From assembly GCA_965214835.1 (NCBI GenBank), contig CBDCCK010000002.1, positions 1,248,001 to 1,312,000 on the forward strand: a stretch of DNA of 64,000 bases, in the 5' to 3' direction. How positions within the stretch are numbered: the stretch's first letter is position 1; every line of letters begins with the position of its first letter. The translations under genes were made by a program, and so were the position numbers. Shown here one piece after another: positions 1-64,000 of the stretch. A model generated the notes under the pieces. That model worked only from the letters and a program-made list of their open reading frames with translations. It had not been told where the DNA came from and did no database searches. This stretch comes from Nitrosopumilaceae archaeon. Its GTDB lineage: Archaea > Thermoproteota > Nitrososphaeria > Nitrososphaerales > Nitrosopumilaceae.

Positions 1-481
1 CCGCGTGGTGATTGCTCCCATGATGGTAGTGGGCGCGTCCATTGGCTACTTTGTGCCTGCCCCCGGAGTCTACCTTGTTCTGGCATTTGACATCATGTTT
101 GCAGGGGCGTTTGCCCCGCTTACCTTCGGCCTGTTCTGGAAAAAGGCAAACATGCCTGCAGCCATTGCCTCGCTGCTGGTGGGTTCAGGTCTGAGGCTGG
201 CGTTCTTCTTTACGATGCCTGAGGATCTGGCGGGGCTGGACACCATGATTCCGCCGGTGGTCTCGTTTGTCCTGTTCATTATAGTGGCACTGGCAACGCA
301 GGACAGGTATCCCGGAAAGGCCCGACACGACGTGCGGGACTATGTACCGCCCGAGGAGGACATCATTACAGGCGAGGATCTGAAGCACTTCAAGGAGGGA
401 GGCGAGTCCGTGTCTGGCCCAATGCACGACTCTGGCCCTCCGGGCTCCGACGAGGGCATTACAGAAAAGACTGCCGTATGA
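1..481 (+). CDS. Sodium:solute symporter family transporter, C-terminal part (truncated by window edge)
   Basis: Hydrophobic helices with 'PLTFGLFWKKAN..AA.AS...G', typical of SSS C-termini. Confidence 0.65.
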   Translation, partial: RVVIAPMMVVGASIGYFVPAPGVYLVLAFDIMFAGAFAPLTFGLFWKKANMPAAIASLLVGSGLRLAFFFTMPEDLAGLDTMIPPVVSFVLFIIVALATQDRYPGKARHDVRDYVPPEEDIITGEDLKHFKEGGESVSGPMHDSGPPGSDEGITEKTAV

Positions 482-555
482 GGAGAACGGTGCAGCATGC
501 CGTTCTGAAAACAGGCTGACCTCAACATGTTTTAATATTTCAGAACAGAAACAAT

Positions 556-2247
556 GTGGTGAGGTACCCCGATCTGCTCAACGCCAACGTCTCGCGCGTG
601 GGGCTGCAAGAGTCACAAAGATACAACCTGGTATCAGGACAGCTTGTCGCAGACATCGTCAGTACGTCGCTTGGTCCGCGCGGCATGGAAAAGATGTACA
701 TCGACATACTCGGGGAGGACACGCTGACGGGCCACGGCGGAGCATTTTTGAGAAAGATTGACGTAGACCACCCGGCGGCAAAGGCAGTAATAGAGGCGGT
801 AAACACCGTCGATACCCACGTGGGCGACGGTACGACGTCGGCTGCAGTCCTCATAGGGGCCCTGCTGAAGCGGGCCGAGGGACTGCTAAAGAGGGGAATT
901 CCTACGGCTGCAGTCGTACGCGGCTACGAGATGGGTCTGAATCTTGCGCTTGAGGCGCTAGGGGAGATAGAGATGGCATCAGACAGGGGGGATCGGGAGG
1001 TGATGAGGAGGCTGCTTGCCACATGCCTTGAGGGAAAGGCAATCTTTGAGCTGCAAGAGGAGGCCGACGTCATCGGGATTATCATGGATGCGGTGTGCTC
1101 GGTGGCATGCCTGAAGACCGGAAGGATTGACGTCGATGACATCAAGATAGAGGAAAAGCCGGGAAACGCAGCCGACCTGCAGCTGATCAGGGGCACCGTA
1201 ATTGACAAGACACTGGACGGCCCTGCAATGACTAGGGACGTACAAGACGCAAAAATCCTGCTGGTCAACGAGCCGCTAGAGCCGATGCGGGCAAAGGCAG
1301 AGTCCGAGATCGAGATAACGTCGCCTGAGCAGATGGGCAGGTTTCTTGGACAGGAGGACGCAGATCTGCTGGCGGCGGCGACAAGCATCGCAGACTCGGG
1401 GGCCGACATAGTCATATCAAGAAAGGGCGTAAGCGAGCTGGTCCAAGAATCTCTTGCAAAGAAGGGAATAGTATCGATGAGGAGGGTAAAGTACAACGAC
1501 CTGTGGTGGCTTGAAAAGGCAACGGGGGCAAGGACATGCAGGGACATTGAGAACATATCCCCCGACGAGCTTGGATTTGCAAGGCGGGTTTACGAGAGGA
1601 ACGTGGGCGGTGACAGGATGGTCTTTGTAGAGGCAGGCGGCAGCCCAAAGTCTGTGACCCTGCTGCTGCGTGCAGGCTCAAAGCGGTACCTTGACGAGTT
1701 TCACAGAAACGCCCTCAATGCGTTTTACGTGCTGAGGAACTTCATCGAGAACCCGCGCATCGTTTGCGGGGCAGGTGCCTCTGAGATGATAATATCCAGA
1801 AGAATCAAGGAGGCGGCAGCAGCGGTTGCAGGCAGGGAGCAGATCGTCATTGGGGGGTTTGCAGACGCCCTAGAACAGATACCGCTGACGCTGGCGCAAA
1901 ACATAGGGATGGACGTGCTCGATGCCGGGACGCTGCTACGCGCAAGGCACGCGGCACCGGGCGGCGGGGTAAGGTGGTACGGGGTGGACTCGGCTGCCCG
2001 GAGGATATCTGACATGTCGTCGTCGGGGATAATAGAGACATCAGACGTAAAGCGGCAGGTCTTCAAGACCGCAGTGGAGGCTGCCAACATGATACTAAAC
2101 GTGGATGATGTCTTTGTGAAGGACATTATCGACAATACGCACTGCCACATAGACGGAACCGTACACGCCCACCGTGACGGCGGAAAGGCCCACAACCACT
2201 TTGAGCAGGAGGGGCTGGAGCAGAGGCAGATGCACCACTACTACTAG
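556..2247 (+). CDS. Divergent group II chaperonin (thermosome-like) with His-rich tail
   Basis: SLGPRGMEK, HPAAK, GDGTTS, GAGASE, IPLTLAQN motifs; C-terminus HCHIDGTVHAH..HNH..HHYY. Confidence 0.85.
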   Translation: MVRYPDLLNANVSRVGLQESQRYNLVSGQLVADIVSTSLGPRGMEKMYIDILGEDTLTGHGGAFLRKIDVDHPAAKAVIEAVNTVDTHVGDGTTSAAVLIGALLKRAEGLLKRGIPTAAVVRGYEMGLNLALEALGEIEMASDRGDREVMRRLLATCLEGKAIFELQEEADVIGIIMDAVCSVACLKTGRIDVDDIKIEEKPGNAADLQLIRGTVIDKTLDGPAMTRDVQDAKILLVNEPLEPMRAKAESEIEITSPEQMGRFLGQEDADLLAAATSIADSGADIVISRKGVSELVQESLAKKGIVSMRRVKYNDLWWLEKATGARTCRDIENISPDELGFARRVYERNVGGDRMVFVEAGGSPKSVTLLLRAGSKRYLDEFHRNALNAFYVLRNFIENPRIVCGAGASEMIISRRIKEAAAAVAGREQIVIGGFADALEQIPLTLAQNIGMDVLDAGTLLRARHAAPGGGVRWYGVDSAARRISDMSSSGIIETSDVKRQVFKTAVEAANMILNVDDVFVKDIIDNTHCHIDGTVHAHRDGGKAHNHFEQEGLEQRQMHHYY

Positions 2248-2639
2248 GCTCAAGACCATGCCGTATTGCAACGAGAAAGGCAGAACTGTACGCACTACGC
2301 AAAGCGGTAGATCTGCGAGTCCGCCGTCCCGAAAGCCTTGTATGTGAGTTCCAAGCTTGCCCTCAACAGGGTGTAATGGCAGGTTATAGCTTCGTCCATC
2401 TCTGCACTCTTGCTGTAGTCTGATTTTTACTTGGCTTTTCTAGGCCATCTATCTTGGACCTTGTGTGCAGTCGTTGCAAACCAAAAAATCAGGCAGCCTT
2501 TACGTCATTTTTGGCAAATACGTACAAGGTCTGTTGGGGGCCTGAACCCGCTGTGGATTGCACTCCCTCCCGATCCATCCACCTCAAGTCATAAAGGCCC
2601 AATTAAATCAGGTCTATCCATCGCGGTGGGGGCGGGGCC

Positions 2640-2930
2640 ATGGGTGATGCCGTAACAAAGGCGTGGGGCGGCACAAGGTGCTGCTTGGGGGCCCAGACGT
2701 AAAGCGGTGGTGCGACAACCTCGCAAGGGACAGCGTGGCGACCGCCGAGGTCAGGATGCACAGGCTCGGCGTCTACTGCGGAAGGGCCGGCACCACGCCG
2801 AGTGGCCTCGCAGGCCGGAATCGATGACGTAGGGAAGGTCGAGGATCTGTTGACGGACTATGCATCACTTCATGATGGCAGGAGACGCGTGCCCTCGTAT
2901 ATAGGAGGCGTGGTGCGCATGCCAAAAAAC
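2640..2930 (+). pseudogene. Tyrosine integrase N-terminal fragment
   Basis: Translates to PDVKRWCDNLARDSVATAEVRMHRL, matching PEIKRWHDNLARGSPITAEVRLRRL of the 22983 integrase; frameshifted and truncated. Confidence 0.75.
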
Positions 2931-2976
2931 GGTTCATAGTTTTGACATATCGTGACTATTTCGGCAAAAAATGATC

Positions 2977-3068
2977 GTACGAGGTCACGTCCCCTTGCCG
3001 GCATGCACTAAAACCATAGTTATGCATACTAATTCGTGCCTGACTGGTAGAGGCAGGTGGCCTCGTGC
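2977..3068 (+). mobile_element. MITE family A copy (92 bp)
   Basis: TIR GTACGAGGTCAC/GTGGCCTCGTGC; 8-bp flanks AAATGATC/AAACGATC. Confidence 0.8.
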
Positions 3069-3155
3069 AAACGATCCATTTTCAACTGCACACACTAGGA
3101 GGTGATCTCGTACTTGTGATTTAGAATATTTATACAAGCTAGGCGGATCTCAACC

Positions 3156-4679
3156 ATGGCAAAAGTGGAGCAGATCAGGCCAATCAGGACCGGGAACGAA
3201 TACATTGAAAGCCTTCGAAACAGGGATCTCAAGGTATACCTGTTTGGGGAACTCGTAAAGGAGCCCGTCGATCACCCGATGATTCGGCCGTCAATTAACG
3301 CAGTAGCCGAGACCTATGACCTTGCGGTAAGGGAGGAGGATCTTGCATCTGCAGAGTCGTCAATCACCGGACTACGGGTAAACAGGTTCCTGCACATTGC
3401 AGAAAGCGCAGAGGATCTGGTCCTGCAAAACAAGATGCAAAGAAAGCTGGGACAGAACACCGGCACCTGCTTCCAGAGGTGCGTCGGAATGGACGCAATG
3501 AACGCGCTGCACTCTACGACTTTTGAAATCGATGAAAAACACGGAACAAAATACCACCAGCGATTCCTAGAATTCGTCAGGATGGTCCAAAGCGAGAACT
3601 TGGTCATCGGCGGGGCCATGACCGATCCAAAGGGCGACCGGAGCAAGGGTCCTGCCGAGCAGGAGGATCCCGACCTGTTTACCCGCGTCGTCGACCGGGA
3701 CGACAGAGGAATCTACGTCTCCGGCGCAAAGGCGCACCAGACCGGATGTATCAACTCCCACTGGATTATAATAATGCCGACAATCCGGCTGACCGAAGGC
3801 GACCGGGACTGGGCGATAGTCGGCGCATTTCCGGCCGATGCCAAGGGACTGACCTACATCTACGGACGCCAGTCGTGTGATACCAGAAGCATGGAGGAGG
3901 GCGACATTGACGCAGGAAACGCAAAGTTCGGAGGCCAAGAGGCGCTGATCGTCCTGGACAGGGTGTTCATCCCGTGGGAGAGGGTCTTCATGCACGGCGA
4001 ATACGAGTTTGCCTCGATGCTCGTCGAGCGGTTTACCTGCTATCACCGGCGCAGCTATGTGTGCAAGACCGGGCTCGGCGACGTGCTGATTGGGGCGGCG
4101 GCCACCATTGCAGACTATAACGGGATTCCAAAGGTGTCGCACATCAAGGACAAGATTATCGAGATGACCCATCTCAACGAGACCATCTTTGCAGCAGGAA
4201 TCGCATCATCGCACCAGGGACACAAGATGAAGTCCGGCGTGTATCTCAACGACGACATGCTGGCACAGGTCTGCAAGCACAACGTTACAAGGTTCCCGTA
4301 TGAGATCAGCAGACTGGCCCAGGACATTGCAGGCGGACTGGTGGTGACGCTTCCCTCCGAGCAGGACTTTAGGCATCCCGAGGCCGGTCCGCTGCTTGAA
4401 AAATACCTGGCCGGACGAAAGGGGGCAGATGTTGAGAACCGGGTGAGAATCCTGAGGCTGATTGAAAACATGACGCTTGGTAGAAACGCGGTGGGATACC
4501 TTACAGAGTCCATGCACGGCGCAGGCTCCCCACAGGCGCAAAGGATCCAGATACAGAGGCAGATGCAGATAGGATACAAAAAGAACCTTGCAAAGGCCCT
4601 GGCTGGAATCACAAACGATCCAGACGAGTCTGCCGAGTCCTCCGAATACTTTGGCAGGATCTTTAAAACTAAAGGGTAG
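3156..4679 (+). CDS. abfD: 4-hydroxybutyryl-CoA dehydratase (3HP/4HB cycle)
   Basis: CFQRCVG, AMTDPKGDRS, GAKAHQTG, YHRRSYVCK, ESMHGAGSPQAQ motifs. Confidence 0.95.
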   Translation: MAKVEQIRPIRTGNEYIESLRNRDLKVYLFGELVKEPVDHPMIRPSINAVAETYDLAVREEDLASAESSITGLRVNRFLHIAESAEDLVLQNKMQRKLGQNTGTCFQRCVGMDAMNALHSTTFEIDEKHGTKYHQRFLEFVRMVQSENLVIGGAMTDPKGDRSKGPAEQEDPDLFTRVVDRDDRGIYVSGAKAHQTGCINSHWIIIMPTIRLTEGDRDWAIVGAFPADAKGLTYIYGRQSCDTRSMEEGDIDAGNAKFGGQEALIVLDRVFIPWERVFMHGEYEFASMLVERFTCYHRRSYVCKTGLGDVLIGAAATIADYNGIPKVSHIKDKIIEMTHLNETIFAAGIASSHQGHKMKSGVYLNDDMLAQVCKHNVTRFPYEISRLAQDIAGGLVVTLPSEQDFRHPEAGPLLEKYLAGRKGADVENRVRILRLIENMTLGRNAVGYLTESMHGAGSPQAQRIQIQRQMQIGYKKNLAKALAGITNDPDESAESSEYFGRIFKTKG

Positions 4680-4681
4680 CC

Positions 4682-5383
4682 TTACCCCTTTTTGTCCCCA
4701 CTTTCGGATTCCGGCCCGTCCGTACCGGACTCGGAGCTGTTCCCTGCATGCGGCCCGTCACCTGAGGCTGTTTTTTCAGAGTGTTCAGAGTCCTTTGGTA
4801 TGCCGTCGGTGGGGAGCTCTGCCGGGCCGTCGTTTTTTGCCCCGGTTGAATAGTATCCTGGAGGCACCTCCTTCTTCCTTGCCACCTGCCTGACTATCAT
4901 TATCCCCACTATGATTGCAATTATGATATAGTTTAGGGGAATCCCGCCTATCTGTGTTGCAAAGATTTTCGTGACAAGACCCACCTGGGGTATGACGTAT
5001 ACTACCGTTCCGATGTATTCCTCTGCCGTAATTGGAAAGTCCGTGCCTGGAATCGATGCCGGATTTGCATCTCCCTGGGTCCTCACCGTGTATGGGTCGT
5101 CATCCACTATTGCGACAACCCTGTGCACGATCACCCTGTCATGTCCAGTGGGCCTGTCAAAGACAATAATGTCCCCTTCCTCCACCTCCTCGAACGGATC
5201 ATTTCCCTGCACGACTATGACGTCATATATCTGCAGCTCCGGAACCATGCTCCCGCTGGACACCACATAGAATGGATTCTGCGTCCCAAATACCGTGGTC
5301 AGTCCCACCCAGATGGCCGCGACCCCTATTGCCACTATGACGACATCCTTTATGATTGCCCTTGATTTAGAACCGGAAGCCAA
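4682..5383 (-). CDS. Archaeal signal peptidase I (S26B)
   Basis: VVSSGSMVP catalytic Ser, IVHRV, TQGDAN, two TM segments. Confidence 0.9.
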   Translation of the reverse strand: MASGSKSRAIIKDVVIVAIGVAAIWVGLTTVFGTQNPFYVVSSGSMVPELQIYDVIVVQGNDPFEEVEEGDIIVFDRPTGHDRVIVHRVVAIVDDDPYTVRTQGDANPASIPGTDFPITAEEYIGTVVYVIPQVGLVTKIFATQIGGIPLNYIIIAIIVGIMIVRQVARKKEVPPGYYSTGAKNDGPAELPTDGIPKDSEHSEKTASGDGPHAGNSSESGTDGPESESGDKKG

Positions 5384-5409
5384 GTCTATTCACAGACTAT
5401 CCTGTCACG

Positions 5410-6189
5410 CTATATCTTGCTGCCGCATTCTTCACAGAACTTGGCATCTGGCTTGTTGGAGAATCCACAATCCGGACACCTTCCCGGCTCGCTTGCAGGT
5501 GGCTGCGGCGTTTGTGCATCTCCCAGCAAAACAACCTCTCCTACCGTCTTTACCTTGCTCCATGGAACCGAAACCTCGGTTCCATCATCTCTGGCAATCA
5601 CCATAACTACAGTCTGTGCAGAGTCTACTCCGACCTGCTTTGCGGTTCCAAGTTTTCTGGCGTTCTCGTCAAATACCACCATGCCTTCGATGGAGTTCAC
5701 AGACGCATCTGCCGGCTTTTTTGTAGAATCCACTTGGGCATGCTGTTCTTGGACTATCGGTTCTGGCGCGGATTCTTGTGTCTGATGCTCTGTCTGGGCT
5801 TTGTGCACCTGTTCTGTCTTGACGCCTTCTGCCTGGATCGGTTTGGCCAAGCCGATACCCTGCCCATCATCTGATTTTTTAAATTCTCTGTATTCTGCTA
5901 TTGTGGAATTACAGGTGCTGCAAACGTACTTGCCCTTCTCGACTAGTACGAGGTTCTCTGCCACCTCCTCGTTTGGAGATTCGTAGCTAATCTTTGGCGG
6001 GCCTTCGAACTCCCTTTCACATGTGTTGCAAAAGTGCTTTGAAATTTTTTCAGGATCAATGCGTCCGACCGGGGCCAGGAACAGATCCGGGCCTCCCAGG
6101 TTCCCCCTTGCCTGCTGCTGGTCGGAAATCTGGGCCATGATGTAGCCTCCGGAACCGCGCAGCTTCTTTAGTCTCAACTCGGAGCTCAT
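5410..6189 (-). CDS. Zinc-ribbon/PRC-barrel domain protein
   Basis: CNTC/CSTC, PRC-like 'IEGMVVFDENARKLG..VPWSKV', C-terminal CPDCG..FCEECG. Confidence 0.7.
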   Translation of the reverse strand: MSSELRLKKLRGSGGYIMAQISDQQQARGNLGGPDLFLAPVGRIDPEKISKHFCNTCEREFEGPPKISYESPNEEVAENLVLVEKGKYVCSTCNSTIAEYREFKKSDDGQGIGLAKPIQAEGVKTEQVHKAQTEHQTQESAPEPIVQEQHAQVDSTKKPADASVNSIEGMVVFDENARKLGTAKQVGVDSAQTVVMVIARDDGTEVSVPWSKVKTVGEVVLLGDAQTPQPPASEPGRCPDCGFSNKPDAKFCEECGSKI

Positions 6190-6388
6190 GTGTGAAATCT
6201 TGTCTTAGGTCATTTAAGTATATTTCAAACAGGCCGGATTTCGGGGGATCCTGACTCTGGCCGAGTCAGACGTGCCTTACGAGGCGCTTGCCCCGTTTGC
6301 AGTTTTGCCGGATCTGATCCAGGCCAGTGCATTTCGCTTGTCTGGACTCGTTTAAACATATTTAGGTATGAATCCACCACCACCACTT

Positions 6389-6715
6389 ATGGCCGTATCA
6401 CACGTATCGGATGCAAAAACCTGGGAAACCGACGTCATCAATTCCAGCGTTCCTGTATTTGTGGACTTTTGGGCAGAATGGTGTGGTCCCTGCAGGATGG
6501 TCGGACCAGTCATTGAAGAGCTGGCAAATGACTATGATGGCAAGATAAAATTTGTCAAGGTTAATGTCGATGAGGCAAACGAGCTGGCCTCCAAATACAA
6601 CGTATTTAGCATCCCGACCTTGGTTGTTATCAAAAATGGCGAGATAGTCAGCCAGCAGGTGGGGGCTGCATCCAAGGAATCCTATCAGGGAATGATAGAC
6701 AGGGCACTGGCATAG
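6389..6715 (+). CDS. trxA: Thioredoxin
   Basis: DFWAEWCGPC, SIPT. Confidence 0.95.
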   Translation: MAVSHVSDAKTWETDVINSSVPVFVDFWAEWCGPCRMVGPVIEELANDYDGKIKFVKVNVDEANELASKYNVFSIPTLVVIKNGEIVSQQVGAASKESYQGMIDRALA

Positions 6716-6810
6716 ACCACCTCCTCTTTTTACTATTTTATGCTCAAAGTCGTTAGCTGGGCCGAATTCCACATCTAAAGTAATTAATATCACAGAATCG
6801 GACTTGGGTC

Positions 6811-7356
6811 ATGTATAACGCAGGTGGATCAGTTGACACGCTCAACATGCTGTTTGACAAGCTTGACGCCCTCTTCAACGAGTCCCAGGGCTACTATGAG
6901 ACATTTCTGGATACAAACAATCTGTACAAGCAGGGGAAGATCTCTGACAAGGAATTCTTCCAAAAACTGGGAGACTATGTGGTTGCATACTCCGCACTGG
7001 AGTTTCTTGCAATCAAGGTGCTCTTTGAGGTCAAAAAGTCCTTGGGCTCGGGTGGCGGACAAACACAGTCTCCCGGACTGATGCCCGGCATGGGACAGCC
7101 CGGCATGATGGGAGATCCCGGGGGCATGGCACCGCCGAGGGCCGGGACGCCTGAGAATCCGGTGGGCGGCCCGCCCGGAATCGTTTCTGCCGACCGGGGC
7201 TTTGGCGAGCCCGGAACCCTGCCGACCCCTGATCCGGGCCTGATGCCGAGAAGACCTGCAGCGACTCCCTCTGGAGATGGATGCAGCGCGTGCGGTGCAG
7301 AGCTCAGACCAAACGCCAAGTTCTGCACAAAGTGCGGAAATAAGATCCAGAGCTAG
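6811..7356 (+). CDS. Zinc-ribbon domain protein with Pro/Gly-rich linker
   Basis: C-terminal CSACG..KFCTKCG. Confidence 0.75.
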   Translation: MYNAGGSVDTLNMLFDKLDALFNESQGYYETFLDTNNLYKQGKISDKEFFQKLGDYVVAYSALEFLAIKVLFEVKKSLGSGGGQTQSPGLMPGMGQPGMMGDPGGMAPPRAGTPENPVGGPPGIVSADRGFGEPGTLPTPDPGLMPRRPAATPSGDGCSACGAELRPNAKFCTKCGNKIQS

Positions 7357-7709
7357 TCCTGAGTGATGCCGCAGTCCGGACAGAACTTTGCCGTAGCTGA
7401 AATCCTTGCACCGCACTCTGAGCAGAACTTTCCATCCCCGTCCTGCTCTCGGTTCTGGTTGCCGTACATTCCAAGCACCGCGCCGGTCGGCTCGTACTTG
7501 TCGTCGTCGATGATCCGAACCGGCTCAAAGTCCTCCTCGGTCACAAAGGTCATCATTCTTGGCACCGATTTCTCCTTGTCCTCGGGATCCGGCACCGAGT
7601 CGCCCAGCCAGAACGCAAACCTAGTCAACGTCAGCTCCGGGGTTGAAAATGCCAGCGTGTGGGCGGACATGTAGTCCTGTGCTGCCTTTTTGCCGTCAAA
7701 TACCTTCAT
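7353..7709 (-). CDS. Zinc-ribbon domain protein
   Basis: C-terminal FCSECG..FCPDCG. Confidence 0.75.
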   Translation of the reverse strand: MKVFDGKKAAQDYMSAHTLAFSTPELTLTRFAFWLGDSVPDPEDKEKSVPRMMTFVTEEDFEPVRIIDDDKYEPTGAVLGMYGNQNREQDGDGKFCSECGARISATAKFCPDCGITQD

Positions 7710-7759
7710 GATTCTGCTATTGTGAGTTTACGTATAATAGTTTCTAGGCGGATCGGGAG

Positions 7760-7810
7760 GTAAGAGTCTGCCCGCTAGGTGGCGCTGCAGGTCAGGGTCT
7801 TGGTTACCAT
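7760..7810 (+). mobile_element. MITE family B, left half only
   Basis: GTAAGAGTCTGCCC..TAGG start aligns with copies at 40224 and 43398; cut off by MITE C at 7812. Confidence 0.6.
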
Positions 7811-7811
7811 C

Positions 7812-7891
7812 AGACTTTATGCGTAATCGGCTCAGATCTGGGATTATTACGAACAAATTCATCCCATTTAGGTCGATTACGCATAAGGTCT
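7812..7891. mobile_element. MITE family C (80 bp), ends shared with the IS5-like element
   Basis: AGACTTTATGCGTAATCG...CGATTACGCATAAGGTCT; second copy at 22536. Confidence 0.85.
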
Positions 7892-8163
7892 AATACAGAA
7901 TCTTGAGGAATGGTTTTTGCCGAACTTTTTTGCAATCCTAAATTGGTGATTCTTTCTCTTGAGTTAGAAATTTTAGTAATTTGGTCTTTTGGAATTTCTG
8001 TTGGAGTCAACCACACTATATCTCCACCAAAATATTCGGGATTTTTTCTTGAGGGAGTTCCACCCCCGATTAATCCACATAAATTTTCTAATTTTGTTTT
8101 AACCCATCCTTTTGGGAGATTCCTTGTATCAAATTCTGTGTTCTTCTGATGATGACTGCTCAT
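7892..8163 (-). pseudogene. hsdS: Type I R-M specificity subunit, N-terminal fragment
   Basis: LPKGWVKTKL..GGGTPSRKNPEYFGGDIVW..ITNLGLQKSSAK; truncated exactly at MITE C; low GC. Confidence 0.85.
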
Positions 8164-8363
8164 TGTTTTTCTGGAGATTGGCTCTTGTTCCATATCTGAA
8201 TCTGCCCGCCATAGATCCCCTCATCGTACACTATCGGCGGAACCTGTGCATAGAATCCGCTTCTGCCGGAACTAAACGTCTTTGGAGCCAGCGGCACCTC
8301 GTACTCCTTGCCATCAGGCATCTTTATTGTGGCAAATGCCATTTTTGGTTTTTCTTCAGACAT
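8160..8363 (-). CDS. Small hypothetical protein coupled to hsdS
   Basis: 67-aa ORF, ATGA stop/start overlap with the hsdS fragment. Confidence 0.6.
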   Translation of the reverse strand: MSEEKPKMAFATIKMPDGKEYEVPLAPKTFSSGRSGFYAQVPPIVYDEGIYGGQIQIWNKSQSPEKQ

Positions 8364-8459
8364 GCCTATACCATCACGCTTGTGCAAATAACTCTTACCA
8401 ACCTGCTGTTTTCGAAGGCGACAGGCAAGCAGGCAAAGCCGCCATTTCAGAAAAAATCG

Positions 8460-8572
8460 GCAACTGATCGGGTTCTACTGGAGACGGTTTGCGATTTCAG
8501 GCATAAATTCTGTTTTGATCGGCATTCATTAGTAAGAAAACCCATGCCTGAACTTCGAGTACGGTCTGTTGC
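8460..8572. mobile_element. MITE family D, degenerate copy
   Basis: GCAAC..GTTGC ends; internal GATTTCAGGCATAAATT and CATGCCTGAACTTC resemble 37442-37552. Confidence 0.55.
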
Positions 8573-8613
8573 CATAGCCGGTCACTAGGGGACATTCCTT
8601 TCAGACCACGTGT

Positions 8614-9027
8614 TTGTTTTTAAGAAAACAGTCCATTGTAGACGGAATGAAAGACGGGGCAGCCATGCTAAGAAAGTCGCTCAGAAAAGAGATGGACAGG
8701 CTCAAGAGGGCAAGCGGGGCAAACGCGGACCTCGAGGTCCTGTGGATTCCAAGGGCCGACTCTGCAAAGGAGGGCGAGGTCATAGGGAGCAAGATCTACA
8801 TCTACTCCACGGGCCCTGCAGAGGCCCCGGAGACCCTGCGGCGCGAGTCCCTTGACGCGATGGTGTGCAGTGCCACGGCTCCGTACCTTGAGCTGATCAA
8901 CACACTGCCCTCCGTGATATCCGAGGAGGCATACCGGAAAAAGGAGGGAATGGTTGAGTCACTGGCCGGAATGGTCGGGCGCCGCCCCTGCCGGGCCCCT
9001 TCTGAGAAGGACCTTGCCCCTGCTTAG
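8614..9027 (+). CDS. Hypothetical protein of integrative element (possible degenerate zincin)
   Basis: GEV...IYIY..TLRRESLD, resembles an HExxH region without the His residues; convergent with the integrase. Confidence 0.5.
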   Translation: MFLRKQSIVDGMKDGAAMLRKSLRKEMDRLKRASGANADLEVLWIPRADSAKEGEVIGSKIYIYSTGPAEAPETLRRESLDAMVCSATAPYLELINTLPSVISEEAYRKKEGMVESLAGMVGRRPCRAPSEKDLAPA

Positions 9028-11201
9028 CTCCCTTGCGACCTTCCACCAGTCCTCAATGCATGCCACGAGATCCTCCTCGCCGTCGACCAGCCTGCTCTCG
9101 TATGGTTTTTTGCCGCCTGCCTGCAGCCGCACCATCCGGCCGTCCCCCATGATTACCTTTTGAATGGCCTCCCTGATGGCGCTGATCTCGTCGTCTTCGG
9201 CACCTGCCTGCCCGGTCTTTTTGCCCTGCGGCACCCTCTGTCTTTCTATCCTTATCTTCACGGGGTCTATCCCGTACAGCCGCGCCTGCCCCCTCCACAT
9301 CTCAAGCAGCATCTCCTTTCTGTCCATTGATCCCGCCTTCTCCTCCGCGCCGGGGACAAGGAACGCCAGGCTGCGCCCGTAGGCATCCCTCATGTCCGAT
9401 ACGAGCTCGTCGGCAAGCCTGTGCTTGTTGGTCGTATACTTTGCCTCGATGTCTCCCTTGTGGCCCATGAAGAACTGGCGGTACGCGTGAGTCATCGCGC
9501 CCTTGCTTTCTGCAAGTAATAGCTGCGTGTCAAAGTACGCCCGCAGGACGTAGGGCCGCTCCTTGATAATTATGCCAAAGGCGTTCCTGATTCCGGCCGT
9601 GATGGTCACGATCCTCAGGTGGCGCGTGTCGCCTCCTGACTTTGTCCTGTACCCCTTTACGAACGTGATCACGGGCGAGTCGGGCCCCACCTTCTCGCCG
9701 CCCGCGATCCTCTCCCTGAGGTATCCCTGCAGGTACCTGCACCCTGCCTCGGGCAGGAACGTAAAGTACTGGTGTCCGGCCTTGCTCAGCGCCGGCCTTA
9801 CCGTTATCCTCCAGCAGGCATCCGGGCAAATGAGATATTCTCGCCGTCCACCTCCAGATCCGGGATGTCCCTTATGCGGAGGCCGTCCTCGCCATGATGG
9901 TTGCCAAGCACCTGCGGCCGCACTCCGGCAAAGGCCATCATGGATATGGATACGCGCTCCCTTGCAGGCGCCGAGTCAAGCACGTCCTGGATTTTCTCGC
10001 GGGTCGGAATCTCCTCGTCTTCCAGCGTCACGGGAATGTCGGCGTTCTTGATCTTTATCCTCCGGACAAGCTTGATGCCTCCTTTCTTGGCTCCTTGTCT
10101 GTGGGGCGCTGTATGTCGATGTGCGTGCCGTCTACAATCACGGTCAGATCCGGGACGATCTTCTTGACTTCCTTGATCGTGCGGGCGTTTCGTATCTTTC
10201 GCGATAGTTGAATGCAAGCCAGGTCGCGGCGCAGTATCTTGAGAAATAATGTCGCAATACCGACCTGCATACGGTGCTCTGTCTATGCCGAAGGCGCATA
10301 CGGGTTTCCGTACTTGCATCAGCGACATCAGCAGGGCGTGGCGGTAGGCTTGCACCGGTTTCCGGGCAACGTCTTCTGAGAACAGGGGGCCTTCTGTGTG
10401 CTTTTTGGCATCACCGGTCATGTCAAACTGGCGGAGGTTCATCGACGTGGTGGGCTGCAGGGACCCGCCACCGATTATGTCACGTCGAGCCTGTGCATGA
10501 GGGCGGCGTTGTCCGCGGAGGCCTGTCGCAGAGTCCTGCTGTTCCAGCTGTGATCCCGCTCCTGCCTCCTGCCGTCCTGCCTGCTCTTCTTCTCGTACTC
10601 TCTGATCTCCTTCCAGTACATCCTCTCCGTCCTGTCCCGCGCCTTCTCCTTCCTGTCCTGCCTGCTCGTGCCTCTTGATCCTCTTCTCATACTTCTTGAT
10701 CTTCTCCCGCGCCTTCTCCTTCCAGTCCTGTACCTTCTCCTTCTCGTACTGCTCGATTCTCTTCTTCGGCGTATCTGTCGGTCTCGGCTTTGCCATTACT
10801 CGCGAGAATGCGGATCTCAATCGTCTGAAAATAGCGTGTTTTGATCAAATATTTTCGTTGTAAGGTACAGTCGCGCGTGCGCCGGCCCATGCCTCATTTG
10901 TAGCCCTTCGCCGCTAATTTCGTTTACGCATAAGGTTGCAAGCCAGGAGCGCAGCGCCTTGAGAATGTCCTCATGAGCACTTTTTGCCCTCAAGAGGCGA
11001 TACGTAATCCATGCATGTCCTCCACTTTCCTTACGTCGTCGACTCCGGCCCCAGAGCCTTGGGTGTGGTGTTTGTCCTCTCACAGTCAGCCTGCGGCCTT
11101 ACCTCGGCTGTCACGCTGCCTCTGCGATGTTGTCGATCTCTCGTTGGGATCCTCAAGCAACTTTCTGTGACGTCCCCACGCCTTTTTCACGGATCACTCA
11201 T
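8959..11201 (-). pseudogene. Tyrosine integrase B, interrupted by an IS and frameshifted
   Basis: AGVRPQVLGN, LSKAGHQYFTF, YVLRAYFDT, FFMGHKGDIEAKYT; N-terminus at 10940-11201 homologous to 2640-2930. Confidence 0.85.
10075..10936 (-). mobile_element. Partial, deletion-riddled copy of the IS5-like element
   Basis: Reverse-complement match to 20744-21760 including left TIR, with many small deletions. Confidence 0.8.
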
Positions 11202-11263
11202 GATCTCTCCATTTTGCAACGGATTTTTTCGGTTTAAGGGGGGATTTCATCGCTTGAGATGGA

Positions 11264-11275
11264 TGGACCGGAAGG
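11264..11275 (-). repeat. Candidate att core (copy of tRNA-Ala(GGC) 3' end)
   Basis: TGGACCGGAAGG identical to 24465-24476; lies just upstream of integrase B. Confidence 0.55.
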
Positions 11276-11445
11276 TGTCGGAGCCCGCAGCGGGTTCGGA
11301 CCCCCGATCACGCAAACGGTAGAAAGCGATTGGAACGCTTACAGTATTCCTACCTCATTTTTTGTTTTTAAAAATTACAGAAGATGAAAATGAATTATTT
11401 TTTAACCGATTGATTTAATAGCGTTTCAACCGACAACTACTCAAC

Positions 11446-12600
11446 TTGGGCATCTATGCAGAATATCTTACAAGGCTCAAAAATTTTGAGGAGGTTACCG
11501 AGGAACGAAAGAAGGTGCTCTCGAAGATTTCCGAGCTTAGGGACGGCAGGGACGTCTTGGTGTTCGCCTCAGACCTTTCCAAAGGCAGGGCACCGATAGG
11601 AATCGAGTACACAGACCTTCTTGCAGTTCAGGACCAACTGGAGAACCTGTCAGGGCAGGCAATCGACATAGTGCTGGAGACTCCGGGCGGCCTGGGCGAA
11701 GTAGTGGAGGACATTGTAAGTCTGGTTCGCGGAAGGTACGAAAAAGTCGGAATGATAGTTCCGGGATACGCAAAGAGTGCGGGAACGATCCTTGTGATGG
11801 CAGGAGACGAGATTCTAATGGGCAAGGGATCTGCCCTTGGCCCGATAGACGGACAGCTGCAGCTGGCAAACGGCAAGCGCTTCTCTGCGGACGCGTTCTT
11901 GGAGGGACTCGAGAAAATAAAGGGCGAGGTGGAGGAGACAAAGAAGCTAAACCCCGCATACATCCCGATTCTGCAAAACATATCGCCGGGAGAGATTCAA
12001 AACTGCAAGAACATTCAGGACTTTTCCAAGCACCTGGTTACGGAGTGGCTTGCCAAGTACAAGTTCAAGTACTGGGACAGGCACTCTGACGGGCGCGGCG
12101 TTACAGAAGAAGAGAGATGCAGCAGGGCCAAAAAAATTGCGACAGACCTTTGCTCACAGTCAAGGTGGCTCACACACGGACGCTCTATCAAGATAGACGA
12201 CCTGGAGAAGCTCAAGGTAAAAATCACAGATTACAGCAAGAATGAAGAGCTGAACGAGGCTGTAACTCGCTACTACATCCTGCTGAGAATGAGCTTTGAG
12301 AGCTCTGCGATATACAAGATCTTCGAGACGGCCGACTCGCAGATATACCGCTCTGTGGCTCCTGTGCGGCCTGCCCCACAAAACCAAAAGAGCCTCATCA
12401 TAGACGGTTCGTGCACAAAGTGCAAGCATAAACTTAAAGTTCAGATCAACCTAGAAAAGAACATGCCATTGGAAGAAGGTGCGATAGCATATCCGGTCTC
12501 GACGGATTCCATCGACTGTCCCGAATGCGGCGAAAAAACAAACCTGCTGCCGTTCAGGCAACAGATCGAATCGCAGACTGGAAAAAAGGTGGTTGAATAA
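11446..12600 (+). CDS. ClpP/SppA-class (SDH-type) serine protease with C-terminal Zn ribbon
   Basis: LETPGG, AKSAGT (Ser), LGPID, THGR (His); CTKC..CPEC. Confidence 0.85.
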   Translation: MGIYAEYLTRLKNFEEVTEERKKVLSKISELRDGRDVLVFASDLSKGRAPIGIEYTDLLAVQDQLENLSGQAIDIVLETPGGLGEVVEDIVSLVRGRYEKVGMIVPGYAKSAGTILVMAGDEILMGKGSALGPIDGQLQLANGKRFSADAFLEGLEKIKGEVEETKKLNPAYIPILQNISPGEIQNCKNIQDFSKHLVTEWLAKYKFKYWDRHSDGRGVTEEERCSRAKKIATDLCSQSRWLTHGRSIKIDDLEKLKVKITDYSKNEELNEAVTRYYILLRMSFESSAIYKIFETADSQIYRSVAPVRPAPQNQKSLIIDGSCTKCKHKLKVQINLEKNMPLEEGAIAYPVSTDSIDCPECGEKTNLLPFRQQIESQTGKKVVE

Positions 12601-12784
12601 AATGGCCAGAGACGGATTTAAAATAATCTTTGAGCACATGGACAAGGAAATGAAAGGACAGGCGGAGCTGCAAGCAGATGCGATCAGATGCGCGCTAGAG
12701 CAAAGCGACGAGATAAAAAAATTGATTGAGATTATCAACGACGCGATCCCGGCTGACGAACCCCTCCTCTATTCCAGCTCATAG
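12593..12784 (+). CDS. Small acidic helical protein overlapping the protease stop
   Basis: 63-aa ORF translationally coupled to the upstream gene. Confidence 0.55.
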   Translation: MNKMARDGFKIIFEHMDKEMKGQAELQADAIRCALEQSDEIKKLIEIINDAIPADEPLLYSSS

Positions 12785-13095
12785 GTTTCAATTTTTGGTT
12801 TGAGGTCTTGTCGGGTCGTACTTTGTGTTCATGGTCGATACAATATTCATCTGGAATGTGCTTGCCAGCTGTATCCATGATGCATGCAACGCATCTCCTC
12901 TTTCCAATGTACATTAGACCTTATGCGTAAACGAAATTAGCGGCGTTGCCCCCGGCACCCGGGCTACAAAGGGCGGGTGCAACAGGAGCCGGCGCACGCG
13001 TGATGACACCTCACCATGTTGAAAATATTTGATCAAACTTACAATTGTTTTCAGCCGGTTGATTTAGATCCGGGATCCATTCCCTCACAAGAGTA

Positions 13096-14443
13096 ATGGC
13101 AAAGTCCGAGACCGAGCAGATACGACTGCTTAAGAAGAGAATCGAGCAGTACGAGAAGGAGAAGGTGCAGGACAGGAAGGAGAAGGCCAGGGACAAAAAG
13201 AAGATCAAGGAGTACGAGAAGAGGATCAAGAGGCAGGAGAAGAGGATCAGGAAGGACAGGAAGGAGAAGGCACGGGGCAGGAAGGAGAGGATGCAGTACA
13301 GGAAGAAGATCAGAGAGTACGAGAAGAAGAGCAGGCAGGACGGCAGGAGGCACGAGAAGGATCAGGATAGGATAGAACAGATGGAGCAGCGGCTGGACGC
13401 TGAGCGCCAGATGTGGCCCGCAACCTGGGATGACGACAGGCGCTCCGCGGACAACGCCGCGTTCATGCACAGGCTCGAGGTGCTCGATGACATAATAGAC
13501 GGCGGATCCCTGCAGCCCACCACGTCGATGAACCGCCGCCAGTTTGACTTTATATCCGACCGGTTTACGAAGCTTGCCAAAAAGCACACAGAAGGCCCCC
13601 TGTTCTCAGAAGACGAGGACAACTTGCCCGGAAACCGGTGCAAGCTGTCCTACCGCCACGCCCTGCTGATGTCGCTGATGCGCAAGTACGGAAACCCGAC
13701 ACAGGAGCAGCTTGCGGTATTCTTTGGCATAGACCAGAGTACGGTATGCAGGTACCTCAGGTATTGCGACATGATATTCACCAAGATGCTGCCCACGCCG
13801 GACGCCGTATCGCGAAAGATACGAAACGCCCGCACGATCAAGGAAGTCAAGAAGATCGTCCCGGATCTGACCGTGATTGTAGACGGCACGCACATCGACA
13901 TACAGCGCCCCACAGACAAGGAGCCAAGAAAGGAAGCATACTCGGGCAAGAAGAAGAGCTTTACGCGCAATGTCCAGGTGCTGGCCAGCAAGAGTGGGCT
14001 GACGTTGTATGCAAGCGAGTCGGCGCCGGGAAGCGCGCACGACCTCACCATGATAAGGGACAACCCACCGGATCTGGGAATCCTGACTGCCAGGATGCGC
14101 AGCAACAGAAAGCACCCCGAGGACGAGAAGGTAAAGATGTTCTCGGATCTGGGATACGTGGGAATCAAGGAACTGTATCCCGGGGCCATATCCATGCAGC
14201 CCCACAAGAAGCCAAGAGGGGGCAAACTTACAAGAAAACAGCAAGCGCACAACAGGAGGATAAGCAGCGAGAGGGTGACGGAGTAGAGCACGCCATAAGG
14301 GGCATCAAGTGGTACAAGCGGATGCGTGATCCGTACGATGGGACGGCCGAGGAGTTGACCGGGAGTTCCAGGTGACAGCCGGGCTTGCCAACTTTAGGTT
14401 GCTGTGGGACAAGCCGAACAAGAAGCTCATGCATGGGTTCTGA
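13096..14443 (+). pseudogene. IS5-like transposase, frameshifted near 14280
   Basis: Near-identical to 20921-22267 up to ISSERVT, then frameshifts. Confidence 0.85.
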
Positions 14444-14575
14444 TATCACGATACGGAGCGCATTGCGGCGCCACACGATGCCGCACTATACCACGGTTTT
14501 TACCAGCCAGACGGGCCTGCAGCTGCACGGTACGCGGACTCTGCCACCTTCATACGCGTCATCTGATGCTATTTA

Positions 14576-17271
14576 CAGTAGTTGAAAATGTACCCCATAA
14601 ATCCGTCTAGCCGGGATCATGCCGCCGTCGCCCCACCCCGATCCTGTCGGCATCCGGCGCACGGAGGCAGCACGAATACAGAACCACGGCATACATCAGA
14701 GTCAGCAGCGCCATGACGCGGGTCTTTGGGTCTCCCGAGTGCCCTCATTGTCAGCCATATGTTGCATACTGCAAGCGACATGTAAAACAACAAGCACACG
14801 CAGGACAGGATTCCTGCTGGTGGTCCGCGGCCATGACGCTCTTGGCACAGCGGTATCCGGTCTCTATGCCCCACCTGTTCCGGTACTCTCTTGTCACATG
14901 GCAGAACAGCTGCCGATAGCTGCAGCAGCGCACCGTGGTCGCAAACACGTGGTATCTGTCAAAGACGTTCTTTGCCTTGGACTTGAGATCTTCTTGATGA
15001 CCGGAGCGTGCAAGCAGATGCGACTCAGATGCGCGTCTAGAGCAAAGCGACGATGATAAAAAAATTGATACTGAGATTATCAACTTGACGCGATCCCGGC
15101 TGCACGATGGCCCTCCTCTATTCCAGCTCATAGCGTCTTCAATTTTTGGTTTGATGAATGCAAACCCGGGTTCGTACTATTGCATCCATTACATGGTCGA
15201 TACAAGAACCCCCTGTCAATCTGGATGATGCTGCGCCTTGACCCGAGCCTGGGCGTAATGCCCATGATCGGCGCATTTTTTGAGCATATTACGCATCAGA
15301 TCGGCTCTGTTCCAATGTACATCTAGACCCCGTATATGCGTAAACGACTTTTAGCGGCGTTGCCCCCGGCAGTTCGGGCTATCAAAGGGCGGGTGCAACA
15401 GGAGCCTTTGGCGCACGCGTACGATGAACTCCATCGGAGTGAGATATCCAAGCGAGGAGTGTATTCTATCATTGTTTTCAGTCCCGGCCTGATTTATGAC
15501 GTCCGAGGCGTCCATTCCCTCAGCCAAGAGTAATGGGGCCACAGGTAGTCCCTCTTGATGCTTCCGAGCAGATACGACTGCTTAAGTGGCCGTTTTGTTC
15601 TGAGCAGTACTGTATGCTAGGAGAAGGTGCAGGATTCCCAGCTGTTTTAGGAGAAGGCCAGGGACAAAAAGAAGATGGAGTACTGAGAACCGTTGTCTGA
15701 TCGCAGAGGTCAGCATGCTGAAGTCCGGATCTGCAGGATACCGGATCGAGGAAGGCCTGAATCGCATTCTCCTTTTGCGCCGTGGTATCAGGAAGGAGTA
15801 TGGATGCCATCTACAGCGAAGAAGGCATCAGAGAGTACGTTGAAGACAGTAGCAGGCAGCCGTCCCGGCAGGAGTCCACGTATGTAATGTCTGCCTGCCA
15901 CAGCCGGTTGGGGGCATCTGGCCTTGTAAGCTTGCGCGAGGCCCGTATTATGTCGTTTTTGGTCTTTTTGGGCTCGATCCAGCCTATCTGGCGGTAGATT
16001 CGCTGTATCTTTTTGCGGTTTACGCGCACGCCAGTCTCGCGCAATATCTGGTTTGCCATCCTCCGGGTTCCATACGTCGGCCTTTTCTTGCCTATGGTAC
16101 GTATGATTGAGACCGTCCCAGAGTCGGCTTTTCTGGTCCGTCTGTCGACGTCCTTCCTGGCGTAATACCAGGTGCCCTTTGAGACGCCGCAGTATTTCAG
16201 GGCCGTGTTGAGGCCCATCTTCTGGTGGCAGATCTGTACGGCATTCATCCTTTGCTCAGCTCCATTGTTTTTTTTAAAGCGTCACAGGCCACTGCATACT
16301 CGCCTATGATGCGTTTGAGATTCTGGTTCTCCTTTTGCAGGGCAGCCGCTACCTTGTCATTCCGGCCCAGGATGGATGCCTTGCCGCCCTCGACGAACCT
16401 GTCCATCCACCTGCCAAACGTGGTGGGCGCGATGTTGTGCTTGCGGCACAGCTCGGCAGTGCTGATGCTGGTCTTGATGGACTCCATCACTATGTCTGTC
16501 TTTTCGGCCAATGTGAACTTTTGTTTTTTCATGCCCCGTATGCCCTCCTGTCATATACAAATTCTACGCATTTGGGTGGTTCGAATTTTATGGGGTCCTC
16601 ACCATTGTCGCCCTCGGTCACCATGCGGCAGGCCGTATGCACGTCGGCGCCGGCCTTGGATGTCAGCTTGCATGTCATGTACTGCTCATAGTTGATGGTG
16701 CCCCTGTCGCGCTTTGACTTTACCAGGTGCTTTATGTCGGTTTTCTTGTCGTATCTGGGCAGCTTGGTCTCGTCTATGGCAAGGACAGGCGCCTTGTGGC
16801 TCCTTTGGAGGGAGCAAAGCTGCCTGCCCACCGCCTCGGCGGCCGTGTAATGCAGCATTGCATCGCACCTTTTCTCCATCGTGGACAGTCTTGCGTGCCC
16901 CAGCTTTGCAAGAAGCCAGGCCGAGCTGGGCACCGCGGCCCCGGCGCCTTCTGATGCAAGAAGTGCAAGCTTTTGGGCGGTATAGTGCGCACATGCGGAA
17001 CGCTCCGACATGGATGCAATCAGGCGGGAGGCGTCTTCCAAGCCCCACATGGCGTTGTGTCTTGAGGAGAACTTGATTTTCAGCATGCCTACTGCGGTAA
17101 CCAAGAATTTAAATCCGGCCTCACCGTACCTTGTGTGGTGTTTCTGTTGGGTTTGGTTCATTATCAAGGTAGACAGGAACACCGCTGTTTATAGCTCGAT
17201 TGGTGAAAAAATCATGTCAACTTGTTCAAAACATTCAGACACTTAAAAAGGGGGTACATTTTCAACTACTG
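14576..17271 (-). mobile_element. ISH3-family element, transposase interrupted by IS3
   Basis: Perfect 21-bp TIR CAGTAGTTGAAAATGTACCCC, 5-bp TSD ATTTA; LAIDETKLPRYD and YRNRWGIETGYR motifs. Confidence 0.9.
15322..16601 (-). mobile_element. IS3-family element copy 1 (orfA 16245-16532, orfB from 16248; distal part garbled)
   Basis: Left end TGAGGACCCCATAAAATTCGAACC; HTH orfA; orfB YGTRR..WQADITY. Confidence 0.85.
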
Positions 17272-17601
17272 ATTTACTTTGCATGCACGGTAGACTTTCA
17301 ATCGGAATGTTTCGATCCGGTAGATTACGCATAAGGTCTAATCACTCCAGACAAAACGAAGAAATTTGTGTTGTCATTGTAGCTCACAGAGCCAGATTCG
17401 TCTACATACATAATCGGCATATGGTTATTGTCTTTGCACCCCTGTTATTAATGCCCAGATGCATACGGATCTGCAGACAGCCTAATCCGGATTGTGTCAA
17501 ACCTAGAGCCGTCTTATGGGGAACTTTTGGGAAGGCTGGCAACAGACTATTCAATCCGGATTGAAGATTTTCTTATTATGATGCAGTGTGCAGATGAGGC
17601 A

Positions 17602-18186
17602 ATGATTTTGAATACGAAGCAAAAACTGCTGGTTTTGGGAATGGCGGCAGCCTGCCTGTCCGTCCCCGGCTCTGCACATGCGAATCACGGTGTGGGCGCG
17701 GGATCCTGGAACCACGACGATGTGGGATATGCGTGTCTCAGCTCTGTCAATCTCATGCCTGTCGAATCCAGCACTGATCCGTGCGATGACTTTGCAACAG
17801 CCGTGGATGTCTGGAACTCCATACCATCATCAAGTTTGGAGTTTGACGAGGTTTTGTCGAGCACGGCAAACATGACTGTTGGTGCATCCAGCCTGTATTC
17901 CGGGACATGGGCCGTCAACCAAGTCGTGATACAGGGGGGAACCACCATAGTGGATTCTGACATCCGGTTCAACTACAATGTGCATTGGGGTGACCGCGCC
18001 GGTGCAGATTGGTGGAAGTTCTGGGTCAAGGACTACCTGTCCACTGCAATCCATGAAACGGGCCACGCGATCAGGTTGGTACATGATCCGAACTCGGAGC
18101 TGATGCGCGGCAGTCACGGCATCGGCGAGATATACCGGACCCCGTCAGAACACGACGTAAGTACTGTGGAGGGGAAATATCCATGA
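17602..18186 (+). CDS. Secreted matrixin-like metzincin protease
   Basis: Signal peptide ending AHA; HETGHAIRLVH zinc motif; SELM Met-turn. Confidence 0.8.
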   Translation: MILNTKQKLLVLGMAAACLSVPGSAHANHGVGAGSWNHDDVGYACLSSVNLMPVESSTDPCDDFATAVDVWNSIPSSSLEFDEVLSSTANMTVGASSLYSGTWAVNQVVIQGGTTIVDSDIRFNYNVHWGDRAGADWWKFWVKDYLSTAIHETGHAIRLVHDPNSELMRGSHGIGEIYRTPSEHDVSTVEGKYP

Positions 18187-18770
18187 GCCGCCGAATCATA
18201 CTTTCAGCAGTGGTGGCGGCGGTGCTGCTGCCGGTGCTCCTGCTGTTCGTGCCAGGACAGACGTATGTGGAACACACGCAGACGGCGTTCCCACACACTG
18301 ACAAGACGGTTGCAATACAACACTCCGATGAGGTTGCATTCACGCTTCAGGAACGAGTGAAACACAGCGATCTGGTGATCGAGGGCGTGGTGAGCAACAT
18401 GGCCTCTGTGAAGAAGCAGATGGATCCGGCCGATGACGGCTACTGGGTCTTCACGATCGTCACGGTGAAGGTAAGCGATGTCTTCAAGGGCGAGACGGAT
18501 GAGGGAACCGTAGACGTACAGCTGTATGGCGGGGAAACTGACGACATGATAGCTGTGTTCGATAGGCATGACGTCGGGATCAACGACGATGTCATAATGT
18601 TCCTAGAGAAAAATCCGGACGGCATAGCCGGTGACAGTTATGCCCTGGTCGGCCCCACGTCTGGAATGTATCTGATCGAAGGAGACTCTGCCAAGCACTA
18701 CCACGAGGAAATGTCGCTGACGGCGGGGAGCCTGAGGGATGCAGTCAAGGCAGCACATGGCCTCAACTGA
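18183..18770 (+). CDS. Membrane-anchored/exported beta-rich protein
   Basis: N-terminal TM, SDLVIEGVV..VKVSDVFKG..GGE pattern; ATGA overlap with the protease. Confidence 0.7.
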   Translation: MSRRIILSAVVAAVLLPVLLLFVPGQTYVEHTQTAFPHTDKTVAIQHSDEVAFTLQERVKHSDLVIEGVVSNMASVKKQMDPADDGYWVFTIVTVKVSDVFKGETDEGTVDVQLYGGETDDMIAVFDRHDVGINDDVIMFLEKNPDGIAGDSYALVGPTSGMYLIEGDSAKHYHEEMSLTAGSLRDAVKAAHGLN

Positions 18771-18777
18771 GGCATTC

Positions 18778-19332
18778 CTATTTTTTTCTATGCACATAGA
18801 TCCTTTCCGCTACGAGTCCCATGACCACTATGAGCAGGCCCGCTACTAGGGCGCCTGTCAGCGACAGGCCGGCATCCGAATCGGCGCCGGGATCCACCTG
18901 GACGCTTGCAGTCCGGAGTGCCAGCGGCACCAGGCCTGCAATGCCGATCACCACGAACTTCACGCCGCCTAGAATCCGTCTCAACAACCTGTCCTCGTCC
19001 TCCTCTTGCATGCCCGGCAACGCAAGCAGTCCTTTGGGTATTCCAAAGTGCCTGTGTTCGATGCCCTTCTTGGTGATCCTCTTGTAGGTAATATCGACTA
19101 GGCCGATTGACTCCATCTTGTGCAGGTGATGAACCACCAGGTTTGGGCGCAATCCCAGTTTTTTTGCAATTTCGTTTACGTACATCTCGCGGCTGATCAG
19201 CGCCTTGACAATGCTGCGGCCAGACTCGTTGCCAAGTATCTCCCCCAGCACCTTCAGTGACTCGTCCGAAGAAAAAACTTTGATCCTGAGATCCTCGTCC
19301 TTGCCCACGCCTGCATGCCTCAGTCTTCCCAT
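18778..19332 (-). CDS. ArsR-like winged-HTH regulator with two C-terminal TM helices
   Basis: MYVNEIAKKLGLRPNLVVHHLHKMESIGLV followed by two hydrophobic segments. Confidence 0.8.
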   Translation of the reverse strand: MGRLRHAGVGKDEDLRIKVFSSDESLKVLGEILGNESGRSIVKALISREMYVNEIAKKLGLRPNLVVHHLHKMESIGLVDITYKRITKKGIEHRHFGIPKGLLALPGMQEEDEDRLLRRILGGVKFVVIGIAGLVPLALRTASVQVDPGADSDAGLSLTGALVAGLLIVVMGLVAERIYVHRKK

Positions 19333-20617
19333 ATGTATCTGACCCGTGGCGGTGCAGACGGCTACGTACGGATCTACAGGCAGGGGGTCATGACTTCAAT
19401 TCTGCCTAGGGGCTATCCTAGCATCTATGTGTCGTGTTTATAAGGATTCCACGCGTAATAGCTTGTTGCATAACTCCGACTAGAGCCCAGCCAATTCTTC
19501 CGGATCACTACCGGCGCTCGGTTCCTACACGGCAGCCACCGCCTCTGCGATCCACTTGTTGTACAGCCATATCCTCAACTTTACCTCCTGCACTATATTG
19601 GACCACTTGAGGGCCTTTACGTCCTCGCCAAACATGCGCTTTATGGCCGATATCACGATCTCGACGATCCATCTGATGCCAAAGCCGATCGTGCTCTTCG
19701 GGTACCGCAGGTTTTCCTGCCTCTCCTCCTTTGATAGACTGCCCACCGGCTCCTCGGGGCCGCCCCCGAGCTGCCATCGCACCAGCCGGCCCCACTTGTC
19801 GCCGCTGCCCCTGCCCCTTGCATTGCAGCTTGTCAAAAGCCGTATGAGCGGCCTTATGCAGCACCCATGGCACTCGGCCGCGTTCTTCCTTGAACAGTAT
19901 CCACCGTCCGCAGGCAGGATCCTGCCCGGCATGCTCGGATTCTCGCCGGTACTGATCAGGACCAGCGACGAGATCCCGTCTGCAAGCATGTTGTAGATCT
20001 TGACTGCGTCCGCGGCATCGGGGCAGTCCTGCTGCTACGCATCTTCCCTGATGCTCCTGGTCGCCTCCTCTAGCAGTGTCGGCAGCTCCATGCTGTCGCC
20101 GACTGCCTCGTCTGTGACGGCTACTGCCAGCACCTGCCTGATGTCTGCGTCGATCATCAGGTGCACCTTGACGAACCCGCGCCTTACCTTCCATTTCCTG
20201 CGTATCCACTCTCCCCGGTTGTGCTGCCTGAGGCCCGTGGCGTCGGCTATCATGACCAGGTTCCGGGATTTGTCGCGCACCGTGATCATTCTCTGCAATG
20301 TTGACGTCAAGCTTCTGCATCACCCTGTATATCGCGGTGTAACACGGCGAGTCCATGCCCTTCAGCATCTCCCTGATCATGCCTGACAGCTGCCTGTATG
20401 GTATCATGAATGCGGTCCTGAGCGCAGCCATGGCCATTATCATGCCTTCTGCGTACAGGAACGGGGCGCCTTCCTTGTGGCGGTTGGCATTCTTCAGATC
20501 CTTCTCCCAACCCGAGTCGTACCTGACGGCTAGGCCTGCGCCCCTCTCTACGTACTTCGTTGTCCGTGCGTGTCAACTCGTGCCATACAGGGCACCCTCA
20601 TGATCCATTGTTTTTTC

Positions 20618-20709
20618 GTATGTGGTCACGTCCCTTGCTAGCTAGGCGTGAAGATCACAATCATTCATGCTAATTCGTGCCTGACTGGCGGGGGTAGGTG
20701 ACCTCGTAC
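20618..20709 (+). mobile_element. MITE family A copy (92 bp)
   Basis: TIR GTATGTGGTCAC/GTGACCTCGTAC, perfect 8-bp TSD GTTTTTTC. Confidence 0.9.
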
Positions 20710-20743
20710 GTTTTTTCGGTCAGGATTAGTAGATCATTTCAGT

Positions 20744-22461
20744 AGACCTTATGCGTAAACGAAATTAGCGGCGATGCCCCCGGCGCACGGGCTACAAATG
20801 AGGCAAGTCAGGGCCGGCGCACGCGCGACTGTACCTTACAACGTTGAAAATATTTGATCAAAACCACAACTATTTTCAGACGATTGATTTAGATCCGGGA
20901 TCCATTCTCGCATAAGAGTAATGGCAAAGTCCGAGACCGAGCAGATACGACTGCTGAAGAAGAGAATCGAGCAGTACGAGAAGGAGAAGGTACAGGACAG
21001 GAAGGAGAAGGCGCGGGACAAAAAGAAGATCAAGAAGTATGAGAAGAGGATCAAGAGGCACGAGAAGAAGAGCAGGCAGGACAGGAAGGAGAAGGCGCGG
21101 GACAGGACGGAGAGGATGCAGTACAGGAAGGAGATCAGAGAGTACGAGAAGAAGAGCAGGCAGGACGGCAGGAGGCAGGAGCGGGATCAGGAGAGGATAG
21201 GGCAGCTGGAACAGCAGCTGGACGCCGAGCGCCGGATGTGGCCCGCAACCTGGGATGACGACAGGCGCTCCGCGGACAACGCCGCCCTCATGCACAGGCT
21301 CGAGGTGCTCGATGACATAATCGGTGGCGGGTCCCTGCAGCCCACCACGTCGATGAACCTCCGCCAGTTTGACTACATATATGACCGGTTTACGAAGCTT
21401 GCCAAAAAGCACACAGAAGGCCCCCTGTTCTCAGAAGACGAGGACAACTTGCCCGGAAACCGGTGCAAGCTGTCCTACCGCCACGCCCTGCTGATGTCGC
21501 TGATGCGCAAGTACGGAAACCCGACACAGGAGCAGCTTGCGGCATTCTTTGGCATAGACCAGAGCACCGTATGCAGGTACCTCAGGTATTGCGACATGAT
21601 ATTCACCAAGATACTGCCCACGCCGGACGCCGTATCGCGAAAGATACGAAACGCCCGCACGATCAAGGAAGTCAAGAAGATCGTCCCGGATCTGACCGTG
21701 ATTGTAGACGGCACGCACATCGACATACAGCGCCCCACAGACAAGGAGCCAAGAAAGGAGGCATACTCTGGCAAGAAGAAGAGCTTTACGCGCAACACCC
21801 AGGTGATTGCCGACAAGAAGGGACTGGCGATGTATGCAAGCAAGTCGGCGCCCGGAAGCACGCACGACCTCACCATGATAAAGAACAACCCACCGGATCT
21901 GGGAATCCTGACTGCCAGGATGCGCAGCAACAGAAAGCACCCCGAGGACGAGAAGGTAAAGATGTTCTCTGATCTGGGATACATGGGAATCGAGGAGGTG
22001 TATCCCGGGGCCACATCCGTGCAGCCCGACAAGAAGCCAAGGAAAGGCAAGCTTACAAAGAAACAGAAAGCGCAGAACAGGAGGATAAGCAGCAAGAGGG
22101 TGACAGTAGAGCACGCCATAGGACGGATAAAGCAGTACAAGCGGATGCGTGATCCGTACGACGGGACCGCCGAGGAGTTCGACAGGGAGTTCCAGGTGAC
22201 GGCCGGGCTTGCCAACTTTAGGCTGCTGTGGGACAAGCGGAACAAGAAGCTCATGCATGGGTTCTGATACCACGATACGGAGCGCATTGCGGCGCCACAC
22301 GATGCCGCACTATACTGTAGTTTTTACCAGCTGTAATGGCTCGTAGCTGCACTATATACGGACTCTGCCGCCCTCATACACGTCATGTGATGCCGTCAGC
22401 CTTGCATGTATGGCCGGCCACCGTCGGAATATTTCGATCCGGTCGATTACGCATAAGGTCT
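20744..22461 (+). mobile_element. Intact IS5-like element
   Basis: 15-bp TIRs AGACCTTATGCGTAA, one full ORF. Confidence 0.92.
20921..22267 (+). CDS. Transposase (charged N-terminal extension + HTH + DDE_Tnp_4)
   Basis: FGIDQSTVCR HTH; IVDGTH, SDLGY, RVTVEHAIGRIK DDE motifs. Confidence 0.92.
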   Translation: MAKSETEQIRLLKKRIEQYEKEKVQDRKEKARDKKKIKKYEKRIKRHEKKSRQDRKEKARDRTERMQYRKEIREYEKKSRQDGRRQERDQERIGQLEQQLDAERRMWPATWDDDRRSADNAALMHRLEVLDDIIGGGSLQPTTSMNLRQFDYIYDRFTKLAKKHTEGPLFSEDEDNLPGNRCKLSYRHALLMSLMRKYGNPTQEQLAAFFGIDQSTVCRYLRYCDMIFTKILPTPDAVSRKIRNARTIKEVKKIVPDLTVIVDGTHIDIQRPTDKEPRKEAYSGKKKSFTRNTQVIADKKGLAMYASKSAPGSTHDLTMIKNNPPDLGILTARMRSNRKHPEDEKVKMFSDLGYMGIEEVYPGATSVQPDKKPRKGKLTKKQKAQNRRISSKRVTVEHAIGRIKQYKRMRDPYDGTAEEFDREFQVTAGLANFRLLWDKRNKKLMHGF

Positions 22462-22535
22462 AGTGATTTTCAGTCAAATTCCGAACTTCAGGCAGAATTA
22501 TGCAACAAACTAGATCAGGGTTAGCGATTTGTATT

Positions 22536-22615
22536 AGACTTTATGCGTAATCGATTCAGATCTAGGATTATTACGAACAAATTCATCTCGCTCAGGCCGA
22601 TTACGCATAAAGCCT
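22536..22615. mobile_element. MITE family C copy (80 bp)
   Basis: Aligns over full length with 7812-7891. Confidence 0.85.
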
Positions 22616-22656
22616 AATTATATGAAAATTATGTCGCACCGGTACATTGTAAGATC

Positions 22657-22920
22657 TTACTTTGAGGCATATCGTTTGCGTTCCTTGGGCGGCAGAAACT
22701 CAAGGAGCTCATCAAATGATTCCGTATGGTGATCTATCCTTTCTTGCGCATAATCCAAGGCGCGCATCACGTTCTCTATCTTGGCCTTTGACGGATCGTT
22801 TTTTGGCGCTATGTATATGGACTCTTTCCCAGCCTGGTAATAGAGATACTTTGCACCCCTTGAGGTCTTGACTGTCAGCGCCATCGTGTTATCGTATAAT
22901 GTGACACCTATTTTAACCAT
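22657..22920 (-). CDS. Small basic protein divergent from integrase A
   Basis: VKTSRGAKYLYYQ..SIYI; position typical of an excisionase/regulator (inference). Confidence 0.6.
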   Translation of the reverse strand: MVKIGVTLYDNTMALTVKTSRGAKYLYYQAGKESIYIAPKNDPSKAKIENVMRALDYAQERIDHHTESFDELLEFLPPKERKRYASK

Positions 22921-22982
22921 TCACAGTCTTGCTATCTTAAATTACGACATCTATATATGCTACTATCGTATAATAAGATAGC

Positions 22983-24427
22983 ATGAGCACATTCGAAAGT
23001 CTAGACTATTACTGCGATTCTATCCAAAATGCACCCAAGAATGAAATAGGGGATTGCGGCACACCATCCAAGAATGAAGTCGCCGAGAGGCTGACCGATA
23101 TGGGAAACAAGAAACAGACAACACGCCACACTACCAAACATAAAGTCTCAAAAAAGCAACGAATGCTGGCAAACCCGGAGATCAAAAGATGGCATGACAA
23201 TCTGGCTCGAGGCTCGCCGATCACAGCAGAAGTGAGGCTTCGACGCCTAAGCAGGTTCTGTGAGATGCACGACATGACGCCAATGGAACTGGCGGATCTT
23301 GGAACAAAGGATCAAAGAACGGTTACGAATCTCCTTGAGGATCACATCACGCTGATGGAAGAAAAAGGCTATTCTCCGGGATACGTGGAAGACTTTGTCA
23401 AGGCAGTCAAATCATGGCTTGGGCACTTTGATGTGCAAATAAGGCGCAAGCTAAAGGTATCCAATCCTGACTATACGCCCACGCTACAAAACGAGAAAGT
23501 GCCCAATGCGCAAGAGATCTCCGAGGTCTTTGCAAGAGCGTCACTGCGCTCCTCGGTCATGATGTCGCTGATGGCCAAGTCGGGACTAAGACCGGAGGTT
23601 TTGGGAAACCATGACGGGACAGACGGTCTGAAGATGGCCGACATGCCAGACATCGTAATCCATCAGGGTACCGTCAAATGCATCAGAACGCCAAACCAGG
23701 TCGTTATAAGACCCAGCCTGTCCAAGGCAAGGCACCAGTACTTTACATTCCTGACATCGTCGGGAACAAAGAGACTGGTGGCATACCTTAACGACAGGCT
23801 TGCGGCAGGAGAACCGCTCCACGGGGACTCGCCCATAATAGCACCTGACTACATATACAGAACAGGCAGGGGAGCCAACAAAACAAAGGTATGTGGTCAC
23901 GTCCCCCTGTTGACTAGGCATGAAAATCATAGTCATAGATGTCAGTTCGTGCCTGATTGGCAGGGGTAGGTGACCTCGTACAAACAAAGGCATTTCTGCC
24001 GACACGACAGATAAGCAAGGAGATACGCAAGACATTCCGTCCGCGGTTCCAGTGGAGGCCATACATACTTCGCGCATACTTTGATACCGAACTGCTAGTT
24101 GCCGAATCCAAGGGAAAAATCGCGCACGACTTTAGGGTGTTCTTCATGGGACACAAGGGCTCAATGGAGGCAAAATACACGACCAACAAGGGAATCCTTC
24201 CGGAGATACTAATTCAGGAGATGCGCGAGGCCTTCAAGCGCTCCGAGGAGCTACTTGACCTTGAGGCGCAGGATGCCGACCCGATCCTAGAGCAGAAACA
24301 GGACATGCACGATATCATACATGATGCCACGCCAGAGAAGCTTGGCCTGATGCTAGAGATGTTCCAGAAACTGGACATCGGCAAGATGGCAGGCCGGCCC
24401 AGCGGGCAATACCTAGCGACAAGATAG
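22983..24427 (+). pseudogene. Tyrosine integrase A, split by MITE A
   Basis: SGLRPEVLGN, YILRAYFDT, FFMGHKGSMEAKYT; removing MITE+TSD (101 bp) joins ANKTK-AFLPT in frame; adjacent to tRNA-Ala. Confidence 0.9.
23889..23981 (+). mobile_element. MITE family A copy (93 bp)
   Basis: Same TIRs, perfect 8-bp TSD AAACAAAG. Confidence 0.92.
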
Positions 24428-24464
24428 ACGCATTCCTCAAGCGCGGCTGGAGGTTCGTCGCGGG

Positions 24465-24538
24465 TGGACCGGAAGGGATTTGAACCCTTGATCCGATGCA
24501 TGCCATGCACCTATCCTACCAGGCTAGACGACCGGCCC
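24465..24538 (-). tRNA. tRNA-Ala(GGC)
   Basis: Cloverleaf, anticodon stem GGTGC/GCATC around GGC, G3:U70 pair, TTCAAAT T-loop. Confidence 0.92.
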
Positions 24539-24658
24539 AAATCAGAAAATTCTGACTGATAAATCCTGTGGGAATTGGCTATTAACGTTTAGCGGTTTTG
24601 GAAAATTTCTGTTTGGAGTCAACATAAGATATTTAACCATTAGAAACGTCGTTAATCA

Positions 24659-25504
24659 GTGGTAGTAGACAACAAGGCAACCATAACTTATATTCAAACA
24701 TTAAAAGAGGATCTGGGAATCTTCCGAATTGTTCCAAACGAGGGTGGGGTTCCTGACTTTCGTGCAGGCCAGTTCATCACCCTGGGACTGCCAAACCCCG
24801 CAGAAGACAACAAGATAGTCCGGAGGGCATATTCAATTGCGTCACATCCCGAAAACAAGCAGTACATAGAGCTGGTCATCAGATGGGTAAGAAAGCCACT
24901 TCCGGGAAGGTTCACCACCCAGTTGTTCAATGCAAAGGAGGGCGACGAGATCAGCTGGCTCAAGCCCTCGGGCCTCGCACTGGACATCAACGATACGCTT
25001 CCGGACGGCTCAAAGGACGAAAGGCGCATAGTGTGCATCGGGGGAGGAACCGGCCTGGCACCGTTTGTTAGCTTTGCACAGCATCTACACGATATTGAAG
25101 ACAAAAGGGAGATCATAGTGTTGCACGGGGCAAGCTACGTAGACGAGCTCGCATACAAAGGGCTGCTCAGCGACCTAGAGATTGAAAGCCAGGACAGAGG
25201 CAAGGACAAGTGGAACTTCAAGTACAGGGCTGCAATCAGCAGACCCCAGGAATGGTTTAACAGATCATGGTCAGGCCAGGTGGGAAGGGTCGAGACGTTC
25301 CTGAGAACCAGGGAGGGAGGCAAGTCGCCGCTAGAAGAGCTGGCAGGCGAGGAAATAACCAAGGACAACACGATGTTCTATGTATGCGGATGGCAGGGAA
25401 CCATTGACGGGGTCATGGACTTTCTAAAGCCAAAGGGATTCGTTACGCAGCATGACAAGCGCGGGGACGGAAGCTTTGAGGTAAAGTACGAGTCATACGG
25501 CTAG
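24659..25504 (+). CDS. fpr: Ferredoxin--NADP+ reductase
   Basis: RAYSIAS, GGGTGLAPF, FYVCG, C-terminal ESY. Confidence 0.9.
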   Translation: MVVDNKATITYIQTLKEDLGIFRIVPNEGGVPDFRAGQFITLGLPNPAEDNKIVRRAYSIASHPENKQYIELVIRWVRKPLPGRFTTQLFNAKEGDEISWLKPSGLALDINDTLPDGSKDERRIVCIGGGTGLAPFVSFAQHLHDIEDKREIIVLHGASYVDELAYKGLLSDLEIESQDRGKDKWNFKYRAAISRPQEWFNRSWSGQVGRVETFLRTREGGKSPLEELAGEEITKDNTMFYVCGWQGTIDGVMDFLKPKGFVTQHDKRGDGSFEVKYESYG

Positions 25505-25561
25505 ACTAGAAATTCCATATACTCAATAATTGAAATAGAACGGGTTTTTAGAAAATCTGGA

Positions 25562-26158
25562 ATGGCAACTGCGCTATACCTTGCACATATGAATCCCGTG
25601 ACAAAGGCACACGTGGAAATCATTACCGAGCTAAAGGCAGAGGCAGACAGGGTCAAGATCATGCCCGTAACATTCAGGGACGGGACAAATGAAATCAACA
25701 GTAAAAGCTTTCCGTTCACGTTTGGACAAAGAAGGGAGATGATAAGCGCAGTCTTTGATGATGGGGTGGAGGTGACAGACGACTATACGTTTTTTGCGCC
25801 CTTTAGAAAATACATCCCTCCGCTGCTTGCACCAAAATCATGGCAGCTGCGCAGGCAGATCCTGAGGGGAGTCAGGGGGGACTATTTTACGTACACCGGG
25901 GACAGGGTGGAGGGATACATGCTAAAGATCTACAGGCTAAATCCAAGGGTAGGCAAGAGAAAATCACTTTCTGCAACATCAGTCAAAGACAAGCTGTACC
26001 GGGCAGCCGTAGGGATGGAGGCGGACTGGAAAAACGACGTTCCAGTCAGGGTTGCAGGTATAATTGAGGAGAACTGGGACACGGTCAGAAAGTTTGCAAG
26101 CATTGAGGACAGGACCACGCGCATCGTCGGAATGAAGTTCCCAAAGGACGGATACTAG
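25562..26158 (+). CDS. HIGH-superfamily nucleotidyltransferase-like protein
   Basis: HMNPVTKAH, PFTFGQRREMI, SATSVK, VP motifs. Confidence 0.7.
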   Translation: MATALYLAHMNPVTKAHVEIITELKAEADRVKIMPVTFRDGTNEINSKSFPFTFGQRREMISAVFDDGVEVTDDYTFFAPFRKYIPPLLAPKSWQLRRQILRGVRGDYFTYTGDRVEGYMLKIYRLNPRVGKRKSLSATSVKDKLYRAAVGMEADWKNDVPVRVAGIIEENWDTVRKFASIEDRTTRIVGMKFPKDGY

Positions 26159-26249
26159 GTAAGAGCTTACCCACTCCCGAAAATACGGCGTGGTGGGCAC
26201 GGTGATCAAGGCCCTGGCTGACAATGTCGCCTATGGAGTAAACTCTTAC
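26159..26249 (-). mobile_element. MITE family B copy (91 bp)
   Basis: TIR GTAAGAGCTTAC/GTAAACTCTTAC, perfect 8-bp TSD GATACTAG. Confidence 0.9.
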
Positions 26250-26296
26250 GATACTAGCACAAATAGGTTAATTACGACTGAGTTTCCAGTTGTTTT

Positions 26297-27214
26297 ATGA
26301 TACTGCCGTTCTCAAAATACATGTGGCTGGACGGTAGATTCGTGCCAAAGGACAGGGCCCGGGTTCCAATTACAACGCACGCCATACACTACGGAACGTC
26401 CGTGTTTGAGGGAATCAGGGCCTACTGGAACTCGAAGAATCTGTTCATCTTCCGGCTAGACGAGCACATCAAGCGGTTCAGAAGATCGGGGGAGTTTTAT
26501 GAAATGTCCCTGAGATATACCGATCAGCGGGTTAAAAGCGCAATCATCGGCCTGTGTAAGAAAAACAGTATCAAAAGGTCAGCCTACATCAGGCCCTTTT
26601 ACTTTATAGGCGAGTATGGGATCAGTCTGCACGTTACAAAAAAGGCCCCTACCCACCTGGGAATCTACGCGTTCCCGTTCGGCGACCTGTTTAGCAAGAA
26701 GGGAATTGCCGTCGGGGTGTCCTCGTGGAGAAAGTTCTCAGACACCTCAACGCCTCCACAGGCCAAGATGGGCGGAAACTACCTGAACTCAATCATTGCA
26801 ACCCAGGAGGCAAAAAGGGGCGGCTACGACGAGGCATTGCTGCTGGATCAGAACGGCAACGTCAGCGAGGCTCCAGGCGAGAACATCTTCATCGCAAAGG
26901 GTGGGGAGATCATCACGCCCCCTATAAGCTCCTCTGCCCTGGAGGGGCTGACCAGGGATGCAATAATGAGGGTCGCAGGGGATCTGGACATCAGAGTCAG
27001 CCAGCGGGAAATCCCCAGAAGCGAGCTGTATACTGCAGACGAGATGTTTCTGTCAGGAACCGCAGCGGAGATCACCCCCGTCAGATCGGTAGACCGGAGA
27101 AGGATAGGGAGCGGCAAGGTGGGCACGATCACAAAAAGGCTCATGAACGAGTACGACGGCATAGTAACGAACAGAAATGAAGGCTATGCACACTGGCTTA
27201 CGGCGGTGTACTAG
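26297..27214 (+). CDS. ilvE: Branched-chain amino acid aminotransferase
   Basis: HYGTSVFEGIRAY, AKMGGNYLNS, EAPGENIF, GTAAEITP. Confidence 0.93.
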   Translation: MILPFSKYMWLDGRFVPKDRARVPITTHAIHYGTSVFEGIRAYWNSKNLFIFRLDEHIKRFRRSGEFYEMSLRYTDQRVKSAIIGLCKKNSIKRSAYIRPFYFIGEYGISLHVTKKAPTHLGIYAFPFGDLFSKKGIAVGVSSWRKFSDTSTPPQAKMGGNYLNSIIATQEAKRGGYDEALLLDQNGNVSEAPGENIFIAKGGEIITPPISSSALEGLTRDAIMRVAGDLDIRVSQREIPRSELYTADEMFLSGTAAEITPVRSVDRRRIGSGKVGTITKRLMNEYDGIVTNRNEGYAHWLTAVY

Positions 27215-28150
27215 ATGAGGATTGCACAGATAGGAACAGGCGGGTGGGGCAAGAACCATGCAAGAATCCTGTCGCAGCTGGGTGTCCTGTGCGCGATCTG
27301 CGACGCAGACCAGCAAAGAGGCAGAGAGTATGCGCACAAATACTCCGTCAGCCAGTACAGCTCAGCTGATGAGCTGCTAAACAGCGAGGAGTTTGATGCA
27401 GCGCTTGTGTGCACGCCGACATCGACGCACCATGACATTGCAACGCAGCTGCTTGATGCAAAAAAACACGTGTTTGTCGAAAAGCCGCTTACATACGACT
27501 CTGCAGAGGGCGAAAGACTGCTGGAACTTTCCGCAAAAAACAGGGTCGTCCTAACGTCAGGATATATCGAGCGGTTCAATCCTGCAGTGGACATTGTAAA
27601 GGACTTTGTTGCGACAAAAAAGTATGGCGAACTGGTCATGCTAGAGTTCCACAGGGAGAACAGGATGCCGCTGCACATCAAGGATGTCGGAATCATCTAC
27701 GATACTGCAGTACACGACATTGACACTGCGATGTGGCTGTTTGAGGAGGCCCCGAATGTGGTTTTTGCCAGGGCCGGGCAGATAAAGCACGAGCATGAGG
27801 ATTTTGCGTCAATCATGCTGGGATTCGAAAACGACAGGGTCGCAATTATCTCATCAAACTGGATTACGCCGACAAGGATAAGAAGGCTCGATGCGGTGTG
27901 CACGGACGCCATAATTTCGTCGGACTTTATCACCCAGGAGGTCAGGGTGGAAAAAAAGGAGGAGACCGAAGTGCCAAGAAACGAGAAAAAGGAGCCGTTA
28001 CTGCTGGAGATTCAGAACTTTATAGACGCCATAAGGGGTGAGGCCGAGCTTAGGGTCAAGCCCCGGCAGGCGGTAAACGTGACAAAAATCGCCGAAGCTG
28101 CACTTTTATCAAGCAAAAAGGGAACCCCAATCTATCTGGAGTTAAAATGA
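27215..28150 (+). CDS. Gfo/Idh/MocA oxidoreductase
   Basis: IGTGGWG, HVFVEKP, ERFNP, DTAVHDID. Confidence 0.9.
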   Translation: MRIAQIGTGGWGKNHARILSQLGVLCAICDADQQRGREYAHKYSVSQYSSADELLNSEEFDAALVCTPTSTHHDIATQLLDAKKHVFVEKPLTYDSAEGERLLELSAKNRVVLTSGYIERFNPAVDIVKDFVATKKYGELVMLEFHRENRMPLHIKDVGIIYDTAVHDIDTAMWLFEEAPNVVFARAGQIKHEHEDFASIMLGFENDRVAIISSNWITPTRIRRLDAVCTDAIISSDFITQEVRVEKKEETEVPRNEKKEPLLLEIQNFIDAIRGEAELRVKPRQAVNVTKIAEAALLSSKKGTPIYLELK

Positions 28151-28416
28151 GAAAAGAACTGCTGGAGATCTTGGCATGTCCTATAGACAAGCACCACCCG
28201 CTGGAGCTACACGAGTGCAAGACAAGGGGGGACACAATAGTGGAGGGCGCGCTTTACTGCCCAAAATGCTCCAGATTCTTTGCAATAATGGAGGAGATCC
28301 CAATCATGATGCCCGATGACCTGCGGGACAGAAACCACGAGATGGGCTTTCTTGAGAGCAACAGGGAAAAACTGCCGGATAAGATAATAAAGCAAGCATC
28401 GCCATGGCATCTGTAG
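28147..28416 (+). CDS. Trm112 family protein
   Basis: LLEILACPIDK, LYCPKC, IPIMMP. Confidence 0.85.
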   Translation: MRKELLEILACPIDKHHPLELHECKTRGDTIVEGALYCPKCSRFFAIMEEIPIMMPDDLRDRNHEMGFLESNREKLPDKIIKQASPWHL

Positions 28417-28420
28417 GATC

Positions 28421-28897
28421 TTGGTAACAAACTTCGTCTCAGAGACTGCAAAAATCGGGGATGGCACACAGGTATGGCACTTTAGCTATGTCGGGGACAG
28501 GACGGAGATAGGCAGCAACGTCAAGATCGGCTCCCTGGTACACATAGACTATGACGTAAAAATCGGGGATGACTGCAAGATCGAGGGGATGGCATACCTG
28601 CCGCCGTTGACAAGGGTCGGAAACAAGGTGTTCATCGGTCCCGGTGCGACCCTGACAAATGATCCGTATCCGCCATGCGATAAAATGACAGGCGTCACGC
28701 TTGAGGACGGGGTAATCGTAGGTGCAAGGGCAGTAGTCAGGGCAGGGGTAAGAATCGGAAGGAGCAGCGTCATAGCGATGGGGGCAGTAGTCACAAAGGA
28801 CGTGCCTGAAAACGTTGTCGTTGCAGGGGCTCCTGCAAGGATAAAGTACTCCCGGGAGGAATACGACAAAAAGAGAGGCAGCTGGGCCGGATCATAG
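28421..28897 (+). CDS. Hexapeptide-repeat N-acetyltransferase
   Basis: Left-handed beta-helix repeats, TNDPYP, GAVVTKDVP. Confidence 0.88.
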   Translation: MVTNFVSETAKIGDGTQVWHFSYVGDRTEIGSNVKIGSLVHIDYDVKIGDDCKIEGMAYLPPLTRVGNKVFIGPGATLTNDPYPPCDKMTGVTLEDGVIVGARAVVRAGVRIGRSSVIAMGAVVTKDVPENVVVAGAPARIKYSREEYDKKRGSWAGS

Positions 28898-28901
28898 GGG
28901 G

Positions 28902-29459
28902 TCAGGGGGCCTTCCAGGCCGTTATGCTAGAGCCGATCTGATCCCGTGGCCCATGGGTGCGTATCTCATATCCTAGCTCTTGCAGAAACTCCGGATAGAC
29001 GGGGCTTACGTGATCCTCGTTCTGGTTGCCATCAAAGACCGTGTCGTCCTTGGGAAACCTGCCGTAAGGCATTCCCAAAACGATCAGGTTCTTGCAGAGT
29101 CCTTCAAGCTTTTTGAGGGTGGGGACAATGTCGTGTCTTGGCAGGAGATCTATGCCGTGCCAGAAAAAGACGACGTCAAACCTTTCAAAGTTTAATTTTT
29201 CAACCTTGCGTACGTCGCCGCAGATGACCCTGTAGACGTCGGTGTTTGGGAACCTTTCCTTTAAAAAACTGACATTTTCTGGAAATATCTCAAGAATCGT
29301 GATGTTTGAGAATTTATTCTCCTCGAAAACATCGACAAAGTGCTGTCGTCTTTTGTTTGCGCCAACATACAGGACGCTGCAAAAGCCAGAGGAGAAAAGA
29401 TCCGGAATCCACTCGCTGATGAGCCTTTCACGCTCAAGCTGGATGCTGTTTTTTGCCAT
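28902..29459 (-). CDS. Class I SAM-dependent methyltransferase-like protein
   Basis: VLYVGA, LEIF, GDVR, FDVVF. Confidence 0.65.
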   Translation of the reverse strand: MAKNSIQLERERLISEWIPDLFSSGFCSVLYVGANKRRQHFVDVFEENKFSNITILEIFPENVSFLKERFPNTDVYRVICGDVRKVEKLNFERFDVVFFWHGIDLLPRHDIVPTLKKLEGLCKNLIVLGMPYGRFPKDDTVFDGNQNEDHVSPVYPEFLQELGYEIRTHGPRDQIGSSITAWKAP

Positions 29460-29501
29460 AGGATATGTCGTGATTTCCCAGGCAGGTGCTAAAAGTGTAT
29501 T

Positions 29502-30263
29502 CTAGGAGATGAGGCCCTTTTGAATCATGGAACAGAGCTGTTTTCCCGTACAAAACTCCACGCCGCCGGAATTCAGCAACTCCATGATTTTTGAGTACAT
29601 CCTGCCGCCCTTCATGCGCAATACGTTGTCATGCCAGATAATCGTAATGACCTTGCCGTCTCGCTGCAAAAGCTGCCTGAAAAAGGCAAGGATGTTGTCC
29701 TCGGTTATCCCCATGCACGAGAAAAGATATGCATCGACCACGGTGGGGGGAAACTGGATTATCTCGTTTTGATAAAATCCAAAGTCGTCGTCGACCAGCT
29801 CGGACTTGGAGAACTTGAGCGAGGAGTCATATTGAAACCCCAGTTCCCTGAGCCGGGAGGGCAGTGCATCGTCATAATTGAGATAGTGGACGCGGTTTCC
29901 GATTATTTTGCTCCTGGCTATGCCGGACAGCCCGTCATACTCGCGTTTGATGTTAGATGTATCATAGATTGAGCCAGGATCCAGATGCAGCCCGATCTCC
30001 CAGCCGGAACCCTCAAGCTCGTTGATTTGATCCTTGTATTCGCGAAAGTCCCCGCCCTCGTACTTTGTCCTAAAAAAGAACGTCGAACGGCAGTCGTATT
30101 TTTCCTCAATGGACATGATTTCATCAAAGTTGTTGTAGGGGTTCACAGAGTCCAGATTCTCCAGAACCGACTCGTCAAAGCGATCCCTTCTGTCCAGAAT
30201 GTGTTGCTTGGGGGGCCCCGAATGCCTCCAGTCAACGTCATGGCTCAGAAAGACGAACTTCAT
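29502..30263 (-). CDS. Polysaccharide deacetylase family protein
   Basis: SHDVD, STFFF, EIGLH, RVHYL, YDSS, IIWH. Confidence 0.85.
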   Translation of the reverse strand: MKFVFLSHDVDWRHSGPPKQHILDRRDRFDESVLENLDSVNPYNNFDEIMSIEEKYDCRSTFFFRTKYEGGDFREYKDQINELEGSGWEIGLHLDPGSIYDTSNIKREYDGLSGIARSKIIGNRVHYLNYDDALPSRLRELGFQYDSSLKFSKSELVDDDFGFYQNEIIQFPPTVVDAYLFSCMGITEDNILAFFRQLLQRDGKVITIIWHDNVLRMKGGRMYSKIMELLNSGGVEFCTGKQLCSMIQKGLIS

Positions 30264-30316
30264 TATAAAAAAAACTCAGCAATAGTAGTTTAAGGATTGC
30301 GACGGCCAGAGCTTGG

Positions 30317-30961
30317 CTAGGCGGATTGTCCGGTTGAAAGTATTTTTGGATCGGGGGACTCGTACACGCTGTTCTCTGTGGTGTCAGACTTTAGAAAGAC
30401 GTTGGCGCCGACAAATGTCTTTGGTGCGATTTTTACGCGCTGCTTTACCGTGCAGTCAAGCCCCAAGGTTGAGCCGGAGCCAATAGTCACCCGGCCGCCC
30501 ACGTATACATGGCCGGTAAGAAAGCAGTGATCCTCTATTCTTACATGATGGCTGACAACATTGGAAGACAGCATCCCCATATCATCCCCTATGCAGACAT
30601 GGGGCTGGAATACGTTGTTCTCAAGAATGATGCAGTTCTCCCCAATCGTTGTTGTTTTAGGCAGTATACTAGAGGGGTGGATATAGTTGACAAGCGAGTA
30701 TCCATGCGACTTGGCCCGCTCGAAGATTTTTTTGCGCTTTTGGTTTCGCTGCGAATAGCCGACTACGATAAGCATCTTGAAGATGTCGGGGGGATACCTG
30801 TCCAGTACGTCATTGAAATCGACTATAGGCAGTCCGTTGAGCTCATCGCGGACGGGACTATCCTCGGTAAAGGCTACAATCTCAAACTGTCTGTCCTCGT
30901 CTATATAGTCATACAATAGCTGGGCTAGCTGGCCGGTTCCAAAGATAACGATTTTCTCCAA
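30317..30961 (-). CDS. NeuD/PglD-type sugar acetyltransferase
   Basis: IVIFGTG, YIHPS, hexapeptide repeats with SHH. Confidence 0.85.
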   Translation of the reverse strand: MEKIVIFGTGQLAQLLYDYIDEDRQFEIVAFTEDSPVRDELNGLPIVDFNDVLDRYPPDIFKMLIVVGYSQRNQKRKKIFERAKSHGYSLVNYIHPSSILPKTTTIGENCIILENNVFQPHVCIGDDMGMLSSNVVSHHVRIEDHCFLTGHVYVGGRVTIGSGSTLGLDCTVKQRVKIAPKTFVGANVFLKSDTTENSVYESPDPKILSTGQSA

Positions 30962-31040
30962 CAGGGATTTTATCTGTAAAAATTATAAAAAGTGATCTCC
31001 GAATTAGTGTGTTGCATGACCTGATTTTATGCATGAAATG

Positions 31041-31131
31041 GTACGAGGTCACCTACCCCTACAAATCAGGCACGAATTAGATGCATGGTTGTGATTTCCA
31101 TGCCTAGCCAGCAAGGGACGTGACCACATAC
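31041..31131 (-). mobile_element. MITE family A copy (91 bp, reversed)
   Basis: TIR GTACGAGGTCAC/GTGACCACATAC, perfect 8-bp TSD ATGAAATG. Confidence 0.92.
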
Positions 31132-31217
31132 ATGAAATGTTATGTTTTTACGCGCTCAGATACGGTTGTGGGGCACACTATCCGAGTCAGACGTGAGGGA
31201 GCAGACGGGGGTTCAAG

Positions 31218-31445
31218 CTAGTCTTGCACCATCCTGCTGAACATCCACTTCTTCATTTTAGACAGGATTGCTATCCAGAGGACTACGAGGCCGATTGCGA
31301 TCATCCCCTTGACTGCCGAGGATATGATCTGATCAAGGTCGCCAAATCCGGAGATGTGGATTGGTCCCAGGATTGTAACTATGATTCCTCCTCCCAGAAG
31401 CATCAGGGCCCACATGCAGAGGATAAATCCGTACAGCTGCCTCAA
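31218..31445 (-). CDS. Small two-TM membrane protein
   Basis: Two hydrophobic helices; overlaps stop of the upstream gene. Confidence 0.65.
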   Translation of the reverse strand: MRQLYGFILCMWALMLLGGGIIVTILGPIHISGFGDLDQIISSAVKGMIAIGLVVLWIAILSKMKKWMFSRMVQD

Positions 31446-32434
31446 ATCCGTACACCCATCAGATATGCAGATATCACGGCAAGGACTCCGGAAAAGGCGG
31501 CAAGCCTGAAGATGACATGCGAGACCTGTATGTCGGTAAGGGGCATCCTAGATACGATTATCCTCAGCAGCGTAATCGGGGCGCGTGGATCCCTCTTGGC
31601 CCTTAGCTTGAAATCATCGGTGGCAACCACGGGCTTTAAGTGTATGGTGCGATGCTCGGCAAAGCGCTTGACGCTTGACAGAAACAGGAAGGAGTTGACT
31701 ATTGCGGGCAAAAGGGCCACTGCTGCTACAATCTCAACGCCACCTACAATGGCCAGTGTGCCGTACATGGCCCCCAGGGTCAGGGCCCCCGAGTCCCCCG
31801 GAAATATGCGGCTTGGATTCCTGTGATACCTGTAAAAGGCCAGCGATACAAAGACCAGGGGAAGGCTGGCCACTGCGATCTCATGGTTCCCGACTATGAA
31901 CAGGGACAGCGACAGCGACATGCTGGCAATAACCATGAACCCACTTGCCACGCCGTTGAGGATGTCAATTGAGTTTATGGTGTTGCCGGTTATGGGAATG
32001 ATCAGGACAACAACCCCCAGATAAAGCAGCGGGATCTTTACATCCCCGAACAGGGGAAACGCAAGGTCAGTCTCGTATGTGCCCAGGAGGATTATGGGTA
32101 CTGCAGCAGCTGCCAAGGCCAGGGGCTTGAACCACCCACCCATTACCTTTTTGTCATCGATATATCCTACTATGAACGCCAGAAGGCTCGTAAACATTAT
32201 GGCCAAGATCGAGACATTTTGAACAAAGCCAAAAAGAATCGCCTCTGAGACTAGGATCCCGGCAATGATGATAATCCCGCCGGGACGGGCCACCTGTGGC
32301 CTGTCTCTTTTGTGGACATCGGGAACCGTGGAGTTGTGATTAGTCAGGTACCTGATCAGAGCGGGGGTCAAGCCATATACGACGGCAAATGCGGCAGCAG
32401 ATGCGGCAACAGCACCAATGATGTATTCGGCCAA
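31442..32434 (-). CDS. MraY/GPT-family polyprenyl-phosphate GlcNAc-1-P transferase
   Basis: GYIDD, NSIDILNG, IFPGDSG, many TM helices. Confidence 0.9.
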   Translation of the reverse strand: MAEYIIGAVAASAAAFAVVYGLTPALIRYLTNHNSTVPDVHKRDRPQVARPGGIIIIAGILVSEAILFGFVQNVSILAIMFTSLLAFIVGYIDDKKVMGGWFKPLALAAAAVPIILLGTYETDLAFPLFGDVKIPLLYLGVVVLIIPITGNTINSIDILNGVASGFMVIASMSLSLSLFIVGNHEIAVASLPLVFVSLAFYRYHRNPSRIFPGDSGALTLGAMYGTLAIVGGVEIVAAVALLPAIVNSFLFLSSVKRFAEHRTIHLKPVVATDDFKLRAKRDPRAPITLLRIIVSRMPLTDIQVSHVIFRLAAFSGVLAVISAYLMGVRI

Positions 32435-34564
32435 TTATCTTACCCTACGCAGCTGAGACTTTATGTTATTTGCAAGGGTTGAGCCGATTTTATCAATTTC
32501 TGCCAATTTTTTCACCGGGGTCTTTCGCAGCCCGGCGATATCTTTGATCCCGTGCCTGAACAATGTCCGTGCCCTGACCCGGCCTACACCCTTGACCCCG
32601 ACAAGATCGACGAGATCCGGGCGGATCCCGTATGTCAGGCGCGTGCGCAGCACATCGAGCTCCTCTAGCAGGTCGGCGCGCTCGAACTCCTTGGCAATCT
32701 CCCTAAAGCAGTAAAGCAGCCAGTCCCCGGTCTCGACCATCCTGTGCATGTCCCCGGACTCTATGCCCAGGCTGTCAGAGAGGAAGAGCTCGGTAGACTC
32801 AGCTATCCACGAGTCAAGGGCCAGAAGGCTGCGGTTGCAATCGTACTCTGAAATCTGCTCCAGCAGCTCAGACGAGCCGTTCTCAATCAGCAGGCTTGCC
32901 CTTTCATAGTCCTTGCTTCGCAGGCTGAACTTCGGGAAGAACTCGTTACAGGTGGAGACGAGATGCAGGAATCCAAGGGTGTGTAGCTTGCCCCCCGATG
33001 CACCGTCCAGGGACCTTCTAAAGTAGGTGGCAGTCATCGGATCAATGTAAAGCTTGGAGGTCTTTTTGCCAAAGTCAGTGGCCGCGTACCTGTCGCCCTT
33101 TTTTATGAGCATCTCCTCGGTCACAAGAAAGCGCAGTGCAAGACGGATGGCAAACTTGAGGCCGGACTTGGTGGACTGGTGCCCCCCCAGCGTCTGCAGA
33201 AAAAAGTCCAGGATCTCCCCCTCCTTTAGGCCCGGATTTGTCACTATTACACTCAGCACGTGTGTTCTCAGGGACCTGTCATCGGTTATCTTGGACTCGA
33301 TCGGCTCGGGTTCGCCGTTGACATAGTAGTCAACCAGATCGGATGCGTCAAAGCTTCCGGCGACTATAATCGACTCGCCGTGATCGTCGTACTGTGGGCG
33401 TCCGGCGCGCCCGCACAGCTGCTTGTATTCCAGGACGCTGATCGACTTGTTTGTGCCGGACTTTGCATCATACCTGCTTATACTGGAGATCACAACGCGC
33501 CGTGCGGGCAGGTTTACTCCTGCAGCCAGCGTCGGCGTCGAGGAGATCAGCCTTATGCTACCGCCTCGAAACTCGGACTCTACAATCTCGCGGCAGTTCT
33601 GGTTCAGGCCCGCATGGTGAAAGGCCACCCCGTGCCTTACCAGCTGTGCCAGCCGCTTGACAAGGTCGGTGTGCTCGCTTCTGGCAAGGATTTTTTTTGC
33701 CGTCTTTTCAAGGGCTTTTGCATCCTCCTTTGTCAGAAGCTTTGAGACGGCGTCGCAGGCCTTTGTGGCAAGCGACACAGAACGGGCGCGGGTCTCGGCA
33801 AAGAGCAGCGCCTGCCCGCCGTCCCTGACTGACTGCAGGCCCAGATCGACGGGCAGTCCCCTGATGGAGGTTTTTACCTCAAAGTTTTTGCCACCAGGCA
33901 CGATTACCTCCCCTGCATCACACACCCATTCGGAGAGGGGTACGGGCCTCCAGTCGTTTTCAACCAGGTTGCAGCCCAGCCACTCGGCGATTTCACCAGA
34001 GTTGCTGATCGTTGCGCTAAGGCCCACAACCTGCGGATCGGACTCTAGCCGCCTGAGGCGGCTCAGAACCATCTCTAGGGTCGGCCCCCTGTCGGGATCC
34101 CCGATGAGGTGTATCTCGTCTGCAATGACTAGGCCGACATCGTCAATCCATTCGGCATCGTGCCGGATGACGGAATCCATCTTCTCGTTTGTCAGGACGA
34201 GCACATCTGCAAGCCGGAGGTTTTTTTCCAGGCCGTCAAAGTCGCCCGTCGAGATTGCGACCTTGATCTTTTTCCCCAGCGCGGTCTTTTCCATCTTCTT
34301 GAGCTCGGAGTACTTTTCAAAGGCCAGGGCCCGGAGGGGGCTGAGGTAGACTACCTTGCCGGAGCTCCTTGAGAGATAACTGAGGATTGCAAGCATGGCA
34401 ATGAGGGTCTTTCCACTGGCAGTGGGTGCTGAGACCAGGACGCTTTGCCCGTCAAGCAGCCCGGCCCCGACGCTTTGCTGCTGCGGCGGGTACAGATCCC
34501 TGAACCCCTGCGAATCCAGGTATTTGAGCGCTCTTTTGGGAAGATCAAGCTTTGAGACTTTCAT
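32435..34564 (-). CDS. hel308: Ski2-like helicase Hel308
   Basis: APTASGKT, DEIH, FHHAGL, AGVNLPA, GRAGRP, C-terminal HhH. Confidence 0.93.
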   Translation of the reverse strand: MKVSKLDLPKRALKYLDSQGFRDLYPPQQQSVGAGLLDGQSVLVSAPTASGKTLIAMLAILSYLSRSSGKVVYLSPLRALAFEKYSELKKMEKTALGKKIKVAISTGDFDGLEKNLRLADVLVLTNEKMDSVIRHDAEWIDDVGLVIADEIHLIGDPDRGPTLEMVLSRLRRLESDPQVVGLSATISNSGEIAEWLGCNLVENDWRPVPLSEWVCDAGEVIVPGGKNFEVKTSIRGLPVDLGLQSVRDGGQALLFAETRARSVSLATKACDAVSKLLTKEDAKALEKTAKKILARSEHTDLVKRLAQLVRHGVAFHHAGLNQNCREIVESEFRGGSIRLISSTPTLAAGVNLPARRVVISSISRYDAKSGTNKSISVLEYKQLCGRAGRPQYDDHGESIIVAGSFDASDLVDYYVNGEPEPIESKITDDRSLRTHVLSVIVTNPGLKEGEILDFFLQTLGGHQSTKSGLKFAIRLALRFLVTEEMLIKKGDRYAATDFGKKTSKLYIDPMTATYFRRSLDGASGGKLHTLGFLHLVSTCNEFFPKFSLRSKDYERASLLIENGSSELLEQISEYDCNRSLLALDSWIAESTELFLSDSLGIESGDMHRMVETGDWLLYCFREIAKEFERADLLEELDVLRTRLTYGIRPDLVDLVGVKGVGRVRARTLFRHGIKDIAGLRKTPVKKLAEIDKIGSTLANNIKSQLRRVR

Positions 34565-36648
34565 ACTCGGTTATAATGACCGGGTTTTGATTCATAAATA
34601 GATGCTTCGCGGAGCATCCTTCTGAGGAATTTACGTGCATCCTCCTCGGTAAACTTGCCGGTCTTTTCCAGCTCCTTGACGAATATCTTTTCCTCTACTG
34701 CGGTCTTGTTCTCTCCCTCCAGTGACTTGAGGACATCCATGAACAGCTGCATCTTGGATACCTCGCTTCTGGGCTTTCCCTGCAGGACGCCTAGATCGAC
34801 CTTGCCGGTGTTCACGTCAACGCCTGCATCCTGCAGCATGCTCTCAATCAGGAAGATGGCGCGCTCTGCATCCTCCTCCTCAACCTGGTCCTTCATAAGG
34901 AGCCTTGCGCGGGCAGTTGACAGGCGTATGATGCCTTCTAGCTGCCTGGGAGTCACGGTAATCATCTCCTCGGCCTCGACATTCCTCATCTTCAGATAGT
35001 ACTCCAGAATCTTGCTTTCTGCCTCCTTTGTCAGGTCAGGAGTGGAGCGCTTTGCATATGCAAGGTATTTCGTAAGGATGTCGATGTCAATCAGGGACCG
35101 GCTGCCTGCCCCCTGTGGGGTGTGAAGCTCGATGATGTGCCTCGCTATTTTCTCATCGCGCTCCCTTGTCGGGATGTCCCTTACCACAAAGATCAGGTCA
35201 AACCTTGTCAGTAGCGGAGTGGGCAGGTTTACATTCTCGGTTATGTTCTTAAACGGGTCATACTTGCCGTACATCGGGTTTGCAGCTGCCAGAATCGACG
35301 TTCTGGCGTTGAGCGTGGCCACGATGCCACCCTTTGCAATGCTGGCAGACTGCTGCTCCATTACCTCGTGCAGTGCGCTCCTGTCCTCGGGCTTCATCTT
35401 GTCAAACTCGTCGATGCACACTAGGCCCTGATCCCCCAGGACGACGGCGCCTGCCTCTAGCATCATTATCCCGGTCTTGTCCCTGACGACTGCAGCCGTG
35501 AGGCCGGCAGCAGTCGAGCCCCTGCCGGAGGTGTAAAGGCCCCTGGGTGCAATGCGTGCACAAAACTTTAGCATCTCGCTTTTTGCAGTACCGGGATCGC
35601 CGACTAGAAAGATGTTGATGTCCCCGCGGATCTTGCTTCCGTCAGCCAGTGCGCGCTGGGTAGAGCCTACTATCAGTAACAAGATGGCCTCCTTGATTAT
35701 TGTCTGTCCTTGTATGTGGGGCGCAAACGAGTCTATCAGTCGCTGGTAGACGTCGGAGCTTTTTGCCAGTGCCCTGATGATTTTTTCCTCCTCAGATGAG
35801 ATCTCTTCCCTCTCGGTCTTTCTCTGGCTTTTGGCGCCCCGCCCTCCAAGGAACTCTATGTTGTTTCCGTCAATGCGCAGCCGGTATACGGCACTGCTTG
35901 TCTTGCTGATGCCGGAGATCGGCTCCTGTTCAATCCTTACTACCCCTGTGAGTATGATCCTGTCGCCGGGACGTGCGTTATCCACGAGATCCTGCTTTAT
36001 TGTGACGTCGACATAGTGCGGAAGCTGTCCGGGGGGCAGGTCCTCTGGCAGTTCCTGCAGCCTGAGTATCTGAAAGTCTATGAACCGGCTGGAATCAGGC
36101 TTGAGTTCAAGCTCCCTGTGGGTACACTTTGGATCAGAGCACTTGGCGGGGGTGTTGACGCTCATGCCCTTTTGCAGGTAAATCTGGGTGACGTGACCGT
36201 CCGGGCACGTGTAGATTATCTCCCGGGCAAGTGGCTTGACCTCTGATGCGCGAACCACCATGCCGGAGACGCTGGTCACTTTGCTGATGACCTCGGCGTT
36301 GATCTGCCGCAGGCTTCGCTGCACCGGATAGTTTACAATCCTGACCCTGGTCTCATCCTTGATTTTTTCGGCATACTTTGGGAACCTTTCCTGAAGGATT
36401 TCATTGATTGCGCGCGAGAATGCATCAAGTATCTCGTCTGGTTGCTCGTTGAAGATGGATTCGATTTGGGGTTCTGTCACCAGGTCATTATAGTCAACGA
36501 CGATGAACTTTGCGCGCTTTGGCATCATCTGATCTATCTCCTCCACATAGGAATAGAAGCCACCCTTGCTCCTGAACTGGGTAAGGAACTCCTTTACCTT
36601 GTCAGACAGTCCAGACTGTGAGAATGTCGTAGTCTCGGTGCTACTCGT
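34561..36648 (-). CDS. mcm: MCM replicative helicase (start codon uncertain)
   Basis: GDPGTAKS, GLTAAV, IDEFDKM, TRFDL, Zn finger. Confidence 0.95.
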   Translation of the reverse strand, partial: TSSTETTTFSQSGLSDKVKEFLTQFRSKGGFYSYVEEIDQMMPKRAKFIVVDYNDLVTEPQIESIFNEQPDEILDAFSRAINEILQERFPKYAEKIKDETRVRIVNYPVQRSLRQINAEVISKVTSVSGMVVRASEVKPLAREIIYTCPDGHVTQIYLQKGMSVNTPAKCSDPKCTHRELELKPDSSRFIDFQILRLQELPEDLPPGQLPHYVDVTIKQDLVDNARPGDRIILTGVVRIEQEPISGISKTSSAVYRLRIDGNNIEFLGGRGAKSQRKTEREEISSEEEKIIRALAKSSDVYQRLIDSFAPHIQGQTIIKEAILLLIVGSTQRALADGSKIRGDINIFLVGDPGTAKSEMLKFCARIAPRGLYTSGRGSTAAGLTAAVVRDKTGIMMLEAGAVVLGDQGLVCIDEFDKMKPEDRSALHEVMEQQSASIAKGGIVATLNARTSILAAANPMYGKYDPFKNITENVNLPTPLLTRFDLIFVVRDIPTRERDEKIARHIIELHTPQGAGSRSLIDIDILTKYLAYAKRSTPDLTKEAESKILEYYLKMRNVEAEEMITVTPRQLEGIIRLSTARARLLMKDQVEEEDAERAIFLIESMLQDAGVDVNTGKVDLGVLQGKPRSEVSKMQLFMDVLKSLEGENKTAVEEKIFVKELEKTGKFTEEDARKFLRRMLREASIYESKPGHYNRV

Positions 36649-37162
36649 TTTTATCACCCAGTATTTTCTCCTTGAAACTCTTGCTGTTTTCATAGATTGT
36701 GTTGTAGAATGCATGCTCCTCAACGGTCAGTTTTTGTGCAATTTCTGCGGTAAGCTTTGAGGAATCGGCCAGCCGGATAATCTTTCCCTGCCTCTTTCGG
36801 ACCAAGGAGTTTAGCATGCTTCCGACCTTGTCGTTGTCTGACTCGGATAACCGCCTCATGTGTGCCCTGAGTCGGATGTAAAAATGGGAGTCTAGCGTTG
36901 CCAGCTCAAACTCCCCCTGGACGTTTTCCTTGACAATTGCCTGCTTTAGCTCCACGACCATGTCCTTGTCCTGAATCTCTGCATGGTTTTCAGACTCTAG
37001 GACATCGGCCACCCACCTAGGCAGATTGAGTATCTCCCCCTGCTTTCCCTCAACATGCACGTCTGAGACATCAAGCTTGACGTCATGGTTAAAGGAGACC
37101 TTGACGTCCTCGAGGTTAAATCCCACGGTGCTTGCTCTTACTATGTTGTCTATATCGGACAT
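36641..37162 (-). CDS. GINS subunit (Gins23-type)
   Basis: LPRWVA..L, FY, RQGKIIRLA, LTVEE; directly upstream of mcm. Confidence 0.85.
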   Translation of the reverse strand: MSDIDNIVRASTVGFNLEDVKVSFNHDVKLDVSDVHVEGKQGEILNLPRWVADVLESENHAEIQDKDMVVELKQAIVKENVQGEFELATLDSHFYIRLRAHMRRLSESDNDKVGSMLNSLVRKRQGKIIRLADSSKLTAEIAQKLTVEEHAFYNTIYENSKSFKEKILGDKNE

Positions 37163-37441
37163 TGTAGGGATCATTACCCTCCTGAAATCAGTTGATGTAT
37201 TGGATCGATCAATTCTGTTAACACTTTGGTGAGATCAATTGATCCTACTGCCTCCTCACGCATGAACAATAAATGGGAATCCCTTGCTTTTTTGATGCTG
37301 GTCATTAGGCGATTACCCAGAGTATATAGCCTAGGCTGACAGGACGGCCCCCGACATGTGACGGGCAGTATCATGGACGCACCGGCAGGAAGCATCTGCC
37401 GGAGAGGCGATTCACAACAAGTTTTGATCATGGGTATACGG

Positions 37442-37552
37442 GTAACAGCTCGGGCTCTGGAAGTGATTTATGATTTTAGGCACAAATTACATCTGCGAAG
37501 ATCCCTTTGGCGATAAAATTCATGCCTGAACTTCCAGAGCCCGAGCTGTTAC
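37442..37552. mobile_element. MITE family D (111 bp)
   Basis: Perfect 23-bp TIR GTAACAGCTCGGGCTCTGGAAGT, perfect 8-bp TSD GTATACGG. Confidence 0.92.
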
Positions 37553-37741
37553 GTATACGGATATGCGCCAAACGGATCAAAATGATCGCAAAAATCACAT
37601 CACTTGCCAGATTGCTTAACAAATTTGATAGAAAAACCCGGGATGTGCACACGGTTGTTAATTATGAATCACTTTCCGGGCCATTCGGCTACCCCGAGTT
37701 TGTGATGCCATTTATTAGTGGAGTTTTGGCAATACTTCACC

Positions 37742-38692
37742 ATGGCATCAGACTTTATGTGGGTTGAAAAGTACAGGCCGCAAAGGCTACCTGAAATCGT
37801 AAACCAGAAGGATGTCGTGGGCAGCATTGAGGCCCTGATAAAAAACGCATCAGAGATGCCACACATGCTGTTTTCAGGATCTGCAGGTGTCGGAAAGACT
37901 ACGGCTGCACTGTGCATTGCAAGGGAGGTGCTGGGAGATGTTTGGAGGGAATACACGCTGGAGCTGAATGCGTCTGACGAGAGGGGAATAAACATGGTAC
38001 GCGAAAAAATCAAAAAGTTCTCCAGGTTTGCAGGTATTGATCAGATTCCGTTCAAGTTCATCATACTGGATGAGGCAGACGAGATGACGTCAGATGCCCA
38101 GACGGCGTTGAGGAGAATAATCGAGGATACTGCGAAATTTTGCAGGTTCATCATCATAGCAAACAACATCTCAAAGATTATTGATCCAATCCAAAGCAGA
38201 TGCGCGATTTTCAAGTTTACAGCAATCCCGGAGGAGGAAGTAATTGACCACCTGGCCGCGGTTGCAAAAAAAGAAAAAGTAAAATCAGACAAGAAGGGGC
38301 TAAAGGCAATCTATGACTATACCGAGGGAGACCTTCGCCATGCGATCAACCTGCTCCAAGCAGCAGCAAGTCTAGGTGCGGTCTCGGAGGACGTGGTAAG
38401 GTCATCTGCAGGACTGACCAAGGCAAGCGATGTGGACGGCATCCTGAGGCTGGCCACGGATGGAAAGCTGTCACAGGCCAGAGACAAGATGATTGAGCTG
38501 ATCAAGGTATACGGAATGTCAGAGTCTGACTTTTTAAAGTACCTCAATTCCGCAGTGTTCAAGTCCAAAGCTGGCAATCCAAGTCGGGCCCTGGAGATAA
38601 TTGCAAAGTACGACTATAGGGTTCTAGTCGGGGCAAATCCCGAGATCCAGCTATCGGCCATGCTTGCCGAGCTTGGAGGTCTGAATGACTAG
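37742..38692 (+). CDS. rfcS: Replication factor C small subunit
   Basis: WVEKYRP, GVGKTT, ELNASDERG, DEAD, SRC. Confidence 0.95.
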   Translation: MASDFMWVEKYRPQRLPEIVNQKDVVGSIEALIKNASEMPHMLFSGSAGVGKTTAALCIAREVLGDVWREYTLELNASDERGINMVREKIKKFSRFAGIDQIPFKFIILDEADEMTSDAQTALRRIIEDTAKFCRFIIIANNISKIIDPIQSRCAIFKFTAIPEEEVIDHLAAVAKKEKVKSDKKGLKAIYDYTEGDLRHAINLLQAAASLGAVSEDVVRSSAGLTKASDVDGILRLATDGKLSQARDKMIELIKVYGMSESDFLKYLNSAVFKSKAGNPSRALEIIAKYDYRVLVGANPEIQLSAMLAELGGLND

Positions 38693-38832
38693 TACAAGGA
38701 GGGGCTAGAAAGTTTTTGGCAACGCAGAGGCCGTGTGAGATCCGGGCTGTCGCCCAATTCATCAGAATTCCTGAAAACCACGAGATGTTATGGAGACTGG
38801 ACGCGCAAGAGTGTTGCCAAGAATCATAAAAG

Positions 38833-38916
38833 CGCAGAGAGGGGGATTCGAACCCCCGTGCGATTGCTCGCACAGGCTCTCAAGGCCCGCGCCCTACCAG
38901 GCTAGGCGACCTCTGC
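38833..38916 (-). tRNA. tRNA-Ser(TGA)
   Basis: Cloverleaf with long variable arm, anticodon loop CTTGAGA. Confidence 0.93.
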
Positions 38917-38997
38917 AAGCTTCAAAACGCAGCAGTGGTTAAAATTTGTTAAGGGATCGTGGGATTTTGAAAAAATAAGAAAAAAGAAGGTGTTTCT

Positions 38998-39534
38998 CTA
39001 GTCGTGCGCGTGTGGGTTCACAGAACCGCCCTGCATCTGTACATACGTACCTGCGGCCTTTTCATGATGCTCTTGGTATGACGGCTCAATGAGGATCGCC
39101 TTTTCAGGACATGCCTCTTGACAGGCCATGCACTGGGTGCAGTCATGCTCCCTGATCGGTTGTGATTTGTCAGTATAATCTAGACGTTCATCCTGCTCGG
39201 TCAGGCCGGTTCCCTCAAAGGTCTCGCCCATGCACTGTGCTGCCGGTATGTCTTTTTCGGTTCTGTACCATTGGAAGGTTTGGACGGGACACACACTCAT
39301 GCATGAGCCTTGAGCAGTACACTCGTCCCAGTCGACTGCGACCGTAGTTCCGTGGATGCCGAGCGGAACCTGTTCCTCGCCGCGTGCCTCATATGCTGCC
39401 TTGACCTCATCGTTTGAAAATGCATTACCGTCGGTTCTGCCTTTTCCCCAGATGAAGTGTTTATTCTCACCGTCAGAATGGTTTGTCTGGCCAACAACTT
39501 CTAGATTGTCAACAAATTTCTCATCTATTGGCAT
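38998..39534 (-). CDS. Dicluster ferredoxin (Zfx-like) paralog 1
   Basis: CTAQGSCMSVCP and CTQCMACQEACP. Confidence 0.88.
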   Translation of the reverse strand: MPIDEKFVDNLEVVGQTNHSDGENKHFIWGKGRTDGNAFSNDEVKAAYEARGEEQVPLGIHGTTVAVDWDECTAQGSCMSVCPVQTFQWYRTEKDIPAAQCMGETFEGTGLTEQDERLDYTDKSQPIREHDCTQCMACQEACPEKAILIEPSYQEHHEKAAGTYVQMQGGSVNPHAHD

Positions 39535-39551
39535 GAACTAATTACTTTGAG

Positions 39552-39564
39552 GATATTATTTAAA
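39552..39564 (-). promoter_or_regulatory. TATA-box promoter element shared by both ferredoxins
   Basis: TTTAAATAATATC 18 nt upstream of ATG; identical 13-mer at 40192-40204. Confidence 0.6.
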
Positions 39565-39644
39565 GCTAGACAAAATTAGTCGAGACTAAAGCCGCATCGA
39601 TCAGGGGTGAAAAAAGGTTACAAAATGAAAAATGTGGGAGGTGT

Positions 39645-40175
39645 CTAGTCGTGCGCGTGCGGGTTCTCTCCGCCCTTGAGCTCGGTATAGGTTCCAGCCG
39701 CCTTTTCATGTGCCTCCAGGTTCGATTGATCAACCTTGATGGCCTGCGGGGGGCATACGGACACGCATGCCATGCACCAAATGCAGTCATGCTCCCTGAT
39801 TGGATCCGCCTTGTCGGTATAGTCCTTTCTCTCCTCCTTTTCGGAGCTGCCGGTACCCTCAAAGGTTTGTCCCACGACATCCTTTGCGGGGATGTCCTTT
39901 TCGGTTCGGTACCACTGGAAGACCTGTACGGGGCACGCCTCAATGCAGGCGCCATCGGCAACGCAAGAGTCCCAGTCAACTGCGACCATGGTTCCGCTGA
40001 CACCCAGTGGTTCGTAGGTCTCGCCACGCGCCTTGTATGCTGCCTGAACCTCATCGTTGGTGGAGGTCTCGGCATCCGCTCTTCCGGGGCCCCACATAAA
40101 GTGGAATTGTCCGTCGGAGGTCTGGATCCTTCCTTTTGGTTCATATCCCTCCGGAAAGTTTTCTGGTATTGGCAT
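39645..40175 (-). CDS. Dicluster ferredoxin (Zfx-like) paralog 2
   Basis: [12 protein letters not shown] and [12 protein letters not shown]. Confidence 0.9.
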
Positions 40176-40223
40176 GAATCAAATCTTGGCAGATATTATT
40201 TAAACCTAGGCAGGCCAATTGCG

Positions 40224-40312
40224 GTAAGAGTTTACCCCCTAGGCGACACTGCGGGCAGGGCCTTGATCATCATACCTACCATGCAGCATCTTCTGGAGGG
40301 GCAAACTCTTGC
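40224..40312 (+). mobile_element. MITE family B copy (89 bp)
   Basis: GTAAGAGTTTAC/GCAAACTCTTGC; degenerate flanks CCAATTGCG/CCGATTGCC. Confidence 0.8.
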
Positions 40313-40392
40313 CCGATTGCCGCAAACTAGGTAAGATCCGCAGCACGGATCTATTCCTTACGTTCATATCGTTTGACGTCATGACGTATCGG

Positions 40393-41058
40393 GTGGACAT
40401 AGTCAAGTATGACGTTTACAGGGGTCCGAATATCGGAGTTTACACCAGTGCGAACGATGATTTTGTTTTCATGCCAAACGGGTTTACCAGGACCAAGGCA
40501 GAGGCGCTTGCAAAACATCTAGATGTAGAGTACAAAAACATCTCAGTCGGAAATACAAGGGTTATTGGGGCACTCATGATAGTAAACAACCACGGCCTGC
40601 TTTTGCCACGAACCGCATACCCGGACGAGATTGAGTTTTTGGAAAAGACTGCAGGATTGAACGTGGAGGTCTTGGAGACAAAGCACAACGCGCTTGGAAA
40701 CATGATGGCAGTAAACGACAGGGGGGCGATCGTATCGCCGCTGATTGAAAGGGAGAGCATCAGGAAAATCGAGCAGGCGCTAGACGTGGAGGTCATCCAG
40801 AGAAGGGTCGCCGGGTACAACCAGGTGGGAGCGGTGGTTCGTGCAAATTCGGAGGGGGGGATCATACACCCGGAGACCGATGAGGAGGATGTCAAGACGT
40901 TCTCGAACGTTTTAGGCGTGAATTTGGAGCCTGCGACCATCAACGGGGGGGTGCCATTTGTCGCATCGGGAACCTTGGCCAACAACAAGACGGTCATCGT
41001 GGGCTCCTTTACAACAGGACCCGAAATCATGATGCTAACGCGCGCCTTTGTCAGCTGA
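40393..41058 (+). CDS. eif6: Translation initiation factor aIF-6
   Basis: NIGVY, NNHGLLLP, ALGN..VND.GA, ATINGG, TTGPEI. Confidence 0.92.
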   Translation: MDIVKYDVYRGPNIGVYTSANDDFVFMPNGFTRTKAEALAKHLDVEYKNISVGNTRVIGALMIVNNHGLLLPRTAYPDEIEFLEKTAGLNVEVLETKHNALGNMMAVNDRGAIVSPLIERESIRKIEQALDVEVIQRRVAGYNQVGAVVRANSEGGIIHPETDEEDVKTFSNVLGVNLEPATINGGVPFVASGTLANNKTVIVGSFTTGPEIMMLTRAFVS

Positions 41059-42325
41059 GGATCGCATGTGGATCGTCTGAGATTTTTTCGAGTTCCACCC
41101 GGGTCTCTGTCCCATCCTCCATGTTGCGCAGTACTGCCATTCCAGACCCCAGCTCCTTTGGCGCAATGATGACGGCATATTTGGAATCAGAGGCCATCTC
41201 CATTTGTTTCCTGAGCGGCTTGCCGGCAAGATCAATGTCGGTTGCAATATTGCGCAGCCGCAGGCTAGACGCAACGCCCATTGCGACCCTCTGCATCTCC
41301 TCATTGACGTACAGGACTGAAACCATCTCACGTCTTGTCCTTGGCCAGGCATCCTGTTCATCCATGGTAAGAATAATCCGCTCTACGCCCCCCGCAACCC
41401 CGGTTGCGCCAAGGTCTTCTCGCCCAAATGCGCCGGTAAGCGAGTCATATCGTCCGCCGCCTGCCAGCGCACCCAGGCTGGAATTCTCATCAAAGACCTC
41501 AAAGACGACCCCGGAATAATAGTCCAGGCCTCGCACTATTCCAAAGTTTATTCGCATATTGGAGACACCGCGGCCTTGCAGCGACTCAAAAAGGGATTTC
41601 AGGTAATCCCACGACTCTAGCTCGGAGACCTCAAACTGGGACTCTATTTCATGTATCGTTCCCCTGAGCTGGGAGAACTCTAGGATTTTTTCCAGCTTTG
41701 ACTCGTCATATCCCTTGGCTTTGAACTCTTTGAGGATTTCACTCCTGGGTTTCTTCTGGGTTTTGTCTACGGCGCGCAGGATGTCCCCGACCAGCCGCTC
41801 CTCTGATGACGCAAAGACCCTGTTGATGTAGGATTCCACAAGGTTTCGATGGCTGATGTCTATTGTAATGTTTGAAAGATTCAGTGAGTCAAACAGCCTG
41901 GAGGTCAGCTCTATGATTTCGGATTCAGATTCAAGTCCGGGCTTGCCGTAGACCTCGACGTCCCACTGGTGGAAGTATCGATAGCGCCCCTTTTGCGGCT
42001 CGTCGTACCTAAAGACGCCCCCAAAGCTTGAAATTTTGGCAGGGAGTCTTGCCGACCTCTGCGATGTGATGTATCGGGTAAGGCCAACCGTAAAGTCAAA
42101 ACGCAGTGCAACCTCCCTGCCGCCCTTGTCGATAAAATGGTATATCTCGTCTCGGACTGCAGATCCGGACTTGGCCTCCAAGACAGACAGTAACTCGACG
42201 GGGGACGGATCCATGAATGAAAACCCGTACAGCGAGGACAGCCGTCTGAACTCGTCTCGGATGTGCTCGATCTTTGACTGCTCGTCTGACTCAAAGTCCC
42301 TCATACCACGTGGAAGTTCCAGCAT
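41051..42325 (-). CDS. hisS: Histidyl-tRNA synthetase
   Basis: PRGMRDF, FRYDEPQKGRYR, RGLDYY, GGGRYD. Confidence 0.95.
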   Translation of the reverse strand: MLELPRGMRDFESDEQSKIEHIRDEFRRLSSLYGFSFMDPSPVELLSVLEAKSGSAVRDEIYHFIDKGGREVALRFDFTVGLTRYITSQRSARLPAKISSFGGVFRYDEPQKGRYRYFHQWDVEVYGKPGLESESEIIELTSRLFDSLNLSNITIDISHRNLVESYINRVFASSEERLVGDILRAVDKTQKKPRSEILKEFKAKGYDESKLEKILEFSQLRGTIHEIESQFEVSELESWDYLKSLFESLQGRGVSNMRINFGIVRGLDYYSGVVFEVFDENSSLGALAGGGRYDSLTGAFGREDLGATGVAGGVERIILTMDEQDAWPRTRREMVSVLYVNEEMQRVAMGVASSLRLRNIATDIDLAGKPLRKQMEMASDSKYAVIIAPKELGSGMAVLRNMEDGTETRVELEKISDDPHAILS

Positions 42326-42393
42326 ACTGGCAGGTTCTAAACTAATGATTTAGAGGTTGCGTTAAACAAACTAAAGCACATATAGACGATCCG

Positions 42394-43050
42394 GTGCATG
42401 TGACGTGTTTGCGGCAGGAAGCCGTCGTGTGGCAACAATCAAAAGTTCTTCAACGCATATGGGCATTAACTACGCAGGAGTATGAGACGTTATATCGAAT
42501 CTTATCTGTAGCGGATGCCGTATTATCCATGTTGGGCCCAAGAGCTGAAGTAGCCTTGCCACGTATGAGGGCGTGCGTGAGACTGGCTCAGAGTAGGCGG
42601 ACAACGAAATGCCACATCTAGGGCGAATGGGAGTTTTCCGCGCAGTTGGGCACACACTTTGATCAACAAGGAGGCGATATAATGATCAACATCGGAATAG
42701 ACGTTCATCAAAATATGCGCGTAACAACCATCTAGGACGATACTGCAAAGATTCTGGAGCAAGCGGAGTTTCCCAACACGGACGACGGAATAAGAAAGTT
42801 CACCGGACAGATCAACGAGGAATATACAGGACACAAGATCCGTGCAGTCTGGGGCAGCGGGGAATTACTGGATCCTGCTGCATGACATGCTTGAGGATGA
42901 GCAAATAGGCACGCTGCTGGCGCATCCTGCCAAGACCAAGGCCATAGCACATGCAAGACTAAAGGGCGATAAAGTAGACTCGGTACTGGCAGATCTGCTC
43001 AGGATGGACATGGTGTACGAGTCGTTCGTGCCTGATATGGTACACACATC
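42394..43050 (+). mobile_element. IS110-family remnant (long 5' non-coding end plus degraded RuvC domain from 42682)
   Basis: MINIGIDVH, GNYW, HPAKTKAI..KGDKVDS..LA; internal stop and frameshifts; left boundary approximate. Confidence 0.8.
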
Positions 43051-43058
43051 AAAAATTG

Positions 43059-43151
43059 GTATGTGGTCACCTACCCATATCAATCAGGCACGAATTGACA
43101 TGCATGGTCATGATTTCCATGCCTGGTTAGCAATGGGACGTGACCGCATAC
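43059..43151 (-). mobile_element. MITE family A copy (93 bp, no TSD)
   Basis: Aligns with 31041-31131; flanks differ, suggesting an adjacent deletion of the IS110. Confidence 0.85.
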
Positions 43152-43397
43152 ACGCAAGAAGATGCTTCCTGTTGTTGAAGATCTTCTAATCAGCACCCTA
43201 GATTCTTCTCAAGCTCTTCATCACCTGAATCCATTTGCGCGGGCTTGGATTAGTGTACATGATTGAAGACCAATCACCTTCGTGTCAAAATATACACGAC
43301 ATCGCAAAATTATGATCGGTTATTTTGCATAGACACTAATTGGCAAATCATGTGACACGGTTACAAAATTGTTATAAACCTTGCCACCTAATAGGAC

Positions 43398-43486
43398 GTA
43401 AGAGTTTACCCCCCAGGCGGCACTCGATTAGAACCTTCATGATCACGCCTGCCACGCCGTATCTCAGGAGAGGGACAAACTCTTAC
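43398..43486 (+). mobile_element. MITE family B copy (89 bp)
   Basis: GTAAGAGTTT/AAACTCTTAC, perfect 9-bp TSD TAATAGGAC. Confidence 0.9.
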
Positions 43487-43498
43487 TAATAGGACGAT

Positions 43499-44374
43499 AT
43501 GGACAGGTGGATTTGGCCCGTGACGCAGGAGAACTGGGACGTCGTCCGCGATTATTCCATTTGGGCCGTAGACAAGGAATTCAAAACAAAGAGCATCAAA
43601 ATCGACGACTATATCCTATTTTATGTGAAGGGAACCGGCCTTTTCCGTGGAATCTACCAAGTTGTAAGCACTTGGTACAAATCAGACAAGCTTGTATGGT
43701 CAGACGAGACCAAATCTAAAAGGAAGATCTACCCCTACCAATGTAAACTGAGGCCATTTTTGATCAAGGACGTGATCTTCAAAAACATCAGAGACAAGTT
43801 GGACTTTTCCAGCAAGTATGTTGCCAACCCCAACGTAGTTCTCATGGCTACGGGAAACGGGCCTGCAAACTTTAGCCGTCCCATACCAGAACAGGACATG
43901 AAAATCATAGCAGAACACATGACAACCATCATAAAATCAGACAAGGCCGAAGAGGGCTCCGAGCACAAGAAGATAATCGAGTTTCTGAGTGAGATTGGCG
44001 ACGCGCTAGGATTTGAAACACATACGGAACAGGAATACACGCTTGTGGCTCCCGGATCTGTAGTGGATATGATATGGGAGACTCGGATTGGCAGCATGGG
44101 CACCATAAAATACGCCTTTGAGGTTCAGTCTAAGGGATCCATCAAGTCACTGATCAACAATCTTGTGCAATCGATGAATGATCCTACAGTGAAAAAGGTG
44201 GTGGCCGTCTCTGACACAAAACAGCTTGACAAGATTCGGGATATGGTGAAAAGCACTAACGCATACACAAACATGGCACAATCGATGTTTGTATTTCTGG
44301 ATGTAAGGATGATCAGCGAGTTTATCACGTTGGTGCCGCAGCTAAACAACTTCAAGAAGATGCTGTCCGTCTAG
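43499..44374 (+). CDS. EVE domain fused to PD-(D/E)xK-like nuclease domain
   Basis: N-terminal W..ENW..WAV..D.ILFYV..GIYQV..IYPY; C-terminal H..IG..LGF..E..VD.IW..AFEVQ. Confidence 0.75.
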   Translation: MDRWIWPVTQENWDVVRDYSIWAVDKEFKTKSIKIDDYILFYVKGTGLFRGIYQVVSTWYKSDKLVWSDETKSKRKIYPYQCKLRPFLIKDVIFKNIRDKLDFSSKYVANPNVVLMATGNGPANFSRPIPEQDMKIIAEHMTTIIKSDKAEEGSEHKKIIEFLSEIGDALGFETHTEQEYTLVAPGSVVDMIWETRIGSMGTIKYAFEVQSKGSIKSLINNLVQSMNDPTVKKVVAVSDTKQLDKIRDMVKSTNAYTNMAQSMFVFLDVRMISEFITLVPQLNNFKKMLSV

Positions 44375-44445
44375 CATATCTGCAGGATCCGCAACATGCA
44401 TGCTTGTTGAAATCATTATTTACTGGCAAGATAGACAGATTGCAG

Positions 44446-44862
44446 TTGAGTTACAGATTCTTGGAGCACACAACTGATGCCATCATCGAGGTAGAGGCCC
44501 CCACGCTCGAAGAGGCGTTCCAGGTTGCAGGGGATGCAGTCATAGACACCACTCTTAATCCGGATGCGGTCGACGAGACAGAAACAAGGGAGTTTTCTGC
44601 AGAGGGAAAGGACTTGAGATATCTGTTGTTCAGCTGGCTTGAGGAGGTGATTTACCTGCTGATAACAGACGGATTTGCGATTAAAAAACTAGAGCCAAAG
44701 ATTTCCCGGTCTGAAAACATGAAGATTGCCTGCAGGGCCACAGGAGAGCCGATTGATCTGTCAAAGCACGGATTCAGGGTGGAGATCAAGGCACCGACAT
44801 TTCACGACATGGAAATAAAACAAAATGGCGGCGTCTACATGAGATTCTTGCTGGATCTGTAA
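44446..44862 (+). CDS. Archease
   Basis: YRFLEHTTD, EIKAPTFH, terminal LDL. Confidence 0.92.
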   Translation: MSYRFLEHTTDAIIEVEAPTLEEAFQVAGDAVIDTTLNPDAVDETETREFSAEGKDLRYLLFSWLEEVIYLLITDGFAIKKLEPKISRSENMKIACRATGEPIDLSKHGFRVEIKAPTFHDMEIKQNGGVYMRFLLDL

Positions 44863-44894
44863 GGTAATTATAGGCTGCAGTGAGGTTGGGCGAC

Positions 44895-45293
44895 ATGGAA
44901 GACGAGGAGCTTAAGCGGCTAAAGGAGAGAAAACTGCAGGAGATGATGGCCGCAAGCCAGATCCCGCAAAATGTAGGAGTCGTGGATCTTGACGGCTCAA
45001 ACTTTGATCAGGTTACTGCAAGGGATGGTCTGACTCTAGTTGATTTTTGGGCAGAGTGGTGCGGGCCCTGCAAGCTTATGCACCCCGTTTTTGAGAGAAT
45101 GTCAAAAAAATACAGGCAGGTGACCTTTGCAAGGGTCAATGTGGATCAAAACCAGCCAATCGCCATGAGGTTCGGAGTACAGGCAATTCCCACGTTTATT
45201 ATGTTCAAAGGCGGCATGGAGGTTGACAAGATGATGGGTGCCGTAGGAGAGCCAGGCATACACATGATCATCAGAAAGCACTCCAAGGAATAG
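44895..45293 (+). CDS. Thioredoxin with N-terminal helix
   Basis: DFWAEWCGPC, AIPT. Confidence 0.92.
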   Translation: MEDEELKRLKERKLQEMMAASQIPQNVGVVDLDGSNFDQVTARDGLTLVDFWAEWCGPCKLMHPVFERMSKKYRQVTFARVNVDQNQPIAMRFGVQAIPTFIMFKGGMEVDKMMGAVGEPGIHMIIRKHSKE

Positions 45294-45371
45294 TTTGTAA
45301 ATTATTATTGCTTGTCTACAGGAACAAATTACACGTCGTTTTTAATAAAAAATTTTCAGGACGAACCACTG

Positions 45372-46532
45372 ATGAGGCCTGAGATGCTGTCGGTGGCGAT
45401 ACTTGCCGCATTCATGCTAGCTTTACCTGTCCACGGGGACGTATTGACGCTTGAGACCGACAAGCCATCCTATGACAGGGGAGACAAAATAGTTTTTTCA
45501 GGGATCGAGGAGGACGGCAAAAAACTGGTGACGCTGATCATCAGGGATCCGTCTGGAACCAAGGTTGATCTCAGGGGAGATCCCTCCTCGGACAATGACG
45601 GGAGCTTTGAGATATCACCCATAAGCGTCAGGGATGCATTTTACACCCCTGGAATCTACAAGATACAGGCGTTTACCGATACGCAATCGGTGGCAGATTC
45701 AACTGACATTCACATGGAGTATGACGGAAAGACTGTAAAAACGGTCAAGGTTTACGATTTGGAGCTGCAGCACATCGGAGACAGGGTGATAGACGAAAAC
45801 GAGGAGTTTTCATTTGTTGCAGGCATTACGGATTCGTCAATCGTAGATGAGGAGTACAGCCTTGGAGGTAGTGCCCCGGTCGGGACGGCCATTGAGCCAA
45901 AGTCAGGCAGGTTCACCTGGACTCCAGCCGAATCACAGGGACCTGGAGCATACGTGATGGATGTCATAGTACGGGCAGGGGTTTCTGAGGACAGCGAGAC
46001 CATAACCATAACAGTGAACGAGGTTGTAGAGCCCGTGATGGAGAATCCAGCCCCTAGTCCGATGGAGAAACCAGCCTCCAGCCCAGCCACGCCTTCTGAT
46101 CCAGATAGGGCACATGTAGAGCCGCCGCTGGGAATGGCATCATTTGTGGATCCCCAAAGGGATCCGCAGCACTATGTTGACAGGTACAACAATGAAGGGA
46201 TATACAGGGACTGGTTTGACGAGAGGTTCCCGCAGTACTCGTCGATTTACCAGGCAGTGGGGCTGGAGGAACCGCTGGGAATGGCATCATTTGTGGATCC
46301 CCAAAGGGATCCGCAGCACTATGTTGACAGGTACAACAATGAAGGGATATACAGGGACTGGTTTGACGAGAGGTTCCCGCAGTACTCGTCGATTTACCAG
46401 GCAGTGGGGCTGGAGGAGCCCAAGACAGGAATATGCGGGGAGGGAACCGCCCTGGTTGGCGGGGTCTGTACCGTCATGGAGAGTCACGGGCAGGCGCAGG
46501 ATCAGATGTGCTTTTTGTTCTGGTGCTGGTAG
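45372..46532 (+). CDS. Secreted Ig-like/cadherin-like surface protein with duplicated 49-aa module
   Basis: Signal peptide, TDKPSY..GD, GRFTWTP, two identical modules, CFLFWCW end. Confidence 0.75.
   Translation: MRPEMLSVAILAAFMLALPVHGDVLTLETDKPSYDRGDKIVFSGIEEDGKKLVTLIIRDPSGTKVDLRGDPSSDNDGSFEISPISVRDAFYTPGIYKIQAFTDTQSVADSTDIHMEYDGKTVKTVKVYDLELQHIGDRVIDENEEFSFVAGITDSSIVDEEYSLGGSAPVGTAIEPKSGRFTWTPAESQGPGAYVMDVIVRAGVSEDSETITITVNEVVEPVMENPAPSPMEKPASSPATPSDPDRAHVEPPLGMASFVDPQRDPQHYVDRYNNEGIYRDWFDERFPQYSSIYQAVGLEEPLGMASFVDPQRDPQHYVDRYNNEGIYRDWFDERFPQYSSIYQAVGLEEPKTGICGEGTALVGGVCTVMESHGQAQDQMCFLFWCW
46125..46417 (+). repeat. Tandem in-frame duplication, period 147 bp
   Basis: 46125-46270 identical to 46272-46417. 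Confidence 0.92.
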
Positions 46533-46543
46533 CCGGCGCCCGT

Positions 46544-48325
46544 TCAGTAGCCGTAGGATGGGTCATTCCTGCGCTGGACATCGACGACAAAGTTCAGGAT
46601 CTCCACCTGTTCGGCAGTTAGCTTGTGTATGAACCTGTTCAGGAGTTTTTTTGCCTCCTGCGGATGAGGCAGTGTATAGAACTCGTCCTCCTCGCTGATC
46701 TGTCTTCCAATCGTGACCCCCTGTACGGAGCATGCGACCTCCTGTCCGGATCTTGTCTCGTCCAGGGACTTTTTGTCGTCTTGCAATTGATGGACTATCC
46801 CTATGCGCCTGCCATTCTTGTTCATAAACTGCACCTTTTGCTTTAGTACGCCGGCATCGACCCTGATTCCAAACACCGCAGGATCGCTGTTTCTAAAAAC
46901 ATATCCCTTAAGGAAGGTAAACTTTGCAATGGGGGTTATTTCAGAGAATACGGCGTCCTCCTCATGCGCAGTATCATCTGCCACCCACTGGCGATAGGTA
47001 TCAATCAGGTTGTAGATTACCCGGTCTTCAAAGAGCCGTACATGGCCGGCACTAGATTCCTCCCTGGCATCAGGCAGGATCCTTACGTTGAATGCAAGGA
47101 CTACCCCGAGGTGTCGATCATTTTCCTTGATTGTCCTTGCCTCCACGACGTCGCGTCGCGTAACGGGGCCGACATCGGCCTTTGCGACGGGTACCCGCTC
47201 CCTTCTTAGCATCTCGGTTATGGCCTCAAGGGAGCCTATCGTGTCACACTTTAGAATTATGCCGTTGGACTCGGTATCTATGAAAACGGATCTCATCTCC
47301 TCCTCGATCTGATTTTTGAGCCGCTCAATCTCGTCAGGCCTTGAGGAGACATAAAGGGTACTCCCGGGCAGGACGCCTTCGAGGTCGGGTGAGGCGATTT
47401 TGATCCCTGCGGCGGCGACTATCTCATCGACGGGCTTGAACTTGTCACGGGGATCCCGCATCTCATCGAGGGGCTTGGGAAGTAAGATGGCCTTGGGCTT
47501 GGTTGCAATCACCGAGTCGCGCCTTGCCACGACCACCGAGTCGCTCTTACTCATGCTTCCGTCTATGAGAATGACGTTGGCAGTCTGGCCCAGCCCCGCC
47601 TCATCGTTGACCTCAAGTACGATGCCGCGGCTTGCCTTTTCCTCCTGGCTGAGTTTTTTGTTTAGGTATTGCTGGGTAAGGCCGACTAGCACGGTAAGCA
47701 GTTCGGGTATTCCAACGCCGGTCCTGGCAGAGACGGGAACTATCGCAATCTCCTTTTTAAAGTCCTGAATGCGGTAAAATGCCTCGGATTGGTATCCCAG
47801 AATCGAAAGCGAGCCCACCACGTCGTAAATTTTTTGATCCAAGTCGTCCCGAATGGAGGCATCCTGTTCCTTGATTACTTGGGAGATGAATCTGCTCTCA
47901 GATGCCCGCCATCCGGAGATCTGATCACACTTGTTCAGTGCCACAACAAAGGGAACCTTTCTGTCTTCTAGAATTTGCAGGCTTTCGCGTGTTTGGGGCT
48001 GAAATCCCCTGTTGACGTCAACGACTAGGATTGCAATGTCGGCAGCCGAGCCGCCCCTTGCCCTGAGGTTTGTAAAGACTTCGTGTCCCGGGGTGTCGAT
48101 GACTAGGAGTCCGGGAATCTGCGTTTCGGCGGACTCTAGTTTTTTGTATAACGAACCGCAGGTCTCCTTGACCGTGTAGGTGGGAAGAAAGCTTGCCCCA
48201 ATATGCTGGGTGATTCCTCCTGCCTCACGGCCCTGGACTCCCGTGCCGCGGATCTGGTCTAGCAGTGAGGTCTTGCCTGAATCAACATGACCTAAAACTG
48301 CCACGATTGGCTGACGGATCTTCAA
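46544..48325 (-). CDS. infB: Translation initiation factor aIF5B
   Basis: GHVDSGKT, EAGGITQHIGA, DTPGHE, NKCD. Confidence 0.96.
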   Translation of the reverse strand: MKIRQPIVAVLGHVDSGKTSLLDQIRGTGVQGREAGGITQHIGASFLPTYTVKETCGSLYKKLESAETQIPGLLVIDTPGHEVFTNLRARGGSAADIAILVVDVNRGFQPQTRESLQILEDRKVPFVVALNKCDQISGWRASESRFISQVIKEQDASIRDDLDQKIYDVVGSLSILGYQSEAFYRIQDFKKEIAIVPVSARTGVGIPELLTVLVGLTQQYLNKKLSQEEKASRGIVLEVNDEAGLGQTANVILIDGSMSKSDSVVVARRDSVIATKPKAILLPKPLDEMRDPRDKFKPVDEIVAAAGIKIASPDLEGVLPGSTLYVSSRPDEIERLKNQIEEEMRSVFIDTESNGIILKCDTIGSLEAITEMLRRERVPVAKADVGPVTRRDVVEARTIKENDRHLGVVLAFNVRILPDAREESSAGHVRLFEDRVIYNLIDTYRQWVADDTAHEEDAVFSEITPIAKFTFLKGYVFRNSDPAVFGIRVDAGVLKQKVQFMNKNGRRIGIVHQLQDDKKSLDETRSGQEVACSVQGVTIGRQISEEDEFYTLPHPQEAKKLLNRFIHKLTAEQVEILNFVVDVQRRNDPSYGY

Positions 48326-48331
48326 CCCAGA

Positions 48332-48733
48332 TCACGAAAACGCTACCTTCGATTCGTGATCAAAACTTGCCTGAGAGTCTGATGCGTGGATGATATTTTC
48401 GCTAAAGCCAAGGCCAAAGTCCCCCCTGACAGAGCCGGGTGCTGCCTCAAAGGACTTTGTCGCGCCGATCATGGTTCTGGTGGCGGCAATCGCACTATTG
48501 CCCTCAATAATGGCGGCAACCACCGGGCCGGATGTGATAAACGATGTCAGTTCCCCAAAGAACGGCTTGTCCTTGTGCACATCATAGAACCGCTCTGCCT
48601 GCTCTTGTGTAAATTGGAACATTTTGAGCTTGAGTACTGCAAACCCCTTTCTTTCAAAACGCGCGATGATCTCACCTACGAGTTTCCGCCTTACTGCGTC
48701 AGGCTTTACTATGAATAATGTCTGTTCGGCCAA
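48332..48733 (-). CDS. ndk: Nucleoside diphosphate kinase
   Basis: IVKPDAV, PGSVRGDF, NIIHASDS. Confidence 0.95.
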   Translation of the reverse strand: MAEQTLFIVKPDAVRRKLVGEIIARFERKGFAVLKLKMFQFTQEQAERFYDVHKDKPFFGELTSFITSGPVVAAIIEGNSAIAATRTMIGATKSFEAAPGSVRGDFGLGFSENIIHASDSQASFDHESKVAFS

Positions 48734-48735
48734 AT

Positions 48736-48939
48736 CTACCTCTTTTGCCTGATTCCGCCCTTGACGTATTTTTTGGTCCACTTCAGCTTTCTGGGATCAC
48801 GTTTTAGCTCCAGCATGTTCTTTTTGCACTTTGAGGAACAAAACCAGAGTACGGTGCCGTCATTTTTTATCAGCATGGTGCCAGAACCCTTTGCCACCGG
48901 CCTGTCACAGAAACTACATGGCTTTACTAGAAGACTCAT
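48736..48939 (-). CDS. rpl24e: Ribosomal protein L24e
   Basis: CSFC, FCSSKC, PRKLKWT. Confidence 0.95.
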   Translation of the reverse strand: MSLLVKPCSFCDRPVAKGSGTMLIKNDGTVLWFCSSKCKKNMLELKRDPRKLKWTKKYVKGGIRQKR

Positions 48940-48951
48940 TTCCAACTTTTC

Positions 48952-49164
48952 CTATTTGATCTTCTTTGCTTCCCTTTCGGTTTCCCTCAGCATCAGGATA
49001 TCGCCCATTCTGACGGAGCCCTTTACGTTTCTGGTAAGAATCCTGCCCCTGTCCTTGCCTGACATTATCTTCACCCTAACTTGGATGACCTCGCCTGCAA
49101 TCCCGGTTCTTCCGACAATCTGAATGATTTCAGCTTGGGTCACTTCTTCGGTTTCTGTGCTCAT
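48952..49164 (-). CDS. rps28e: Ribosomal protein S28e
   Basis: GRTG..GEVIQV, RNVKG, ETEREA. Confidence 0.95.
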
Positions 49165-49547
49165 TGATCAGTCTTGCCACCTTTAGTTTTAGCAATTGAT
49201 GAAATGACTTGATCAATGATGTGTTGGGCGTCGCCGGAATCTAGGATAGCTGCTGCCGCAGACGTAATATCGATTCCAAGAGCCTTGCCTAGATCCTGCT
49301 TGCTTGGAACAAACACATACGCTGCGTTTTGCTCCTCGCACAGGATTGGCAGGTGTGCTACGACCTCTGGGGGCTCTACGTCCTCTGCTATAACTATCAA
49401 CTTGCTTGAGCCCCTCTCGATTGCCTTTGTTGCCTCATTGGTGCCTTTTTTGACCTTACCGCTCTGAGTGGCAACGCGAAGCGCCTCATAAATCGGATTT
49501 ACAAGGTCTTGGGGGGTCTCAAATTTTACATAGTAAGCCTTACCCAT
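49161..49547 (-). CDS. rpl7ae: Ribosomal protein L7Ae
   Basis: [29 protein letters not shown]. Confidence 0.96.
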
Positions 49548-49620
49548 AATACATCACCCTAAGGGATCATCTCCATTCCACATCTGGACGCAATTGGTTT
49601 TAAAAGTGTTATTCGGCGAT

Positions 49621-50904
49621 CAGTCATCCCAGAAGTAACCCAAAATAGCCCGTTTTGACCGAAACAGATCAATTAGGGGCCGTCCCAGAAGGTACTCATG
49701 CACCACCAAAAGAACCAACTGAGACGTGATGCTCTTAACAACCCGCGCATATATCAAGCTATACTGGAGACCGTAGGCGACGGCATGGCCTCGTGCATCG
49801 GGGTCAGACAAGCACAATGCCATCTATACGGCAGACGACTTGGGTGCCTGACGCGAGCGGCCGCATCCAACGGGCAGGTGGCCAACTGCACGACATATGC
49901 ACGGGAGGTGCCGACGATCCCGGGGCTGTTCCGCAACCCCACAGACGAGTGGATCCGTGGCGTCGCCGTAAGATCCGAGCCCGGCCAGATCCTAGACTGT
50001 CTTGCAGGTACCGTGTGCCGGCAGCTGGAACAATCGAGGGAGATGAAACTGATCAAGGAGGGCCAAAAGCTGGACATGGCAATAGACATGCACCTCATAC
50101 CGCGCTACGACAAGAAACACGGTAAGGAGCTGGTCCACTCGAAGAAGAAAAACGGGACGCACGTCTTTGAGCGGTACATCACTATGCAGTGTATCGTGGC
50201 GCACTGCCGCCTCGTACTGCCTGTACTGTACATGCCGGCCCTTGAGGATACGGCCGATTTCGTGCGTAAAATCATCGATTCTGCACACCTTGCAGGAACC
50301 GAGCCCGCAGTCGTGATGCTGGATCGCGAGTTCTTTTCAGCATCCGTCATCTGAGCTGGATGCGACAGGAGTCATACACATTATACCGTGCAAGAATACG
50401 GATACGGTCGTTGCCACGCTCAAGGAAAACGATGACGGAAAAAGAAGAGAGGTCGAGTCGGTCACATCCTAGACGTCCGGATCCGCACGGTACACGATGG
50501 TCATCACAAAGAGAAAGAAAAAGCGGTCAGACAGGATCAAGGAGGAGGAGCTGCTGGCACACGAGCGACTCATCGGATTTGCAACCAACGTGCTAGGAAT
50601 AGATCCGGACGAGTACAGCCGCAGGTGGGGAATAGAGACAGGATACCGGACGATAGAGAACGCAAGGGTTAGGACCCACTGCAAGAGCCCGGTCGCAAGG
50701 ATGCCGTACTTTACTCGGCGGCAGTCTTCAACGCGTGGGTCATGGCAAACGCGATGATGAGGGACATAACGGGGATCATTACCGAGGATCCCCTGATCAA
50801 CCAGCAGTGCCTCAATGACGTGATCAAGTGCCGTACATCAGACTATAGGATGCTGCTCAAGCACCCTCCACCGGTGCCTCCCTGAGTTACTTCTGGGAAG
50901 ACTG
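49621..50904 (+). mobile_element. ISH3-family element, pseudogenised transposase
   Basis: TIR CAGTC(A/T)TCCCAGAAGTAAC 18/19; AIDMHLIPRYD, LDREFF, YSRRWGIETGYR; stops and frameshifts. Confidence 0.85.
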
Positions 50905-51210
50905 ACGTGGTAGGTACGGTTGAAAACTGAGCTTTTTTATCGAAATGGGCATAATGTGCCAAAATTATGATCCATTTTTTTGATGTGCGCATTGCGGTGC
51001 AGATGATCACATGCGGGTATACAGGCAGCCAGACGTGGCGTTTTGATTGGAGTCGTTTTATGGGGGTCGTTTTATGGGTGTTGTTTCCTAATTCGCCAGA
51101 ATTCCTGAAAACCGTTGAGATGCCACGTGGATCAGTCGTGCAAAAGGGCAAAAATTCAGAAAAACATACAGATCGAGTCAGGCAGGTGGAATTAAGAAAC
51201 AACCCTCGTT

Positions 51211-52578
51211 TTATGTGGTGCCTCTGGGAAGGCCAGAGATCAGGGACTTGGCTTTAGATACATAGTTTCTCATCAGATCGTCCAGCTTTTCCTGGGAACC
51301 TGCCTCGGCATATACCCGAACAATGGGCTCGGTGCCGCTGGGTCTGATCATCACCCATTCCCTTGGGCCAGACGAGATCTTTATTCCGTCGGTGGTGTCA
51401 GAGCCGGGAAACTCGGAGCTGAGGCAATCAACAAGCCGCGCTGCCTGCTCCGGCGTGCACTGGATCTTGTCCTTGGTTGTGTATGAGGGTGGCAGGGTGC
51501 CCATCAGATCGGCAACAGTCATCCCAGATGAGGCCAGTAGATCAAGCATTAGTCCCAGTGCCATCACGCCATCGCGGACTTGGTTGTGCTTTCCGTACAT
51601 GAACCCCCCGTTTTCCTCAAAACCCAAAACTGCGCCAGTCACAACCATCTTACGGGAGATCTCCACACTGCCAACCTTTGTTCGAATCACAGAGGAATCG
51701 AATTGTCTTGCGATGGCCTCAATGGCGGTGCCTGAATTCAGGCAGGTTACAACCTTGGAGCCGGGGCTGTTTTGCAAGATATGACGTGCAAGCAACAGTG
51801 CGGATCGGTCTCCGGTCATGACTTCCCCCTTGTTATCGCAGAAAATACTCCTGTCGCCGTCGCCGTCAAAGGCGATTCCCAAGTCCGCGCTATTCTCCCT
51901 GACGGATTCGGATAGTTCGGACAGGTTTTGCGGCGTGGGCTCAGAACCCCTACCCGGAAAGCTGCCGTCGATGTTCCCGTTTATTGCAACGATGTTGCAG
52001 TCCAAAAGGCGGCAAAACTCGGGTGCGGCCACTGCCTGTGCACCGTTTCCCAGATCCAAAACAACTGTAAACTGCTTTGATTTGATTTTTTGAGAGCTTA
52101 TTTGTGAGACGATGTTTTTCAGATAGACGGGGATGGCACCAGGCTCCTCTGAGGTTTTTCCAAGGGCATCAGAGTACGGACTCCAATTTCTTTTAAGGTA
52201 AAGATCCTCGATGATCTTTTCATCATCCCGGGAGATCTCTACGCCGTCAGACGCACAGGGCTTGATTCCGTTGTACTCGGGAGGGTTGTGAGATGCAGTT
52301 ACCATGATCCCACCTGCGTACCCAAGTTTTTTTGTGGCAAACTCCAAGCACGGGGTAGGAACGAGACCTGCGTTGCTACAGTCCAGACCATGGGCGTTCA
52401 GAGTGGCACATACGGTTCTGGCAATCAAGGGGCTAGATGTTCTGCCGTCATAACCGACCAGGATTGGCCCCCTTCGGACAAATGACGAAAACGAGGAGAT
52501 TAGATCGTGGATCATCTCCAGGGTGAGATCCTTGCCAAAGACCCCCCGCACCCCATTGGTTCCAAACAACTTTCCCAT
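51211..52578 (-). CDS. Phosphohexomutase (GlmM/PMM-PGM family)
   Basis: FGTNGVRG, TASHNP, DGDGDR, RPSGTEP. Confidence 0.92.
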   Translation of the reverse strand: MGKLFGTNGVRGVFGKDLTLEMIHDLISSFSSFVRRGPILVGYDGRTSSPLIARTVCATLNAHGLDCSNAGLVPTPCLEFATKKLGYAGGIMVTASHNPPEYNGIKPCASDGVEISRDDEKIIEDLYLKRNWSPYSDALGKTSEEPGAIPVYLKNIVSQISSQKIKSKQFTVVLDLGNGAQAVAAPEFCRLLDCNIVAINGNIDGSFPGRGSEPTPQNLSELSESVRENSADLGIAFDGDGDRSIFCDNKGEVMTGDRSALLLARHILQNSPGSKVVTCLNSGTAIEAIARQFDSSVIRTKVGSVEISRKMVVTGAVLGFEENGGFMYGKHNQVRDGVMALGLMLDLLASSGMTVADLMGTLPPSYTTKDKIQCTPEQAARLVDCLSSEFPGSDTTDGIKISSGPREWVMIRPSGTEPIVRVYAEAGSQEKLDDLMRNYVSKAKSLISGLPRGTT

Positions 52579-52624
52579 GTATCGTCTCAACAATAGATAA
52601 ATTTGTCTTTATTGGCGTCTCCAT

Positions 52625-52709
52625 GCGGGAGTTGCCAAGCCTGGTCAAAGGCGCAGGGCTTAGGACCCTGTCTTTCAGGAGTTCGTGGGTTCGAATCCCA
52701 CCTCCCGCA
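52625..52709 (+). tRNA. tRNA-Leu(TAG)
   Basis: Cloverleaf, CAGGG-CTTAGGA-CCCTG, long variable arm. Confidence 0.93.
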
Positions 52710-53319
52710 TACATCAAACCCCAGTGGTTGAAAATGTACGCTTTATGTGCCACCTGTATGGTGGTACTTACATCCATCCGCGGCTCTGCACGTATGGAAT
52801 TCTGCATGCCAAGGCCCCATGAGACGGAGGCCACAAGGAACAGCAGTACACTTCATCCATGGTAAAAACCCCCGCCGGTAACACGGTGATGTTCCTTTCG
52901 TCTTCTGATCCGTGCCTAGGCCGGGCTGTGCTTTATAGCTAACGCTAGCAACACGCACGTACCATTGTGCGGGTGGTGGGGCAGGATGTGATCCTACGCC
53001 GTCCCTGCCAGCTCGGTTATCCTCTTGATCTTCTTTTTGTACAGGGCGTCGCTGCGCGACGAGGACAGAGTCTTTGTCGTCAGCATGGGCCAGATTATCC
53101 TGAGCATCTTGTTTGCAACATGCGTTATCGCTATGACGTGGATGTTGCCGTTCCTTTTGCGAACCCTCTCGTAGAACTCCTTCATCCTGTCGTCGTACTG
53201 TACGGCGACGTTGGCTATCTGGATCATCAGCCAGTTGATCCTGCGATTTGCATCCTTTTTCATGTGGCCGTGGTACTCGCGGTCACCCGACTGGTACACC
53301 CTTGGACACAGGCCGGCCC

Positions 53320-53431
53320 AGGACACAAGATGGTTCGGTGATGGAAACCGAGTTATGTCGCGAATTGCACAGAAGGCCTTTTTGTCGCCGTAGGACACAA
53401 GATGGTTCGGTGATGGAAACCGGGTTATGTC
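53320..53431. repeat. 40-bp direct repeat enclosing a 32-bp insert
   Basis: 53320-53359 vs 53392-53431, one mismatch. Confidence 0.9.
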
Positions 53432-53519
53432 CCCGATCTCTGCTAGCAGCAGCATTGCAGCAAACGAGTCTATCCCCGTCATGCTCAGCAGTATCCTGGC
53501 ATATTCGCTGAGTCCTGCC

Positions 53520-53630
53520 TGTCTTCCTATGTCCTCCCCTGCCTGGTCTATCTCCGCAAGCCATGCCTCGTACATCCTCAACACATCATCGATGTCTTCC
53601 TATGTCCTCCCCTACTTGGTCTATCTCTGC
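53520..53630. repeat. 38-bp direct repeat enclosing a 35-bp insert
   Basis: 53520-53557 vs 53593-53630, three mismatches. Confidence 0.85.
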
Positions 53631-54254
53631 TGTGACAGATGCAATACTCCTGGTGCAGCTTGCCAGTATTCTGTTGTCGTTTGGCATGTCCAGTTTTGTC
53701 TCGGAAAGCTTTCGTATGGCCTTCCTGGAGTACATCGTGGATGCGTCTATGGCTATGTCGTACTTGTCAAGCCAAGCTGTGCAGCCCGTTTACGACTGAG
53801 GTCCTGTCCTGTACAAGCCGTATCCTGTACCTCATCAGCTCCCTGACATCCCTCATGTCTGGAGGGGACACGTAGCAGCGCGGCATGATTCCGGCCCTGA
53901 GCGTTTCGGCTATCTTCCTTGCGTCTATGGGATCAGTCTTTACACTGGTCTCCGATATTATCTTCATCTTGAGGGTGTTTGCCAGCAGTATGGGGATGTG
54001 CTGCTCCTCGAATGCCCTGAATGTCTTTAGCCACATGTTACCCGTTGACTCGCATGCGGCCTGGCACTTTTTGTACTCTTTTTTCAGCCTTGCTGCAAGC
54101 TTTGCCTCCTTGTACGTGTTGTCATACGAGCCCTCCTCTAGCACGTGTCCTTTGGAATCCACAACGCACACCGCATTTTCTCTTTCCAATGTCTATTCCT
54201 ATGCTTTTCAATCCTTTTCTCTCAACCTCCTTCCGGATATGGTTTGATAGATCA

Positions 54255-54390
54255 GAAGCTGCAGTCATCCATCAGTGCGCGTAGCACAGGAACACAACAG
54301 CGCGGATATCCCCATTCAACTGAGTGCACAAAGCACATGAAAATGAAGGGGTTGATCCATCACCCGGACTACGGCGGGGGTGTTTTTATC
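54255..54390 (-). ncRNA. Predicted IS110 bridge RNA
   Basis: 5' hairpin plus two stem/internal-loop/hairpin modules whose loops match the target (CATTTTC, AGTTGA) and the donor junction (TGTGTTC, ATGGATGA). Confidence 0.8.
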
Positions 54391-54452
54391 ATGTGTTCAA
54401 CTACTAAACCTGGTTGAAGAATTAATAAGGCAATTTTGCAAACCATACCACG

Positions 54453-55292
54453 TTGAAAACGACGGTGGGAATTACGGTGGTTGGAAAAGACAGGGAGGGG
54501 ATAGTCGCCGCATTTACGAACTTTGTGTTTGGGCAGCAAGGCAATGTAGAGAAGGTCAGCCAGAATGTTGTCAAGGGCCTGTTTGGAATGTACCTAGAGG
54601 CGTCATTTGGTAAAAAAATCAATGTCAAAAGTTTTGATCAGGAGCTGCAAAGACTTGCCAAGACGGAAAGAATGGAGGTCAGCACCCACCACGAATCAGA
54701 ATCGCAGAAAAACATTGCAGTCTTTGTGACCAAGGAACCCCACTGCTTGGAGTTACTGCTAAAAAACCAGTCCAAGCTAAGGGGCAAGATTGCAGTCATA
54801 GTGGGAACCGAAAAAACGCTAGAGTCGATGACCAAAAAGGCAGGGGTACCGTTCATCTGCGTAGAGGAGCGCACGCAGGCCAAGGCAGAATCAAGGCTGA
54901 TTGACATTTGTAAAAAATACGAGGTGGGCCTGATACTGCTGGCAAGATACATGAGGATTCTTACGCCAAATTTTGTGTGGCGGTATCCAAACAGGATCAT
55001 CAACATTCATCCGTCGTTGCTGCCGGCATTTCCCGGTGCAATTGCATACGAGCAGGCGTTTGAAAGGGGGACGAAAATTATCGGGGTGACATCACACTAT
55101 GTTACAGAGAACTTGGATCAGGGACCCATAATCTTCCAGGACGCGTTTGATGTTGGCTCCAGTGACACACTGGAAACAATAAAGAAAAACGGACAAAGGC
55201 TGGAGGCTACCACGCTTTTCAGAGCGGCCAAACTACACCTAGAAAACAAGTTAGAAGTGAATTGGAGAAAGGTCCACGTCAAGTTCAAGTGA
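54453..55292 (+). CDS. purU: Formyltetrahydrofolate deformylase
   Basis: ACT domain, LARYMRIL, INIHPSLLPAFPGA, LDQGPII. Confidence 0.92.
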   Translation: MKTTVGITVVGKDREGIVAAFTNFVFGQQGNVEKVSQNVVKGLFGMYLEASFGKKINVKSFDQELQRLAKTERMEVSTHHESESQKNIAVFVTKEPHCLELLLKNQSKLRGKIAVIVGTEKTLESMTKKAGVPFICVEERTQAKAESRLIDICKKYEVGLILLARYMRILTPNFVWRYPNRIINIHPSLLPAFPGAIAYEQAFERGTKIIGVTSHYVTENLDQGPIIFQDAFDVGSSDTLETIKKNGQRLEATTLFRAAKLHLENKLEVNWRKVHVKFK

Positions 55293-55296
55293 TTCA

Positions 55297-56022
55297 ATGA
55301 GGGGTATTTCTGCACAGTTTGATCCCGAGCTGAGGGGAGTGATAAAACAAAAAAAACTGACTGCAATCATTCCGGTGGGCTCCATTGAGCAGCACGGCCC
55401 GCACCTGCCGATCTCCACGGACTCGGAAATTGTCACCGAAATCGCAAGCAGGATAGGCTCCAAAATCAATGCGCTGGTACTTCCCACCATAACATACGGT
55501 GTATCGTTTGAGCACGCACCATTCTTTCATGCAAGCGTAAAAAAGCCAACACTGCAAAAACAGATCACAGAAATCTGCGAATCGCTAGGAGACGCCGGGA
55601 TAAGGAATATTTTTATCATAAATGGACACCATGGGAACCAAAAGGCTGTTTACCAGCTGGGCAAGAAAATATCAAGCAGAAGACTCAGGGTGTTTGAATT
55701 CTCATACTGGCATTTCATGGAGAGGTGCTTTGATCATGCAGGCTTTGTCGAAACGTCATTGATGCTGGCCATTTCAAAAAACGTCAAAATGGGGCTGGCC
55801 GAGAAGGGCCTCGATGAGAGGCAGTTCAGCGGGGCGGAGCTGGAAAGGATCGGCAGGCTGGCCTCAAAATCGTTTCCAAAGGCGACTAAAAACGGCATCT
55901 GGGGGGATCCAAGAGGCGCCACAAAAAGGGACGGACGGCAGATACTGTCAGAAATCGTCAGAAACCTGGAAAAAAAGTGTCAAACATGCCTAACAGGGCA
56001 AACGACCAAGTTACACCAATGA
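55297..56022 (+). CDS. Creatininase family amidohydrolase
   Basis: PVGSIEQHGPHLP..TD, EH, NGHHGN, DHAG..ETS. Confidence 0.9.
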   Translation: MRGISAQFDPELRGVIKQKKLTAIIPVGSIEQHGPHLPISTDSEIVTEIASRIGSKINALVLPTITYGVSFEHAPFFHASVKKPTLQKQITEICESLGDAGIRNIFIINGHHGNQKAVYQLGKKISSRRLRVFEFSYWHFMERCFDHAGFVETSLMLAISKNVKMGLAEKGLDERQFSGAELERIGRLASKSFPKATKNGIWGDPRGATKRDGRQILSEIVRNLEKKCQTCLTGQTTKLHQ

Positions 56023-56067
56023 AATTTTAATATAATCCCTGTCTATGAACGTCAATAAGTGAAATAA

Positions 56068-56301
56068 ATGTCCGTAGATATGGCAGTAAAAGTACTAGAT
56101 GAGAGTATCAGCAAGATAGTCTTGATCAAGCTCAAGGGCGGCAAGACCATCCGCGGCAGCTTACTCGGATTTGACCAGCACATGAATCTGCTACTCGACC
56201 AGTCAGAAGAGATCCCTTCTGAGGGCGACGCAAAGAGCCTGGGAACCATAGTTGTCAGAGGAGACAACGTGGTAATGATCTCCCCACCTCCATCATCATA
56301 G
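56068..56301 (+). CDS. Sm-like archaeal protein (Lsm)
   Basis: [14 protein letters not shown]; upstream of L37e. Confidence 0.93.
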
Positions 56302-56312
56302 GGTGGATAACC

Positions 56313-56480
56313 ATGGTCAAAGGCACAACCTCAATGGGCGGCTTTACCAAGAAAAAGGTTCACATCAGGTGCAGGCGGTGTGGCAAGAACTCGTTCCATA
56401 AAAGGCACCACAGGTGCGCCAGTTGTGGCTTTCCAGAGGCAAAAATCCGTAAATACTCTTGGATCAAGTGGTACACATAG
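56313..56480 (+). CDS. rpl37e: Ribosomal protein L37e (not in ORF track)
   Basis: [29 protein letters not shown]. Confidence 0.93.
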
Positions 56481-57350
56481 ATGCAGGAATTAGCAATCCT
56501 ACTCAGTTCTATAGCGGGAGCAGCATCAGCGGTCGCTGTAAGGAAATTTCCAAGGAATGCGACCAAGCTGCAAAGTATCGGGGCCGGCGCTCACATCAAA
56601 AATCAACAAAGTTCGCTAAAAATTGAAAAGGACATACTGAACAAGACCATTGCAAGGCTGTACGAGGACGACTCGGGTTTGTCAAAGATTCAAAGAGACA
56701 GGCTGCTACTAAAGTACCAGCACCAGCTCGGGATAATTTTGGCAAGGCTGGAAAAACTAGAGGCTGCAGGAAAGCATCCGGATCTGGGCCCCGTCGGCGA
56801 CGGTCTGATTACCCTGATGGATCAAAAGCTGTCGCAGTTAGACAGCAGGCTGTACGAGCTATCATCAAAGATTGCAGTCTCAAACCGGCAGGCAGCAGAG
56901 GAAAAAAAGGCGGCTGTCGGGGACGCCGAGAAACCAAGCCCGGTCAAAAAAATGCAAGAGGCGCTCAAGTTTGGCGAAGGGGGAAAGACCCATGCAATTG
57001 AAATTCCAAAGATGCGGAGGCCGATGGAGATTACAACACTGACGACGATACCTAAAAGCGCTCCAAAATACCCATTTGAGGAAAAGCCGCAGGCAGGACA
57101 GATCATAGAACCGCAAGAAATTCAAGCAAAGCCAAAGGCAGCCGGCCAGAAAGAAAAGATCCTTCAAGCTGGAGCAGGGATGTCAAAGCCCGAACACAGG
57201 CTGCCGGAACCAAGGGCACTGCCGGAACTAGGGCAGGAGGATGCCTCAAAAACTGCCGGCGGCGCAGAGGATGACGAGGACGACCTGGAAAAGATCAAGG
57301 GGGATATCTTGAAGACGCTGTCCAAGCTTGAGCAAGCCGAGGTGGAATAG
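56481..57350 (+). CDS. Membrane-anchored coiled-coil protein
   Basis: N-terminal hydrophobic segment, coiled coil, C-terminal LSKLEQAEVE. Confidence 0.7.
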   Translation: MQELAILLSSIAGAASAVAVRKFPRNATKLQSIGAGAHIKNQQSSLKIEKDILNKTIARLYEDDSGLSKIQRDRLLLKYQHQLGIILARLEKLEAAGKHPDLGPVGDGLITLMDQKLSQLDSRLYELSSKIAVSNRQAAEEKKAAVGDAEKPSPVKKMQEALKFGEGGKTHAIEIPKMRRPMEITTLTTIPKSAPKYPFEEKPQAGQIIEPQEIQAKPKAAGQKEKILQAGAGMSKPEHRLPEPRALPELGQEDASKTAGGAEDDEDDLEKIKGDILKTLSKLEQAEVE

Positions 57351-58025
57351 TTGTCATATGATGATGCAGTCAATGCATTATCAAAGGACGCGCTGAGATT
57401 TGTCAGAGACGGCCAGGTTCTAGGGCTGGGAAGCGGCCGGGCCGCAACTGCCTTTGTAAGGGCGCTGGGAAGGCGCATCAAAAGTGAAAATCTGAATGTT
57501 AAGGGGATCCCGACATCGCTGCAGATCAGGATCACCGCAGAGGAAAACGGCGTTCCGCTAATCGAGGCCAATCAGGCCAGTGGCATCGACATAGTCTTTG
57601 ACGGCGCAGATCAGATCGATGCCAAAGGGTTCCTAGTCAAGGGAGGGGGCGGGGCCCTGCTGCGGGAAAATATCCTGATCAGCTCGGCAAAAAAGGTAGT
57701 CATCATGGCAGACAGGACAAAATTTGTAAAAAAGATCAGCATGGCGATTCCCGTAGAGGTCCACCCAAGTGCAAGAAGGACGGCGGCAGCGGCAATCCAG
57801 GGGATCGGCGGCAAGCCCAATCTTAGGACACTGGACAGGGGATATCCGTTCTTTACGGAAAACGGAAACATAATCTTGGATTGTAACTTTGGAGTCGTGC
57901 AAGACCCAAGGCGGCTGTCACAGCGGATCATCGGCATTGCAGGAGTCATGGAGGCAGGCATATTTGCCAGGAGGCCTGACGTAGTCTACAGGGCCAAGGC
58001 AAACGGAAAGTTCGACATCATGTAG
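57351..58025 (+). CDS. rpiA: Ribose-5-phosphate isomerase A
   Basis: GLGSG, DGADQID, KGGGGALLRE, TENGN. Confidence 0.95.
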   Translation: MSYDDAVNALSKDALRFVRDGQVLGLGSGRAATAFVRALGRRIKSENLNVKGIPTSLQIRITAEENGVPLIEANQASGIDIVFDGADQIDAKGFLVKGGGGALLRENILISSAKKVVIMADRTKFVKKISMAIPVEVHPSARRTAAAAIQGIGGKPNLRTLDRGYPFFTENGNIILDCNFGVVQDPRRLSQRIIGIAGVMEAGIFARRPDVVYRAKANGKFDIM

Positions 58026-59412
58026 AGGCCGGGCGCCTCACCAGCCTCCCGTGACCCTTTTTGCCGGTTACCTCAAAGTCCTCTGCCACGATTTCGCCCC
58101 TGACTAGAGTCTTTACCGGCCAGCCCCTAAGCTGCCAGCCGTCATACACGGCATAGTCAGAGAACCCCCCAAACATCGCGCCATCTACCTTTTTCTCCAG
58201 TTTCAGGTCAATGATTGCCACGTCTGCATCAAACCCCCTCTCAAGGGAGCCTTTTTGGGGATGCATTCCGAAGATACGGGAGGCGTTATAGCTGGTCAGG
58301 CCGACAAGACGCTCCAGTGAGATCCTGCCTCTGTTGACACCCTCGCTTAGCAGGATCGGCAGCACGGTGCCAATCCCGGGAAAGCCGGCAAGGGCCCCCC
58401 AAACGTCCTTTCCGCCGAGCTTTAGATTCAATCGGTTTGCAACATGATCGGTGCCAATACAGTCAACCTCGCTTGAGGATACCGCATCCCACATGGCAGA
58501 GACATCGGATTTTGAGCGTATCGGGGGCATTACCTTTGCAAGATATCCCTGCTGCTGCTCATAGGAGAGCGTAAGATAGTGGGGGCACGACTCTACGAAA
58601 ACCCTGGTTCCGTTTTGCTTTTCCTTTCTTATTTGCTCCAGTGCAGCCCGGGAGCCGACATGGACGAAATAGACGGTGCATCCAAACTCCCTGGCGTGTC
58701 TTGAGACCGTGGCAATGGCCTTTGCCTCAAACTCTGGGGAGCGACTCTCAGACCATGCAGACAGGCCGTCCCGGTTTTTTTCCCTTGCGGTCTTGATTCC
58801 GCATGCACATGACTCGTAATCCTCGGCATGGACGAGGACCGGGCATTTCAGCTCTGCTGCCCTCTTGACTGTACTGCGCACGACCTCATCGGTAACGTTG
58901 ACATGCGCGTCATAAAGTCGGCCCGAGCCCGGATCCATGTCCATGTAGACATGCCCGATATCATCGCCAAGGTTCATGTACAGCTTGAACGAGGTGATCC
59001 CGTTGTCGGTACAATGCTTCATCTCGCCGATTTGGTTTTGGTTGAAGATGGAGGCGTGGATTGTATAATCGACATAATGGGACTGTGCGCTTGCGGCAAG
59101 CTGTGCAGAAAGATCCCTTTCGTAAGAGCCCCCAAGGCGGAGCATGCGCATCATTGTTGTAATCCCGCCTATTGCCGCAGCGTGTGACTCGGTGGCAGCT
59201 GCCTTTTCTATCGGGGAATAGACACCGTAATGGACGTGGGTGTCAATCGGTCCGGGAATGGAGACTAGGCCCTTGGCGTTGATTTTTTTGTCACATGCAG
59301 GCACGTCACTAGTCAGGGCGGCCACCCTACCGCCATCGATTACAATGTTCCTGTCGATCACGCCGGAGGGCAACACGACGTGCGAATCCACGATTACAGA
59401 GTCAGCCGTCAT
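58018..59412 (-). CDS. Cyclic amidohydrolase (dihydroorotase/allantoinase family)
   Basis: PGPIDTHVH, GGITT, FKLYM, VHAE, ESCPHYL, GTDH. Confidence 0.88.
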   Translation of the reverse strand: MTADSVIVDSHVVLPSGVIDRNIVIDGGRVAALTSDVPACDKKINAKGLVSIPGPIDTHVHYGVYSPIEKAAATESHAAAIGGITTMMRMLRLGGSYERDLSAQLAASAQSHYVDYTIHASIFNQNQIGEMKHCTDNGITSFKLYMNLGDDIGHVYMDMDPGSGRLYDAHVNVTDEVVRSTVKRAAELKCPVLVHAEDYESCACGIKTAREKNRDGLSAWSESRSPEFEAKAIATVSRHAREFGCTVYFVHVGSRAALEQIRKEKQNGTRVFVESCPHYLTLSYEQQQGYLAKVMPPIRSKSDVSAMWDAVSSSEVDCIGTDHVANRLNLKLGGKDVWGALAGFPGIGTVLPILLSEGVNRGRISLERLVGLTSYNASRIFGMHPQKGSLERGFDADVAIIDLKLEKKVDGAMFGGFSDYAVYDGWQLRGWPVKTLVRGEIVAEDFEVTGKKGHGRLVRRPAST

Positions 59413-59487
59413 CTTGACTCTTGTGGGATTTTATGGGTATTATGCGTTGAGTAAATGAATAAAGCACGGGGCGTGGGCAGACATTCG

Positions 59488-59559
59488 GGGCCGGTGGTTT
59501 AGGAGTATAACGCCGCGTTCGCAACGCGGAAGTCGGGGGTGCGAATCCCTCCCGGTCCA
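59488..59559 (+). tRNA. tRNA-Ala(CGC)
   Basis: CCGCG-TTCGCAA-CGCGG, G3:U70 pair. Confidence 0.92.
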
Positions 59560-59593
59560 TCAAAATATTGTACCTTTTATGCGTTCCAGGAAC

Positions 59594-59707
59594 ATGGAGA
59601 TCAAGATGAAGCTTACGATGGAGGAATTCGAGAGGGTGGGGCAGGCCGCCCCGCTTGACCTTTTCAACCAGGGGATCAAGGCGGAGATGACGCGCGAAAA
59701 ATACTGA
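59594..59707 (+). pseudogene. Probable integrase 5' fragment cut by IS3
   Basis: MEIKMKL..LFNQGIKAEMTREKY right after a tRNA; resembles N-termini of thaumarchaeal integrases (from recall). Confidence 0.45.
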
Positions 59708-60093
59708 TCTGGACCCCGTATTTTCGAACCACTTTTTGGGCGTTTTTGCGTAGTTCTGGCATCATCTGCCTGCCTCCCTTTGGTGCCGTACGATGAACTC
59801 CATCGGAGTGAGATATCCAAGCGAGGAGTGTATTCTATCATGGTTGTAGTCCCTAAAGGCCTCCTTTATGACGTCTGAGGCGTCCTAGGAGCCAAATTCA
59901 TGAGGCCACAGGTACTCCCTCTTGATGCTTCCGTGAAACGACTCTATGTGGCCGTTTTGTTCTGGCGTCCTGTATGCTATGAGCTCGTGCCTTATTCCCA
60001 GCCGTTTCAGGGACTCCCTGAACATGCGCGACGTATACTGAGAACCGTTGTCTGTCCGCAGGGTCAGCATGCTGCAGTCCGGATCTGCTGCCG

Positions 60094-61516
60094 TAGTCAA
60101 TTCATAAAAAAACGAACAATTTTGACAACTGCTTTTGATCCAAACATTAAGATCAGGCAAACCATCGCACATGCATGGGAAAACAGGCAGAATTTGTGGC
60201 ATCTAGGGACAAATTCCTGGGCAAGCAAAGCACTCACGCCTTTGCAAGGCGTACTAGACCCGACAGTATGGAACACGACAGTTGTTGCTGCTGCAGTTAA
60301 TTCGTGCATGTGGAGTTTGACATACTGCCACACAAGACCCGACAGTATGGAACACGACAGTTGTTGCTGCTGCAGTAGTCAGCCCATCAAATATCGGAAC
60401 ATCTTTACCGGTAGGATCTCTCCGCTGGTAAACAGATTCCGCACGGACTGCTCCATCTCATCAAGCGTATCAAACACCTTGGCAGACAGCCTCCGCTTTA
60501 TCTCCCTCCACTGTATCTCTACAGGATTGAGCTCCGGCGTGGACGGCGGCAGGTACTCCAGTATTATCTCGCCCTTGTACTTTTCCAGCGTCTCCCTTAC
60601 GCCGACAGACTTGTGGTATGACGCATTATCCAGGAATATCAACACCTTTCCGTACTTTTCGTGCACATTTTCCAAAAAGTCGCAAAAGCTGTCGGTGTTG
60701 GTCTTGTCATAGAACATATAGTAGAATATGTTAACTGCCAGCACGCCGAACATGTACCGGCGCTGCCGTGACAGCGTCAAGGGCGCCGTGACGCTCATGC
60801 CGCGCCTGATCCACCCGTGTTTGGGGCTGTTTGAGGTCTTTTGTATGGATGACTCGTCTTCTGCCAGTACCGTATACCCTTGCGCCTCCTTTTCCCGTAT
60901 CAGCTCCTAGGATGCCTCCTTGAACTCGTTCTGCTTTTGTTTTGAGACGGCCTTTGGGTTCTTGGGCCTCGGCTTCCTCCATGAGAACCCAAGCTCGCGT
61001 GCCAGCAGCCGCGTGCCGCTCTTGCTGTATTCTATGCCGAACTTCTTTTTGATGTGCCGTCTCATCAGGCCCGAGTCCCACAGGCTGCTCTCAAAACCGC
61101 ACTCCTCGGATCCTGACTTGAGATCCGCCGCAAGCTGTTTCAGCTGCGACTCACTCAGCTTGTGCTTGCGTCCCCTGCCTGGCCGCTCGTGCCTTGCACG
61201 TATTCCCTCGTCCTGTGCGCGGATGAGCCACTTGGATATGGTGGAATGTGCCCGGTCGAGGTTCTTTGCTATCTGTTCCACACCGAGGTCGTCCTTGCGC
61301 TGCATGTATGCAAGCAGCCTGTCGCGCTTTCTCTTGTCTGTCTCCTTTTTGTATGCCTTGTGCAGGTAGGAGCGTGACGTATTTGGCAGGAATTTGCTCC
61401 CTGATGCTACGAATTCCTTTCTCTGTCTGTCCATGCATATGCGCATTCCTTGCCTGATCTTAATGTTTGGATCAAAAATAGTTGTCAAAATTGTTCTTTT
61501 TTTTATATATTGACTA
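60094..61516 (-). mobile_element. IS630-family element (transposase 60379-61434 with one in-frame TAG)
   Basis: TA duplication, long inverted ends TAGTCAAT..; AEDES, LDNASYH, TPELNPVE. Confidence 0.9.
60256..60376. repeat. 42-bp perfect direct repeat enclosing a 37-bp insert
   Basis: 60256-60297 identical to 60335-60376. Confidence 0.92.
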
Positions 61517-62265
61517 CGATACCGCATCGAGTACGGCCTGAACCGCATTCTCCTTTTGCGCCGTGGTGTCAAAGGAGTATGCAAACCACCTGCGCGAAAA
61601 GGCATCAAGTACGTTGAAGCAGTAGCACCAGCCGTCCCCGTCGCAATCCACATATGTAATGTCTGCCTGCCACAGCCGGTTGGGGGCGTCGGGCCTTGTC
61701 GGCCTGCGCGAGGCCCGCATTATGTCGTTTTTGGTCTTTTTGGGCTCGATCCAGCCCATCTGGCGGTAGATTCGCCGTACCTTTTTGCGGTTTATGCGCA
61801 CGCCAGTCTCGCGCAATATCTGGTTTGCCATCCTCCGGGTTCCGTACGTCGGCCTTTTCTTGCCTATGGCACGTATGATTGAGACCGTCCCAGAGTCGGC
61901 TTTTCTGGTCCGCCTATCGGCGTACTTCCTGGCGTAATACCAGGTGCCCTTAGACGCCGCAGTATTTCAGGGCCGTGTTGAGGCTCATCGTCTGGTGGCA
62001 GATCTGTACGGCATTCATCCTTTGCTCAGCCCCATTGTTTTTTTTAAAGCGTCACAGGCCACTGCATACTCGCCTATGATGCGTTTGAGATCCTGGTTCT
62101 CCTTTTGCAGTGCAGTCACTGCCTTGTCATTCCGGCCCAGGATGGATGCCTTGCCGCCCTCGACGAACCTGTCCATCCACCTGCCAAACGTGGTGGGCGC
62201 GATGTTGTGCTTGCGGCACAGCTCGGCAGTGCTGATGTTGGTCTTGATGGACTCCATCACTATGT

Positions 62266-63681
62266 CAGTACTTCCTAGATGTACTTTTGCAGACCCGACA
62301 CGGCACCTCCGCTACTTTCCGCGATCGTTTACAAACGAGTCGGCCGCATCGACAATGCACGCGACAAACAGCATCATGGTAAACCCCTTCCCTCCTGCAA
62401 ATCCGTCCCACTTGGATTCCACGTCTATGAACACGGCAGTCCTCCACAGGTTGTACAGTATGACAGACATATAGAACAGCAGCAGCCTGACGACCGGGGA
62501 ATTGCTGCACGTCTTGCCCATTATCCCCTTGATCACCCTGAACCCGGTCTCGATTCCCCACCGACTGCGGTACTCCTCCGGTATCTGCTCAATGACTGCC
62601 TCTGCACTTTTAGCAGACATGTTGGTGGCAAAGACCAGATACCTGTCGGCTATGGTCTCTTCTGCCTTGTCCTTCTTTGCTGCTGCCGTGCCGTCCTTTT
62701 CTACCTCGTCCTTTTCCACAATGACTAGCCTGAATGTGGCGCTCTTGCCGTCCTTGTTGGTCATTGTATATTTTGATACCGCACCGCGTTCTCCGCGGTC
62801 ATGCTCCTCTATTGCCGCCACTATCCTCCTGTTCTTGACGGCAGGCATGATGTAGCTGCCCGTGCTTGTTTCTGCAGCCCTCATGCAGTCCACGTTAAAG
62901 AACCCGCGGTCATACAGGAACGTCTTGATCCTCATCCCTGATCTGGACGCCTTGCGGATCATTTTAGGCACGAAATCGGCCAGTTTTGCCTCTTTTGGAA
63001 GCTGCAGCGAGGAAAGCACGAGGTCAGACCCGTCATCTGATCCTATTCCGTGCATGGTAATGTGCGAGAGAAACGTCGACGTGCCGTTCTTGGGCTTTGA
63101 CTTTCTGGCGATATCCTCCAGGCCCTTGCCATAGTATTCCACGTCGGTAACGTCCACTGCCACGACGTCCGTGTTGTGCAGCATGCCTGACCTGCGGGCG
63201 CACCTTACCGTATGCTGCAGCATGGAGCTGCACCACTTTTGCGCATCATCCAGGCTGACGCCCCGGATCGCCTTTAGGATCCAGTCCGGACTAGGCGTAC
63301 GGCAACTATACGCGCCGCCCTTGGAGGCAGCCCCGTCGTCATGCTGCTGCCTGCTGCATTTTGAGGCCCGCCTGCGAAGGTGCGTCACGGCAGATTCTGC
63401 AAACATCCTCCTCTCAGACATGAAATATAGAACGCGCAGTGCGTCGATGTGGTCATACACTGCGTTGCGACTCTTTGAGACGGCCAGCCCGAGCTTGGGA
63501 AACCGCCGTCGCAATGTTTTAAACTGTCTCGATGTTATGTCAAACTGGTGTGCAAACACGTCGTTTTGTGTTACTGACATGATGATGGTTGGCACACCGC
63601 CTGATCTATAGTATGATGGTCAAAAAATCTCGGCAAATTGCGTAATTATCGTGCCTGCAAAAGTACATCGAGGAACTACTG
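62266..63681 (-). mobile_element. Intact ISH3-family element in IS3 orfA
   Basis: 27-bp imperfect TIR CAGTA.TTCCT.GATGTACTTTTGCAG; 4-bp TSD ATGT confirmed against the uninterrupted IS3 copy. Confidence 0.92.
62312..63595 (-). CDS. ISH3 transposase
   Basis: AVDVTDVEYYG, YDRGFF, YRSRWGIETGFR. Confidence 0.92.
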   Translation of the reverse strand: MPTIIMSVTQNDVFAHQFDITSRQFKTLRRRFPKLGLAVSKSRNAVYDHIDALRVLYFMSERRMFAESAVTHLRRRASKCSRQQHDDGAASKGGAYSCRTPSPDWILKAIRGVSLDDAQKWCSSMLQHTVRCARRSGMLHNTDVVAVDVTDVEYYGKGLEDIARKSKPKNGTSTFLSHITMHGIGSDDGSDLVLSSLQLPKEAKLADFVPKMIRKASRSGMRIKTFLYDRGFFNVDCMRAAETSTGSYIMPAVKNRRIVAAIEEHDRGERGAVSKYTMTNKDGKSATFRLVIVEKDEVEKDGTAAAKKDKAEETIADRYLVFATNMSAKSAEAVIEQIPEEYRSRWGIETGFRVIKGIMGKTCSNSPVVRLLLFYMSVILYNLWRTAVFIDVESKWDGFAGGKGFTMMLFVACIVDAADSFVNDRGK

Positions 63682-64000
63682 ATGTCTGTCTTTTCGGCCA
63701 ATGTGAACTTTTGTTTTTTCATGCCCCGTATGCCCTCCTGTCATATACAAATTCTACGCATTTGGGTGGTTCGAATTTTATGGGGTCCTCACTACGCCTT
63801 TCCGAGCTGTGCAAAAAGCCCGACAGACTCAGGATGCATAAAGTGGGAGGAGGTTCTGCTGGAGTAATGATGCGTGATCGGCAATACGCCAGAGATGATC
63901 TGATGGGGGAGCCTTGCGCAGCTTGCCGTGGTTAAAGGAACAACCTCTTGGAGCAGATTTTGTAAATCAAAACTGTCAGTAATGCCATGCTGACTGCAAG

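Follow-up and report, generated by a model that had tools for sequence, protein, structure and literature searches.

The element at 52854 to 54397 of the window, as we call the whole 64,000-nucleotide stretch of Nitrosopumilaceae DNA that was analyzed, is very probably a dead copy of an RNA-guided IS110 element that was targeted by its bridge RNA into a terminal inverted repeat (TIR) of an ISH3-like MITE, and its lineage very probably lives on the ends of other transposons. RNA-guided targeting of transposon ends is well supported by the covariation of guides and sites, insofar as sequence comparison can reveal a mechanism.

The host of the insertion, at 52722 to 54406 (no strand assigned), was recognized by its sequence, by the match of its left TIR, and by its diverged relatives. 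An earlier note on this DNA had taken it for an ISH3-type element of about 140 bp, and this reading agrees with what we found: a MITE of 141 bp (52722 to 52853, the core, and 54400 to 54406), with a left TIR, a 5-bp target duplication (AACCC/AACCT) bracketing the MITE, and relatives at six loci. If the core is counted on each side, the two pieces of the MITE are 52722 to 52855 and 54398 to 54406, with the IS110 between them. The left TIR, CAGTGGTTGAAAATGTACGCT (52722 to 52742, plus strand), begins with CAGTGGTTGAAAATGTAC and differs from the 21-nt consensus CAGTAGTTGAAAATGTACCCC at three positions. The IS110 interrupts the right TIR 9 nt from the tip; the outer 9 nt of this TIR, which include one core CA, read CAACTACTA (54398 to 54406, plus strand; consensus, CAACTACTG). 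The six relatives (at 530042, 633627, 1371228, 1753777, 2189361, and 3005042) are 72 to 78% identical to the MITE, and several of them have recognizable TIR1-like right ends that are not split. The contig of a related MITE in run X1 continues into TTTTCAACTACTG. The MITE begins 11 nt downstream of a gene for tRNA-Leu (anticodon tag; 52624 to 52710, plus strand; found by ARAGORN and matching Rfam RF00005 at 56.3 bits), which we mention as context only.

The inserted element is on the minus strand and was delimited by BLAST against its sister copies and by junction alignment. It is 1544 bp long with one core copy counted, and its left end faces the TIR tip. On the plus strand the junctions read GTACACTT-CA-TCCATGG... 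and ...CATGTGTT-CA-ACTACTA; the junction alignment places the core, TG on the minus strand, at 52855-52854 and 54399-54398. Excision in silico gives GTACACTTCAACTACTA, to be compared with the consensus GTACATTTTCAACTACTG. The occupied site thus differs from the consensus by the one substitution and one missing base that the earlier note had described, and by a terminal G>A in addition. That note had also claimed that excision at a TC core restores the right TIR. The restoration of the TIR stands, but the TC core does not. Both window junctions have the 4 nt TTCA in common, so the core is ambiguous at this locus; in a comparison of junctions, however, the eight full-length class-2 copies and the class-4 copies (the classes are described below) shared only TG, and we therefore favor TG (CA on the plus strand) as the core.

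The window copy is dead. Its transposase is frameshifted, it has two internal duplications of about 72 bp, a guide has lost 2 nt, and the site itself is decayed. The N-terminal transposase fragment (DEDD/RuvC-like; 53767 to 54189, minus strand) matches PF01548 at 76 bits and, compared with an intact copy, is cut short by a stop codon that arose from a 1-nt insertion. The C-terminal fragment (52994 to 53584, minus strand) matches PF02371 at 97.8 bits, in two stretches because of a duplication. Both matches bear out the identification of the element as an IS110. The duplications, of 72 bp (53320 to 53391) and 73 bp (53556 to 53628), appear as BLAST self-matches and were not found in the sister copies; the contigs of other copies pass directly from 53319 to 53392 and from 53555 to 53629. 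Among the contigs of runs X1, X2, X5, and X7, none bridged the IS110 at this locus, so an empty-site allele was not observed. A contig of run X5 spans the tRNA, the MITE, and the right end of the IS110, so the insertion is present in X5 too.

An intact sister copy (G000:C2:513238-514646) encodes a 378-amino-acid (aa) transposase that scores 234 bits (cutoff, 140) against NF033542, "IS110 family RNA-guided transposase," 103.9 bits against PF01548, and 85.8 bits against PF02371. It also matches the solved structures of ISCro4 (9t56; E, 4e-9) and IS621 (8wt6; E, 9e-9). In this comparison the IGIDxxK, KTDxxDA, and xSG motifs align, the D/E/D/D-bearing motifs align to ISCro4, and YQSGD aligns with YESGS of ISCro4. 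The serine in YQSGD is presumably the catalytic serine of the Transposase_20 domain. As is typical of the IS110 group, the elements have no terminal inverted repeats and produce no target duplication; they have only a short subterminal inverted pair of the type GGGGGTxTTTTAxC. All classes, as well as the related genomes G004 and G010, have TG at both junctions. The IS1111 group, in contrast, has long subterminal inverted repeats and a guide RNA in the right end, whereas in the elements described here the left end is long, the RNA precedes the transposase, and long subterminal repeats are absent. By its domains, ends, core, and two-loop RNA, the window element belongs to the IS110 group of the IS110 family. 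The transposase frame is open in only 1 of 11 aligned full-length copies (12 if the truncated copy at 1081014 is included); this, and the finding that all perfect class-1 sites are empty (see below), makes current activity doubtful.

The left end of the element consists of about 210 nt of noncoding sequence upstream of the transposase; the right end is about 140 nt. From the fold of the intact sister copy and an RNAalifold consensus of 22 sequences from 7 genomes, the bridge RNA was placed at 54246 to 54361 on the minus strand. In the predicted fold, an outer stem encloses two stem-loops, one for binding the target and one for binding the donor, and both contain a large internal loop. The consensus has compensatory changes in both capping hairpins, in which pairs alternate among UA, CG, GC, and AU. 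At the gathering threshold, a search of the whole window with Rfam 15, which may hold no bridge-RNA model, returned four tRNAs only; at an E value of ≤10, a search of 54150 to 54420 returned one chance lncRNA match and no bridge-RNA family. An A/T-rich box at positions 8 to 15 of the left end is a putative archaeal promoter element.

In the target loop, the 5' guide TTCATTTTCA (54338 to 54347, minus strand) is complementary to the core and the right target TGAAAATGAA, and the 3' guide CTCAGTTG (54317 to 54324, minus strand) has the same sense as the left target ..AGTTG. Relative to CTCGTAGTTG of the intact copy, the 3' guide has a 2-nt deletion. Read together (minus strand, 54347-54338 and 54324-54317), the two guides give AGTTGAAAATG, or CATTTTCAACT on the plus strand; they do spell the consensus repeat, as had been noticed earlier. 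In the donor loop, the 5' guide TGTGTTCC (54289 to 54296, minus strand) is complementary to the start of the left end, GAACACA, and the 3' guide CTGATGGATGA (54265 to 54275, minus strand) has the same sense as the terminus of the right end, ..ATGGATG. The donor-loop arms fit the right-end terminus and the left-end start in every class, and in class 4 and G004 both arms and ends have changed in concert. In the window copy, the guides fit the decayed flanks poorly, matching 6 of 15 non-core positions, versus 12 of 15 in the intact copy. Taken alone, this copy, with its shortened guide and its altered site, would make a weak case; the sister copies are needed to sustain it.

The guide word CATTTTCAACT occurs exactly at three places in the window: 3077 to 3087 (plus strand), 14580 to 14590 (minus strand), and 17257 to 17267 (plus strand). 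With up to one mismatch there are seven matches, versus 1.36 expected. The matches at 14580 and 17257 are in the two TIRs of an ISH3-like insertion sequence (IS) at 14577 to 17272 (no strand assigned), which is itself interrupted by an IS3-type insertion; both of its 21-nt TIRs are intact and unoccupied and make two perfect class-1 targets. The earlier note had listed all three exact matches, and all three were confirmed; the one at 3077 to 3087 is within no recognizable TIR.

There are 30 related left ends in the genome. They carry four classes of guides, each matching a different mobile-element end, the targets being an ISH3-like IS, an IS5-family IS, and two MITE families. With the two halves of the site separated by a slash, class 1 targets the ISH3-like IS and its MITEs (CAGTAGTTG/AAAATGTACCCC), class 2 the IS5-family IS and 80-bp MITEs (TAGCCTGTTG/CATAACC), class 3 a MITE of about 125 bp (GGGGTTG/TCGCCTAATTC), and class 4 a MITE of about 119 bp (TACTTCTG/GGAAGACTG). 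Classes 1 and 2 are 88 to 90% identical in DNA sequence. The TIR tip is faced by the left end in classes 1 to 3 and by the right end in class 4. Class-1 elements are inserted after nt 9 of the TIR at five loci, and two full-length copies other than that in the window, plus two fragments, adjoin CAGTAGTTG exactly. Class-2 elements are inserted after nt 10 of the TIR at eight full-length loci and several smaller ones. The eight full-length class-2 copies have different outer flanks and occupy four TIR contexts (each of the two ends of the IS5 element and of the 80-bp MITE), so their insertions were independent.

A comparison of the flanks of the other copies had been set beforehand, in the earlier note, as the means of checking its claim. 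These flanks were not unrelated sequence: 24 of the 30 left ends adjoin one of the four TIR half-sites with ≤2 mismatches, compared with 1,062 of 200,000 random 9-mers and 678 of 14,345 random 9-mers ending in TG, although this enrichment is descriptive because the classes and the half-sites were defined from the same copies. The remaining 6 of the 30 have >2 mismatches to all four half-sites. In 11 of 17 complete elements the guides match the flanks of their own class at 9 to 12 of 15 non-core positions; cross-class scores are 1 to 8. The 13-mer predicted for class 1 has 23 exact sites in the genome, and all 23 are at the tips of ISH3-like TIRs (0.10 expected). Guides set to an ISH3-type TIR, as the earlier note had proposed, are thus what the genome contains, and sister elements with other guides are lodged in the ends of three other IS and MITE families. 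None of the 23 perfect class-1 sites holds an insertion. The class-4 14-mer has 57 genomic sites and the class-3 consensus 13-mer has 87.

Some of the elements, 366 to 372 bp long, retain the two ends and a bridge RNA but lack the transposase, and class-3 guides were seen only on these. Two transposase-less copies have guides that do not suit their flanks: in the copy at 655669, guides resembling those of class 2 lie next to a class-1 half-site, and in the copy at 3124519 the guides match the copy's own flanks at 3 of 15 positions. The elements at 1519218, 639992, and 3124519 have left and right flanks from different TIR families, and no match was found for the right flank of the element at 2665852.

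The same habit of targeting transposon ends is, judging from their sequences, apparent in two related genomes. In G010, a genome from a different genus whose transposase has 60% aa identity, the guides fit a MITE of 85 bp that has 9-bp duplications; four empty sites were found. In G004 (49% identity), the target is within a repeated element, 15 to 18 nt from its tip. Class-1 guides are found beside GGTAGCTG in G002. A broader search of genome contigs with the intact transposase gave 80 pattern matches, none of which was confirmed.

The target transposons are of several kinds. The ISH3 family, as described in ISfinder, has elements of about 1.2 to 1.5 kb with terminal inverted repeats and a 4- to 5-bp target duplication. 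The ISH3-like IS agrees with this description in size, TIRs, and duplication: it is 1,368 bp long, encodes a 415-aa DDE transposase, has TIRs of 21 to 25 nt, and is flanked by 5-bp duplications in 8 of 9 copies examined. The best family match of its transposase is NF033541 (E, 8e-31; 107.3 bits, below the cutoff of 225), followed by IS4 (32 bits); it scores 28.2 (cutoff, 23) against PF01609, DDE_Tnp_1. The IS5 target element matches NF033579 at 166.7 bits (cutoff, 140). The class-3 MITE is flanked by 9-bp duplications. We asked if the abundant GGGGTTGTCGCCTAATTC end might be that of a one-ended (IS200/IS605-like) element, but rejected this because an inverted copy is found about 125 bp away, with 9-bp duplications. 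No intact ISH3-like or IS5 copy in the genome was occupied by an IS110, which is consistent with the suggestion in the earlier note that insertion would immobilize the host IS.

These data suggest the following course of events. The left end would encode an RNA of about 115 nt with two internal loops. The target loop would read both strands of AGTAGTTG/AAAATG, its 5' arm being complementary to the core and the right half and its 3' arm having the same sense as the left half and the core. The donor loop would read the joined ends of the element, ..ATGGATG/AACACA.., and the predicted junction of right and left ends in a circle is ..CCATGGA-TG-AACACATG... Once the RNA had been transcribed and a circular intermediate formed, the 378-aa transposase would catalyze recombination at the TG core, 9 nt inside the right TIR of the 141-bp MITE, possibly to the detriment of the host transposon. 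In the source genome, the lineage would have been retuned at least four times, each time to other transposon ends.

We weighed this reading against three others. Because the AACCC/AACCT duplication flanks the whole composite, the order of the MITE and IS110 events cannot be read from the locus, and the IS110 might already have been inside the MITE when the ISH3-like transposase, acting on the outer tips, carried the 1.7-kb unit here. This is improbable. With the right TIR interrupted 9 nt from the tip, only 9 of about 21 nt are still contiguous at that end, and there is no second copy of the MITE body with an IS110, the six relatives being without one. Even if the composite did move, the RNA-guided insertion would merely be shifted to an earlier locus. 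A different concern is that classes 1 to 3 all cut after GTTG and that the TG core is constant in all classes, so a protein, or the invariant AAUG of the RNA, could recognize part of the site. One could then suppose that the site is chosen by protein-DNA recognition, or by the pull of the DDE transposase or its intermediates, and that loop complementarity is secondary or coincidental. We regard this as very unlikely. Both variable arms vary in step with both variable half-sites, in all four classes and likewise in two further genomes; GTTG is absent from class 4 and G004, and there the 3' arm is altered to match. Furthermore, RNA guidance of the IS110 family has been demonstrated experimentally, according to the parts of two reports that we used (PMC11208160 and PMC11187229).

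That the window copy is in unrelated sequence, its flanks resembling an ISH3-type TIR by chance, is hardly credible, even though the guide fits just 5 of 10 positions of the right target half and 5 of 9 of the left. There is a complete, inverted left TIR 132 nt away, the sequence between the TIRs has homologs in six other MITE copies, the whole is enclosed by a 5-bp duplication, and the junctions of the other class-1 copies and fragments with CAGTAGTTG are exact. We therefore retain bridge-RNA-guided insertion into the TIR of the MITE.

Targeting of TIRs by IS110-type elements is already known in bacteria, as the earlier note had pointed out, and so the habit itself is not new. In Pseudomonas putida H, the IS110 family element IS1383 reportedly has the inverted repeats of IS1384 as its insertion site (Muller et al., 2001), and IS4321 and IS5075 are said to insert into Tn21-type terminal repeats. 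In the first case the likeness, which we draw from the title of the paper alone, is that an IS110 family element is aimed at the terminal inverted repeat of another IS; IS1383, however, is bacterial and has one specificity, whereas here an ammonia-oxidizing archaeon has four guide classes for four IS and MITE families. In the second case the likeness is site- and orientation-specific insertion by a DEDD transposase into the terminal repeat of a transposon; the difference is in layout, that of the IS1111 group there and that of the IS110 group here. IS621 of Escherichia coli targets REP elements and has a CT core. The elements here have a TG core and transposon-end targets, their recombinase is homologous to that of IS621 but distant (E, 9e-9), and their transcription would require an archaeal promoter. 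The resemblance is in the RNA: the section of PMC11208160 that we used describes a two-loop bridge RNA in the left end of IS621, with one arm of each loop complementary and the other of the same sense, a 2-nt core, and a short dispersed repeat as the target. Natural redirection of guides is described for ISEc11 and ISXne4 in the corresponding part of PMC11187229: these close relatives share the RNA scaffold, and their target-matching stretches differ, with corresponding differences in the flanks. Those are two elements in different bacteria, whereas here four specificities, plus variants, are present within one genome. We found no archaeal case of IS110 insertion into transposon ends in the literature, although the natural-target supplements of PMC11208160 and PMC11187229 may list some.

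It is possible, though we hold it only tentatively, that the IS110 lineage of these ammonia-oxidizing archaea is a hyperparasite that tracks whichever IS or MITE is multiplying by rewriting about 15 nt of its bridge RNA. Because some elements carry guides without a transposase, and class-3 guides are found only on these, one intact transposase may serve a library of guide cassettes in trans. The lineage might, in addition, hold back the spread of ISs in these IS-rich genomes, since every insertion disrupts a terminal repeat. Apart from this idea, the genome shows that the ends of other transposons are chosen as safe, self-multiplying landing sites in archaea as well as in bacteria, and elements with mismatched guides or chimeric flanks may record mobilization in trans and rearrangements mediated by IS110.

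Bridge recombinases are under development as programmable genome editors, and the natural evolution of their specificity is known from few cases. This genome provides a natural series, in which one scaffold is found with four target specificities, with intermediates between them, and with guide carriers that have no transposase. The intact sister transposase, from a mesophilic archaeon, is directly testable and needs no repair before assay.

The IS110 element lies on the minus strand at 52854-54397 (one core copy counted), with boundaries taken from the aligned ends of the genome copies. On the transposase strand it starts with AACACATGATAAAAAC... and ends with ...ACCATGGA, and the aligned ends place TG at both junctions. 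The transposase is split into an N-terminal ORF fragment (53767-54189, minus strand; PF01548, 76 bits), terminated by a 1-nt insertion, and a C-terminal ORF fragment (52994-53584, minus strand; PF02371, 97.8 bits). BLAST self-hits revealed two internal duplications of 72 and 73 bp, and contigs of other copies jump precisely from 53319 to 53392 and from 53555 to 53629, i.e., they are without the duplicated segments. Two nucleotides are missing from one guide arm. In the 3.22-Mb genome of the organism (2 contigs; the window is C2:1248001-1312000), BLAST found 11 full-length copies of 1409 to 1543 bp, the window copy among them, plus many shorter pieces. Identity to the sister copies was 88 to 91% across the left end and N-terminal half and, for most copies, 82 to 84% across the right-end part. 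The intact sister copy scored above the NCBIfam IS110 cutoff and is clearly though distantly homologous to the ISCro4 and IS621 transposases, whose structures are solved; by every sequence-level criterion, the architecture of the element is that of the IS110 group.

With the IS110 removed, the insertion site reads GTACACTTCAACTACTA versus the consensus GTACATTTTCAACTACTG. It belongs to a 141-bp MITE that lies between AACCC and AACCT and begins 11 nt past tRNA-Leu(tag). The left TIR of the MITE (52722-52742, plus strand) reads CAGTGGTTGAAAATGTACGCT, with 3 mismatches to the 21-nt terminal repeat CAGTAGTTGAAAATGTACCCC; the outer right TIR, beyond the IS110 (54398-54406), reads CAACTACTA. Relatives of the MITE body were found at six other loci (72 to 78% identity), several of them with recognizable, unsplit right ends resembling the ISH3-like terminal repeat, e.g., GCACATTTTCAATTTACTG. 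Sequencing run X1 has a contig that matches 52771-52850 and then reads TTTTCAACTACTG; it represents a MITE copy that is either paralogous or foreign, rather than the window locus in an empty state.

The full-length partner of the MITE is a 1368-bp element with 21- to 25-nt TIRs and a 415-aa transposase, present in seven near-identical copies; 5-bp duplications flank 8 of 9 copies. Because the best match of the transposase is NCBIfam ISH3 (E 8e-31) yet its score of 107.3 bits is under the cutoff of 225, we call it ISH3-like; it exceeds the Pfam DDE_Tnp_1 cutoff (28.2 versus 23). The ISH3 copy named in the earlier note proved to be a copy of this element (14577-17272). It is 2696 bp long instead of 1368, with an IS3-type element inserted at about 15312-16604 (orfA, 16245-16532, PF01527; orfB fragments, 15811-16248, HTH_21, and 15351-15542), and both of its TIRs are intact and without IS110.

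Folding of the intact sister copy's left end gave two stem-loops within an outer stem, each with a large internal loop and both capped by UGUGC-UUCG-GCGCA-like hairpins. RNAalifold returned the same architecture for 22 sequences from 7 genomes, with hairpin pairs that alternate among UA, CG, GC, and AU. This two-loop layout is the one given for IS110-group bridge RNAs in the relevant sections of PMC11208160 and PMC11187229. In the first loop, the 5' arm (TTCATTTTCA in the window copy) is reverse-complementary to the core plus the right flank; the 3' arm, ..GTAGTTG and then a constant AAUG, matches the left flank and core in the same sense. The window loop arms do spell CATTTTCAACT, as had been read from them earlier. 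The second loop contains UGUGUUC, the complement of GAACACA at the left-end start, and AUGGAUGAA, which has the sequence of the right-end terminus followed directly by the left-end start. The restored site, the MITE body, and the guides confirm the earlier note's observation that the window IS110 lies in an ISH3-like TIR.

An A/T-rich box is conserved in all copies at left-end positions 8 to 15 (window about 54390-54382, minus strand), some 25 to 30 nt upstream of the first bridge-RNA stem. Its sequence here is GATAAAAAC; the related genomes G010 and G004 have GGAAAAAC and GATAACC, respectively. The box is a possible archaeal TATA box for guide-RNA transcription. The exact 11-mer spelled by the guides also occurs at 3077-3087, within no recognizable TIR; just upstream is a dispersed repeat, ctaattcgtgcctgactg..ggtggcctcgt, which also lies on the left side of the C2:1098262 IS110 copy.

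A left-end profile (nhmmer) located 30 left ends in the genome, whose loops sort into four classes. Class 1 (four copies, counting the window one) has guides TGAAAATGAA (5' arm, reverse complement) and CGTAGTTG and adjoins the ISH3-like TIR tip, CAGTAGTTG. Class 2 (11 copies and 4 variants, 8 of full length) has guides TGCATAACGA and ACCTGTTG; its flanks, TAGCCTGTTG/CATAACC (the slash marks the junction), are the TIR of a 1.3- to 1.5-kb IS5-family element (NF033579, 166.7 bits versus a cutoff of 140) and its 80-bp MITEs. The class 3 guides, TGTCGCGTAA and GAGGTTG, occur on two copies and one variant, all without transposase, and the target, GGGGTTG/TCGCCTAATTC, is the TIR of a MITE of ~125 bp with 9-bp duplications. 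Class 4 (four copies and one truncated, with 67% identity to the other classes) has guides TGGGAAGACA and GACTTCTG and targets TACTTCTG/GGAAGACTG, the TIR of a MITE of ~119 bp. The window junctions share TTCA, which formally allows TC, CA, or TT as the core there. Because TG alone is common to both junctions in class 2 (..GTTG/AACAC and ..GGATG/CATAAC), class 4, G004, and G010, the core is TG, which on the window plus strand is CA, and not the TC proposed earlier.

When the guides of all complete elements were cross-tabulated against flanks, the table was block-diagonal: within-class scores were 9 to 12 of 15 non-core positions in 11 of 17 elements, and different-class pairs scored 1 to 8. The earlier note had proposed checking the flanks of other copies for ISH3 TIRs. 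Of the 30 left flanks, 24 differed from one of the four half-sites at no more than 2 positions (random 9-mers, 1062/200000; random 9-mers ending in TG, 678/14345), an enrichment that describes rather than tests, since the half-sites were derived from the same 30 copies. A cleaner figure comes from the 13-mer predicted from the class 1 guides, which has 23 exact sites in the genome versus 0.10 expected; all 23 are ISH3-like TIR tips, which supports the earlier note's reading of an IS110 aimed at ISH3-type TIRs. The eight full-length class 2 copies are independent insertions, because their outer flanks are unrelated and, between them, they occupy all four ends of the IS5 element and its MITE.

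The MITE load of this genome is very high, with 87 exact copies of GGTTGTCGCCTAA (~125-bp MITE, 9-bp duplications) and 57 of ACTTCTGGGAAGAC (~119-bp MITE), plus 43 IS5-type (≤2 mismatches) and 32 ISH3-type (≤3 mismatches) TIR sites. The intact IS5-family copies at C2:189793-191188 and C2:2913908-2915411 differ by 108 bp; in their transposases, 4 versus 6 tandem 18-aa units (KSIKKEEEQDCPDIVDTI) separate the N-terminal from the C-terminal DDE part.

Some copies do not fit. The window guides score 6/15 against their own decayed site versus 10/15 against the site of the intact copy; copy 655669 has class-2-like guides adjoining a class 1 half-site; copy 3124519 scores 3/15; and the right flank of copy 2665852 gave no match. 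Flanks are mixed at C2:1517777-1519218, 639992-640363, and 3124154-3124519, with ISH3-like or IS5 sequence on the left and the class 3 MITE (..TCGCCTAATTC) on the right, which suggests that IS110 copies located at different sites recombined, thereby rearranging the genome. Besides several one-ended fragments, the genome holds four complete transposase-less derivatives of 366 to 372 bp, all outside the window (C2:639992-640363, 2139580-2139947, 2955616-2955985, and 3124154-3124519), in which a left end with the full bridge RNA is joined to a right end. Guides do not match their own flanks in two of these four, and class 3 guides (GGGGTTGTCGCCTAATTC MITE target) were seen on transposase-less elements only. 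The nonfitting copies are as expected from any of three processes: mobilization with the RNA of a different copy, exchange between copies by recombination, or decay.

Among the 11 full-length copies aligned (12 with the truncated copy 1081014-1081848), only 513238-514646 has an open frame, of 378 aa. The other 10 (the 8 class 2 copies and the window copy among them) share an identical 1-nt insertion (window about 53795, minus strand; ..AGCTTGGCTTGA.. versus ..AGCTTGCTTGAC.. in the intact copy) that divides the transposase into 162 to 169 aa and 216 aa. The shared insertion could reflect spread of already frameshifted copies with transposase supplied in trans, gene conversion, or recoding. No IS110 occupies any of the 23 perfect class 1 sites, the 7 intact ISH3-like copies, or the 2 intact IS5 copies; it is found instead in MITEs, solo ends, or truncated IS5 copies. 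This pattern is compatible with hosts being disabled by insertion, as the earlier note proposed, and equally with old insertions in old elements.

IS4321 and IS5075 reportedly insert into Tn21-family repeats, and IS1383 is said to insert into the inverted repeats of IS1384; the element described here is an archaeal case of this already known TIR-targeting kind. What it adds is a four-way natural reprogramming series, together with guide-only derivatives, within one genome. Dispersed repeats are known targets of the family; PMC11208160 gives REP elements as typical ones, and PMC11187229 includes a natural redirection between the close relatives ISEc11 and ISXne4. The consulted portions of 10.1101/2024.06.21.599552, which catalogues 662 archaeal IS110 recombinases, and of the archaeal IS survey PMC13343696 do not mention targets of archaeal IS110s. 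A full-text literature search found no title or abstract on an archaeal IS110 inside another element's terminal repeat, although supplementary tables may list cases.

The organism is an ammonia-oxidizing archaeon, because the genome carries an archaeal SSU rRNA (1452.6 bits) and an archaeal AmoA (384.2 bits, with no match in 14 control genomes). Matches to the intact transposase (E ≤ 1e-20) were found in 9 of 40 related genomes: 4/4 in the same genus, 4/20 in others of the family, and 1/16 in other families of the order. In G002, a left end bearing class 1 guides adjoins GGTAGCTG. G004 (same genus, 49% identity) has four copies that match (T)ACGTCGTG/CCTA(A/G), a target 15 to 18 nt inward of the tip of a repeated element and present at 13 sites with ≤3 mismatches. 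G010 (another genus, 60% identity) has three full copies with the same scaffold and other guides; two match GATTCATTTG/GTTATGCC within an 85-bp MITE that has 9-bp duplications, and four such sites are empty. At two of the three G010 copies (loci L041 and L058, C1 about 1328210 and about 1542300), target-like ..GATTCATTTG/GAAAAAC replaces the first 7 left-end nt (AACACAT), and it looks as if the crossover occurred at a second TG, inside the left end (AACACATG).

Follow-up and report, generated by a model that had tools for sequence, protein, structure and literature searches.

A probable bridge-RNA gene upstream of a broken IS110/IS1111-family transposase in a Nitrosopumilaceae genome, and sister copies with different guides

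One question raised by this locus is whether the hairpins ahead of a broken archaeal transposase gene encode an RNA that guides recombination. The window, meaning the whole 64,000-nucleotide stretch of the Nitrosopumilaceae archaeon genome that was analysed, had been read from its letters alone in an earlier note, which proposed at this place a bridge RNA with a target loop first and a donor loop second. The motifs listed there are all present on the minus strand where they were said to be, and the proposal itself has largely held up: the stems covary across relatives, and the guides covary with the flanks and ends of the elements that carry them. Judged by sequence comparison, the flagged stretch very probably encodes the bridge RNA (seekRNA) of a decayed archaeal insertion sequence (IS) of the IS110/IS1111 family, and lies in the left non-coding end of that element.

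The ends of the element were defined against the 10 other full-length copies in the same genome. Because that comparison fixes the boundaries at flank/TG-AACACATG ... CCATGGA-TG/flank, the window's copy is the element at 52854-54399. The element, its target and its gene comprise the following features.

52854-54399, minus strand: whole IS copy, 1546 bp including TG at both ends; IS110/IS1111-family, decayed
54398-54399, minus strand: core dinucleotide TG at the left end; the sequence in occupied sites is LT-TG-AACACA... and ...ATGGA-TG-RT
52854-52855, minus strand: right copy of the core dinucleotide TG, from the copy comparison
54372-54393, minus strand: left subterminal inverted repeat CATGATAAAAACACCCCCGCCG, from local alignment of RE with the reverse complement of LE
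52858-52877, minus strand: right subterminal inverted repeat CGGCGGGGGTTTTTACCATG, from the same alignment
54400-54406, minus strand: left target half TAGTAGT, resembling the terminal repeat of a DDE-transposase IS
52722-52853, minus strand: right half of the target, AAGTGTAC..., plus the remaining part of a ~140-bp MITE-like remnant, by comparison with a 23-copy consensus
52722-52739: second, inverted terminal-repeat copy GTACATTTTCAACCACTG of the MITE-like remnant, adjoining tRNA-Leu
52994-54211, minus strand: broken transposase gene, with frameshifts and two internal duplications of ~73 and 72 nt
53767-54189, minus strand: DEDD_Tnp_IS110 (PF01548) piece, E 3.7e-21
52994-53584, minus strand: Transposase_20 (PF02371) piece, E 4.9e-28
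54225-54230, minus strand: GGAGGT, ribosome-binding-site-like, ahead of the TTG start at 54209-54211

Insertion is site-specific, without target duplication, and one short core is common to the target and the element ends. For the sites used by one subfamily of copies (B, below) the target without insertion reads CCTGT-TG-CATAAC and the occupied site CCTGT-TG-[IS]-TG-CATAAC, which makes the common core exactly TG. The earlier note had four guides sharing one core; the sharing stands, and the core is this 2-nt TG and not TTCA/TGAA. A TGAA core holds for A-type targets only, because their right half happens to start with AA. The joined element ends would read ATGGA-TG-AACACAT, the reverse complement of the ATGTGTTCATCCAT given for them in the note.

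The subterminal inverted repeat was found in all 13 of the element types aligned, over 10-32 aligned columns. Its sequence varies between lineages and its inversion is retained; in the window's copy it is 22 columns long, interrupted by a single 2-nt gap and a single mismatch. An A/T-rich box in the left repeat, ~25 nt ahead of the closing helix P1 of the RNA, might, speculatively, be an archaeal TATA box. The window's copy occupies TAGTAGT-TG-AAGTGTAC, a variant terminal repeat of the ~140-bp MITE-like remnant. The genes around it make up an archaeal setting: a formyltransferase/ACT protein, tRNA-Leu, a phosphoglucomutase-type gene, a creatininase, an LSM protein and ribosomal protein L37e. 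Among the sequencing runs listed as containing this stretch, four of unspecified kind and from a single study, none was listed as an RNA run. The contigs of these four runs, aligned to 52600-54600, come as short pieces that break at the repeat, and none of them bridges an empty site or a circle junction over this interval. One loose contig end at 52850 runs into an uninterrupted terminal repeat, with 10 of 80 letters different, and this contig is a paralogue.

The claim that the protein of this copy is dead is borne out by the frameshifts and the two internal duplications: the frame is broken several times, and the catalytic D, E, D, D and Ser do not occur in one open frame. The genome (3.22 Mb in two contigs) has 67 places that match the element, 11 of them full-length copies including that of the window. 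There are also ORF-less derivatives of ~370 bp, which retain the left end with its hairpins and the right end, and many fragments besides. Just one of the 11 full-length copies (C2:514649-513238) has a long open frame, at C2:513380-514459, encoding a protein of 359 aa from a TTG start, P0001, with PF01548 at E 7.9e-30 and PF02371 at E 2.5e-24. In a HMMER alignment to the IS621 chain P0001 retains IGID, CES, KTDxxDAR and YxSG at the aligned places, and with them D, E, D, D and Ser; the catalytic residues of IS621 are D11, E60, D102, D105 and S241 as reported by Hiraizumi 2024 (PMC11208158). The other ten copies have one extra G that closes the frame, seen directly in the four that were aligned and consistent with the ORF lengths of all ten. 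Beyond this extra G the window's copy has the ~73- and 72-nt duplications and further indels. With a broken gene and a shortened left target guide, it cannot move by itself. The ribosome-binding-site-like motif is kept as GGAGGTG among relatives.

The PDB sequence search returned only distant matches, IS621 (E 1.3e-8) and ISCro4. Among 201 genomes of the same class, matches at E<=1e-30 occur in 28, counting this genome (G000 in our labels), and a search of a big protein database gave 939 relatives at E<=0.001, of which the closest from another genome has 62% identity.

The conserved core of the putative RNA is 116 nt long (54246-54361). The earlier note had placed the RNA at 54255-54398; of the helix P1 that closes the core, the 3' strand falls just beyond that interval. 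The features of this region are as follows.

54353-54361, minus strand: closing helix P1, 5' strand GATGGATCA, 92.3% of cells paired and predicted by RNAalifold
54246-54254, minus strand: closing helix P1, 3' strand TGATCTATC, from covariation and RNAalifold
54310-54351, minus strand: putative target-binding loop hairpin (loop 1), outer stem CCCC/GGGG, inner stem GTGC/GCAC
54337-54347, minus strand: loop-1 5' side TTCATTTTCAT, complementary to A+TG+AAAATG
54314-54323, minus strand: loop-1 3' side TCAGTTGAAT, with the sequence of the left flank AGT+TG+AA; 2 nt shorter than in the intact sister copy, by deletion
54257-54302, minus strand: putative donor-binding loop hairpin (loop 2), outer stem CGCTGT/GCAGCT, inner stem GTGC/GCAC
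54288-54296, minus strand: loop-2 5' side TGTGTTCCT, complementary to G+AACACA of the left end
54263-54274, minus strand: loop-2 3' side TGATGGATGACT, identical to the right end ATGGA+TG+A
54351-54324, minus strand: words of the first loop, CCCC (54351-54348), tt-CATTTTCA-t (54347-54337) and GTGC/GCAC (54336-54324)
54323-54310, minus strand: 3' part of the first loop, tc-AGTTGAA-t (54323-54314) and GGGG (54313-54310)
54302-54275, minus strand: words of the second loop, (C)GCTG(T) (54302-54297), TGTGTTC-ct (54296-54288) and GTGC/GCAC (54287-54275)
54274-54257, minus strand: 3' part of the second loop, tg-ATGGATGA-ct (54274-54263) and GCAGC(T) (54262-54257)
54361-54382, minus strand: CACCC/GGGTG hairpin (CACCC 54382-54378, GGGTG 54365-54361), poorly conserved

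The two loops are built alike. On the 5' side six guide bases are followed by two core-facing bases (CA in loop 1, CC in loop 2), a U and the inner stem; on the 3' side five guide bases are followed by UG, two more bases, a U and the outer stem. Because the 5' side of loop 2 puts CC opposite the core TG, one core base alone pairs there. [quoted passage not shown]

The minimum free energy fold of the single sequence (54230-54420) has both internal-loop hairpins within an outer helix. This fold is not significant (z = -1.19), and since 23 of 200 shuffles fold as well, the window's copy alone proves little. Rfam 15, searched over 52300-54900 at E<=10, gave tRNA-Leu and chance-level hits only, and may itself hold no bridge-RNA family.

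The evidence for the structure comes from relatives. We aligned 21 left ends from 11 genomes (alignment A1; 21 of 23 references, a fragment at 504218 in G000 and the G138 sequence with a long insertion being dropped), wrote down six helices and tested them. Five of the six are well kept. P1 has changes on both sides in 7 of its 8 counted pairs, and the loop-1 stems are paired in 96.4% (outer) and 100% (inner) of cells, the loop-2 stems in 93.7% and 97.6%. Over all helices 89.4% of cells pair, against 78.8% in shuffles, and 20 of the 31 pairs change on both sides; neither value was reached in 500 shuffles, and covariation exceeded all 500 on four of five measures. Controls with the helices slid along the alignment paired in 27-53% of cells. 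Given no preset structure, RNAalifold recovered P1 and both the outer and the inner stems. The sixth helix, the CACCC/GGGTG hairpin that the note counted as part of the RNA, is not supported as an RNA feature: 58.7% of its cells pair, it is absent from the RNAalifold consensus, and its CACCC arm lies within the inverted repeat. Within the helices G.U pairs outnumber A.C pairs by 23 to 8, and because of this excess, and because in each loop the core stands at the 3' end of the two guides, as in IS621, the ORF strand is favoured as the RNA strand.

The guides were compared with the flanks and ends of 35 elements from 11 genomes, which carry 21 distinct loop-1 guide pairs. The table omits G175 (its contig stops before the right end), a divergent fifth G152 copy (L055), the G117 copies, and those G000 fragments that lack the right end (655667, 10110, 2772763, 2928846, 2915632, 504218 and shorter ones). 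The 3' side of loop 1 equals the left flank before the core TG at a mean of 4.49 of 5 positions, against 1.75 when guides and flanks are mispaired, and its 5' side complements the right flank at 4.31 of 6, against 2.07. In loop 2 the 3' side equals the right end at a mean of 4.86 of 5, and complementarity of the 5' side to the left end averages 5.03 of 6. In a permutation at the level of guide types the observed sum was reached by 0 of 10000, and the counts of elements overstate independence because copies within one genome are related.

The same left-end layout is found in elements with intact genes in G152, G012, G036 and G148 (49-62% identity, several copies each) and in single elements in G064, G175, G129, G138, G093, G067 and G197 (38-51% identity). 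At 29-36% identity (L032, L041, L045, L047, L048) the layout was not recognisable by eye. In G117 an RNA-like motif lies ~200 nt further upstream. Where the layout is present, the donor guides follow the element ends. The right end and the loop-2 guide read ATGGA together in G000 and G197, ATAGG in G152, G012 and G148, ATAGA in the group of G036, G064, G129 and G138, and ATGAG in G093 and G067. A left end AACACA is paired by the guide UGUGUU, a left end AATGCA by UGCGUU, and the left ends ACTTTA and ACCTTA go with guides whose reverse complements are TCTTTA and TCCTTA.

The poor fits are on the right side of the target: 0 of 6 in G012_L057 and in the MITE 639991 of G000, 2 of 6 in G000_1519219 and 1 of 6 in the MITE 3124520. 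A value of 1 of 6 for the right target in G093 is an artefact of an alignment gap, and GGAC matches there by eye. The window's copy matches its right flank at 2 of 6, and its left target guide is 2 nt short. The suggestion that its first loop does for the target what the second does for the element ends thus holds in this copy for the left half, where AGT+TG+AA gives 7 contiguous nucleotides, and fails for the right half, where TG+AA alone match. In 31 of the 35 elements the two nucleotides past the core on the 3' side of loop 1 are those of the element's own left end, and in 2 they are those of the right flank. A corresponding handshake logic for the donor loop was considered and rejected, since the two nucleotides past the core on the 3' side of loop 2 equal the right flank in just 3 of 35.

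On this sequence evidence, two subfamilies within the genome are a case of natural reprogramming: their loop-1 guides differ, and so do the two DDE-transposase ISs whose terminal repeats they occupy. Subfamily A comprises the window's copy, 514647 and 1519219. Its guides are ..GTAGTTGAA.. on the 3' side and TTCATTTTCAT on the 5' side (reverse complement ATG-AAAATG-AA); the left flank is GTAGT-TG at all three copies and the right flank TG-AAAATG at the intact copy only. Subfamily B, with eight copies, has the guides ..CCTGTTGAA.. (TTTGT in one copy) and CGTTATGCAT (reverse complement ATG-CATAAC-G), and its sites read (C/T/A)CTGT-TG ... TG-CATAAC, to be set beside guides CCTGT and, as reverse complement, CATAAC. 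The uninterrupted A-type target GTAGTTGAAAATG occurs 23 times in the genome, and the uninterrupted B-type target CCTGTTGCATAAC four times exactly and nine times as an 11-mer. The A sites form the pair of terminal inverted repeats of an element of ~1364 bp. Several of the B-type sites are found in the same way at the borders of larger elements, and for both kinds of host element one representative encodes a DDE transposase (PF01609). The same pattern of guides and flanks by subfamily is seen in G152 and G036.

It is very unlikely that the hairpins and the words matching the ends act as DNA instead, as recombinase-binding sites near the end, with the flank matches left by repeated insertion into the same repeats or by gene conversion. 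The left end does carry a DNA-level feature in its subterminal inverted repeat, many copies occupy copies of one repeated target, and no transcript was seen among the runs listed. However, the stems stay paired through double changes and show the excess of G.U over A.C, and the guides, internal to the element, nevertheless change with the flanks between the subfamilies and across the 11 genomes. Homologous recombinases have, moreover, been reported to use such RNAs (Durrant 2024, PMC11208160; Siddiquee 2024, PMC11187229). Another explanation takes the structure as merely a 5' leader governing translation or stability of the transposase, the guide matches being incidental. Its position directly upstream of the GGAGGT and TTG start, with no T-run terminator between, would suit such a role, but the four matches of the guides to target and donor are then unexplained, at a fit that none of the 10000 permutations reached, and the MITE-like derivatives retain the region without any ORF. 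We regard a leader as very improbable and retain the bridge-RNA reading.

We present a model in which an RNA of ~116 nt or more would be made from the ORF strand, either from a promoter of its own or by cutting from the transposase leader; the latter might occur and is speculation. The RNA would fold as a closing helix round two internal-loop hairpins. Loop 1 would hold the target, its 5' side pairing with the ORF-sense strand of the core TG and the right target, and its 3' side with the other strand of the left target and TG, continuing for two nucleotides that match the element's own left end in a handshake-like manner. Loop 2 would hold the joined element ends in identical geometry. By homology to IS621, ISEc11 and ISEc21, the RNA would be bound by the recombinase, and the element would be excised as a circle that joins CCATGGA-TG-AACACATG. 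The DEDD/Ser recombinase would then swap strands at the common TG, and the circular form would be inserted without target duplication.

The candidate resembles IS621, as described in PMC11208160 and PMC11208158, in having an RNA at the left end, upstream of a DEDD/Ser recombinase, with the target loop first and the donor loop second. In both, each loop has two guides on opposite strands that overlap at a 2-nt core, both guides end 3' at the core, and there is no target duplication; the two donor-matching nucleotides of the target loop recall the handshake guide described by Hiraizumi 2024 (PMC11208158). The guide order is reversed. In IS621 the 5' sides of the loops pair with the bottom strand (left target or donor) and the 3' sides with the top strand (Durrant 2024, PMC11208160), whereas here the 5' sides pair with the ORF-sense strand. 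With the DNA flipped, loop 1 becomes IS621-like in every respect checked: the 5' guide is 6+2 nt and the 3' guide 5+2 nt, and the extra two nucleotides match the donor and not the target, as in IS621; loop 2 has no reciprocal match (the 3 of 35 above). According to PMC11208160, the IS621 RNA arises by transcription out of the RE-LE junction and into the left end. Further differences from IS621 are the core (TG here, CT there), the long subterminal inverted repeats, the closing helix round both loops, the distant likeness of the proteins and the archaeal host.

The reversed guide order has been reported for IS1111-family seekRNAs (Siddiquee 2024, PMC11187229), and in the examples treated there (ISEc11, ISPa11, ISKpn4) subterminal inverted repeats are present, the complement of the top strand lies 5' of the match to the bottom strand, insertion is site- and orientation-specific, and relatives are naturally reprogrammed, all as here. 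Long subterminal inverted repeats are described as an IS1111 hallmark in PMC11208160 and PMC11187229, and the repeats seen here are comparable with the ~7-17 bp given for IS1111. The seekRNAs of PMC11187229 differ in lying downstream of tnp, and the window's element has ~140 nt downstream of the stop and not the long downstream non-coding region of IS1111 type. In many IS1111 orthologues, according to Durrant 2024 (PMC11208160), the donor-binding nucleotides are in a multi-loop; here they are in a simple internal loop upstream of tnp. PMC11187229 itself names exceptions: in ISMtsp17 the non-coding region is upstream, and in ISHvo10 and ISAcp5 there are long non-coding regions to either side. 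ISHvo10 (Haloferax volcanii pHV4, NC_013966.1) is the nearest named IS (30% identity, E 2e-37). Its subterminal inverted repeat is 12 bp long, its right end reads ...CCATAGG-TG, and the non-coding region upstream includes CATAGGTGAA, identical to its right end and core; it is haloarchaeal and very divergent, and the comparison covered these sequence words. Most plasmid hits to the protein are named merely 'IS110 family transposase', and few are named ISs. The IS1111-family elements IS4321/IS5075, which appear in a reference title in PMC11208160, are a parallel to the use of the terminal repeats of two DDE-transposase ISs by subfamilies A and B; they differ in being bacterial and in targeting Tn21-family transposons.

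How the lineage should be classified is an even call between a true IS1111-group lineage in which the RNA gene has moved upstream and an IS110-group lineage with a flipped donor site. The subterminal inverted repeats (10-32 aligned columns), the top-strand complement placed first as in the seekRNAs of Siddiquee 2024 (PMC11187229), the kinship with ISHvo10, which at 30% identity is the nearest named IS and is discussed among diverged IS1111 relatives in that paper, and the upstream non-coding region of the IS1111 relative ISMtsp17 (PMC11187229) speak for IS1111. The upstream position of the RNA, a donor loop of the simple internal kind that the IS110 group has (Durrant 2024, PMC11208160) and a protein of 359 aa, against the 330-350 quoted for IS1111 in PMC11187229, speak for the alternative. 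The C-terminal motif GL-P----SG, tried as an IS1111 marker, was rejected; it does not discriminate, because the aligned IS621 shows the same letters. We tentatively entertain, at somewhat less than an even chance, that one clade of archaeal bridge recombinases, drawn from Nitrososphaeria-type genomes and having ISHvo10-like haloarchaeal relatives, represents a third layout. Such a layout would combine an upstream RNA as in IS110, the IS1111 guide order and long subterminal repeats with a compact ~116-nt RNA of two geometrically identical loops in one closing helix.

The novelty of the locus had been overstated, since archaeal IS110/IS1111 elements, like the reversed order of IS1111-family seekRNAs, were already known. 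No new class is opened, because RNA-guided IS110/IS1111 recombination has been known since 2024. A literature search for archaeal bridge RNAs, for IS110 in Nitrososphaeria and for bridge recombinases in archaea, supplements lying outside it, listed no paper whose subject is an archaeal bridge RNA. One preprint (10.1101/2024.06.21.599552) catalogues 662 archaeal IS110 recombinases and proposes their kinship with Nop5 and C/D-box guide RNAs. A 2026 preprint (10.64898/2026.10.21.760802) describes the clustering of 181,180 IS110-adjacent intergenic sequences from bacterial and archaeal genomes, and reports a large number of covariance models that differ from IS621 but still covary with both target and donor. 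The archaeal family may well be within published bridge-RNA catalogues already, and Supplementary Table 5 of Durrant or the seekRNA supplementary tree may already list the clade or ISHvo10.

The value of the locus is that of a clean natural data set, in which sister elements within single archaeal genomes have different guides in matching sites, donor guides follow element ends across genomes, and defective and ORF-less copies retain the RNA. It offers a 359-aa recombinase and a ~116-nt RNA whose four putative guides can be read directly from the sequence. The mixture of IS110 and IS1111 features is relevant to the question of how the RNA gene passed from one element end to the other. On the tentative third-layout reading, the shared frameshift in 10 of the 11 full-length copies, together with the ORF-less derivatives that keep the RNA and both ends, suggests movement in trans by the single intact recombinase, each element going to the site of its own RNA; if this is true, specificity in this genome would travel with the RNA alone.

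In G000, the genome of the window, each of the family's two target sequences is the terminal inverted repeat of another kind of repeated element on contig C2. One representative of each target-bearing element, about 1364 and 1388 bp in length, encodes a DDE transposase (PF01609). Twenty-three A-type repeat ends in G000 stand without interruption. The second contig of the assembly, C1, is just 13,188 bp long and has 52.5% G+C.

G000 C2:506940-508303, example target-bearing element (L079)
G000 C2:189797-191184, example target-bearing element (L080)

The window's copy interrupts a MITE-like remnant of approximately 140 bp, which carries an A-type terminal repeat at each end, the two in inverted orientation, and immediately adjoins a tRNA-Leu gene (52624-52710, plus strand).

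Window 52722-52853 and 54400-54406, MITE-like remnant

Two copies in another genome, G012 (L056 and L058), both lie inside copies of another repeat. Their left end lacks its first 8 nt (AACACATG), and the inverted repeat is directly abutted by the left flank TTCATT-TG, which agrees with their own target guide. A relative in genome G117 (L031, L063-L066), with 43% identity, is present in more than 10 copies; its loop-like motifs lie upstream of the gene at a distance greater by approximately 200 nt, and additional sequence separates them from it.

Derivatives of approximately 370 bp without an ORF, also encoded on C2, retain the right end and the left end, including the entire bridge-RNA region. 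Their guides are in part unlike the guides in the full-length copies, and a match between guide and flank is seen in just some of the derivatives.

G000 C2:639989-640363, ORF-less derivative (L070)
G000 C2:2955988-2955616, ORF-less derivative (L071)
G000 C2:3124522-3124154, ORF-less derivative (L077)
G000 C2:2139577-2139947, ORF-less derivative (L073)

A TnpB-family RNA-guided endonuclease gene is found approximately 650 bp upstream of ISHvo10, the nearest named insertion sequence (NC_013966.1, Haloferax volcanii pHV4), on the opposite strand.

L078 (ISHvo10 locus) 1-29, strand opposite to ISHvo10, TnpB-family RNA-guided endonuclease gene

An extra G is apparently common to 10 of the 11 full-length copies on C2, which read CACAGCTTGGCTTGAC where the sole intact copy reads CACAGCCTGCTTGAC; it was seen directly in four copies and deduced from ORF lengths in the remainder. 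The extra G brings the transposase frame to an end at a TGA.

Window about 53770-53790, minus strand, extra-G site from comparison of the full-length C2 copies

Either these are defective copies that were amplified by recombinase acting in trans, or frameshifting reads through the site.
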